Positions 1 to 64,000 of a stretch of 64,000 bases of DNA are shown here, piece after piece; positions within the stretch are counted from its first letter, which is position 1, and every line of letters begins with the position of its first letter. The DNA lies in contig NW_003314297.1 in assembly GCF_000143415.4 (NCBI RefSeq), positions 248,001 through 312,000 on the forward strand, given 5' to 3'. The notes under the pieces are model-generated. The model was not told where the DNA came from, did no database searches, and saw nothing but the letters and a program-made list of their open reading frames with translations. Position numbers and translations under genes: made by a program. The stretch is from Selaginella moellendorffii. Taxonomy: Eukaryota > Plantae > Lycopodiophyta.

Positions 1-1514
1 CCGAGAGTGGTGAAGAGAGGCTAGCTTTGGAGCTGTTCGAGGCCATGCCGCAGTTTCCAGGCTGCAAACCGAACTCCCGGACTTTCATCGGTGCGCTCAA
101 CGCCTGCATCAGTCTGGCGGCCAAGGAGGAAGCCAAGCAGCTGTTTGGAAGGCCAGTGAAGCTGGAGGCCTTGGACATCGGCATGAAAATCCATTCCAAG
201 GCTGCCGAGCTTGGCTGCGAGCTTGACAAGTTCGTTGGATGCTCGCTGGTGAACATGTACGCCAAGTGTGGGAGCCTGGATGACGCTTGGCGGGTGTTCC
301 ACGGCATGCCCCGTCGAGACGTGGTGTCCTGGAACGTACTGATACTGGGATACGCCGAGAGCGAGCAGCCGGAGGTGGCCTTGAAGCTCTTCGCACGAAT
401 GCGAGACGAGGAGAAAGGCTGTGAGGCGGACTCTGGGACTTTTCTTGCGGTGCTCAAGGCTTGCGCAAGCCTTGTGGCTCTGGAGACCGGGCAGGCTCTT
501 CACAGGGACGTTTATCGGCATGGACTCGAAGATGACATGGTTCTGGCTACTTGCTTGGTGGACTTCTACGCCAAGTGTGGGGGTGTGGCAGCTGCTCAAC
601 GGGTGTTCGACTCGTTTTCTACGACGAACATCGTCAGCTGGAGCGCACTGATAACAGGCTACAGCCACCAGGGAGATGTGAAGCAAGTCCTGGATCACTT
701 CCGTGATATGGAGGACGAAGGAGTGCAGCCAAATGCTGTGACGCTCACTTCCGTGCTCGCGGCTTGCAGCCATGCGGGCCTGGTTGACGTCGCCAGGGAC
801 TACTTCCAAGCGATGAGCTTCAAGTATGGGATTCGTCCGGGCATCGATCACTACCACTGCTTGGTGGATGTGCTCGGGAGAGCCAACCATTTGGACGAAG
901 CAGTGGCTGTGGTAAACACCATGCCTTTCGAAGCCAACGCCATGACTTGGAAGACGCTGCTGGGAGCATGCCGGAAGTGGAAGAACGTAGAGTTTGGGAG
1001 GCTTGCATTCGAGTCGCTGCTGGAGCTCGACGAGAAAGACGTGGTTGCCTACGTCTTGATGGCCAACATATATGGGAGCCGGGGCATGGTGGAAGAACAG
1101 CAGCATGTCGAGACGATGAAGGCGGGTGCTCGAGACGAGAACTCGGTGGCCGAGCGGAGCTGGTGGACTGAAGATACTGGCACGGTTCACTCGTTTGAAG
1201 CTGGAAACGATGCCAGACATCCGCAGTCTCAAGAGATACTCAAGAAGCTCGGCGACTTTGCGGTGGAAATGGAGGAGGAAGGTGGAAACAAGCGTCTCTG
1301 TTGTCACAGCGAGCGAATGGCCATTGGTTGTGCGTTGCTGAACACGATGCCGGGGACAGCCATACGTATCGTGAAGAACTCTCTGCTCTGCGATGGCTGC
1401 CACAAAGTCGCAGCAGCTATCTCAATGCTGGAGAAGAGAACCATTATATGCCGGGATGCAAGCCGGTTTCACGTTTTCAAGGATGGGACCTGTTGCTGTG
1501 GTGACTACTGGTAA
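1..1514 (+). CDS. PLS-class PPR protein with E and DYW deaminase domains (organellar C-to-U editing factor); 5' end lies outside the window
   Basis: Repeated PPR motifs (LVNMYAKCGSLDDA, VVSWNVLILGY, LAACSHAGLV). Intact HSE and CxxCH Zn ligands (HSERMAIG...CDGCH). C-terminus CCCGDYW*. Frame is open from the window start. Confidence 0.95.
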   Translation, partial: ESGEERLALELFEAMPQFPGCKPNSRTFIGALNACISLAAKEEAKQLFGRPVKLEALDIGMKIHSKAAELGCELDKFVGCSLVNMYAKCGSLDDAWRVFHGMPRRDVVSWNVLILGYAESEQPEVALKLFARMRDEEKGCEADSGTFLAVLKACASLVALETGQALHRDVYRHGLEDDMVLATCLVDFYAKCGGVAAAQRVFDSFSTTNIVSWSALITGYSHQGDVKQVLDHFRDMEDEGVQPNAVTLTSVLAACSHAGLVDVARDYFQAMSFKYGIRPGIDHYHCLVDVLGRANHLDEAVAVVNTMPFEANAMTWKTLLGACRKWKNVEFGRLAFESLLELDEKDVVAYVLMANIYGSRGMVEEQQHVETMKAGARDENSVAERSWWTEDTGTVHSFEAGNDARHPQSQEILKKLGDFAVEMEEEGGNKRLCCHSERMAIGCALLNTMPGTAIRIVKNSLLCDGCHKVAAAISMLEKRTIICRDASRFHVFKDGTCCCGDYW

Positions 1515-2513
1515 CAGGTATGCTTCATTGGTTTTTTTTTCTTGCTTTTCAACTCGTTTTAATACAGGGCTGTTGGGAACAAGATCAGTTAAGTCGAACC
1601 TCTCTTCCATCGCTCTTTGATTTCAGGTTGACGTTGGGCATCTTGCTCATAGATGTGACGAAGTGAAGGAAGCTTTGTTTAGGAGTGGACAAGCGGCCGA
1701 GTGGATGCGTCCTGTGTCAGCTCCTGTTGTCACACAAAATAACCTCTTTGGACAGGCGTTGTGGAGCTCAGCAACGCGTCCTACCAAATGGTATGCGTCA
1801 ACAAGTCATGATTTTCTGACTTGGCAGAGTTTTCATTTACCAAGCAGGTTGACGAGATCATTTCTGGACTCGAGGCCCATTGCTTGCAGTCATTTGCTCG
1901 AGACAAATGGTCCTCGGTGGGAGAAGTAACAACTGATGCACGACTACTCTTCTATAATGATCAAAAATAAGTTACTAAACTCCAAACAATGCTTGACAAC
2001 CTCCAAAGCTTGAATCACATCTCCTGAACCCTTCAGAGGCTGATAAGCTCCAACCAGTTTTGCACTTCCTCAATTGTCCATGTAATCACATGGTCGTGTG
2101 GGCATTCCCAGCTACATGTAGAGCTTCCCATGGCATATGTAATTAAATCAGAAAAATGAAGACACTAGCTTCTTTAGGCATATAAAGGTAGTACTTATGA
2201 TTGGAGTCTTGATGTCCAAATGTTTGGAGAAACACTAAATCCACCAGAAGTATGATCCTGCCACAAATACGTCTTCAGATATAAGAAGAGCAACAAGAAC
2301 ACAGTTCCTTCTTGAAATTGGAGAACTTAGCTAGGAAATTTGATTGTTTGAATGGTGATCATTATGCATTGGTTAAATAGATGAACTAGACCATTTCTGG
2401 TTACATTCATCCAGGGCATAAGATCATCTGTCTGGTAACCCAGTACCAATCACGATTGCACAATATCTTGAATTTTTCTTATGTCACCTGTATTGTGGAC
2501 AATCTCAGCTAGT

Positions 2514-3082
2514 AAAAAAACAAAATGAGGCTAGAAATCAAAATGACACCAAGACTTGCACTGCTGATGCTCACTAGCCAATGTACTCATGTACATGTCT
2601 AGGCTGCACATCAGAAGTGATTTGCAGCTTGGTCTTGGATTTGATTGAAAATGAACCTACACCCAACACCAAACACTAAAGTTGCAAGGAGTTTCTCCAC
2701 CACGTTTCTGGCCACATAAACAGGTATTGAATAGCTTCCCATTGAGTTTGTGCTTTGGTTTTTGACTCGTCCCTCACCTGTAGGAAGATTTCATGGCAAG
2801 AATGCTGGAACACAATATGGCGGCATATGAGGACATTACTGACTCTGCACAGGTAAAGCTTGTGGGGTAGCTGATCTGTTGTCTAATTCTAAGGACAGGA
2901 TGATTGTGATTGGACCAGATGATGAGATCCATGAGGCAAAGGAAAGCAATCAGGTTTTAAAACCCATTTTTGGACGTCACTTTTGATGTGTGGCCCGGAC
3001 ATATACCTCAGTACATTGGCTAGTGAGCATCAAACAGTACAAGTCTCCTCTAGTTTTGATTTTTAGCCTCTTTTTTTTTTTA
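2514..3082. repeat. Imperfect inverted repeat, ~105-bp arms (2514-2620 and 2978-3082)
   Basis: Reverse complement of 2514-2620 aligns to 2978-3082, with shared core AGTACATTGGCTAGTGAGCATCA. Confidence 0.8.
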
Positions 3083-5319
3083 AATAAAGAGACAGACCTA
3101 GCCAAGATTGCATTACTAATCTTGATCTTCCACAATACAGGTACCCTCCAGACACTCAAACTGGAGGAGGTTACATAAGAAAAGTTAAAGATATTGCGTA
3201 ATTGTGATTGGTACCAAGTTATGGAAAGGATGATCTTGTGCCTGAATGAATGTAATTAGAAATGGCCTAGTCAATGCAAGGGACAGCCATGCTAAGGTGT
3301 GATACCCATCCTAAAGCAGCTTCAGGTTTCAACAATGCAAATGTGAGTGGCAGCTAAGACCAATCCAAGAACAATAAAGAGAGGAGTGGTACCATTTCTC
3401 ACTACAACACAAGCTATAGTTCAAGATCAACAAGGATCTGCATATCGGGGCTTGAAAAGTGTGGCATACTTGTTAGAACTAGCAAATCAATTGCCAAGGT
3501 ATAAAATTATCTCAAGTGCACTACACTTTAACATTGGAAGATGGCACAGTGGCTAACTATAACATATGTTTGACTTAGGTGCATATTTGCTCAAAGATTT
3601 CCTAGCAATTCTGTAGTTAAGGATAAAACTAGGGAATCTTGGATTATTCTTTCTATGATAAGTTGTTGGCGGTATGATTCTAGAGATATTCCCAGCTCAA
3701 GATTCCTAATCTTGGCTATGGTCTAAGAGGCATTAGGTGTAGAGGTGAAGTTCTTCAACTCAAGTTGTATAGTAAATTAAGTTATAAAGTTTGTAGGTTG
3801 AATGCCCCACAGTTCTAGAAATATGAGCTAATTGCAACTATTTAGATTGGCCAACAAAGCTTAACTGATATGCTCTTCTTGATTTGTCTGGAACCACAAC
3901 TCCCGCATGGGGCTGCTATAGCAAGCACCATCTATGGAGCTACTAGAAGTTGGCAGTAGACATTATAGCAAAGAACAGTCAACGGTGAGAGAGTTCTCTA
4001 ACTAGCTGTTTTTCTTTATATCTTATATACTGGACGGTATGGAGCACTTACTCCATAGAAAATGCCCTGTGTGGATTGAGATTTTGTGATTTCTCCTACC
4101 CTAGAAAGCTATTCTTGGCAAGGCCGTCAACGATGAAACCGAATACAATGACTATCACCACCTACATAGTTGACAAGGAAGTCACGTACTAGATGTCTTA
4201 CACAGTCACAATTCCTCCAGGGAAAACGGTACGTAAAACTTACCCCCCACGACCTGGACCTCGCCTGGCTGGCTCAGAATGACGCACTTGGATCTCACCA
4301 TCTATAGCCATAATCAAGAACTGCTATAGAACTGCAAGAAAGAGTGCAAGCTAAAAACTTTTTTAAAGTCTACAAACTTATGCAAAAAAAAACTGCTATG
4401 TCTGAGAGCACGCATCAACACATGTCAGGGCGTCAAGAGGGTTGGAGGGCGTCAAGATCTGCCCTGACATCCCTCCAACCGCTAGATCTTAGCTCAAGAG
4501 GCTCATCTTCTTGTTGCCATCGCTATTCTCATTTCCAACAACTTGTAGTGGCCAATGCTTTATCAGGTCTCTCATGGCATTCTTGAAGACCAATGAAACA
4601 CAGAACACTTGTTGTGAAGATGGTTGTTGTTAGCTTCTCAACCTCTATGCATAGAGTTGGTTTACTATATCACAACCAAAGAAGATGGAGCACTCTTATT
4701 TCAAAGGTATTTTTCTTGTCAAAGATTTCAAGGCAAAATATTGATGGACACAAACTAGAGAGATCCAGAAGAATGGGGGTCCAAATTATTAGCTCAAGAC
4801 CAATGGAAGTTTGAAAAAAAAAAAAATGTTTAAATTGTAAACTTAAAAATTATCATTATTATTATCATTTATTTATCTTAACATTTTTTATATTATAGAA
4901 ATAAATAAGTAAACTACAAATTAACATTTTGGTTTAACACTTCATAACAAAGTGTGGTATAAATTAAAAAATTTACTACACCTAAGTAATTAATAATTTA
5001 GAATCTTTTCCAAACTCAAACCCCTGCAAAATGTAGTGAGATGCTTGCCATTAGAGCTTGAGACGCAAGCTTAAATAGCTTGAGTTTTAGGAATCCTTTC
5101 AGGTATACAGATACAATCCCCAAGATGGCAACTCAGGCAGCCTGGATGCCTCAATATGCAATAAGACATATGGCACATTAAGGTTTTATTGCAAACACAT
5201 GAGTTCAAAAACATTCCGTACTACAATTTGATTGCTTAAGGTGTATGGGAATACCACATCAATATGACATGACAAATCGCCATGCCACTTAAGTTTGCCA
5301 CACAGGTATATGTGACATT

Positions 5320-6066
5320 GTATGGCAGCCACGTCTTTCTCGTCGAGCTCCAGCAGCAACTCGAATGCAAGCCTCCCAAACTCTACGTTCTTCCACTTCC
5401 GGCATGCCGCCAGCAGCGTCTTCCAAGTCATGGCATTGGCTTCGAAAGGCATGGTGTTTACCACAGCCACTGCTTCGTCCATATGGTTGCCTCTCCCGAG
5501 TACATCCACCAAGCAGTGGTAGTGATCGATGCCCGGACGAATTCCATACCTCAAGCTCATCGCTTGAAAGTAGTCCCTGGCGACGTCAACCAGGCCCGCA
5601 TGGCTGCAAGCCCGCGAGAACGGAACTGAACTTGGCTGCACTCCTCCGTCCTCCATGTCACGGGAAATGATCCAGGACTTGCTTCACATCTCCCAGGTGG
5701 CTGTAGCCTGTTATCAGTGCGCTCCAGTTGACAATGTTCCTCGTAGAAAATGAGTCGAACACCCGTTGGGCAGCGGCCACACCCCCACACTTAGCGTAGA
5801 AGTCCACAAGCAAGTCGCCAGAACCATGTCCATGCCGATAAACGTCCCTGTGAAGAGCATGCCCGGTCTCCAGAGCCACAAGGCTACCGCAAGCCTTGAG
5901 CACGGCAAGAAAAGTCCCAGAATCCGCGTCACACGCATTCGTGCGTAAAGATTCAAGGCCACCTCAGGATATCCCAGTATCAGTACGTTCCAGAACACCA
6001 CGTCTCGACAGGGCATGCTGAGGAAAGTTCGCCAGACGTCGTGGAGGCTCCTACGCTTGGCGTACT
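5320..6066 (-). pseudogene. Truncated, frameshifted copy of the adjacent DYW-PPR gene
   Basis: Near-identical peptide blocks to the 1-1514 gene (ALETGHALHRDVYRHG, GIRPGIDHYHCLVDVLGR) split over three frames. Homology stops at EKDVAA; no DYW domain. Confidence 0.92.
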
Positions 6067-6959
6067 TGCATGCATGCCAATATATATATGCCTTGGAAAA
6101 AAAGTGGCTTTCAAAATATTACTTTGTTAGCAATAAAAAAAGAAGGAATACCACCAAGAGGAGATTCAAGCGTGACCCCTTTCAGCAGTAGGTGAAGTTT
6201 TTCATGGTTCACCTGGAAAGCTAAGTGGTCATTTTTAAGGTCCAAAAGTTTTACTGCTACAAACTTCTTCCAAACCTGTGGTGGTGTCAAGCTATGGTTC
6301 CAGCTTGATTGTCTTCAAATATCGTAAAACATATTGAATGAAGATAACAGTTCAATATAGTGTTGTGATCTAGTTGGCGAGTAGGAATCAGCCATTCCAT
6401 CTTTCTTTGCTCCAGGAGAATTGGGAGTATCTGTCAGTGATTTGTTCATCCACAAATTTTAGAAAAATCACTCTTTTCTCTTCCCTGAAGAACAGACCTC
6501 CTCAGTCAGTAGAGCTTGATAAGACGAAACAATTAATCAAGAAGGACGATCGTGGAGAAATGGTACCCAGCTCATCTTCTTGCTAGTGCAATAGTTAGCA
6601 TAAATGGGTGTTACAATTTAGATAAATAAGTTTATAATAATTATTTCTTAGAATAGCCCGCATCCAGCATTCCAGTGGATGTATATCATGGTGTATACGT
6701 AGCATACTAAGTAGCAGTGAAGAAAAAGCTCTATCTATTCCCAATCTATCTATCTTGCAGCTTTTATTTCTAGATTCTTATGAAGAACTTTAGATTTGAA
6801 AAAAGCTATAAAACATATGAAAAGGTCTATGGTTACAAATTAAAATATTTAATTAAAAAATATTCTTAGAATATTCTTGAACACTGTAATTTGAAGATGC
6901 TAATAAAAGTTACATTTACAAATGAGGTTTTGTGCAATAGATTATTATCATTGCTCAAA

Positions 6960-7135
6960 ATGTGAGTGCATGGAATATGGAAAATGAATATAGAAAATAT
7001 GTATATCAATTAGCCCAAAAATACTAACTTATATACAAGAGCGAGTGGTCCATATTAAAAGCAATCAGATGGCTACCAAAATCCCACTATACTAATATTA
7101 GTATATGGTATTGTAATTGTACACTTGGACCCCAC
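6960..7135 (-). mobile_element. LTR fragment homologous to the gypsy LTR at ~12845-13020
   Basis: Reverse complement matches 12845-13020 (GGTCCAAGT..TACAA...GACCACTCGCTCTTGTATATAA...AATTGATATA). Confidence 0.75.
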
Positions 7136-7584
7136 AAAAAAAAAAAAGAAATAATATTGATTATTTCATCATTAGGTTTAAAGATATACTAGATAATAAA
7201 AAAATGAAATAACTATTGCTAAAGTTATATATTATTAATTTAACAGAATATAGAATAAAATTATTTAAAACATTATTATTTCCACCTTTTATTTTAAGCT
7301 AATGTAATAATCTATAAATAATTTTGCTATAGCATAGCTGCATTTATATAAGGATACTGCCATAAAACATTGGTGGATTATATTTTTAAAAAACTTACAA
7401 TAAAATTTAAAAATTATTGAATTTTCATGGTAAATAAAAATTATTATAAAATTATCCTAAATTTATAGAATTGTTACAAGTGGAGTACTAAAAGGTATTT
7501 TTTAATAATTTTCTTAAATAATCCTTTATGATTTATAATTAATTATTTAATATTTTATTCTTAATTAAAAACTTTACCTAAGAT

Positions 7585-7992
7585 ATGCTGATTTTTAAAG
7601 AATATCTAGTTGTAATATTTATATTTTTAAGTATTTATTTATGCTTTAGTGCACATGTACAAGTATTTATTTTTAACAGAGTAGGTGATGAACTTGAGCT
7701 TCATTGTAAATCAAAAGATGATGATTTAGGAATACAATTTATTAAAAATAGATCAGATTTTATGTTTGAATTTAACACAAGATGGATTGGACATACTTTA
7801 TTTTGGTGTGATATAAAGTTTAAAGGGGAAATACATGGAAAATTCAATGCTTATGAGCAAGGATCACATGAAGATTATGAAGAATCTGAAATAGTAGAGT
7901 GGTATATATTTGGATATGCAATTTTTGAAATTCATAAAAATTATTATAAAGAAAATTGGTCTGCGCCTATGAAAAGGTATATTGTTATTTAA
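7585..7992 (+). CDS. S-protein homologue (plant self-incompatibility S1/SPH family), secreted
   Basis: Hydrophobic signal peptide followed by V-x-I-x-N...LELHCKSKDDDLG...F-x-F...TLFWC, the SPH family signature. Intronless, 135 aa. Confidence 0.85.
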   Translation: MLIFKEYLVVIFIFLSIYLCFSAHVQVFIFNRVGDELELHCKSKDDDLGIQFIKNRSDFMFEFNTRWIGHTLFWCDIKFKGEIHGKFNAYEQGSHEDYEESEIVEWYIFGYAIFEIHKNYYKENWSAPMKRYIVI

Positions 7993-8505
7993 ATATGAAA
8001 GAAGAAAAATAAAGTGATTGAATTTTTCTTCCAATTTTCTAAAAATATTTATATGAGATTTAATAATATATAGAATTAGCAAGAAACATAAATTTTACTT
8101 TTCCGACCTAAAACCTATAGATAAAAAATCTATTTCAGCTAATAATACTTATAAATGATATTATCTTAATTAATTAGGACTAACCTCTCTATGCTGTGAA
8201 TATTTAATATGATTAAAATTTAAAATATTTAATTTTTTCAAAAATATTATACATTAACACAAATTGTTTTGTACAACTTACTATAAAAAATTTAAAATTA
8301 ATTGATATGTTGATAGTTTTTGCGCATGACTAAAGGTCACCCTTCATGACATGCCAAAAATTTGGACAAATAAATAAATAAAATTTTAAATTATAATTTA
8401 AAAGAATACTTGGAGTATAGTTACAATAAAATAGTTAAAAATTCTACACCTAAATACTCAAATAGCTTACAAATAATCTTTTGGGTTTTTGACTTTTCAC
8501 CAAGG

Positions 8506-9310
8506 ATGCTTTCACGAGTTTTAGGAAGCAAGCGCTTGACAAGCAACGGTTTACGGTCCTTTCAAGTGTACAGATACAATCCCTAAGATGGCAAATCACC
8601 CTGCCTCCAAGAGTACAAGGTTGACACCAGCAACTGCGTTATGATGCTTGATGTTTTGTTTGAGATCAAGAACAAGCATGATTCGAGTATCACGTTTAGG
8701 CGTTCTTGTCGCAAAGGTGTATGTGGCTCTTGCGCCATGAACATCAATGGTAAGAACTGCCTGGCATGCTTAACAAAAGTTGACAGGGATGAGGATGGTA
8801 TTGCTTCTACTGTGGTGTTGCCTCTGCCACATATGTTTGTGATTAAGGACCTGGTGGTGGACATGAGTTATTTTTATCAGCAATACAAGAGCATTGAGCC
8901 ATGGTTGAAGACCAAAAAACAAAAGGAAGATGGGCAAAAAGAGTTCTTGCAAACCAAAGAAGAGAGAGCAAAACTGGATGGGATGTGGGAGTGTATCCTA
9001 TGTGCTTGTTGTAATACTTCTTGCCCTAGCTACTGGTGGAACACACCTACATTCCCTGGTCCAGCAATTCTGCTCCAAGCATATAAGTAAGTACCATTCC
9101 ATTTTTTTCCTAGTAAAATTTTCCAAATGTTTACTGTTTATTAGAATGATTGCTGATAGCCGCGATGACTTTACCAAAGAGCGTGTGGAGGCCCTCCGTG
9201 GAGAGATGAAGATTGGAAGATGCCACACTATTCGCAATTGCTCTAATGCTTGTCCAAAGGGACTGAATCCCGCTGAAAAGATCCTACAGATCAAAGGGAT
9301 GCTTGGGTAA
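8506..9310 (+). pseudogene. SDH2: Succinate dehydrogenase iron-sulfur subunit copy with premature stop
   Basis: Near-identical to 19866-20670, but codon 27 is TAA (8584-8586) instead of CAA, and CREG reads CRKG. Same single intron (~9088-9145). Confidence 0.9.
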
Positions 9311-12300
9311 AGAGTTCATAAATTTAAATAAACATCACAAGCTCATGTCAATACAAAAGTTTTTAAATGCTCTTGACAAAACAAAAGTACACAAATGTCA
9401 TTTGCACTCCCACCAGTAGATTAGAATAAAGAGCAAATGGACGGCTTGGATGGAAACTCGCTCCTTCACTCTAGGGCATGTCTGACGGGAGTGCCATGGA
9501 TTCAAGAAAGTGAGGCCGGTGAGCTCTTCGGATGGCCGCAAGCATTCCATGTCTTGGATGCAGAGAAGGAAAACTTCTTTTTTCTTTTGCACAGATTTAA
9601 ATGGTAAGATCGATCTTGAAATATTTGTCAGAGAACATTATATGTGACAGTGGATCAAGGACGATGGTGTTTGGAAGCCAGCTTGTTTAGAAGATCTCAA
9701 TGTCAAAGAGTCAAGGTTTGGCTATTAACCATCTCAAGCCTGTATTCTCACAAGCTTTCATGGTTGACGCGACTGACGAGAACTCACAGCTTGAGGAGGA
9801 GCTCCAATCTAGTAAGGAGTTACTTCAAAAGCCAGTGTGAAGAACCCTCATGATATTGAGCTTAGTCCCTTAATCTTGCTAGATGATAGTTTACCGTATT
9901 TTTCAAAACACTCTCACTATCATTCCTTTATGTGTTGATTTTATTCGGTCCTATTGGTTATTTATGGAAAGTGTTTAAATTTACTAACTTAGCATATCTA
10001 TGGAATGTAGTGATTGTCCTAAACACAACGGTGTTGTTTTTGTTAAAAGTTCTAAGAATACTCCAATGTCATTCTATGCTCTTTGAGAGTGTTCTTTTGC
10101 TCATAAGCTATATGCTCGGAAGTCATTCCATGCTTTTGTTCTTTTGCTTCTTGGGTTATATGCTTAGGAGTTATTTTGTGCTTTGATTTCCTACACTCCT
10201 TAGCTATATGCTTAAAAGTTTGACTTCATACCTTCATTTAGTGGCCTAGATTCCACTCCACTACTCTTAGTTCACATGTCCAAAGGTTAAGGTTCAGCTC
10301 TATGGTTATTTTATAGTAAACCACTATAAGGTAAAAGGTGAAAACCACATGTTATAGGGAGTTTAGCTCCATCCTTTTGTGTAGTGTAAACCCTTAATTG
10401 AGGTCTACTCTTAACTCATGTATCCAAGGGTTTAGGTTTTGTTATCCTATGGTGAATCACTATAGGGTAAAGGGTGAAAACTACAATTATTGACTAAAGT
10501 TTATTCAAATTAACTGCTATAATAGTTAGTATGAACAAGTATTTATTAGCTCTTTTGATATTTATTTAGATGTATTAAATTTTGATAAGGTTAGTTCTAA
10601 TGGGTTGGGATGTTACTTTTTCAGGTGATATATTTGTGATCATTTTGCTTATATGTCTGTAATACTTTATGTTCTGTGAGCTATCTTTTATAAATTGTTT
10701 AGTATACTCTCTACATATATTTAGTAGTTAAGCTTTATCATTGAGTTTTCTTGATGATACATCTATTATTAAATTTTATTAGATACTTAATCTTATGTCT
10801 CTTCATCCTATCCTATATCGGTTTAGGGTTATATTGTATAATAAGTAAGTTGAGTATGTCCGACCAAGTTAAGACGTTATCTGGCTATTGTAAACTCCTA
10901 AATTTGAACTTCTTAATAGAGCGAAATTTACCAAATGTAGGTGCTTGAGCGATACCACTGCTGCTACTGTCAACATTGGCGAAAGAACCAATATAGATAA
11001 AGTCACCCAACATTTCAAACCCATATAAATTTAAACTTCCCAAAAAATCACCCAACTCAATATTATTCAAACCCAAGAATATTTAACCCCAAGTATCCCA
11101 ATACCCTTAACCAATTAAAAAAAGGGGTTTATGGGCCCTTTCTTTTTTTATTTGAATCTCTATAAGTTATCTTTTAAATCATTTTCTTTGGCTGCTTATA
11201 GTTACTTATTAGGCATGCCTATCCTTGTTTTATGTTTGATTTGAGTTTAACTCCATACCATGCTGGTGGAGTATTCATATCCTCACATTAGGCCACTAGT
11301 CTGCTGAAATAACACAAAATTCTATTTGACTCCATTTTACATATTAATCTTGGTAGTAGGATGCTAAACTATTTTACTATTGCTCCATATTATTATTCTT
11401 TTGCTCCTTAATTGTATAGTTGAAGTTGTTTCATGCTTTTATTTCTTCACTCCTTAGTGTATGCTTAAGATTTGTTCCATACTCCTGTTCATTTGCTCCT
11501 AGGGTACAACCTCACAAGTCAACTCTATCCCTTTGTTCAATGGCCCAAGGCTTTGGAACTTTAGTTTTGTTCCATGCCCTTTACATATGTGTTTAAGGGT
11601 TAGGATTCACTCTATAGTCATCTTATAGTAAATCACCATAGGATATAGATTGAAAACCATATGTGCTATAGTTTTGGAGTCGAAACAAACCCATTTTCCA
11701 CAAACATAATTGACAATATTATAATTAAAGTAACTTTAATTTTTAACTACCTTGCTCTTTAGATCTTTATTTGCTAAACAAGAAACTATAAAGTGGTCCG
11801 AATCTCTAATAATATCTAGAATGGATAATTAAGCTATGGAGGAGGCAGATCTTCCTACACCATTGCCAAAGTCTCAACCACTAAAACAAAAGTAGCTAAG
11901 AGGAAAACCTTAAGGGAGGCCAGAAAGATCTATAAAACCTGTGAAGGTAAATATATCAAATTAGTTAATTAGTCACTTTTTTTATTGCTTACATGAATTT
12001 GATCCTATGAACTCAAAAGAGAAAAGATAAGTAAAGAGAACAAAAGTCACTTAGAATAGGTAGGAATTCAAACTCCTGCAGCAAGTTAGTAATGGCTCCT
12101 TTTGTTATTTTAGAACCTAAGTTGATGAGTTTATCTAGCTATTGTAAATTATAATTTGAATCTTATCAGTGCTATATATTTTATGAACATAGTTTTTTTC
12201 AAACACAAGCTATATATTGAAAATATAGTTTAGAATTATAGTTCTAAGTTAGAAAATGGGATAGAAAATGAATAAGTAGCTCTTGATGCATTAGCTCATA

Positions 12301-13021
12301 GCCATTGGGGATAAAACCATTGCTGGTAAGTAGTAATCTAAGCATATTATATTCTTAATTGAAGATTTTAATATAAAAAACAGATTCACAAAATCAAACA
12401 TGATTAAGAAAGAAACATAAATATAAATACTAAATAAATATTTATAGAGTTTAGGCTTTTATGTTTTTCTTAATTAAGTTAAAAGGAATTTAAGTTTTTG
12501 TCAGTTCCAATAGTAAGCATCTAATCTCAACATTCTTCCATTTTTTTTTAGTTTTTAGGAAGGATTCTTAGATATTATTGTAGTGAAACTTTTGTATTGA
12601 ATTCATCATAGTTTTAATTTAAATTTTGTATACAGGTGTGGGATTCAACCTTAACTAAACCTTAAGCTTGCATTCACAATCCAATTTATATGATAAGGGA
12701 CTATTTGAACTAAACTAGCATATTTACCACTCATAACAAACTCAAAGAAGGTTTCATTTTACCTAAAGTAACATAGTAACAACTCATGATAACCACATAT
12801 AGATAATATTAATTATAGAGTGCCAATATATTATGAAATTAATTGTGTGAGGTCCAAGTATACAACTATGATGCTGTATATTAATAATAGTATAGTGAGA
12901 TTTTGATAGCCATTGAATTCGTTTCAATTTAGACCACTCGCTCTTGTATATAAACTATGGTTTTTCGGCTAATTGATATATATATTTTTGTATTCCATTT
13001 TTATATTCTGTACATTTACAT

Positions 13022-13037
13022 TGGTGGAGATAAGGGG
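13022..13037 (+). promoter_or_regulatory. Retrotransposon primer-binding site, tRNA-Ala type
   Basis: TGGTGGAGATAAGGGG directly follows the LTR end and is complementary to the ...ATCTCCACCA 3' end of plant tRNA-Ala. Confidence 0.65.
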
Positions 13038-15349
13038 TAGCTTTGCTTTGATTGTCTTTGAAGAGTGCTTAGATTTGGGATTTTGGTTTATATTTAGCTT
13101 TTGCAACATTTATATCTCACTTTCCTTATATCTTTTTTAATTTTCTCTTTTTTGTTTTTTTCCTTTTCATTCATCTTTATGGTAGAGCAATAGCCTCTTC
13201 CTCCTTTGACTTTAGAGTAACACTTGGTGTAATTGTTTGATGCCATATGATTGTAATTGAATAATTAGACTCAGTTGATAGCGGTATTCATAATGTATGG
13301 TACACCTCTTCCTTCTCTTATTGCCAATCTTTGCATCTAGTTGGAGTTCTTTCATAGGAATCCTAGGGATGATATGCATGAGTTTCCCACGTGTCTCTAA
13401 AGGACGGTGCTATAATGGTACAATAGTTTGAGTGTAACCACTCATGTAGATTGAAACATTCTCCAGGATGTCTTCAAATGCATATTTGAATATGCCAATG
13501 ATTATGATAATGTCTTTCAATAATTGCATCATCTTCATTAAGGGCTATTTGAGTTAGTGATGCAATTTGGTGTTTGTTTCTGGAGCCTTTTGCTTCGTGT
13601 AGAGCTAAATATATCATAGTGGATCAAGTTAGGAATGTTATGGCTAACATTTCATCAAGATTTTGTAAGACTTATGCATGCAATTTCTTTAACCACCTTT
13701 GACAATGTTTTTCGCTTGGCATAATGTTATGACATATCACTACAAATCCTTCAACTCCACTTCTTGTGGGAAATGGTCATATTCTAATAAAGGTTGCTGC
13801 TATTGCATGAATTCAAGGACAAGAGCAAGGATGGGGTTATGGCCGTGATGTCCGATGTTGGGTGTGTGATGAAATTGGTCACATTTATCGGCATGATCGG
13901 TGTTTTCCAGATTAGTGACTTTCATTTTCTAGGTGGAAACCTTTGTGTCAATAACATTTTATTAGTGCTTCTACAATGGAAGGTATAAACATCGAGATGT
14001 TTCTAGGAAACAAAAGAGTTGCACGAGTAGCAGAGGGTTCTTATAAGTTAATGATCCCTCCATCTTTTTTATGAGAATATCATTAAGGGGTTCACTCGCC
14101 ACTAGTTTATCAAATGTTTACTTTTCAATCTCATTTTTATAACAAAATGTCTCTTATTGATCTTTTTGTGTTAGTTGATATAGGCTTGAGTTTATCTTCT
14201 ATTGCTCAGCCTGTTGTCACATGTTGCCTTCTACATTATGTCATGTAGCAAAACTAATTTTCATTCTTTATAACAACAATTATACATATGGGTATATTTG
14301 GGATGAGATGGACATAATTGTGTGTGTGGGTAGTTTTGAACTTGAGTTGCAATCATTGCAAGTGGTGCCAAATCAAGCTTTTGACTTCATCCTTGATATG
14401 GATTAGTTGTAACACAATTATGCTACTATAAGCTATAAATTTTTTCCTTTCTAATTTGCTACTTTACCTTATGTATTCGACTACCACTATCTTGGCTTTA
14501 TTCCCTTGCCAAAGTTCCTATCTATTGTACCAACTCTTACTTGGTTTTATTTGGTTTCAACTACTCACTACACAAGCAATGAAGTTCTAGCCATCCATCC
14601 ATAGATTCCCAAATTCTCTCCCAATCCCTTTCCCTGAGTTAAACTAGACTTAAGGTTCGGCTACACTCCCCTTAGGCATAAGCAGCTAAGCACACTAAGC
14701 CTCTAAATTCCTAATATTCCTTGGTATGATCATGGGACCTTGTAAATCCCAAGTTTTGGTGCATCACTTGCTTTAGGACCCTAGGGAAAACACTATGGCC
14801 TAACGGCCCAGTATGGGTACGCTTACTCCTATCGTTAATGTGATTTTGGGTATCGAAAGTTACTTATTGTGACAATAAGGAAAGAATATTCAAAAGGACA
14901 GCCAACAGATAACTTTTGATACCAAAGTCACATTCGCAACATTATAAATGTAACTTTGGGTATCGAAAGTTACTAGTTGACAATTCCCCTACTTCCATCC
15001 CAAAGGGAAGGCCTAAGCCCTTAGGAAGGAGCAAAAACCAATGAGCCATATGATATTTATATAGGGCACCACTTTACATGAGTTGGGAGCATTGTAGTCA
15101 ATTTCCTTTCCAAGAGTGGGAGTTACTCTTGAGCATTTCCTTGGGTACCACCTAAGTCCATGCTCATTCTCACTTAAGGCCCCTAACTTTTAGTCCCAAC
15201 CTTAAGTCAGTTTGGAAAACACCACTAAAGAGTTCTTTCAAGACTGGTTCCTAGACCTTACTATCCCTATTATACTTTTGGAACCCCATACAACCCCCCA
15301 AGAGACGATTGCTTTAGGCTTTCACTCTATGATCTAACTTGTATTAATA

Positions 15350-15655
15350 TTCGGACTTGGTATCAAACTCAATCTTAGACTCGATCTTAGACTTAATCTT
15401 GGACTTGATCTCAGACTTGATCTTTGACTCAACCTTGGACTCGGTCTCAAACTCGATCTTTGACTCAACTTCAAATTCGGTCTCGGACTCAGTCTTGGAT
15501 GTGATCTTGAACTTAGTCTCGGACCCAATTTCGGATCTCGGACTCGGACCCGAACTCAGTTTTGGACTCGATCTCAACCTTGGTCTTGAAGTCAGTCTTG
15601 AACTCGGTCTTGAACTTGGTCTCGAAGCAGACTCAATCTTGGACTCGGTCTCATT
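15350..15655. repeat. Degenerate 12-bp tandem repeat (GACTCGATCTTG-like) within the retroelement nest
   Basis: About 25 imperfect 12-mers; they generate low-complexity ORFs on both strands. Confidence 0.8.
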
Positions 15656-16572
15656 CAATGAACTCTTTATCATTTCAGTCATGGTTGCAAGGATCTTCTA
15701 GCCTAGGACACCCTAGGGAGTTAAGTCCTTACAGCTAAGTGAGTGTGATTTGAGATTTCTCCTCTTTATCTTATATTTCTTTATATTTCTTCCATTCCTC
15801 TCACTTTCGTTCTTCTTTATCCCTCTACTTCCATCACTTTTGTCTCCTTATTACTTTTTCTTATGTTTCCATCTTATTCCTCTATTCCTTCTTTAGATCC
15901 CTTCAACAATATCTATGTTGCAGTAGTTAATTGGTTCATGAAGAAGTATGCCGAGCTATTTGAATTTAACCTGTTATTTATGGTTAAGATTGCAACACTT
16001 CATCCTATTCCAATTGGGGATGTTTATCCAATCAAAGTTTATATTCATCGTCGCTCACCAAAAAAGATCAAGATTTTACATACAAAAGTCAAATAAATGT
16101 TGGTAAATGGTGTTATTTAAAAGTCATAGAGTCCTTGGGAGTGTAAACTTTATTTTGTAATGAAGCCTAATGGGAGTATTTATTTCTACATTGACTATTA
16201 TCCATTAAACAAAGTGATGATTCTGGATGTGTACCCTTGTCCTCACACCACTAATCTCCTAAATTATCTGGAGATAAGTCATTAATTCACTAAGTTAAAT
16301 CTTGCTTTTGGGTATTGGCAAATGTTGATGGCTAAAGAAGATATTCCTAAGATTATTTTTTATACACTATTTGTTTTGTACAAATTCTTGGTGATGCCAT
16401 TTGGTTTGAACAATGCTCTAACAACTTTCTATCAAATGATAGATGGGGTTCTTTACAATATGCCGAAAATAACTATTGATTTCATCAATGATATCTTTAT
16501 CCACTTAGAAGGGACATAAAAGGAACACATCCTCATAAGGTGTTGGATTAGCTGATATTTCTAATATTAATC

Positions 16573-17315
16573 TTGGAAGTGTGTTGATGCAAGAGAGCAT
16601 AAGTGTGTGTGATCAATATCATCCTATTGCATACATCAGCCGTGCTTTACAAAAAGTAGAGGTGAATTACTCCATGATACATGAGTGTTTAGTAGTAGTT
16701 TGGGGTTTCAAAAATTTCATGCATATTTATATAGTTTTCAGACATTATTAAAATGTGATCATATTGTAACTACTTTGTTATTCAAGTGGAAAAATTTGGT
16801 TGGTTGTATCATGACGACACTCAATTTTTCATTTTATACGTTGATGTTTTTTATATCAATTTTGGAGGTGTGCTAATGCAAAAGAGTTCGAGTGTGCATG
16901 GTCAGTGCTATCCCATTGTATATATCAACTGTACTTTATAAAAAATAGAAATGAACTACTCTATGATAGAAAAGAAATGTTTAGTAGCAGTTTAAGTTTT
17001 AAAAAAACTTCATGCATATCTATATAGTTTTTGGACATTACTAAAAGGTGATTATGTTGCAATTACTTTGTTATTCAAATGGAAGAATTTGGTTTGTTGT
17101 ATTATGACGACACTCAACTTTTCATTTTATGTGTAAATATTTTTTATATCAATTTTGGAGGTGTGTTAATGCAAAAGAACTCAAGTGTAAATAGTTAATG
17201 CCATCCTATTGCATATATCAACTATACTTTATAAAAAGTAAAGATGACCTACTCTATGATAAAAAAGAAGTGTTTAGTAACAATTTAGGGTTTCAAAAAA
17301 CTTCATGCATATCTG
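16573..17315 (+). repeat. Tandem triplication (~290-bp unit, third copy partial) of the RNase H remnant
   Basis: TTGGARGTGTGYTRATGCAA...CCYATTG recurs at ~16573, ~16862 and ~17155. Confidence 0.85.
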
Positions 17316-17934
17316 AAATTGTCGGATATCTATTAAATTAGTTTTAATTTGGAGCACTTACTCCTGTATACAAGCTAGTGTCCGAGTGGCGGTTAATTTC
17401 AATTCGGAGCATTTGTTCCTATATATAAGCTAGGATTTTTTGTGTAATTAATATGCATATTTTTGTATTCAATTTCCAGAAATTTTTTTTTCATTTCTAA
17501 TAGTAAGCATCTAAAAATTTATATTCCTATAAAAGCATTAGTTTTTAAGAAGGATTCTCAAACATTAATATAGTGAAACTTTCATGTTGAATTCAGAGAG
17601 ATTGCACTATAAAAGTTAAACTATTTTAAATGACAAACTAAGAGCAATAAGTATCAAGAACTTTTTAAATGTTCTTGACAAAAATATAGAAATGATTACT
17701 AGCACAAAAAATTAGTATTCAATTTCTGATGACAAAATAAAAGTTAAATGGTTCTCTAACTCACCTGCAGCTGCAGCTGCCTCCGTCTTCGGGGTTATCT
17801 TTCGTTTTTTTAACGATGAACTAAAAGGAGAGTAATCTATCTTGCTCTACTCATCTAGTTCTCTAAGAGGGTGAGGGAGATGAAAGGAGGGAGGGAGAAA
17901 GAAGGGGGGGGGTAGATTTCGGGGGAGTTGTGGC

Positions 17935-18035
17935 ANNNNNNNNNNNNNNNNNNNNNNNNNNNNNNNNNNNNNNNNNNNNNNNNNNNNNNNNNNNNNNNNN
18001 NNNNNNNNNNNNNNNNNNNNNNNNNNNNNNNNNNN
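17935..18035. other. Assembly gap (N run)
   Basis: About 100 consecutive N. Confidence 0.99.
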
Positions 18036-18377
18036 AAAAAGAACCCGACCCGGCAGACGGCAGGCAGCTGCTGCTGCAGTCGACTCTAGAGGACCCAGCT
18101 TGCTTGATTTGAACTTCTTGGACTTTTGGCTTTGAATCTTCTCCCTCACCATATAGTCTTCGTGATTCCCTTTCGTTCCGTCATGTGGTATACATACGTA
18201 TAGTAGAAATACTACAAACCGCCACCGTATCACTTCTCTGCGTATCTGACATAATCTGATGATGATCAACCTGCACTGATCGTGAAATGTATCGTGATGC
18301 CTATGGTAGAAGGCAGGGGAAAAGGGATCTTGGTATAGCGTTCTCGTTTTTTATTTCTACTTCTTTCTTCTTCTTGG

Positions 18378-19264
18378 ATGAATTCGATGCTGCGAGCTGC
18401 GAAGAAGATCGTCACGGGGTATGGATCTTTCATGCTGATTCTTGTTTCCAATTCTTTTTCCAGGCATGGCCGTGGTGCAGGAGTTTGCATCCAGGGACTG
18501 CTTCCTTCAGCCGGCAAAGCTTTCCGATCGACCAGGAGCGCGATCCTAGCTTCCCAGGGGATAGACAAGCACGACGCGCCAGAGATCGGCGCTGTCTGGA
18601 GGTTTTCTTTTCGAAGTTTTTCCGCAGCGCCGACAAGAACAAGCTCGTGAGGTACAATGCTTTCATCTCGATTCTTTGTCCGCAATTCTGATCGTTTCGA
18701 GAGCTAGCAGTTCTTTCACGCCAATGCAGGACAAGATCAATGGAGAAGAGATCGCGGAGGAGAACACGACTGACGACGGGGTGGAGCGGGGGCCGGCCAC
18801 GGAGAGCGCTAAGGCTCCCGACGGCTCCAGGTAGATAACTTCTCAATTGGGATTCCTCTTTTATCTTTTTCAATTTCTTCTCGGCCAGGAGCTACGACCG
18901 CGTGAACGAGAATGGAGAAGCGTTCGTGAAGCTAGCGTTGGTGGTTTATCTGGACCTTCTGGATATGGAGGACGACTTCAACATCTTCGTTGTGGACGCC
19001 AAGGAGCGCTTCATCATCGGCAAGTTCGCAGAAACGGGGCTGGGAATTATGCGAGTTAAAGCTGGAGCAGCGGGATCCGCTGGCAGTACCATCCTGGACT
19101 GGCTCAACGAGGAGAACTCGAGCCGAAACATCGAGAACTCCGAGTTCGAGGATGCACTTACACTGTGCCGGGAAGGAATCCAGAAGAGCCACGAGCTTGG
19201 CCGGACCAGCCTCAAGTTCTCGTTCATAAAATTGGAGAAGAACGAGGTTGTTTTCAAGTACTAA
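18378..19264 (+). CDS. Spliced gene or pseudogene, possibly a divergent proteasome-subunit-like (Ntn-hydrolase fold) protein
   Basis: Intron ~18831-18888 joins DGSR|SYDRVNENG in frame. KAFRSTRSAILASQGIDKHDA and AAGSAGSTILDWL...EDALTLCREGI resemble proteasome subunit motifs. The 5' part needs a frameshift. Confidence 0.35.
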
Positions 19265-19865
19265 TTCACGATCGCTCGATGTAATTCGCTCGTCGCTGGA
19301 AAGAAAGAAACCATAAGAGTAAAAGTAAAGCAGCAGGCCTGGCTTTTGAAGTAACTCCTCACTGGATTGGAGCTCCTCCTCGAGCTGCGAGTTCTCGTCG
19401 GTCGCGTCAACCATGAAAGCTTGTGAGAATACAGGCTTGAGCTAAAAATTTACTAAAGATGGTTAATAGCTAAACCTTGACTTGCACTGATCTCTTCGAC
19501 ATCGATATCTTCTAAACGAGCTTCCTCGATCCACTGTCACATATAATGTTACCATTTAAATCCGTCCTTGAGACCTTGATCCAGCGGGCAGTCGAGCCTG
19601 TGCAAAAGAAAAAAGAAGCTGCCCTTCCCATATCTGCATCCAGGACATGGAATGCTTGCGGCCATCCTCAGTCGGAGTTGCGGCGATCGATCGAAGAGCT
19701 CGCCGGCCTCGCTTTCTTGAATCCATGGCGCTCCCGCTCCTTCACTCTAGGGCATCTGTCTGACGAGTTTCCATCTGCTCTTTATTCTAATCTACCGGTG
19801 TTGTTTTGTCAAGAGTACTTAAAAACGACATGAGCTTGTGATGTTTATTTAAATTTATGAACTCT

Positions 19866-20670
19866 TTACCCAAGCATCCCTTTGATCTGTAGGATCTTTT
19901 CAGCGGGATTCAGTCCCTTTGGACAAGCATTAGAGCAATTACGAATAGTGTGGCATCTTCCAATCTTCATCTCTCCACGGAGGGCCTCCACACGCTCTTT
20001 GGTAAAGTCATCGCGGCTATCAGCAATCATTCTAATAAACAGTAAACATTTGGAAAATTTTACTAGGAAAAAAATGGAATGGTACTTACTTATATGCTTG
20101 GAGCAGAATTGCTGGACCAGGGAATGTAGGTGTGTTCCACCAGTAGCTAGGGCAAGAAGTATTACAACAAGCACATAGGATACACTCCCACATCCCATCC
20201 AGTTTTGCTCTCTCTTCTTTGGTTTGCAAGAACTCTTTTTGCCCATCTTCCTTTTGTTTTTTGGTCTTCAACCATGGCTCAATGCTCTTGTATTGCTGAT
20301 AAAAATAAGTCATGTCCACCACCAGGTCCTTAATCACAAACATATGTGGCAGAGGCAACACCACAGTAGAAGCAATACCATCCTCATCCCTGTCAACTTT
20401 TGTTAAGCATGCCAGGCAGTTCTTACCATTGATGTTCATGGCGCAAGAGCCACATACACCTTCGCGACAAGAACGCCTAAACGTGATACTCGAATCATGC
20501 TTGTTCTTGATCTCAAACAAAACATCAAGCATCATAACGCAGTTGCTGGTGTCAACCTTGTACTCTTGGAGGTGGGGTGATTTGCCATCTTGGGGATTGT
20601 ATCTGTACACTTGAAAGGACCGTAAACCATTGCTGGTCAAGCGCTTGCTTCCTAAAACTCGTGAAAGCAT
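19866..20670 (-). CDS. SDH2: Succinate dehydrogenase iron-sulfur subunit, two exons, intact
   Basis: Basic N-terminal targeting peptide. All three Cys clusters present: [35 protein letters not shown]. One GT-AG intron at ~20031-20088. Confidence 0.93.
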
Positions 20671-20848
20671 CCTTGGTGAAAAGTCATAACCTAAAAGATG
20701 GCCTTATTTTTATTGAGTTTAAGCTAAATTTAGGTCGCAACGAAAGAATGTAATTTGCACTATTTTATCGTAACTAAGCTCCAACATAATTTAAACATTT
20801 TATTTTGTGATTTACAAAATAATATTTTGAAAACCACCTTTTTTTCAA

Positions 20849-20851
<3 letters not shown>

Positions 20852-20893
<42 letters not shown>
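20852..20893. repeat. (TA)n microsatellite
   Basis: About 20 TA units; the left-arm counterpart at ~6080 has about 5. Confidence 0.95.
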
Positions 20894-20896
<3 letters not shown>

Positions 20897-20904
20897 TTGA
20901 AAAA

Positions 20905-21630
20905 AGGTGGTGTTCTGGAACGTACTGATACTGGGATACCCCGAGGTGGCTTTGAATCTTTACGCACGAAAGATTCAAAGACGAGGAGACGAGGAGAGAC
21001 GGCTGTGAGGCGGATTCTTGGACTTTTCTTGCCGTGCTCAAGGCTTGCGGAAGCTTTGTGGCTCTGGAGACCAGAAACGGGCGATCGATCATTCGCGAGC
21101 TTGATGGCATTCGATGGTAAGTCCCGGGCATGCTCTTCACAGGGACGTTTATCGGCATGGACATGGTTCTGGCGACTTGCTTGGGGGTGTGGCCGCTGCT
21201 CAACGGGTGTTCGACTCATTTTCTACGAGGAACATTATCAGCTGGAGCGCACTGATAACAGGCTACAGCCACCTGGGAGATGTGAACGAAGTCCTGGATC
21301 ATTTCCCGTGACATGGAGGACGGAGGAGTGCAGCCAAGCTCACTTCCGTCCCCGCGGCTTGCAGCCATGCGGGCCTGGTTGACGTCGCCAGGGAGTACTT
21401 GAAGTATGGTATTCGTCTGGGCATCGATCACTACCACTGCTTGGTGGATGTGCTTGGGAGAGCCAACCATATGGACGAAGCAGTGTCTGTGATAAACGCC
21501 ATGCCTTTCGAAGCCAACGCCATGACTTGGAAGACGCTGCTGGGAGCATGCCAGAAAGTGGAAGAACGTAGAGTTTGGGAGGCTTGCATTCGAGTTGCTG
21601 CTAGAGCTCGACGAGAAAGACGTGGCTGCC
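20905..21630 (+). pseudogene. Second truncated copy of the DYW-PPR gene
   Basis: Same peptide blocks in several frames and the same 3' breakpoint (GAAAGACGTGGCTGCC) as 5320-6066. Confidence 0.92.
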
Positions 21631-24600
21631 ATACAATGTCACATATACCTGTGTGGCAAACTTTGGCGATTTGACATGTCATATTGATGTGGCAGGATCC
21701 CATGCCATTCCCATACACCTTAACCAGTCAAATGTAGTAAGGAATGTTTTAAGTACATTGACTCATGTAATGTATGCGCCATATGTCAAACCTTAATGTA
21801 TGCGCCAGGCTGCCTGCTACAAATTGATTGCCATAAATATCAACTTTATAGGGGTGAGTTGGGATTGTATCTGTATACCTGAAAAGGGTTTTATTTTTAT
21901 TGAGTTTAAGCTTTAAGCTATTATCTCAAGCTCTAATGGCAAGCATCCCACTACATTTTGCAGGGGTTTGAGCTGGGAAAATATTCTAAATTATTAATTA
22001 CTTATGTGTAGTAAATTTTTTAATTTATATTTCAAATTTATTAAACCAAAATGTAATTTGTAGTTTACTTATTTATCTCTATAATATAAAAAAATGATAA
22101 GATAAATAAATCATAATGATAATAATAATTTTTAAGTTCCAAATATTCTTTTGACATTACAATTAAAACATTTTTTTTTTCAAACTTTCATTGGTGTTGA
22201 GCCAATACTTTGGACCCCCATTCTTCTGGATCCCTCTAGTTTGTGTCCATCAATATGTTGCCTTGAAATCTTTGACAATACCTTTGAAATGGCCCCACCC
22301 AGGATCTAGGCCGTGCTGAGGCAAGAGTGCTCCATCTTCTTTGGTTGTGATATAGTAAACCAACTCTATGCATAGAGGTTGACAAGCTAACAATAACCAT
22401 CTTCACAACAAGTGTTCAGTGTTTCATTGATCTTCAAGATTGCCATGAGAGACCCAATAAAGCAATGGCCACCACAAGTTGTTGGAGATGAGAATAGCGA
22501 TGGCAACAAGAAGATGAGCCTCTTGAGCTAAGATCTAGCAGGGCAGAAGCTTTGTGTTGATGGTCTTACGAGAAGACCGTGCTCTCAGACATAGCAGTTT
22601 TTCTTTGCATAAGTTTGTAGACTTTAAAAAAGTTTTTAACTTGCACTCTTTTCTTGATGATGGCTATAGATGGTGAGATCCAAGTGCGTCATTCTGAGCC
22701 AGCCAGGCGAGATCCAGGTGGTGGGGAGTAAGTTTTCCGTACCGTTTTCCCTGGAGGAATTTGTGACTGTGTAAGACCAGTCCGGAATCAAGATTGGCAC
22801 AGTGAAATACACGATTCTAAACGGAACGCAAAAATCCAGCGACGAGGAAATACTGGACAGAGTGTAAGCGCTCTAAGAATCTATCTATCTATCAAGAGAT
22901 TGATCGCTCCTCCATTCGAGCCTATACTCTTCAAACTCTGTAACCTCGTGATGGACGATGTCTTAGAAGACATCTAGTACGTGACTTCCTTGTCAACTAT
23001 GTAGGTGGTGATAGTCTGACGGCCTTGCTAAGAATAGCTTTCTAGGGTAGGAGAAATCACAAAACTCTCAATCCACAGTATGGAGTAAGTGCTCCATACC
23101 GTCCAGTGTATAAGATATAAAGAAGAAAAGCTAGTTAGAGAACTCCCTCACCGTTGACTGTTCTTTGCTATAATGTCTAATGCCATCTTCTAGAGCTCCA
23201 TAGATGGTGCTTGCTATACCAGCCCCATGCTGGTTCCAGACAAGCCAGCTATCAGTTAAGCTTTGTTGGCCAATCTAAATAGTGGGAATTGGCTCATATT
23301 CTAGAGCTGTGGGGCATTCAACCTACAAAACTTTATAACTTAATTTACTATACAACTTGAGTCACCTCTACACCTAATGCCTCTTAGACCATGTACTTGT
23401 TCTGATGTTGCTATTGATTTAGAAGAGATATACCATTACCTCTTCCATCCACAGCTACTGCTAAGCCAAGATTAGGAATCTTAAGTTTGTACTTCCCTTC
23501 TGTGCTCATAGCAGAGAGTTGCTTTGTTGTGAGGGAACCTCTTTGCACATTCAAATCCCATGAAAATAAATCTCTCACTAGAAAATGCCATTGAAAAATG
23601 TGTTCTATCATCCATCTCAATAATGAAATGTATAATCTCTGAGTATATCTGGGAATATCTCTAGAATCATACCCCAACATTAGAACATTAGCTTCAATAA
23701 ATTTATTTACATTATTTATAGTTTCATTGAGTTATAACAACTTTGTTGCTCAACAAAATATTAGCAAGGTTATACATGGGGCTGAGATAACAGTTGGCAA
23801 AAGGCATTAACGTGGCATTGGTGACATATGTTCTTTTGTGCAAATTTTGCCACAACCACTATAGTAATCATTGGCATTGGAAACAAATAAAAAAGTGAGA
23901 GATTGATTAGGTATAGTTTTATAGTCTAGAACTTGCCTTCACAATAGCTAGTGACATATTGGTATGCCATGCAAGCAAGACAAAGGGTGCAATCTTCATT
24001 TATTTTCTTAACAATTTTAACTTCTTTTAGATATCCTCTTGTTCCATATATGTTGCTGATGCTAGACATACTACAGCAAGTTACTTCCATTATACTAGGA
24101 GGTGAGATAACTCTCACATCAAAACCGTTCCAAACACACATGGAAAAATTTGTCATGGAACTTATTTATATTTCAATACTAAAAAAAATCCATTTCCTTT
24201 CAAAAGCCACACTTACAAAATCAAACACTCTGGTTTATGAAGTTCGTCAGTCAGCCACTTGGATTTCAATGCTAGTTTGTTTTTATAAAAAAAATCAACA
24301 TTGAGGGCTCCTTATGCTTGAACTAGAGAGTTACACAATATCATAATGTATCTTGACATTAGTAGAAGAAAATGTTTGAAAAGACTAATTAACAAATATC
24401 TTTCAATACCTGAAATTACATTTTTAGAAATCACATTTACAATACAGTCCCCAATGCATACGTTAGCCTGGCAAAGTCTGAAGTTTGTTCTGGTTGCCAG
24501 GCTCCAGTAGGCTTTTAGAGCAGCAGCTAGCATTGGAGCATTGGCCACTTCAGCCAGGAGCTCTAGCACCTGCCTCTGCTCTCCCACTCTTGACATATCC

Positions 24601-25139
24601 CAGAAGGAGCATTATCCAAAAGATAGAGCCCCAGCGTTTCATCTTGTCGAACACTTTCATGTTTCCCTCAATTAGGAAAAGAAACTCGCAAGAGGTCATG
24701 GTAAAAACGTTAAAATCTTCTCAACAAACATTACCTCGAGAGACATAATGTGCACCGACATTGTGCTGGATTTCTCCCGCTAGGCACCATGACACACAGA
24801 CTTGCAATTCCCTGCTGCATGTCGTCGTAGATGAGGTGAGGGCCGTCCAGGCACACAGATTATTCATAGATCTCATCCTGCCGCTCCTGCTGACTGTTTC
24901 CAGTTCTGTTCTTTTGTGGATGAAGCATAACTTCGACGAACACAGTAGGCGACGAAAGACCTTACATGCATAGAGTCACATGCTCTGAAAAAAACACAAA
25001 ATTGACATCGAGATTAGGGCATAATGTTCCTTCTCTGTTTTATCAGCCGTTAGATTAAAACTAGATCAATGGTGGTTGCGTGAGGAAAGTATAAATTCTT
25101 CTTCAACGGTTAGGAATTCTATTCCGATTTAGGGCTTCA

Positions 25140-26641
25140 ATGGAGGACGAAGACTACGTGGAACGGCAGGGCAAGCGGCTAACCAAGCGGCAAAAGCTAA
25201 TGGAGCACCTCAACAAGCTGCCCGTGAAATCGGTAAGCTCTCCCTGTCTTGTCTAGTCATGGCTCGACATGTGGCTCTGGACAGCCACAAGCCATGATCG
25301 CCCAACTGGCTGGAGCGCGCGAGGAGCAACTCTTCGCCATTCCTCCAAGCGACATCAAAGAGGCCGACTTTCGCATGCGCTATGGCTTGATCGAGATCAA
25401 GCATTACACGCCCTCGTACGACCGGTGAGGTTTTTAGACAAATCTTTGTTTCTTTTTTTTCAAGTCTCCTTTATAGGTTTGCTGCCGTGGAGATGTCAGG
25501 CGAAACTCTTCACTGCGTCAACAAGCTCATCGCCAACGATGTCGCCTACTCGACTGCGTTCCAAGGTGATTGCAAAGGAGAGATGCAGGTCGCACCGATA
25601 CTGGACAGGATGCTACGGAACCTTGGCCGCTTTACAAGGCCCCGGGAACTTGAAAAGGAGCCGGCTTACGGCCAATCACCAGACCCGTCATCGCCATCTG
25701 ACAAAAAAGCGGACTTTGTGCTCCAGTATGAGGCTGACAAGGAAGATCTCAAGTCCCAGGTGGTCCAGGTTGACGAGGAAAACCTTCCCAACTCTCAGTC
25801 TTCGGACTCTTCAGCAGATTACCCGCTGATAAAACCTCAGTCCGCGAGCAATTCTTCTCCGAGGCACCATTCAGATTGTAAGATGTACGTGTACACTAAT
25901 CGCTACACGCTTCGTGGACTGCGGCTCAAAGTGACGGTGGATTTCAAACGCGACGCGGGCGTCGAGGATCTCTACCAGCCAGCTATGTACACCATACAGG
26001 AACTGGTGGAGACAGCGGCGCGTCCGAAGAGCTACAGACCGCCAGTGACCATCATGGTAAGAATAGCGAGTCACTTGGATCATGAGCGCTGACATATCGT
26101 CTTCTAGGCCGGTGACAAGGATGACTGGTATTACGGAATCCTGGAAATAGATGGTTTTGTTTGGGTGGAAAACCATCAGATTGATCAGGCCAGCTTGCAA
26201 GGTAAATGACTGCACAAACGGCTGCCAGTCTAACTATTTGTGGTCGTGTGCGCAGAGTTCCCGGAAGAAAAGATGGAGGTGAATCCGAAGAAATTCACTC
26301 CAAGCTTCACGCGTGCCGAATTACAGAACAACTTCGAAACGTGGAAGAAGGACTTCGCTAAGATCAAGATGAGAATCCCCAATGGTCTTCACCCGGTTGG
26401 CCGCTTCTTCATCAGGTAAGAGCCGCGTTTCCAAGCGCTTTGGTATTGACAGACTTGCAGGACGGTGCAAGGGTATAACAAGATGCCTACCCTTGGCGGT
26501 GAAGCGGAGCTTGCCAGGGGGCAAAAGAGGTTCTACGATGGCATGCTCAAGACTCTTGTTGGTCGTCAAGTCACCAACTGGAGTCCCCAGGATGCGCTCA
26601 ATGCGTGGAACGCACGCAAGTGCCTCCTCGAGATCACTTAG
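25140..26641 (+). CDS. Six-exon, 415-aa PD-(D/E)xK restriction-endonuclease-fold protein (Crinkler-type REase-like)
   Basis: Exons 25140-25232, 25285-25424, 25477-26056, 26108-26201, 26256-26415 and 26461-26641 join through GT-AG introns into 1248 nt with no internal stop. Motifs GEMQV..IL, KADFVL, VTVDFK, LYQPAMY, AGDKDDWYYG. Confidence 0.75.
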
Positions 26642-26872
26642 GTGCGCCAGCCGACAGTAAACACTAGAAATGACACTAGAAATGTCGGTGTTTTCAGGTT
26701 TTCCAATTTTTGATAGTATATGTAAAAAAAAAATTCGCTACTATCCGATGGAATATAGTTTGCTACCTTGGTTCAACATGCCATACCCAGATAGCACAGG
26801 GCTCTTGAAACTATACCTCGATCTTCTCTCTGCTCCCACGTTGCACTCCGAGTGTAGCCACTACAATGCCAC

Positions 26873-27884
26873 CTAAAGTTGGACAATCCAGAAACCACAT
26901 GTCGAAATGCCAAACTTGGTCTGCGATTGCTCCTTCCACAGGCCTGCGCTGCCATAGAGCTTGACCATGAGCATGTAACAAGCCGAGTCACTGGAACCGC
27001 TGTCCAACTCCACAAAGCGATCAAACACGGCTTTTCCCACCTCTGCACTGTTCCACTTGCAGCAAGCGGCCAGCAGCGTCGAGCATGTCATGGATCCACC
27101 AGCGGTGAAAGGCATGCTCTCCACCAGCAGCATTGTCTCCTCCAGACGGTTGGCTCGTCCCAGCGTGCCGATCATACAGTGGTAGTGCTGTCCACTGTGC
27201 TTTCACCGCCAGCTCCTCAAACGGAGACTTGACACTCTCCACCAGTCCTGAGTGGCTGCACGCCGATAGCATCGGGTTTCAAGCCTTCGTCTTTCTTACT
27301 GTGGAGAGCACCAAGCACTCGATCGCTCTCGCCTCGAGCACAGTAGCCTGCCATCCAAGTGATGACACAGAACGACTGCTGTGTGCTGCCGAAAACTCAA
27401 TGTCGAACAGACCATCTCTGTGGATGGACTTGGCCTTGAGAGCAGTGGCATTAAGTCCATGTGTCACTGTTAGGCACCAACTTTGACTACGTGGTCAACG
27501 TTGGTCAAAGGGAGGCTCAAGGGTATATTAAGGCATGTTAAAATTACCTACCCTAAGGGTCACAGTGGAGCGGCGGTGCAGTGGAGCTTTTGAGGTAGCT
27601 CAGGGGTGGTTGGGTGGTGAGGAACCTCAAGAGGTGGCATAACATAGTCTAGGGCAACTAAATTTTTGTCTTTTTGCGCCGGATCATAATAGTCACACAC
27701 ATCCCGATGGTGATGCTAACAATCTGAGAGCCCGCTCGCTCTCCCCCTTGCCAGCGTAGCCCTGTAGGTCCAAGACAGAATGCTGGAGAAGGGTTATGTC
27801 AAACACCTTGTGAGCGTCCACAAGGCTCCCAGTCTTTGCGTACATGTCTCTCCCTGAGCAAGCTTTTAGAGAGGACAATATCAT
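26873..27884 (-). pseudogene. PPR pseudogene fragments
   Basis: LSACSHSGLV, LGRANRLEE...MPF and DMYAKTGSLVDAHKVFD occur in different frames, separated by unrelated DNA. Confidence 0.8.
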
Positions 27885-28536
27885 AATGTAGAAAGTAATT
27901 ACAGAGTAGGGTGGTTACAAATACCATATTTAGGACATGTTACAAACGAAAGTTGTATGTCCTTTCAGTTGCAACAAGAAAAGTTTTAAAACCAATGCAT
28001 CCATTTATTTTGTCCAAATAAAAGTAACATATATAAGACACTAAAAATAATATGTGACAAGATTTTCTATTATATCTGGAGTAAAATCTTGACAAAATAA
28101 CTGACATCATTTTTGAGGTGCATGAGTCAATCCAACTCTAATAGCAATATCTAAAACATTATCTAGAAAAGGGATTTTATATTCAGTCACACTTAAGATC
28201 ATAAAAGAAAAAACCTTACAACCATTATTGTGTGGAGGGAATAAAAATTGGAAATGGAGGTGGAGACTCATATGAAATGCATGGGACCAAGTTCGAGTAA
28301 TAATAACATTTTAAGCAAATTGAATTTTGAATGGTATTTATTGGTATGTATATTAAGTTAAACTCTAGTTTTTAATATGACATTGACAATATACAGATTC
28401 TTGATAGTTTAGATTGTTAATCTTGGAAATTTAGGACTTTAGAATCATAATAATGTTAGAACCACTTATATTACAATTATATATAATAATGTTCTTACAC
28501 ATGGTGAAGAACAATATTTCATTGGTAAACACTATA

Positions 28537-28560
28537 AAGCTCTATTTCGTTAAAGTGGGA
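28537..28560 (+). repeat. Left terminal inverted repeat
   Basis: Reverse complement of 42270-42293 with 2 mismatches. Confidence 0.88.
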
Positions 28561-28978
28561 ATTGTCATTATCCCACTTGTAAAATAAGGTTTCCAAACCT
28601 TTATATAGTATATAAATATAACAAAATTCAACTGCATTGAGGCACATGTCATTTTATTTTAAACAAGGAAATGTCTACTCAATCATTTCTCCTCCCCCTG
28701 CCACTGCTTCACCTCTCTCTTCTCCTTGTCATCGTCATCCAATTTCTTTCCATCCTTTTAATATTGGCTTAGTTGCTCTGAGTCTAGGTGGAGCCCAAGT
28801 CCCCATTCAATCTTTACTTTCCCCTTATTAATAAAACAACTTCGTAGACTTCCAATAACATGCTGTAACACTTCTAGTATAATGCAAATCCTCTCAAAGA
28901 ATTGTCTTTTAATATTAATACAATGGCATGGAACCCCATGCCATAATAAGTTACATTTTTAAATAAATACATGCCATC

Positions 28979-31900
28979 TCAGACTGTTATTTTTTGCCTC
29001 CAACGCCTATATAATAATCTTGGAATTTCATCACTCTCCACACTATCAGGATTTAAACCCAATAGTAATGCCATCTCTTCTCTAATACGTCCACGCTCAT
29101 GTTCAGTGGTCGAAGAACCCATCCGGTTGAGCAGATTATGGAGATGCGGATAGTGCTTGGCTAAACAATATACATGCCATAAATGATGACTGGTGTCTGT
29201 CCGATCAAATGGCTTCTGATATACCGTTCTATCTGCCATTTGGTTGATTTCTGCAGCCACCTCCTGGACTGGCCGGTTCTCTATCACCATCGCTCCAAGC
29301 CGTTTTGCAAGGTCCCCCAGAACATATGGTTTCTTCTCCCTAGTTTCCATACTGCAAGAGATGGGGTGCACTGCATATGTGTGCATGTTCGCTGCAGTTT
29401 TAATCGGCGAGTCATCGATGATAAGGATTTCACTTGACCTAGCAGTCCGGTTCATCACTACAGCCTCTGGCTTGATGAAGATGGGCTTGCTACCCCTCAC
29501 ATGGACTATAGTCAAGCAATCCTCCTGCGTTAGGAGAAAGTCAAATGGTAATATTACTCGTGTCTGATCGTGCATCATCTGTAGCAATGTTAATGCATTG
29601 TGGCGCATCATGGATGTCCAAACTCCCAATTGCAAATTGAACCCGGCCCTTTGTTTTAAGTGTTGCATGGTCATTATTAGATTTTGCAGTTTCTCCCGTG
29701 TGATTAATGTGAATCTGTCTCTTTTGACCAACTTGCGACTGCAGGCTTTGGAGGGTGTAGTGACATTCGAGGATGAGCCACACTCATGGGAGAAAAGGAC
29801 ACCGTTCAGATAAAAAACGATACAGTACCTTCGCCGTGACTCTGAAATGAAATGCGTCAGCATAAAAAATGGTACAAATCAATTTTACCATCTACAATAT
29901 TAGCGAATGGTGCTCCTGATGGTCGTTGAGAGGGTTTTGGTCGAGGAAACGTGAAGGGCAGAAATACTCTCCTCTGCAATGTGGGGTCAATCGCATCCGA
30001 TGGCGTGTGGGCACATGCCATTTCAGCTGTAGACTCTGGTACAATTGGCTCAACAGTGGCATGGGGTGGTTCCGATGGCGTGTGATCACACGCCATTTCA
30101 GCTAGTGCCTCCGTTGGCAAAGTGGACATGACCGAACAGGCAGCAGGGGCGGTGTAGGGAGGTTCCAACGGCGCATAGTCAGACGATTGGGCACACGTTG
30201 AGTCCGTTGGAAATGAGGATACGACCGGCTCGGCGGCTGGGGCGGCCTCATGCAGGTCCAATGGCGCCTGGTCACCGTCAGTTGGATACGTGGACAAGAT
30301 TGACTCAGTGGTATGGGCAGCATCAAGTGGAGCGTGGTCAGCTTGCTTGGCGTTGATATGGATAGTAGCCTCCACCAGCTCTGATGACTCTTGCAGGCAA
30401 GTAGAGTCCACTGGCGGATCCATATGCATGTCCAAATATCTCCCTTCGATTGAGATGGTATCCTCCCTACTGGCTACTAAAAACAAACTCATTAGCACAT
30501 TGAATCGACTATACTGTATTTACCATCAACTGCTATTGAGGAACTAGGACCGATATCACTTGGGTGCACTGCTGATTCTGAAGGATTGGACATACGTTTC
30601 GACCCTTGCTTGGCACTATCCTTCCTCGACACTAAAGGCTAGAGTTTGTATCTTAATTCAACTGAATAATCTCTACTTACCATTTGCTTTGCAACCTACA
30701 TGGACAATGTTAGAAATGGTAAAAGGTTAGGAATGGATGTACTATTATTTACCTGATGGTTTGTCTTGTATGACCTTCCTCCGCTGCTCTTTGGCCACCT
30801 CAGGCTGGCCATCGTCATCATCATCGTCGTCGTCGTTATTGTGATCGTCACCATTGTGAGGACCATCCAAGTCCTCTTTGTCCTCCTCTTCTTCGTCCTC
30901 CTCTTCTTTGTCCTCCTCTTCGTCCTTCTGCTCTTCCTGCTCATTATCTTTCTCTGGCCCCTCATCCCCCTCCTGCATTTCTTCCATAGGCTGCTCAGGC
31001 TGGATGGCTTGTTCTTCCAAGACCATCTTGGGAAAATCATCTGGCCGAGTCTCCATCTCAAAATACAAGACATCCATAGCCTGTTTTAGTGTGTGACCTA
31101 GGACCATATCCTCACCCGACTGTCTTAACATGGTTTCTGCACCCCCTAGCCAACCAACAGAGTCGGACCCGAGACTCCCCTGATACCAAATGTAGGCTCC
31201 TGAGTTTGGACTTCCCGAGAGGTCACCCAGCCCAGTACTATTCAAACCCAAGGACGTGTAACTCCAACTATACCAAGACCCTTAACCGATGGGAAAAGGG
31301 GGTGCACTCTTATTCATGGGCCCTTTCCCTCTATATTTGAACCCCTATGGATCGTCTCTCGAGTCGTTCCCTTTTGCTGCTTCCACCGACGACTGTCCAA
31401 CGTGCTTTTGCTTTTTATGACCACTGTCAGTTTGAGCTTGGCTGGTGCTTGCCTGTTTTGCCTTTGAAGAAGTGTCTCCTGCAAGGAATGGCATGAGACC
31501 ACACGCCATTGCAAATATAATTTGTACCTCCTTTTTTCCTATTGCTTGTCTGTTTGTCCTTCTTCGATGCGCCACCAGTGCGCTTTTCAGTCCTCGTGTC
31601 TGAATATTCACAAAGATCTATAATCAAAATGGCGTGAGGCCTCACGTGACCTTACCTTGTGCAGGTTGTGAGCTCGGCCCAACATGGGTATCTTCAACAG
31701 TAGCTGTTAACGCCGTTTCAGCATCTGGGGGTGGCCACGCTCCTGCATACAGAGCTTGTGAGATAACATTTAAACTTAAAGTGCGTACTCACCAGGTTCG
31801 TAGAGAAGATACTGTTTTTCTTTGGCAACTGTAATTATATGCTCCATTGAAGTCACCTCTTCAATGGAGTTTGTCACCGCAACACACGGGACACCCTTGA

Positions 31901-34350
31901 GTAGTGCGGCTCGAAAGAATAGTCCGCCGCAGTTGTACTCGACAACGCATTTGCCCTTGGAGTCGGAAGCAGGTGACCCACCCGCTATTGCGTTGAAGAC
32001 CCAACTGAGCATTTCCCATGCTGCACCTGGAGCTTTCTCTGGATTCGAAAGCTCCATAGCCGTCTTCAGTTCCTTAGGCACGGGTAAATTGACCTCCCTC
32101 AGATCAATTCGATCGGCCTTGTCGAATGAAGCTGGGAAGTCACTCCAGTCCCACTCTGCTGCAGGACTAATAACAAGGGCGAGTGTGAAGATGCGGACAT
32201 TCGTCGGTATCTTCTTCTTAGCCATTATCCCATGGATCTCCTGCATCTCCTTGCCTTTCAACTGAGCCTTCACCTCGTTCAAGGCCTTCTAGAACTTGTG
32301 ATAGGATTCGGAGTCGTAGATCATATAGTGGACTGAAGATTCCACCTCCGCAAGTCCCACCATTAAGTCAATGATGGAGCTGACTTCGTCTGCATGAGTG
32401 ATCTCCTCGTTTGTGAAGTCCATCACACAAAAGATGTTCTTGACCTGCTCATCTCCGCAGGAAACGATGCTCCTCCACCTTTGATCCTCATCCGAATTCA
32501 CGTATACCCGGTAAGGTTCTCGATAGGCCTCTACTGCGGGGTCGAGCTGTTTCTGAAGCCAGCAGTCGACATCCCTCTTAATGAAATTTGGATACTGATC
32601 CAACTTCTCAGCTTTACTTTTCGTGGCATCCCGTAGCAGATCGATGAACTTGGGGGCCCCTTTCACGTACTCGTCGATGTCTTCATTTGACAACTCCAGC
32701 TCTTCCATCATCTCTTGCGTGGTGTCGATGCTCACCCTCTCCACGGCCACTTGCTCGAAGATCCAATCCTTCAATAGTGCACGAGCTCTCAGAGTCGTGC
32801 ACAAGTCCTCGTATGTCACAATATGGCCGGGAGTCATTTTGGTCTTGTTGAAGACTACCTCACCACGTAGAAGAGCATTAGCCACTGTTAGAAGGTCGTC
32901 GTCGTCTAGAGACCGCGAGAAACGCAAGGCGTTGAGCTTCAAATCATTGGGCTTCCGGCCGTCCTCCACACCCATTGAGTTTAGCAACTCCCCGTCATGG
33001 TACCTCCTCAGCACATCTACCCATTTGTCAAAAACAACTTTTGTCGCGAGTAGAATGTTATGGATGCTAAGTGTGTCATTGACCCCCAGTGTTTTCGAGA
33101 GAAGACTCGAGAATTCCTGCAATGGAAATGGCGTGAGGTCACATGCTATGCCACATGCAACGAGGCTTACCTGCTAGGCGCTAGTTGCTAGTGCACGTCC
33201 TTGTCCTGGTTTTTGTGGCTTCTTCAGTTGAACCCAGAGCTTCCGTGTTCGTGCCAATGTCTCGTGCAGACCCGATTTGTAGCACGTTTCTTGCTTGACA
33301 TTCTGCGCGTAGGAGATGTATATGATAGATCGGAGGGGCGAGTTGCCTTTTATCAGGCAGACAACTCTTGTCTTGAAGACTTTCTTCACCTCCTCGCCCA
33401 CCATAATATCCACAACTATCTCTTGCATTGCCAAGCTAGAATGCTGCCCGGAGACAGCATAGAACCGGATGTTCTGATCGTCCAACACCTTCCTATTGAT
33501 CAAGTCTGGAAACCTCGTCTCGCCCTTCATTGTTCGGTAGTAGGGGATCACGTCTGTGATGTCGGGTGTTACTAGACTTGCCAGCATCTTCTGCTTCAGT
33601 TTCTCCACCCACTCATCAGATACTAGCCTGTGGTTGTATTTGCTTTGGATGTCGATACGGCTCATGTCGATTGTATATACTTTGTTGGAATAGTAACAAG
33701 TACTATTATCTGCGACAATTTTTGCTGCCTCTTCTTGCTCTTTCTGCTTTTTGCGGCTCTTCTTTTTGGTGGGTGTAGTGTTCGAACCCGAGGCAATGGC
33801 ATCACCGAGTAGCTTCTTTTTTGGAGCAGGAGAGTCGGACGTCGGCTTGAGCTTGACCACCCTTTTTTGCTTCGGGGTAGTTTCCAGATCGACCCCCTTC
33901 CCCTTCGCTTCGCAAACTGGAGGCACTCTCAACGGCTCAATGTTGGAATATAGTTTTTGAACATCGCCGTAGGTGAGGTCCGTGGATTCCATGTGATCTT
34001 CATAGACCTGCAACGTCTTTGAAATTGTGGGCCTCCTGGACAACCTCTCCCTAGCTCCCTCTAGGAATTCCTCATAGCTGCTGCCCCCCTCCGGGAAGCC
34101 GCTAGGATGTGCAAGGTGGATCTTGAAGGCGGATGCTGTCTCTACCACAAGTGCCAGTCCATATTCTTGCATGGAACTGCATGGAGTGTCTGTCACTTGG
34201 ATGAGGATCCCCATGCATTATTTTCTCCCACCATCTGTGTTGTACAGCCTCAGATCCTCGCCTTCCATCCCGAAAGTCCAACTGGTGAGCTCCTCCCCCT
34301 TCTCTACATCCACATTGACAGTGGCTGGAAGAAGAATGCAATTCCTTGCC
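28979..34350 (-). pseudogene. Large multi-exon cargo gene (~1,600+ codons): ParB/Srx-like domain, degenerate DNA-MTase-like domain, acidic region, FCP1/NIF HAD-phosphatase-like domain; five in-frame stops
   Basis: Eight ~50-nt GT-AG introns join ORFs 33174-34214, 32289-33122, 31776-32282, 30745-31251, 29857-30498 and 28979-29863 in frame. Motifs FYAVSGQHSSLA; VVEYNCGGLFFRAALLKG; IVFYLNGVL..VWTS..TQEDC..IIDDSP.K. True start not resolved. Confidence 0.72.
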
Positions 34351-35236
34351 TGTTCAGAAATGCACAACAATTAGAGCTGACAGATGAAAAGCTAGCAACT
34401 GGAAATAACGTGAGGCCACACGCCATTCACCACTACATCAGATGTCTTGAGGCTGCATCCTAAGATGGCGTGAGGCTACATGCCATCTGTAACCGGACTG
34501 CCATCGAGAGCCCAATCGGTGCATGCCAATGTTGCTACTGAATGGCATGTGGCCTTATGCCATTTTCTACTTGGCCTAAAAGACTTACCATTTGAAGCCG
34601 AATGGAGGCATGACAATCGAGGCCGGACTCGCTGGCGAATGTGCACTGTGTGTGCAGCGGATCGTAGCAGCAAGGCTACTCTGCCACTTACAGTTGGAGA
34701 GTGGCGTTGAAATCTCCCGGGACGCCAAGTGGGCTGCGTGTGGGTGGCGGAGTGGGCGGCGGAGTTGGCGGCGAAGTTACAAACTGGGTGTGTTTTGAAG
34801 TGGACGCCGATGCACACGAGCGCAATGCGAGCGCGAGTGTGATGCAAGCGCGAGTGGACGCCGATGCACACGAGAAACCTGTAGAGAAGGTAGATGAGCG
34901 CGAATGTGAGCATGATCGCGAGTGTGCGAGCGCGAGTACGATGCAAAACCTAACCTCACACGCGCGAAATGTCACGACGGTTGGTAATCCCGCCACGTCA
35001 TCATTCCTCGGACTTGGGCGCCACCATTAATTTCTAGATCGCCGCGCACATGCATGCACGTGAAATCCAAAAGAAATCCGCAACGTCATCATTCCTCGGA
35101 CTGCATGCACGCAAAATCCAAAAGAAAGATCATGATTGGGATATCATTTAATACCCTTGCTATATTTATACCATGCATGATTGGATATTCCAAAGCATCT
35201 TGTATTTCCAAAAATGCCAGATGTTCAGCTAAATAA

Positions 35237-37151
35237 AGAATGGTATACAATGTCCTTCTTAATGACCCTGCAAAGAAGCATCTCGATCGGACACCACATG
35301 AGACCACACGAGCCTTACAATGTTTCAAGGGCATTTGCCATAGATCCGACCGTTATTTTGCTCCAAGATTCTACAGTTTGGTGTGCATTGACCTTTCCAT
35401 CGACACTGCAAAGGGACATCATAATCAGATGCGGGATCACAAGAAACCAACTTCACTAACTCTGGTTTCACCAAGATCTACGTAAAGAGTTATGAAATGA
35501 AAGGACCCTCTCTATTGAAATGTGTTTATGGTCCTGACATATCAAAGGATTTTGCATCAAGTTCTGTATTTGCATGTTTATCAAGCTACTGAATTGCTAA
35601 ACCCTAAACATGTGGCAAATGTTGCGTGAAGAAAGATGCCCTTTCTGGGCAAATGCTGTAAGAGGCAGATGCCGAGCAGTTACACGGTGAATAATCTTGG
35701 CGCGGATCGCTGACATGGCATGGCAAAGTTTGAATCACTGACATGGCACAGCTGGATCGAGGCAAGGACATGATGTAACAAAGTTCAACGTCCGACAGCA
35801 AAGTCTAGAAGCTACTCAGTTTGAAATTTGTCAGAGGAATTATAAGATCTGGTTTGTCAGAGGATTTGATGTGACGTTCAAGCGTGTGGGCTCATGCAAT
35901 TTTGATCCCAAAAAATGCACCAAAAAATGCTCGGCGTCATCTGGCGTTATCTCTTGAATGGCGTGGGGCCGCATGCCATTTTCAGGGGCACATAGGAGTA
36001 TATTCCTAGAATATTCTAACATGCGCGAGATTTTTTTGAGTTTTCTGGAGATCCAACCGTTAGATCGCAACTAGATTTTACAGAATGGTATACAATGTCT
36101 TTCTTGATGACCTTGCAAAGAAGCATCTCGATCGGACACCACATGAGACCACACGAGCCTTACAATGTTTCAGGGGCATTTGCCATAGATCCGACCGTTA
36201 TTTTGCTCCAAGAATTTACAGTTTGGTGTGCATTGACCTTTCCATCGACACTGCAAAAGGACATCACAATCAGATGCGGGATCACAAGAAACTAACTTCA
36301 CTAACTCTGGTTTCACCAAGATCTACGTAAGGAGTTATGAAATGAAAGGACCCTTTCTATTGAAATGTGTTTATGGTCCTAGGGGCATTGTGATATATCA
36401 AAGGATTTTGCATCAAGTTCTGTATTTGCATGTTTATCAAGCTACTGAATTGCTAAACCCTAAACCCTAAACCCTAAACATGTGGCAAATGCTGCGTGAA
36501 GAAAGATGCCCTTTCTGGGCAAATGCTGTAAGAGGCAGATGCCGAGCAGATGTATCTCAAGCTAGCGAAGGGGACAAACGAAAGCTAGCTATAAACATGA
36601 TGGGATGCAAATAGATTACTAGGCTGGTCCTGCGAAAATCAAAAACCATAATTGAAAACATTGAAAATGCAAAAAGAAAGGTTTATAATATTTTTGAATT
36701 TTAAGAAACCAAAGGAATGTAAGTAGGGCATGTGTTTGTAAGTTTAAAAATGCCTCAACCACTTAAATTCCCAAGTAAATAAAGCTGTTTCTATTTTTGG
36801 TACAGGTAAACTTTATAGTGTGTGGGCTCATGTAATTTTGAACCCAAAAATGCACCAAAAAATGCTCGACTAGCATTATTCTTTGAATGGCGTGTGGCCT
36901 TATATTGCCATAAATGGACATACACACACAGCATAATTATTCCTTTATACGGCGAATAATCTTGGCGCGGATCGCTAACATGGCATGGCAAAGTTCGAAT
37001 CACTGACATGGCACAGCTGGATCGAGGCAAGGACATGATGTGACAAAGTTCAACCTCCGACAGCAAAGTCTAGAAGCTACTCAGTTTGAAATTTGTCAGA
37101 GGAATCATAAGATCTGGTTTGTCAGAGGATTTGATGTGACGTTCAAGCGTG
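35237..37151 (+). repeat. Internal permuted direct duplication between the two divergent genes
   Basis: 35237-35680 matches 36082-36548; 35684-35887 matches 36949-37151; 35885-35970 matches 36820-36900. Confidence 0.9.
36453..36479 (+). repeat. Interstitial plant telomere-type repeats (CCCTAAA)n
   Basis: CTAAACCCTAAACCCTAAACCCTAAAC; the paralogous site at ~35596 has one unit. Confidence 0.85.
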
Positions 37152-37837
37152 TGTTATTTTTGAATTCTCGAACTCATTCCTAGGTCTATCATTTTTGTGC
37201 GCCGTGTTCTTGGTTCCGCTGAGCGCAGTGAGCGCTGCTTGTGTAAGCGGCGTTGTGAGCTGTGGTTTATGCGTCTACGAGCGGTTGCGGCATTGCGAGC
37301 GCCATTGCGAGCGGCAGTTTATGCGAGTGGCAGTTTGTACGAGTGGCGCTACGAGCAGTTGCGGTGTTGCGAGCGGCGCTACGAGTAGTTGCGGTGTTGC
37401 GAGCGGCACTGTCTTTGGTGTGGCTACCGCTTCCTCTTGATATTCGGCACTTGTGCTTCCTGGTATGTTCACCATGGAATGGCTTAGGACCACATTTAGA
37501 AATGGCATGAGGCCACATGCCATCTTGGGCCCTTGCAATTTCAATGAGTGACTAGTCACGCACACAAAAATATATATAGTTGCAGCAAGGCAAAAGGAAT
37601 ATAGCAACAGGCTAGCAGGGGCCAAAGATAGCGTGAGGCCTCATGCCATTAGTAGTACCACTAATGGCATGAGGGCTCATGCCAATTTTGTGAATGCAAA
37701 ATTTCACATGGGTGTCAATAGCATGTTTGAATAATGGCATATGGCCTCATGCTATTGAGGTTGTTTGGTATATTATGATTTATGCCATTCTCCAATCATT
37801 TTTTGTATGGTCTTAACTTCTTTTTTGCACTTTCAAA

Positions 37838-40662
37838 ATGGCCTCCGCAAGTGCGACGCATGTTCCCTCTGTGGATCTTAAGAACCGTGCTATATGGATT
37901 CAGGCAAAGGTGTTTTTAAACAACCCCGAGGGGGAGGTGGTAGCTGAGGGCTTAGCCACAGTTGTCGATCCAAGAGATGCGGTTGCTAATCAAGAATTGG
38001 GCTGGGATGATATTGGAGTTGTGATTTTAGAGGTTGTTGACACAGAAGAAAACAGTCTGACTATTGGAAGCATTGTGCGGTGGAAATTGAGGCACTTAGT
38101 GTTTGAGAATGTGAAGGATTCACAATCAAACACCACTACAATTGATGACAGAACATCTCTTCATGGGAAAAGAAAGTACACCTTCCTAAAGCGCAGCCAA
38201 AGGGATCTGAGCAACGAACCGAAAAGGCAGAAAATGGCGATGGAGGTTCGAATGGTCTCGACAGTTGCTTGTTGCAAGAGGAGGTGCTGTCAACATGCTG
38301 ATTAGGATACTATTGAAGAGGAGAGAGCAAGATACAAGACATTGTCCTGGAAGGCAGCTCGCAATTTTGTGTATGAGGCATTACGGTCATCTGTTGATGC
38401 TTCAGAACATCAGGTGGGGGGCATGGTCTTCTAGAAGGGTTTGGTTTGCATGAAGGCATGGAGAATCATTTATGGAGTCCCTCGAACCACATTCTACAGA
38501 ATCAAAACTGAGTTCGAGGAACAAAGGGTTCAACAGGCAGTCCATAGGAACGATGGTACTCACAAAACCAGGGGTCATGTTGTATATGGAGAGGCAATCT
38601 TCAAGATGTTTGTCAAGACATGTAGTGAGCAGCAACCACATAAAACCCGCCTCTTGGAAGATGGAACTCGAGACACCCAACGAGTTCTCCCTTCCATGTA
38701 TACCAAGGGGGCCATATTGGAAGATGTGAATCGGGAACTCCAGAGTAATGGCTACAAGAAGCTGAGCCAATCTAGATTTAGTAGATTGTGGAGCAACAGG
38801 TTCAGGGATGTGAGTATAGGAAAGTACTCCAGCTTTTCAAAGTGTGACGAGTGCACTGCTATCAAAATGGCTTTGTCGAAGAATTCTTGCATCGCTCAAG
38901 AGCGAGAGACGTTGGTTAGAAGGCGGCTCGACCACAACATCGAGCAGAGAAGCTGCAGGACTGCATATTATCATAACAGGATTCTCTCCATGGAGAGACC
39001 TGACTCTTACCTCTGCATCATCCATGACAAAATGGACCAGAAAAAGATGTGCTTACCTCGACTCAATCCTGCCCCCAAGGCAATCTCTTCATCCATGCAG
39101 CTGCCTGTGTCTCTGTTTGGCATAATCGCTCATGGGCATGGTGCCTAGAACTATGGAACTTCTTTGTACCTCTATGGGGTGGCGGGGGTGCAAACATGAT
39201 GATTGCGTCCCTAGCAAAACACTTAAGGTCTCTGCAAAGTGCGCAGAATGAGCTGAACGGCCAACCCTTGCATAAGGCCCTTGTCGATCGAACCCCATAC
39301 AGGGTTCAGCTGGAGGAGGAGCAAAGGCTTGCAGTATCGCGTGGGGCCCCATGCCATCCCAGTGAATATGTTGGCCGTCAGATTGTAGGGTTATCACGTG
39401 AGGCCTCATGCCATTCCGACGAGGCTGGTCGCCCGGTGAATGCACAGCCTCATCCAAACGAAGCAGAATCTCAAGGAAGTTCTTGCGGCTGATGTGGCCT
39501 TCCACCCCATCTTCTGCTCCAAACAGACAATGCTGGCAGTGAGAACAAAAACATGTACGTCTTCGCGTACTTGGCGATGCTTGTTGCCAAAGGCATATTT
39601 GAAACGGTTACACTTGGCTTTCTCATAGTTGGGCACACTCATGAAGACGTCGATGCCATGTTTAGTCACCTGGCAGAGTCCCTCCGGCGATCCAATGTCC
39701 TCACCCTCCCACAACTCTACGATGAATTCCAAAATTGCATCAAAGGCACTGTTGGAGCTGCACTTGTGACAGAGGTTCCAGACTTTAAGGGGTTTGTAAG
39801 AGGCTACATCAGGGACGGATCCGAAACGCTGATTGGCCACTCCAAGCCTCTTCAATTTCATTTCAGCATGTGTGACGGTGCTCCAGTGATGAGGTACAAG
39901 ATGAGAGAATGGGACACAGTGTGGCTGCCAGTGGACGGCATTGAACTCTTCAAGAGAGATCCTATAACTGGGGAACCTATGATTCCTCAGGGTTCCCCAC
40001 GGCCGATGCACCCGGATGGACTCAAAGACCAGGAAAGTATAGTGGCCGGGATTAGACAGCATATTGCCTTCTGGAAGAGGGGGTTGGTGTTTGGTGGAGA
40101 ATCCTATTTTCAGAGGTGCAAGCCTTTGATCGAATATTGGGAGAAGATTATATCTGCTATCCAAAATGGGCCGGTTGTATATGAAGAATTGGAAGAGTCC
40201 TTTTGGCCAGAACCCAGAGCACCAGATAGTAGCGGAACAATGTCCTCTGGAAATGCAGTGACAGATAACGATGTTGAGGATCACTATTGTGGGCCGAGGA
40301 ACAAGAAGCCGGATTCAGCATTCAATCCAGTACAGGTCTGCAAAGGAATGGTTGTGCTTGTCAGACCCAGTAATAAAAAACAAATGATATGGGTGGGGCG
40401 CTGCATCACTGATGCAGAGGAGGACGCGGAAACTAACTCCTTCAATGTAACTGTGGAGTGGTTCAAGCCAAGTTCCGGATATACGAAGGATTGCCTAGAA
40501 AAGAGATGGGTGCTGAATCCAAGGGATCCCAGCATGAGCATATCGGTGGATAATGTTGTGCATGGTTGGATGCGGAAGCAAAGTGCCACCATCACCTTGC
40601 CAGACCATGCAAGAGATGCAGCAAGAGCATTCATAACCCGGGTTCAAGGTGAGATTCATTAA
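37838..40662 (+). pseudogene. Sola1-like DDD transposase, disrupted by four stops and one frameshift
   Basis: FSRLWS..F...FSKCDEC, LCIIHDKMDQ, LQTDNAGSENKN, FLIVGHTHEDVDAMFS. Stops at 38303, 38432, 39146 and 39490; frameshift at ~39160. Possible additional small 3' exons. Confidence 0.8.
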
Positions 40663-42269
40663 TATTCCTTTACTAAGTTTCTAATGTATTTTATTTCAAG
40701 GTGAACAATCCAAATCTGAATCAGAGGAGGCGTGATGGCATGTGGCTTTACGCCATTCCTAGGTGAGATGATACAAATAACAAGTATAAATTCTTAGTTG
40801 TTTTAGCAAATCTTACTTAAAGTTCAAGGTGAACAAGCCGAATATGAATTCATCGGATTGTTATAACAAATTGCGAGGTGATGGCATGAGGCGATACGCC
40901 ATTTGAGAGTGGTAGCCATTCCTATATGAGGTGAGTGAAATATTTATTAGAAATACCTCATTCAATTGTGCACTTCTAAGTCTTGGTCCACTCAGTACTG
41001 TTTGCATGTTTTTATTTTAATTCTTTCTCTAAAATGTTATTTAGCATGTAGCTTCATGCCATTGCTCTCCACAATCATGTATTGAATTTTTCTATCCTTG
41101 CATAATACTTCTCCATATATATAGCATGTGCGCACATGTGATATGGTTCATTAGGCCTGATATAGTGTGTGAGGTAAAACAAAGATGATGTGACATATGC
41201 ATTTACCAATTACATGTGCATAAATCTAATAATATGGCGTGTGGCCCATATTAATGGCACATAAACCCATATTGTGGGCTTACGTGCTTTATGTACCATC
41301 ATTCCCTTGCAGCGTGTGTGTTGGTTTCCTTTTATAACACAACGAACTCCATATTTTAGGGTGAAGAGCGTTCTCATGGCAAGCACAAAATCTGTAAGTG
41401 AGGCAGAAAAGGAGACAGAGAAAGAGATAGGTGAAGATGTAGAATATATAAGTCTTCCAAACTCCCCGTACTATACTCCAGGTGATCATTTTTCTGAACA
41501 AACGACAACATTAACAACTATTGAGAACGCCCCAATAACATCAAAGACAACAATCCAAAGCAAAACAACTGACCCGGAGAAGGATGATAGTACTGCTGAG
41601 AGTACCAAAAAGGAGGTGTCCACTAGCGCTTAGGCTTATAATGGCGTGTGCCCTCATGCCATTTATTTGATCACCAAATACTTTTTTCCCTTTGCACTAG
41701 TATATCTTAATACCGGTCTGAGAAATAGAATGGCATGTGCCCTCAGGCCTTTTACTAAATCACCTTTGAAAGAAATGCAAGCCTCTATGTCGTAAAAAAA
41801 AGGTACTAGAGAAATTCCTTAATAATATGAATGTTATTTAGTTTCATGAAAATACACTAAGGGTCAAATGAGTTAAATGACTTCTCCAGACTAGCAATGC
41901 CTCTTGCTACACCTTCACAATTAGATTCGTTAGAAAAAGATAACATTGAATAATATCTAAATGTTCTCACCATTAAGTTATATGTCTGGCTAATAGGAAT
42001 GACGTTCATCTTAGAAAGCTCACCACACGCTCAATGAACAAACAAATAGTGTGTGTGCGCATGCCATCGCTTTTCTTTAGCTTCAGATTCGGCTTGTTCA
42101 CCTTGACAATGAGATTTATTATACAACCAGATGGACTCAGTCTGAACACAAAGTCACCGCGCTAGTCACCATGCCCTAGATATGTCTAGCCCCTGGACAA
42201 AAAACATATAATTTCACGTCATTTTCAAATACTTGAAAATTTGTACCTAGTCCCATTTTACTGAATAAA

Positions 42270-42293
42270 TCCTACTTTAACGAAATAGAGCAT
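42270..42293 (-). repeat. Right terminal inverted repeat
   Basis: Pairs with 28537-28560. Confidence 0.88.
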
Positions 42294-43624
42294 TATATCA
42301 GTGAATGCTAAATATAGGATTTAGGCCACCCTATAATGTGATGTGAGAGTCATAGTTTCTTTTTTATACTTTCATGGCTCTAGAACAAGGTATGCTACCT
42401 ACAATCAATACCATATTCTTCTTCTTCTTTTTTTTTCCTTTTTAGGAATAAGTAATACCATTAAAGCTATTGTGCATATAATGTCTTAGTTTCCTTTAAA
42501 GTTTATTTCATTATGAGTAAAGTGTAGAGTTATATTTTTAAGAATGATAGCATTCTAGCATGAAAATATAATAATTTGTGTCTTTAAATCTTTCTTAATT
42601 TTCTTGTACATCCATGTATATACACCTTCTAAAGGTGTGATGAGATTAATGATAATTTAGTGGTGATAGGTTTAATTACTAGATCAAACTACACAAATAG
42701 TATTATTTGATTGTGGTGGTTTGCTTTTGCTTTTTTTTTAACTTTACTTTAATGTTTGATAGTATTTAGGTGATGTTTTGACATTGACATTGTTAATGTC
42801 AATGTTAGAATGAGATGAGATGTTTCTTTATGGGTTTACAAAGGAAATTGGATTTTCTATCTACAATGATTTAAATGGTTAGTTATTAATTAAAAATTAA
42901 CATTTAATTTTACTAGTTTTGATGATGATGATGTTGATGATCTAGCTATACATTTATTTTATTAGATTCATGCATTTACTAATTGGTAACTATATTCACA
43001 TACAAACAAAATAAATGACAAGTTGAGTAAGTTTTATTTTAAACAAGATTACTTGGTAGTTTTTCCTTGGAAAGTGGTTTAATCATGGTTTATGCTGTTG
43101 GATTTAAGTTTAAAATTATCAATCATTGATGATTTTTATTATGCTTGTTTTGAAATGAGATGCTTTTGGTGTGGAAATGAATTCATAGAAGAGTGGTTTA
43201 GTGATCAATTTTTAAACATAGCTTTGTTGTGTTTAAATTTTTGATTAATGCATATATGATTTTCATTAAAGTTTCAGTTTATAAATATGTTTATAAAAAC
43301 ATTATAGATTATACTTTAGATTGTTTTTGAGCATTGTAAATAGTCGATGTGAGATTAGTGATCTTATTATATAGAACTTAATTATAAATTTCTTCATCTT
43401 TTAATTCTTATATTTATTATTCTATTTGTTAAAAGTTATTGAAAAAAACATTTTACCTCATTAACTTTGATGTTCAAGTTAGTTTGCATATCTTGCATAC
43501 ATTTATGATAATTAATTAACATCAACGATAATTAATTATCTTTGTTCTATTTGATTGATAAGCTTCAAATTTTAAGTTTTTTTCAGCATTATTTGTAATT
43601 TTAATGGAGGTTTAGGGCTTTTCG

Positions 43625-46441
43625 ATGGCGCGATCGATCGGCAGGGGCGGCGCCAGGCCGATCGAAGAGCCGCTGGAGGCTGCGATCGATCGCATTTGCA
43701 GCAGCAGTGAGGCGGGCAGCACCGCAATCTATATCCCGCTGCTCCGGCGCTGCCTGGAGCAGCGCGCGCTGCCCCAGGGCAGGCGATTGCACGCGCACCT
43801 CCTGGAATCCGGATTCCTCGAGCGCAGCGCCGCCGATCCCATCGTCGCCAGCTACCTGGTGAAGATGTATGGCAGATGCGGCAGCGTGGCGGATGCCGAG
43901 GCGGCATTCCGCGCCTGCGATCCAGTGCGCACGCCCTACACCTGGAACAACATGCTCTCGGCGTACCTGGGCAACCATCTCCCGCGCGAGGCGCTGGAGA
44001 TCGGCAAGAGCATGGATCTCGAGGGCGTTCCCAGGAGCGCCTCCAATCTGGTAAGCTCCATCTCTGCCTGCGCTCGCCTTGGCTCAGCGTTTCTTTCGCA
44101 AGGCAGGGAACTCCACGAGCGCTACCGCCAGTGGTGGCGGCGGGGAGGCGGAGGAGAGGTGGCGGTGGCGGGCGAGGAGGACGATCTGGTGGCCACCGCG
44201 CTGGTGGACATGTATTCAAAGTGTGGGAGCTTGGACGATGCTAGGCGCGTCTTCGACGACTACTCGGTGGATTCCAAGAGGATGGCGCTGTGGACGGCCA
44301 TGGTCTCCGGGTATGCGCTCCATGGGCATAGCCGCCAAGCGCTCGAGCTCTACCAGCGCTTTCTCTCCGTATCCAGCGAGCCCCCGGACACTGTGATGCT
44401 GCTCAGTGCCATCACCGCCTGCTCCAGCGCAGAGTTTCTCGACGATGGGAGAGCCATCCACGCGCAAATCTCTTCCCGGGAACTGGATCACCACACCCAC
44501 CTGGGGAACGGGCTTGTCAACATGTATGGGCGATGCAAGGAGCTCCACAGGGCGCGGAAAGCCTTCGAGAAGATCACTGCCAAGAACTTGGTGTCGTGGA
44601 ACGTGATCATCGGGGCGTATGCCCAGGAGGGGCATCGCGGCCACGCCATGGAGCTCTTCCAGCGGATGGATCCCGAGGGGGTCGCGGCCGACGCCGTCAC
44701 CTTTCTCCACGTCCTCGACGCTTGCGGCGGCGTGGAGGCGGCGGGGGACGTCCGGAGGATCCACAAGAAGCTGGAGCTCTCGGGCTTGGAGTGGGACGTG
44801 TTCGTCGCCTCGTCGCTCGTCAACGCCTATGGGAAGTGCGGCTGCCTCGCCGAGGCGAAGAGGGTCTTCGACGCCATGCCGCTCAAGAACACGGTGACCA
44901 TGACGTCGATGCTCGCGGCCTACGCACAGCACGGCCTCGGCGAGGAAGCTCTTGAGATCTACAGGGAGATGGAGTCGCAGGGGAGGAAGGCCGACCGGGT
45001 GACTTTCATCAGTGCTCTCGACGCTTGCTCCAGCATCGGGGCTCTCAGCCAGGGACGAGCGATCCACAGCCGGCTGCTCGTGAGTGGGATCATCCAGCAG
45101 CCAGACGTGGTGCTGGGGACGGCGCTGCTCAACATGTATGGGAGGTGTGGAGTGCTCGGCGCTGCAAAGTCGCTCTTTGATGGGATGGCGGACAAGAACA
45201 CAATCACTTGGAACGCGCTCATGGGGTCGTATGCTCAGTGGGGGTATGGCAAGGAGGCGCTCAACCTCTACCACTCCATGGACGCGCAGCCAAACTCTCT
45301 GACGTTCCTGGCGGTGCTCACGGCTTGCTCGACGGTGGGAGCGCTGCTCCAGGGCCGAGCTGCGCACGCAAGGCTGGCTCCGGCCGGGTTTGAGAAGGAG
45401 GTGGAGGTCGGGGTCGCGCTGGTAAACATGTATGGCAAGTGTGGCAGCCTCGAGGACGCGCTGGGAACGTTTGCGAAGCTGGAGAGGAAGACGGTGGTGA
45501 CTTGGACGGTGGCAATGCTGGCGCTGGCTCACCACGGCGAGTTTCGAGAGACGCTGCGGTTGTTCACGGAGATGGAGCTGGAAGGGGTGGCGCCGGACAG
45601 TGTCGCGCTGCTGGCGGCGCTCTTCGCTTGCAGTCACAGTGGAAAACTCAAGGAAGGGAGGAGCTACTTCACCAACATGATCCAGGACTACGGCGTGAGT
45701 CCGACGCTGGCGCACTACGACTGCGTGGTGGATCTGCTGTGCCGGACGGGGCTGCTGGGCCGGGCCGAGGAGCTCATCGACAGCATGCCGTTCGAGCCGA
45801 GCGCCGTGACTTGGACGACGCTCCTGGCGGCGTGCCGGACTCACTCGACCCTCTACGACAAGGCAAAGGTGGCGGCGGACAAGGCGCTAGAAACGGAGCC
45901 TCACAACGCCGGGATCTACTTCGCGCTCTCGTACATGTACTCGGGCGTCCGGACTTACAGGCAGGAGCGGCTCAACGTCTCGGACAAGCTCAACTCGATC
46001 CAGCGCCAGGTCGGGCGGTGCTTCATCGAGACGAGGGACCAGATCCACGAGATCGTGGCGGGGGAGACGGCGGCGCATCCTTACGCGGCCGCCGTTGACG
46101 AGGAGCTCCACCGGCTAAACATCGAGCTGACCATCGAGCGGGGATGCAAGGTGGAGGAGAAGAACCACAGCGCCAAGAGGGCCGTGGTGCTGGGGCTGGT
46201 GAGCACGCTGCCCGGCACCACCATCCGAGTGGTCAAGAACCTCAAGCTGTGCGCCGACTGCCACCACGCGATCAAGCTCTTCTCCAAGATCCGCGGCAGG
46301 AGGATAATCGTAAGGGACTACGTTGAGTTCCACCACATCGAGAAGGGCGTGTGCTCGTGCGACGGAAGGAAGCCGGCGCTCGGCCTGGGGCTGGATTGCT
46401 TGGTCGCTCCTCCGACTCACATACCGGGAACTCTTTGGTGA
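43625..46441 (+). CDS. PLS-class PPR protein with degenerate DYW domain
   Basis: 938-aa intronless PPR array with E domain. HSAK replaces HSEK, CADCH is retained, and the C-terminus runs past CSC without DYW. Confidence 0.93.
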   Translation: MARSIGRGGARPIEEPLEAAIDRICSSSEAGSTAIYIPLLRRCLEQRALPQGRRLHAHLLESGFLERSAADPIVASYLVKMYGRCGSVADAEAAFRACDPVRTPYTWNNMLSAYLGNHLPREALEIGKSMDLEGVPRSASNLVSSISACARLGSAFLSQGRELHERYRQWWRRGGGGEVAVAGEEDDLVATALVDMYSKCGSLDDARRVFDDYSVDSKRMALWTAMVSGYALHGHSRQALELYQRFLSVSSEPPDTVMLLSAITACSSAEFLDDGRAIHAQISSRELDHHTHLGNGLVNMYGRCKELHRARKAFEKITAKNLVSWNVIIGAYAQEGHRGHAMELFQRMDPEGVAADAVTFLHVLDACGGVEAAGDVRRIHKKLELSGLEWDVFVASSLVNAYGKCGCLAEAKRVFDAMPLKNTVTMTSMLAAYAQHGLGEEALEIYREMESQGRKADRVTFISALDACSSIGALSQGRAIHSRLLVSGIIQQPDVVLGTALLNMYGRCGVLGAAKSLFDGMADKNTITWNALMGSYAQWGYGKEALNLYHSMDAQPNSLTFLAVLTACSTVGALLQGRAAHARLAPAGFEKEVEVGVALVNMYGKCGSLEDALGTFAKLERKTVVTWTVAMLALAHHGEFRETLRLFTEMELEGVAPDSVALLAALFACSHSGKLKEGRSYFTNMIQDYGVSPTLAHYDCVVDLLCRTGLLGRAEELIDSMPFEPSAVTWTTLLAACRTHSTLYDKAKVAADKALETEPHNAGIYFALSYMYSGVRTYRQERLNVSDKLNSIQRQVGRCFIETRDQIHEIVAGETAAHPYAAAVDEELHRLNIELTIERGCKVEEKNHSAKRAVVLGLVSTLPGTTIRVVKNLKLCADCHHAIKLFSKIRGRRIIVRDYVEFHHIEKGVCSCDGRKPALGLGLDCLVAPPTHIPGTLW

Positions 46442-46551
46442 TTTAACGTTGCATGGGCTTTCTTGCAGCAGTTTCCAGCTCATGTAGAAAAGGTGGTGGC
46501 TGGCGTTCAAAAGAAGAGGAAGCAAAATACAATATCAAAGGCAACGGAGGC

Positions 46552-48292
<1,741 letters not shown>

Positions 48293-48300
48293 GGCGCCTA

Positions 48301-48337
48301 AAGCCCTAAACCCTAGGTCTACCCAAGAACCCTAAAA
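48301..48337. promoter_or_regulatory. Telo-box motifs immediately upstream of PRMT1
   Basis: AAACCCTA (48308) and AACCCTAAA (~48328) lie within 45 bp of the ATG. Confidence 0.55.
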
Positions 48338-48382
48338 GGCGAAAGGGACAAAAGGAAGGAAAAAAAATTTCTTCATTCTTTT

Positions 48383-51040
48383 TCATGAGAGAACGCTGTT
48401 TGCTCCTTCCCACGTAATTGGCAAGGGATGAGCCTCTGTATTGAAGACGAAGTAGCTGAGCGGCAAAACATCGTCCTCCCCGAACAAAAGGAACAAGTAC
48501 TTGAGCGTTTCTCCCAGGAAGAACGTCTCCATCTTGTCTCGCTTGTAAGAATTCGCGACCGTGACATCGTCAATGCTGCTGTAGCCACCGGTGCTGATCT
48601 TGGTGTGAGCTTCGAAGGCTTGGAAGATCTTCCATCCCCATTCCCTGTACCTGGAAGTAAGCAAAGAGTGAGAGAGAAGCTCTTGAGCCGCTCCAAAGGA
48701 AGAAAAACTTACATCGAGTCGCCAGTTATCCTATACAATACAAAAAGAGACTCCACCGTCTCGGGGCGAAGAAGGTTGTGACGATCCAGAGGCTTGATGA
48801 TGATGTCCTCTTTGTATTGAGCGTCAGGCTTGCCGCCATCCATGCCTTCTGTGTGATCGCCCTGTTCCAAGCCGGCGTTAAACTCTTCGAGGACAGCGAA
48901 GAAAAGAAGAAGAGGATGAAAGCTTGACAGACTTTACCTCAGTTCTAAAGTAAGCTATCTCGGGAGCTAGTCCGGTAATAGTCACGTTGTACATCTCGTA
49001 GCAAGTTCTAGCCAGCTCTTTCGCAAGGGCCAGATCCTGCACGTCCTTCTCGCTCAAGAATCCGGACTCCTTGGCATCCTTCTCGGGAAATCCTCGAGTT
49101 GCTCCTAGAGCAAGATTTCCGGCTAGAAAGCATACCTTGCACAAGGAAAAGCAGAATCAGTCTCAAAAGTAAACAAGACAGCGCTATATGCGAAACGTAA
49201 ACGTACCAAGTGATCCATTTTCGGACTGAAATCTTCGTTTCTTCCACTCGGAAGCTCGCCTACGAAAGTGAGGCCATTTGGTACTGACTTCGCGACCAAA
49301 AGGTGCTTGACCCCCGCCATTGCTTCGTCGTACATACCTCGAAGATATTGGACATCCTGTCCATCGCCAACGCCTCCCTGTTGGATCCAGACCTTGAGCA
49401 GATATTCGTAGTAGCTGTCCCCTCTCGATCCGAGTCTTATGTTGTTCCCTTGAAACGTTCCAGAATGCGGGCTGCAAAGAGCAAACACTCACCTTATTAG
49501 TAACTGAGAGAGAGAGAAAGAAAGAGAAGCTTACTTACTTCATGTAAATAGGAACCAGCCCCTCGAGCTTAGGGAGTCCCTTGATGTGCTCGAAGACGCG
49601 CATTGCAGCCTTTCCATACTTGGGATCACCTGTGACTTTACTCAAGTACCAAAACTCGAGCTGCAAAGTCGTCACCTCCGACGTGCTGCTCGCTCCACGC
49701 TCACCGGCAGCCGGATGAGCGCTTCTCGCCGACAAAACCACGTCCGAGAATGGAATCGCCGACGGACTCGTCTCAAAAGCGGCCATCAGCCGGTCTCCCA
49801 AGTCCTTCGCTAGCTTCAGATAGACCTCGGGCTTCGGTCCAGGCGAGAGAGCAACTCCATTCTTACTCCCGTCTATACCAGGCACCGAAGTGTCACCTCC
49901 GCTTAGATGGTACGCACTCAAAAGTCCTCCGAGCACTCGTATGGTTGTCTCAAACAAGTTTACCTGTCCCTGGTGGCTAAACCTGTTCGCGAGCTCCTTT
50001 TCTATCCATCCCCCGGCCTCTTCTACTACGTCGTCTAGTCCCATGATCATAGCGGTGTCTAAAGCGTCGATCGCGGTGGCTCCAATCCCTCCTAAACCAT
50101 TTATACCTCTTCTACTCACTGGCTGCAACTCGTCGAATCCCAAAGCGAACTGCTTGTAACCATTCCACGCGTGCTTGAAAGCGTCGACCACGGCAGCTTG
50201 GCGTTTTATCCACACGAGCTCCTCGGGGCTGTTTCTTTCCGCGATAAATGGCAGCTTCACCTCGTTCTCTTGATGGTTGCTAGAGTTGCCGGAGCTACTG
50301 ACTTGTCGAAGCAGGCCGAGCCGGAGCTTTGGTGGTAAGTTCGGGAGCCTGTGTGTGCTCCAAAACTTTTTGAGGAAAGGACTGTCCTTCATCCACCTGT
50401 GGCCATTGTATCCCCCTAGATTCCGCAGCAAACTCTTGTTGTTTGTGTGACCGGATTGATCCGGCTGGAGGAATGCAAGGTACCCGAGACCCATCAACAT
50501 GAGCAGTGCGAGTAATTGTCCTAGCCCGCATGACGAGCAGCACCTCCTTCGTACTCCACTTGAGAAGAGAGCTCGTACTACCACCTGAAAGAAAACCAAA
50601 CACATCGATAAAAACAATAAATGAGAAACAAAATGGCTAGGAAAAAATGACACACAAACGTTGAGAGCTCGAGAGAAAAAATCTACAGTGAAAAGAAAAG
50701 AGCAAAAACCAAAGCATTATATAAAGAGGAAACAAACAAACTCGAAGGATCGAGAGGGAAAAAAAAACAGTCAATGGAAGGCCGGAGAGAGATCAAAACC
50801 TAGCCCTACAATGCTGGATTGAAGAAGCGCGACGCATTCTCTCACGGATCGGGCCCAATTGCCACTGATGCTTCCAAATCCCGGAGATTTCGATCCATTT
50901 CAATCGTCGGCAGCTCAGGGCACGACAAATCGAGCTAGATCCAGCGGGAGAGCAAGAAAACGTACCCGAATGGCCGAGCGCCGCCTAAGCTTGGCATTGT
51001 CATATTGTAGATCGCGATTGGTGGAAGGGAGCAGCGCCAT
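48383..51040 (-). CDS. MNS3: Class I alpha-1,2-mannosidase (GH47), MNS3-like, multi-exon
   Basis: Exon 1 [22 protein letters not shown], then a TM segment, [65 protein letters not shown]. Confidence 0.93.
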
Positions 51041-53131
51041 ATCGTAGCTCCTCCTGGAGGGCGCTCATCAAGCAGGGCAAAACACGCTATGACATTGTAG
51101 AGCCGACGTGTCACGAAGCTATTGGCTAAATATATAAACAACTTCCTCATAAAGAGAATTACGAAACCACTAACATTTTAAAACTTACTATATTTATCTA
51201 TAAAGTATTTTGGAATTATTAGTATTATCTTCATATTACAGTAAATCACATTAGTTATGCCTAATCAATCTCTACCTGGTTTTGAAGTCAGGTGAAGATG
51301 TCCAGGCCAATTTAATTGAGAATAACTTTTTAGTGCTCTAAAATTAAAATCACAATTTACACATAGGTTTTTAATTTTACTTGAAGGTTCTATATATGAT
51401 CACATAAAAAGTAAAAATAGAGTAATTTGCAACTTAAAGCTAAATTCTTAATGGGTATATAAGTTCTGGTAGACAATATTGGTGAGGATAAAACTTTATT
51501 AAAATATTTCAGTAAGACATAGTTAAGAAAATAACTTTTTGAAATTTACCCTTTTATCAGCTGCCATTGATTGGATCTAGCAACCTCAGCAACTCTTCCT
51601 TATTATTATAGATATGCATGTAAATATATATAAATACACTAATTTTAATAATTTAGTATATGAACATATGATTTGGATTGAATCTAGACCACCCAATATT
51701 CATAATATACTTTTTTTAATTGAAAAAAAATTGTAATTTTTTATTACTCAAATAAAAGTCTTTGTAATTATATTTGCAGTATTACTCTATTATAGATCTA
51801 GGGTGATCTAGTACATTAAGTCATATTTTGTATGAATACAAAAAGTAATAGTTCATTTCATCCAAAAAAATTATAATAGCAAAATTACATATTGAATGAT
51901 AGTTATAACTGATATCTACTTATATAAAGTTGACAAAATTCAATCCAAAATGAACTCAAACTCAGTTTAGGTATATCACCCACTATTTCCTAATCTTAAA
52001 GTTTAGAGGCTTGGGATTGTAATATTAAATGAATCTTAGTCCTTTATTAATATAAATAATTAAGAATCTTTCTATATCAATAATAATTTAATTTTAAGTA
52101 AGCTGTATATAATATCAAAATAATTTGGTATCCATTGCATACAATAACACTTGATTTGCCTAATAGTAGTCTCAATCCTATTTAATATTATTTATTAACC
52201 CAATTAATTAATATGTGATTCAATTAAGAATTTTGAAAGTTTTACTAGAAGAGAAGTAGATATGAAGCTAAATGAATATATATCACACAGCTATGGGCAT
52301 AAAGACAAACCATTTATTTTTAATAATTATATTTTGGAATGAAGTTTGGTGAATTTTCCAAAATTTGCATTTGATTGATGAATCTGTATTATGTTTAACA
52401 ATGAACTTTTTGAGTAAGCATGTAATTGCATTTCTAAGTAATTGAACAGTTTCCTTGTAATAACCATATTGTGAGTCTTTATTTTTATGGTGTAACTTTA
52501 CTCTTTCACACTTTAAAGTGTTAAAGCATTATTTATAAAGCTCATCTTTTAAGCCCAAAAATGTTTATTGTATTTAGCTTGAAAGGCTATAATCATAAAC
52601 ATATTTATAATTTATAAATTAAAGATTAATTTTATTACATATCAACCATTAGATGGTAGAATAAAATAGAATATATGAAAAAGTGTTTTAGTGTTTTATA
52701 AAATGTAAATACAAGATTAATCTAAATGAATAATAACCATTAGATGGTAGAATATCCCAAAATATTCAAGCATATTTTAAGTATATCCACTATCACTAAA
52801 AATATTACATTATAAAATAAAAATAAAAATATGATAAAATAAAATAACAAACATAGATCATTAATTAATATAAATGTAATTTATTTCTATTATTAATTAA
52901 TATAAATTTTATAAAGTATAATTTGTAAACTACTATGTATTTAACTGTTTTAAATACAACAGTAAATAATAACACTTTCAAGAATGTTTATAACAAATAT
53001 TGAAAAAAAAACAGGACCATTTCGTAATTCAGCCCAAATTCACAAAGCCTCAAGGGAATAAGTAAAATACTTAGCTTAATCTTACCATAGTGTTTGCAGA
53101 ACACTAGTTATTTCACTCCACGACAATTCCT

Positions 53132-54665
53132 TCATTCGTCGCCTCCATAAACTGTCCTCACCATTTGTTTTCTCGCTGCCAATACTTGTCTTGCCTCCAA
53201 CTCTTTTCTCTCTTTAATCGCCTTCGACTCTTCCCTCGTCCGCAGCTTCCCTCTGGGAGCTTTCCCGGGTATCAACGGTCTACCCTTTACAGACTTTGCA
53301 GCCTCAGCAAACTCTGTACCAAAAACCACAAACGCTTTCAGGAACAAGTAAAACGAAGACGCATTACACAAACCTTCCAGAGGATGATTATCCTTCCATT
53401 CCTGCTCTGGTAGCTTCCAGGAGATGGGAGCAAACTCCACCAGCATCTGCTGGCGGCTTTTGAGAACCATAATCATATCCGTCTCACCTAAAATACATAT
53501 GCAGCTAGCGAATGATAAAAAAGAGTAGTATAACTACAAACTCACCCTCAAGGTAGCTCTTGTACTTTGATTTCCCCAGTTCCTCCAGCACCTTTGCAAT
53601 GGGCGCGAGCTCCACTTCCCTGCCCTTACTCGTCCTCACCCCTCCTTTATGGTATCGCCCAAGCTGAGGAGCTACCACAACTCCAGCAAGGTATCCGCAA
53701 GAAAGGAAAACAGGAGCTCCCCGCTCGGTGACAGTCGAACACGGCATCATCACCCCTTCGCCAACTACGACGCCCATGATGAGATCCGGCCACACCGAGT
53801 AGCTGCTCACTGTGACCAAATACTTCAACTCGCAACGCCATTTCTCCGCACACATGCAGGTGTCGAAGCTTAGATTGAGGGAGCCATCAACTGGCTCCAG
53901 GCACGCCACCGAATCGTTGTAAGTAGCACTGATCTTGCACTCGAACCACGGGGCATCCCGAAACTTGACCATGATGGCGTCGTCGGCACCTTTGCTGCTG
54001 TTGGACGCTGGCGCAACGCAGCCCAGCGCTGTCCAACAGGTGCCATTCGGCCTGATGAGAGTCGCCATCCCCGTGCGGCTCTCAATGCTCGGCGGCTGCG
54101 ACGATTGGCGAGAGACGAGGTGCACCGCGCCAATCATGCTCCCCACCTTTTCTTGCAGAAGAGGCGCGTTCGCCACAGTTGGCGGTGAATTGCCCATAAG
54201 CTTCAGGACGTACTTGTGAACTCTCTTGTGCTGGTACAACTCCTCCTTCATGGCGTAACTTTTCGCTGCGTTCATCCGCCTGCGACGGTCGAGTTCCTGT
54301 TTCCTGGCTTCCACTTCGGCAAGCGCTTTGCCCACTTTCGTTTCGTGAAATGTGTCCGAGGCTTCAAAGAGGGAATCGCGGCGGCGCTTGCCAGTGATGA
54401 CAAGAGGGGTTTGCTGCGAGAGGCCGTCGCCCAGCTGCGAGTGGCTGGGCTGCGAGGAGAGCAACGAGGTGATCTGATCCAGGGACATGACCGAGTTGCC
54501 CTCGGCGTCCTTGAGCAGCGCCAAGTCAGCGGCACGGAGCGTGCACGGGTCCAGCCCCCAGTGCGCTGCGATGCCATCCAGCATGAGGTGCTTGGATTTG
54601 TGCAGAGGGAAGAGCAGTGCCTTCCCACCCCCGTCCTCCTCTAGCCCGATCCACGCCGCCTCCAT
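53132..54665 (-). CDS. Two-exon protein with a catalytically degenerate trypsin-like domain
   Basis: TGMATLI..NGTCWTALGCV and TERGAPVF..CGYLAGVV align to the trypsin His and Ser motifs, with both residues lost. Probable start MEAAW (54665) lies just after a telo-box. Confidence 0.55.
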
Positions 54666-55129
54666 ACCTCTTATCCGGCTTTCAATTTTAGGGTTTCTTA
54701 TTTTCTTTTGCCATCTTTGTGTGTTCACGAGGCCGGAGCTGTCAGGTAACATATCTTAGAAATTCGTATCTCGGGCTTGAACAGGATTAATCCCTTTTTC
54801 TTGGGCTCTCGTATAGAAATCATACAAATGTGGCTATGAGGTGGGCAGGAGCATTCTTCTCTTCTCTTTCTTAGAAACTTGGGAATTAATGTTGCTACCC
54901 ACGATCAAGCCAGCGTTCTGGTGAGCGGCCATTTTGATTGTCGTGCGTTGGAAAGTCTTTTCTTGTTTTGTAAATATATCTATGTCGTAGTCGCAGGGAG
55001 AGAAAAAAATGCTTATGTACCTTTCTCACTGTATCAGAATGACCGCTTTGACGCCCGGAGCAACGTGTTGGGCAATCATACCAGCCGACAACCCGCACAA
55101 AACAACGTCATTGAGTGCAGATACAACCG

Positions 55130-55960
55130 CAAACCTTTGAAACGTTTTTTCAACATCTCTACAACCCTTGAGTGAGCATACAAAATATTCGGAAGCGCGT
55201 TCAGTATAGCATCTGCATTCTCGCCTATAACATTAGGTGTACGACTGCATAGTCTAGACAGCAGCACACAAGAAGCTTTTTTAGTTTCGTGAAAAGAATC
55301 CAACAAAGTCACGCAGATTACCTGCAAAAGCAGCCAATTGGAACACAAAAGAAAAAACCACTAAGACTGAATTCACCCTTGCTATGTGCTCAGAGAACTC
55401 ACGAACGCCCTCCACTGAGCACTGACAAATTATCGCACTGAGCAAGTTGATTAAACTTACACGTATCTCTTCGGAATGTTCAAGAACTGGACTGTCACAA
55501 AGTTTTCCAGATCCAAACAAAGGGAAAATCAGTAAAGCCGCTCAGCTATTGCAGGAACTATCACAAAGGTTGTTTGCTCCACCTGCATCAAAATTAGCAC
55601 AGAAGCATTGGAACTTAAAATCCTACATCTCGACTCGACAGCTCTCTACGGGGTCGTGAAGGGACCAGTTTCAGTAGAAACAATCTAAACCATCAACAAA
55701 TTTTGTTTTTTTCTTGGGAGATAGAAAGGCGAAAGAAAAAATACCTGGAGCAACGAGACTCGGTCAAATAAGCTTGTCAACGCGCTCCAATGCCTTTGCC
55801 TGGTGTTTCGATCCGGATCGGAGAGGTACTTTAAATCTCTCTGGATCGTCTAGAAAAAAAGAAAATCACTCCATCACTCAACGCGATCGCTTACCTGGAC
55901 GAAAGCCGTGGCAGCTATGGCTTGATTGATCGCATTCGAGGGAGCGGCATCGCGAAGAGC
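55130..55960 (-). pseudogene. HEAT-repeat fragment resembling the DNAAF5/HEATR2 N-terminus
   Basis: EHSEEIRVSLINLL...VICVTLLDSFHETKKASC...ILYAHSRV. Stops upstream; no C-terminal portion found. Confidence 0.45.
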
Positions 55961-56670
55961 AAAATACCTGCTAGGTAGACTTTCCCGATGAGAAATCCAA
56001 GGACGAGGCCTCTGCCAAGCTCCAGAAACTAAAAAGGATGGAATTAGAGTTTTGAGTTGTTTTACCTCAGGCATTGGCAATCGAGGGGGACGTCAATGGC
56101 GCTGCGGTTTTCTCTGCCTTGCCGAGGATCTCTCTGTCAATGGATTTAGAACAGGTAGACGCAATTCTTCCTTCTTTATTTCTTTCTCCATGGACTAGTC
56201 AAGGTATTCTTTGGAAATGCTTTTTCATTACTAACTTCTTGATTTGCTGGTGAACGAGGCTGTGAAAGAGTTCGTGCTACAGTTTCATGGCTTTGTAGTC
56301 CCTCAAGAATGGGCTGAGTGCATCAATCGACTCTTGAAACCTTGCAATGCTGTTGCTTGTCTTAATATTTAAATATACGTAAATATTTTAGGATATATTG
56401 TTATTCATTTAGATAAATTATGTATTTATAATTTATAAACTTTCCTAAACATTTCAGTTTATGTGATGATTAATATTAATTTTGATGTTTCTATCCATTT
56501 GATTAATAAATAATACTAAACAGAAATAAACACAACATAACTCCAACACTCTTCAAAGGCATGGAACTTGTAAACCCAAACAACATGGTCGTCTACGAAA
56601 CTATGTCTTTTACATCACCAAAGAAATCTTTACATGACATACAAAATGCCTGGAATTCGCAGCAACTAGA

Positions 56671-57295
56671 TTAAAACCTTGGAAGCTTAGTTATCACTAT
56701 GTTGATCATCTCAAAAGAACCATGTTCAGTATACGTGTTTAAAAGAGTGGTCCAGGAAACAAGATCACGCTGTGGCATAACACTGACAAAAGACGTGGTT
56801 GCATCAATATCGAAAAAGAGCATGGCTTCCGAGAAGAATGTTTTTTGTTTTTGTTTTTGTTGCATTAATGTCTCCATGAAGAGCGTAACCAGTAAGATAG
56901 TGTTGCAGCACACTAAGTCCGTCATATGCAACTCATCAAACATTCGTTTAGATTCCAAAAGATGCCCTTATTGGGCATATGCATTCTACAGCACTGTCCA
57001 GCAAACGAGGCTGTCTTCTGGCATTCCAAACACCGAAAGATTCTTGGCATCTTCAAAATATCCTTGAGATGTGGAGCAAGAAATCAAAGCTGTATAAGAA
57101 ATTAGATCGTGCTCAGGCATTTGATTAAACAAGTCCTTTGAAATCTTCTATCCAGCTTTGGCAAAAGGATTCAACATTGCATTCCAAGTTGCCGTGTTAT
57201 GCACTGGAATAGTCTGGAAAAGATGCCAAGCATCTTGCAGATGCCCATTCTGCGCAAACGCAGTCCAAGACACTAGATCTTTAGTCGGCATCTTC
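56671..57295 (-). pseudogene. PPR pseudogene fragments (short SS-type repeats)
   Basis: MPQRDLVSWTTLL and DLVSWTAFAQNGHL-type motifs, with frameshifts. Confidence 0.75.
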
Positions 57296-57536
57296 TCTTT
57301 GCTCCATTGATATCACGAGTGAGATGAGTTTTCTAGTGTAAACAACAGGATTCCTATTAAAGACAAGGATCCACAGCACATTCTCAGGTAGAGTCCCCAC
57401 TCAACCAAAACTTATCAGCAAACCAAACGAGCACGGATATTCCGTCACTATAACGTACAGCGACATTCTCGGCTATGGCGGATTGAGGAGACCTAATTCA
57501 GTGCGGCATGGCGCCAGTGTAGGTCTGGGATTCGCG

Positions 57537-60347
<2,811 letters not shown>

Positions 60348-60715
60348 TTGCGGGGAAAGGAAGATAGCCACCATATCCATCCATATATGCTATGTACAGG
60401 TGTAAATAGCATTGATCCGGACGAACTAATCGTTCTAAAGAAGAAGAAGAAGAAAAGAAGGAAGAAGAGGAATAACTTTTGATTTTATGTACAAAACAAA
60501 ATAATAACCTAATGACTCGTGCCACGTGGAACGCATAGAGCGGTTCGATCTGCCACCCCATTGGACGGCCGATGTCCCGCGGAGCTTTTTTGAATTCAAA
60601 ATCCGCGAAACCTACCAGTCCACAATTCGAACACGGGACCTCAATGCGTGTCCACGCTATAAAGCTGGAAGAAGGGTCTCCTTGCCCTGTTCCTCATTCC
60701 TCCTCCTCCACAGCT

Positions 60716-62179
60716 ATGGCGTCTCTAGGGCATCAGGGCGGCAGCCGGCTAGGGCTCGCGGGGCTGGCCGTGATGGGCCAGAATCTGGCGCTCAACGTCG
60801 CGGAGAAGGGATTCCCCATCTCCGTCTACAACCGGACGGCGAGCAAGGTCGACGACACGGTGGATCGCGCGGCGCGCGAGGGCAATCTCCCGCTCTACGG
60901 CTTCAAGGATCCGGGTGAGTTCGTGGCGTCGCTCCAGAAGCCGCGCGTGATCATAATCCTGGTCAAGGCCGGGCGGCCGGTGGACGAGACGATCGAGCTG
61001 CTGTCGAGCTTCCTGGAGCCCGGGGATTGCATCATCGATGGGGGGAACGAGTGGTACGAGAATACCGAGCGCCGGGCCGAGGCCGTGCGGCAGAAGGGGC
61101 TCTTGTATCTGGGAATGGGGGTCTCTGGCGGTGAAGAGGGCGCTCGCTATGGCCCCTCACTTATGCCCGGTGGAGCCGTGGAGGCTTTCAAGTACATAGA
61201 GGATGTTGTGAAGAAGATCGCTGCTCAGGTGGACGATGGCCCCTGCGTGACTTACGTTGGCCCTGGTGGAGCTGGGAACTTCGTGAAGATGGTTCACAAT
61301 GGGATCGAGTATGGCGACATGCAGCTCATCTCCGAGGCCTACGACGTGCTCAAGTCCGTGGGTGGCCTCACCAACAAGGAGCTCCACGAGACTTTTGCGC
61401 AGTGGAACAAGGGCGAGCTCGAGAGCTTCCTGATCGAGATCACGTCCCACATCTTCTCGGTCAAGGACGACAAGGGCGATGGCGAGCTCGTGGACAAGGT
61501 CCTGGACAAGACGGGCATGAAAGGCACCGGGAAGTGGACCGTCCAGCAGGCCGCGGAGCTCTCGGTGGCGGCTCCCACGATCGAGGCGTCGCTCGACTCG
61601 AGGTTCCTGAGCGGCCTCAAGGAGGAGAGAGTGGCGGCGGCCAAGAACTTCAAGGAGCTCGGGGTGTCGGACATCTTGGCTCCCAGCAACGTCGACAAGA
61701 AGGAGCTCATCGACGGCGTCCGGAAGGCGCTGTACGCGTCCAAGATCTGCAGCTACGCCCAAGGCATGAACTTGATCCGGGCCAAGAGCATGGAGAAGAG
61801 CTGGAACCTCAACTTGGGCGAGCTGGCTCGGATCTGGAAGGGGGGCTGCATCATCCGGGCGGTGTTCCTGGACCGGATCAAAAAGGCCTACGACCGCAAC
61901 CCGGATCTGGCCAATCTGCTCATGGATCCCGAGTTTGCGACCGAGATGGTGGAGCGGCAGGGCGCTTGGAGGAAAGTGGTGACGCTGGCGATCAATGCCG
62001 GGATCAGCACCCCGGGGATGAGCGCGAGCTTGGCCTACTTCGACACGTACAGGCGCTCGCGACTGCCCGCGAATCTCGTCCAGGCGCAGCGCGATTATTT
62101 TGGAGCTCACACCTACGAGCGAGTGGATCAAAGCGGGTGGTTTCACAGCGAGTGGCACAAGCTCGCGTCGGCCTTGTGA
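60716..62179 (+). CDS. PGD: 6-phosphogluconate dehydrogenase (decarboxylating), intronless
   Basis: GLAGLAVMGQNLALN, IIDGGN, GMGVSGGEEGAR, KMVHNGIEYGDMQ, QAQRDYFGAH. TATAAA at ~60658 precedes the ATG at 60716. Confidence 0.96.
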   Translation: MASLGHQGGSRLGLAGLAVMGQNLALNVAEKGFPISVYNRTASKVDDTVDRAAREGNLPLYGFKDPGEFVASLQKPRVIIILVKAGRPVDETIELLSSFLEPGDCIIDGGNEWYENTERRAEAVRQKGLLYLGMGVSGGEEGARYGPSLMPGGAVEAFKYIEDVVKKIAAQVDDGPCVTYVGPGGAGNFVKMVHNGIEYGDMQLISEAYDVLKSVGGLTNKELHETFAQWNKGELESFLIEITSHIFSVKDDKGDGELVDKVLDKTGMKGTGKWTVQQAAELSVAAPTIEASLDSRFLSGLKEERVAAAKNFKELGVSDILAPSNVDKKELIDGVRKALYASKICSYAQGMNLIRAKSMEKSWNLNLGELARIWKGGCIIRAVFLDRIKKAYDRNPDLANLLMDPEFATEMVERQGAWRKVVTLAINAGISTPGMSASLAYFDTYRRSRLPANLVQAQRDYFGAHTYERVDQSGWFHSEWHKLASAL

Positions 62180-63292
62180 GGGAGGAGCCGTGAACACGCA
62201 CTTTTGGTGCGCGTCGGTTTTGGATGGATAAAAGGCCATGGATGGAGACCCTCTTTTCTTTATACTTTTTGATTATTTGGATGGACTAACTTAAAAAGGT
62301 AATAAACCAAGTCCATCTTAAACCATGCCATCTTCGTCACCCTTGTGATACATTATCGTGAACAATGCAACGGACAAAGTCTTTCAACTTTCCTTCCCAT
62401 AAAAATGCCTCGTTCCTCGGACGACCTTTGTTAGCTCCCATTTTCGACTCCACAATGCCTGCTAGCCGGTCAAGTTTCGTTGCTAGCCGGTCGATGCTGT
62501 ACACGTATAGGACAGCATACTTAAAGGAAGATCATCGAGCGGAGGTGGCATACCTTGGCTGCCATGTGGAGGATCGTCTCCTTCGCGGTCTAGTTAAGGA
62601 ATGAAATAGGGCAGTGTTAAGTATTCTAAAGCAAACCAAAGAAAATTCTTTGATGGAGGAACCATGGCAATTGCAATGACGTTGAGATTGCTGGGCAAAA
62701 TGCACGATCGATGGTGGCAAGGGCATGGTGTTGGCTGATTCACAGCCTTTGGGAATCATCACTGGCGTGAAGAAGCCGGCATCGTTGTGGATTTTGTCTT
62801 GTGAATGTCCCGTGGCGAGTTGACATACCCTTTGCTCTTGAGTCCGAGAGCTAAGGAGCTTGTGGGAGTGAAGTAGTGGAAAGAATTTTCTCGTGTTTAA
62901 TGCTTTCGTTCCTCACAGTCAACGGTAGTCAATCTTGGTCAGTCTGTCAATATTATTCCATCTCTTCTTCCTGCAGCAACAAGCAGAGCCTGGGTATGGC
63001 GGGGAAACGCGAAGCTGTGCACGATCAGGCGTCCCGGGGCTACTGTCACAAAAATGCAACACAGGCCTCAAATAAACCTTGCACGGCGGTGGTAGAATCC
63101 TGCTTTAAGAGTACTTGGATTCGAAGAAACATGATACACACAACTAGTTTAGTTGTCCTTCACCTCTGCAAGAACAAGCATTTGATGAGAAGAGGAAGTC
63201 TCACTCCTCCATTGCACAACCCGCTTCACCGCCGCCTACCTGCGAGAACAAGCATTCAATGAGAAAGAAAAATACATTGAAAAACCGAATCC

Positions 63293-64000
63293 TTACTCTT
63301 CCATTGCACGAACTTCTCCCGCTTCACCACCGCCGGCAGCTTCCTTGACATCGATGGTCACGTCGTACTCCTGATCGCAACCGAGGTACGCGTCACACAT
63401 GAAGTAGAGCTTATAGTTCTTGACACCCGCCTCCTGCGGAGTGAACTCCAGCTTGCACTTGTTCCTCCGCTGCAGTGTCACCCTCTTGATCGCCAGCAGC
63501 ACATTGTTCGCAGTGTCGCCGAGAACTAGCCACCACCCCTCTTCCCTCGTCTTTGCAAGCCTGGGAGCCTCCACGATTCCAACCTCCTCGTTTCCTTCCA
63601 CTTCCCTCTCCAGCGTCACCTGAACAGCAACTGGCTCTCCCACGGTCGCCTCTGCCTCGTCCAGCACCTCGAAAGCCATATCGATGTTTGGAAACCGGTT
63701 GCACGTCCGAGCGATTGCTAGCAGCTGCGAGTCGTCCATTCCCAGCAGCTCCCGCCTTTCCCCGTCTTCCATCTCGAGCAGATCAAACACCGTCTCCACG
63801 TTCCTCTCCTTGCACTTCTTCGCTAGATCCTTGGTGAAGTGCGGGAGCTGCAGGAGCACCGAGTCTCGCTCCCACAGTCCCTGCGTTACCATCTGACTTA
63901 TCTCCATGGCTGCAAGCGCCGGGTTGAGCCAAGCGTTGCTGGCTATCACGTCGACCATGGCCTGGAGAAGCTTGATTGCCTGGAGCAGCACCTCACGCTG
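63293..64000 (-). CDS. BRR2: U5 snRNP 200-kDa helicase, C-terminal Sec63 unit (partial)
   Basis: VDVIASNAWLNPALAAMEISQMVTQG, LLQLPHF, CNRFPNI, EEGWWLVLGD, LYFMCDAYLGCDQEY. Confidence 0.95.
   Translation of the reverse strand, partial: QREVLLQAIKLLQAMVDVIASNAWLNPALAAMEISQMVTQGLWERDSVLLQLPHFTKDLAKKCKERNVETVFDLLEMEDGERRELLGMDDSQLLAIARTCNRFPNIDMAFEVLDEAEATVGEPVAVQVTLEREVEGNEEVGIVEAPRLAKTREEGWWLVLGDTANNVLLAIKRVTLQRRNKCKLEFTPQEAGVKNYKLYFMCDAYLGCDQEYDVTIDVKEAAGGGEAGEVRAMEE

What the first reader, a model, noticed from the sequence alone, without database searches (positions are those of the whole stretch)
28979..34350. Six separate ORFs splice into one ParB + MTase-like + acidic + FCP1-phosphatase fusion
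Eight GT-AG introns (seven of them phase 1) connect the minus-strand ORFs in one frame of ~1,600+ codons. Order: basic NLS-like stretch (KKKSRKK), ParB-like domain (~33290-33680), helical region, MTase-like Rossmann domain (~31850-32520), acidic tract (~30790-31000), Pro/Ala linker, NIF/FCP1-like domain (~29200-29830). A DNA-loading module combined with a Pol II CTD-phosphatase-fold module suggests chromatin or transcription control of the element (inference).
Basis: partly seen in the sequence, partly recalled or inferred. Interest (0 to 1): 0.85.

Follow-up and report, generated by a model that had tools for sequence, protein, structure and literature searches.

The report
Plant transposon with pseudophosphatase-fused cargo gene
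This is a broken copy of a 13.8-kb plant jumping gene whose second gene likely makes one large protein joining a predicted DNA-clamp and methylase-like scaffold to a likely inactive phosphatase fold, a join also predicted in a fern, and the protein likely binds the element's own 22 palindromes to help it escape silencing.

Summary
The splicing model is real in the DNA: nine GT-AG introns give a 1,653-codon frame. The frame is not open: it has five premature stops. The gene is the cargo of a 13,757-bp DNA transposon (28537-42293; inverted ends, TATA duplication, DUF7869 transposase). Other copies show this one decayed by C-to-T changes. A predicted fern protein (P0017) holds the ParB-like, helical and NIF parts in one chain, in the same order, which supports one fused gene; no spliced read was found. 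The NIF domain is DLNG-type (DxN), like described candidate pseudophosphatases, not FCP1. The methylase-like part lacks the catalytic motif; its fold and the ParB call rest on motifs and weak hits only. A 22-bp palindrome occurs 22 times, only inside the element. ParB-plus-methylase cargo is known from an algal Sola1 element, and this scan noted that design four times on other DNA; the NIF fusion was not found in those notes or in my paper searches. Verdict: new variant of a known kind.

The parts
28537..42293 (.). Whole DNA transposon, 13,757 bp, Sola1-like, decayed copy
   Evidence: Inverted ends 24 of 27 nt alike and TATA on both sides; a contig of another copy leaves the window exactly at 28537 (table 7)
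28533..28536 (.). Left 4-bp target-site duplication TATA
42294..42297 (.). Right 4-bp target-site duplication TATA
   Evidence: a low-depth contig joins 28531 to 42319 in the register of an empty related site, 18 of 24 letters by eye (tables 5, 5c)
28537..28563 (+). Left terminal inverted repeat
42267..42293 (-). Right terminal inverted repeat
28979..34591 (-). Cargo gene, 10 exons (34591-34589, 34349-33171, 33116-31793, 31742-31656, 31599-31528, 31478-30753, 30695-30681, 30631-30524, 30473-29889, 29841-28979), 1,653 codons, five premature stops
   Evidence: splicing predicted, not seen in reads
33177..33722 (-). ParB-like domain (motif-level call; G-x-H-S where ParB proteins have G-x-x-R, recalled)
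   Evidence: Aligns to fern P0017 274-421, z 3.4, 2 of 200 shuffles as high; no Pfam, PHROG, PDB or phage hit
32520..33116 (-). Conserved helical region, the best-conserved part of the family
   Evidence: z 15.6-23.9 against four relatives; pLDDT mostly 60-90; no clear fold match
31794..32519 (-). Methylase-like domain in permuted order, catalytic motif absent, SAM-loop-like EYNCGG kept
   Evidence: Matches P0008 and P0011 (z 7.7, 7.2); weak SAM-methylase fold rows Z 3.9-5.1; Atlas lead 0.84 to an N6_N4_Mtase cluster with relative P0008
31143..31385 (.). Patch of a high-copy repeat inside exon 6, holding two stops; 260 other letters in another copy
   Evidence: tables 5, 7; 77% like 11030-11128 (D12)
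30790..31000 (-). Acidic tract; absent from the fern protein
29889..30473 (-). Pro/Ala-rich linker exon with two palindromes in its coding sequence
28979..29841 (-). NIF (HAD-fold) domain of the DxN type; motif I is YLNG here and DLNG in other copies
   Evidence: (place 29812)
37838..40662 (+). DUF7869 transposase gene, divergent from the cargo gene, broken by stops and a frameshift near 39154
   Evidence: Pfam PF25273 E 1.2e-38; frames; the frameshift is absent from runs X1 and X2 (table 4)
28923..42067 (.). 22 dispersed copies of a 22-bp palindrome (consensus ATGGCRTGNGGCCNCAYGCCAT); six in cargo introns 1, 2, 4, 5, two in exon 9, two within the transposase region, twelve between or beyond the genes
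   Evidence: 22 at up to 4 mismatches inside 28301-42200, 0 in the rest of the window, mean 0.0 in 30 resamplings

Best explanation
This is a methylation-decayed copy of a 13.8-kb Sola1-like DNA transposon whose divergent cargo gene is predicted to splice into one protein that likely binds the element's own palindromes through a ParB-like and helical region and likely works as a non-catalytic anti-silencing scaffold. Shown: element ends, transposase, exon frame, stops, C-to-T decay, palindromes confined to the element, a fern protein with the same domain order. Inferred: the protein dimerises on the palindromes as ParB does on parS and coats the element; the methylase fold, without its catalytic motif, serves as a DNA- or SAM-binding module; the captured DxN NIF domain binds rather than hydrolyses a phosphorylated partner (Pol II CTD is one candidate); the acidic tract contacts histones. 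The likely net effect is to keep family copies transcribed, as VANC proteins do for VANDAL elements. This copy cannot make the protein.
For: Element: TIR 24 of 27 nt, TATA duplication, junction of another copy at 28537, DUF7869 E 1.2e-38. Decay: 159 of 194 changed places in run X2 and 24 of 24 in X3 are window A/T against G/C; 39 of 46 such changes are in CG or CHG context against 33% of all C; the stop at 33176 is a Trp codon in X1 and X3. One protein: P0017 and P0006 carry the upstream region and NIF in one predicted chain; exon 10 has no Met before motif I; the relatives P0001 and P0017 have a gap where intron 2 lies. Palindromes: 22 inside, 0 outside. Precedent: ParB plus methylase cargo opposite the transposase in Sola1-1_Ec32 (PMC12477816), ParB cargo beside inverted-repeat arrays in Bostrychia (10.1101/2025.02.11.637652), VANC21 binding motifs in introns and non-coding regions (PMC5735166); passages of each read.
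Against: No spliced read: X8 gave only short matches from other transcripts and X9 none in exons 2-3; contigs of X1 and X12 cross introns unspliced. ParB was not recovered by any profile or structure search, and the single-sequence model was unusable (pLDDT 32). Methylase evidence is weak: best Z 5.1 on a region of pLDDT 30-50, Foldseek no hit at E 0.001, the family profile does not score the P1 Mod methylase. The fern proteins are gene predictions whose DNA context I could not see; they lack the acidic tract, the linker and the last part of the methylase fold. An in-frame ATG lies in intron 9, so a separate NIF start is formally possible. Binding and anti-silencing were not tested. The family's 260 nt in exon 6 were not readable and differ from the window's 243 by 17 nt.
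Confidence: 0.5

Rival explanations
1. The fused protein is an active enzyme: the NIF domain dephosphorylates Pol II CTD or another chromatin protein at the element, or the methylase fold marks the element's DNA.
For: Family copies and the fern keep the nucleophile Asp and IDDSPxK; motif changes do not always abolish activity (PMC13216928, passages); the SAM-loop-like motif is kept in the window, P0008 and P0011.
Against: DxN instead of DxDxT; no (D/N/S)PP(Y/F) in any of 18 stored proteins or in the window's methylase-like region; the fern protein has lost the SAM-loop half.
Confidence: 0.2
2. The palindromes are transposase sites or a partition-like device: the cargo protein helps pair ends or tether the excised element, and has no role in silencing.
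For: Palindromes cluster near both genes' starts and towards the right end; ParB binds inverted repeats in DNA segregation (10.1101/2025.02.11.637652, passage).
Against: The palindrome is unlike the TIR and lies mostly deep inside the element, in introns, as VANC motifs do (PMC5735166).
Confidence: 0.15
3. The NIF exon is a captured host fragment or a separate small gene (Pack-type passenger); the long splice path is not used.
For: No spliced reads; in-frame ATG in intron 9; relatives P0008 and P0011 have no NIF part.
Against: Fern P0017 and P0006 join the same parts; seven consecutive phase-1 introns of 47-57 nt keep the frame; NIF motifs are kept in other copies.
Confidence: 0.15

Closest known systems
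Sola1-1_Ec32 of Ectocarpus (PMC12477816; passages and supplement rows read; figures not seen)
   Same: Giant TIR element with 4-bp duplication; accessory gene on the strand opposite to the transposase, with ParB-like and amino-methylase domains; self-binding proposed.
   Different: Here a land plant; 13.8 kb against 21.5 kb; 27-bp against 282-bp TIR; methylase motif degenerate; extra acidic tract and NIF domain; 'phosphatase' and 'palindrom' do not occur in that paper's main text.
Plavaka accessory genes PAG2/PAG3 of Bostrychia (10.1101/2025.02.11.637652; passages; supplements closed)
   Same: ParB-like domain fused to a swappable catalytic-fold domain, beside inverted repeats of the element.
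   Different: EnSpm-type transposase; 2OG oxygenase or SET partners, not NIF; repeats in tandem arrays rather than dispersed in introns.
VANC anti-silencing proteins of VANDAL elements (PMC5735166; passages)
   Same: Cargo gene plus an element-specific motif in introns and non-coding regions.
   Different: No homology tested or claimed; VANC motifs are 8-9 nt and tandem, here a 22-bp palindrome; activity shown there, only inferred here.
DXNXT-type NIF candidate pseudophosphatases of fission yeast and filamentous fungi (PMC13216928; passages)
   Same: NIF domain with Asn in place of the second Asp.
   Different: Those are host genes; here fused into transposon cargo, and the Thr of the motif is also replaced. 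Sequences were not compared.
Adiantum nelumboides MCO5596946.1 and MCO5603593.1; Selaginella moellendorffii LOC9650508-type proteins
   Same: Uncharacterised database proteins homologous to the cargo; the fern ones include NIF.
   Different: 21-27% identity; fern lacks acidic tract and linker; the S. moellendorffii models lack ParB-like and NIF parts; their genomic context was not seen.

Membership tests
Sola1 DNA transposons | Terminal inverted repeats and 4-bp target-site duplication | tested here: met
Sola1 DNA transposons | AWWT target preference (called a hallmark in PMC3845634, passage) | tested here: inconclusive
   This copy has TATA, which does not fit; one other copy's left flank ends ATCT; two sites cannot show a preference, and Sola1-1_Ec32 is biased to end in A. 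Filed as Sola1-like only.
Sola1 DNA transposons | Transposase groups with Sola1 transposases | not testable with these tools
   Pfam DUF7869 hit; that its D..D..GHTHEDxD motifs are Sola1-type is recalled; no reference set held; no paper holds 'DUF7869'
ParB/Srx domain | Profile or fold match to ParB N-terminal domain | tested here: inconclusive
   No hit in Pfam, PHROGs, PDB sequences, phage tblastn; model unusable; family has only two distinct sequences here
ParB/Srx domain | G-x-x-R CTP-binding motif (definition recalled) | tested here: not met
   SGQHS in the window, SGLHS in P0017: Ser in place of Arg
Permuted (beta-class) N6A/N4C DNA methylases, PF01555 | Catalytic (D/N/S)PP(Y/F) motif | tested here: not met
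   Only a lone conserved Asp (column D233 of A4); motif absent from 18 of 18 stored proteins
Permuted (beta-class) N6A/N4C DNA methylases, PF01555 | Rossmann fold with the SAM loop at the C-terminal end | tested here: inconclusive
   EYNCGG/EYGCGG/DINTGG near the end; SAM-methylase rows Z 5.1 (rmsd 3.1, 69 aligned), N4C methylase 8s9n Z 3.9 (rmsd 4.9, 109), M1.HpyAVI Z 3.9 (rmsd 4.3, 101), tied with unrelated rows; Atlas 0.84, 39% of cluster members PF01555
FCP1/SCP CTD phosphatases | NIF (PF03031) domain | tested here: met
   Window E 5e-4 below cut-off; homologous fern domain E 7e-17 above cut-off
FCP1/SCP CTD phosphatases | DxDx(T/V) catalytic motif | tested here: not met
   YLNGV in the window, DLNGV in other copies, DLNGL in the fern
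FCP1/SCP CTD phosphatases | Activity on phospho-CTD | not testable with these tools
   needs an assay
VANC-type anti-silencing systems (works-like only) | Element-specific motif in non-coding parts | tested here: met
   tested within this 64-kb window only
VANC-type anti-silencing systems (works-like only) | Protein binds the motif and removes silencing | not testable with these tools
   needs EMSA/ChIP and methylome data

The most novel reading that the evidence does not exclude
An old land-plant transposon lineage, shared by clubmosses and ferns, bolted a captured host NIF pseudophosphatase onto a bacterial-type ParB/parS self-recognition protein, so that the element tethers phosphorylated RNA polymerase II (or shields it from host phosphatases) at its own palindromes: anti-silencing by gripping the transcription machinery rather than by editing DNA marks.
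Probability: 0.17. Interest if true: 0.85.

Novelty: new variant of a known kind. Interest (0 to 1): 0.55.

Why it matters
Few transposon anti-silencing systems are understood. ParB-guided cargo proteins with interchangeable effector folds (methylase, 2OG oxygenase, now a NIF phosphatase fold) look like a modular family, and this one comes with a long, element-specific 22-bp palindrome, so protein-site binding and its effect on methylation and Pol II can be tested directly. The same fusion in a fern prediction suggests an old or horizontally spread design. The copy itself is dead, and the core design is already in print.

Tried and rejected
Word-index protein searches with the ParB-like part, exons 2-3 and exon 10 found nothing; the full HMMER search found 7 proteins, of which P0002 (repeat) and P0003 (RTX-repeat protein) were judged chance and dropped. 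Metagenome scans: exon 10 nothing; P0011 gave one locus, a bacterial glycosyltransferase, rejected. No RNA holder listed: no evidence either way. Single-sequence fold pLDDT 32. Foldseek on PDB and viral libraries: no match at E 0.001. PDB sequence searches gave only designed or unrelated proteins. Atlas gave nothing for P0006. Building reference ParB and methylase profiles from phage P1 led only to near-identical sequences. A trimmed ParB profile was not built, so a profile-level ParB test remains open. NCBIfam was not scanned. No whole genome is held, so copy number and palindrome specificity genome-wide are untested; contig depths are no copy number. Two stops (34220, 32291) lay too near the ends of the second lay to be listed; difference counts leave one unlisted change near each, which is only suggestive. 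The original Sola paper was not held. Rejected: a virus or prophage origin (spliceosomal introns, TIR, plant neighbours); a host gene (inside TIRs, other insertion site).
Full report
Setting. The window is plant DNA (PPR genes, 6-phosphogluconate dehydrogenase-like and other ORFs; names recalled). No whole genome is held.

Gene model. Donors and acceptors give ten exons from 34591 to 28979 on the minus strand: introns of 239, 54, 50, 56, 49, 57, 49, 50 and 47 nt, all GT-AG, two phase 0 and seven phase 1, and a frame of 1,653 codons; the other two frames hold 81 and 96 stops. The frame, however, has five premature stops. Intron 2 is supported by a gap of matching size in relatives. The other introns rest on signals and frame alone.

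The element. A DUF7869 transposase gene (E 1.2e-38) runs the other way from 37838 to 40662, itself broken. Inverted ends (24 of 27 nt) at 28537 and 42293 are flanked by TATA on both sides. A contig of run X2 follows the window from 28537 and has a different flank beyond it; another, of depth 2, joins the two flanks in the register of an empty related site (18 of 24 letters, by eye). So this is a 13,757-bp cut-and-paste element with at least one other insertion. A 22-bp palindrome occurs 22 times within it at up to 4 mismatches, never in the other 50 kb, and not in 30 resampled sequences.

Decay. In X2, 159 of 194 changed places are window A or T against G or C; in X3, 24 of 24. I classified 47 listed places: 24 of 25 rows and 23 of the 40 rows shown (191 rows were not shown). 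Left out were three rows seen in X1 only, one from another repeat, twelve in the exon-6 patch, one duplicate and one transversion in intron 1 (34503). Of the 47, 46 are C-to-T changes and 39 of these lie in CG or CHG context, against 33% of all C. This is the mark of methylated DNA. The stop at 33176 is Trp in other copies, the first residue of NIF motif I is Asp, and the transposase frameshift near 39154 is absent. The two stops in exon 6 lie in a 243-nt patch of a high-copy repeat that X2 replaces by 260 unread letters, so exon 6 of the family differs. The run types of X1-X3 are not on record and depth gives no copy number.

Transcripts. None. RNA run X8 (12% read) gave 470 laid reads, 98% running on into unlike sequence; X9 gave none on exons 2-3; contigs of X1 and X12 cross introns unspliced. 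This fits a silenced family but does not test the splicing.

Relatives. A full HMMER search with 643 residues found 7 proteins; five are real and their clusters add more. The fern protein P0017 (Adiantum nelumboides, 1,125 aa) aligns to the ParB-like part (z 3.4), the helical part (z 15.6) and exon 10 (z 8.0) at increasing positions (BLAST E 6e-14 and 1e-5) and has a clear NIF domain. This is the main independent support for one protein, with the limit that it is a gene prediction. It does not match the window's methylase-like part by pairwise score (z -1.0) and lacks the acidic tract and linker. S. moellendorffii P0008 and the unnamed P0011 match the helical and methylase-like parts and have no NIF.

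Domains. NIF: real, DLNG plus IDDSPxK, the DxN type that PMC13216928 (passages) lists as a candidate pseudophosphatase; it fails the DxDxT test for FCP1/SCP. Methylase: order and end motif fit a permuted amino-methylase (class described in PMC4738411, passages), with weak agreeing hints from the Atlas (0.84) and structure rows (Z 3.9-5.1, tied with unrelated folds, on a low-confidence region); the catalytic motif is absent. ParB: motif-level only (SGxHS), no significant hit anywhere; the call leans on precedent.

Mechanism. Most likely the protein recognises the palindromes as a dimer and coats family copies, with dead or altered enzyme folds acting as binding modules that keep the element transcribed. 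Binding, partner and effect are all inferred. Rivals are an active enzyme, a role in transposition, or a passenger NIF fragment.

What is known. ParB plus methylase cargo opposite a Sola1 transposase is published for Ectocarpus (PMC12477816; passages and supplement rows), ParB cargo beside inverted repeats for Bostrychia (supplements closed, and they may list further fusions), and motif-guided anti-silencing for VANC. This scan noted the ParB-methylase-palindrome design four times in other genomes; those notes gave me the Ectocarpus lead. A NIF fusion was not found in scan notes or in paper searches, which miss most subscription journals; Iyer et al. 2011 and Bao et al. 2009 were not seen.

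Verdict. Real, partly as described; a dead copy of a known kind of cargo-bearing transposon with a new effector module shared with a fern. Interest 0.55.

Noticed in passing
window 34655-34694: A 40-bp stretch upstream of the cargo start is matched by about 170 RNA reads of run X8 with other flanks, all first mates on +, so likely a related expressed element or gene in the same sense.
   Followed up: no
window 35234-37153: Spacer between the two genes holds 96-99% internal duplications and a telomere-like CTAAACC run; contigs of X2 skip parts of it.
   Followed up: no
window 37844-37846: Run X2 has 244 extra letters just after the transposase start codon.
   Followed up: no
window 40330-40659: The transposase C-terminus looks like a BAH/Tudor-type beta domain (recalled; no Pfam hit).
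   Followed up: no
P0001, P0008-P0010: S. moellendorffii annotated proteins with the helical and methylase-like parts only; truncated models or a domesticated copy.
   Followed up: partly
window 8480-9349 and 19827-20696: 99% inverted duplication of a succinate dehydrogenase iron-sulfur-like gene (name recalled), within larger inverted duplications with PPR pseudogenes.
   Followed up: no
window 57716-58219: zf-C17orf113 domain (E 1e-23), a transposase-derived zinc finger type (recalled).
   Followed up: no
window 11030-11128: 77% copy of the repeat patch in exon 6 (D12).
   Followed up: partly
window about 17950-18050: Assembly gap of 100 N, outside the element.
   Followed up: no
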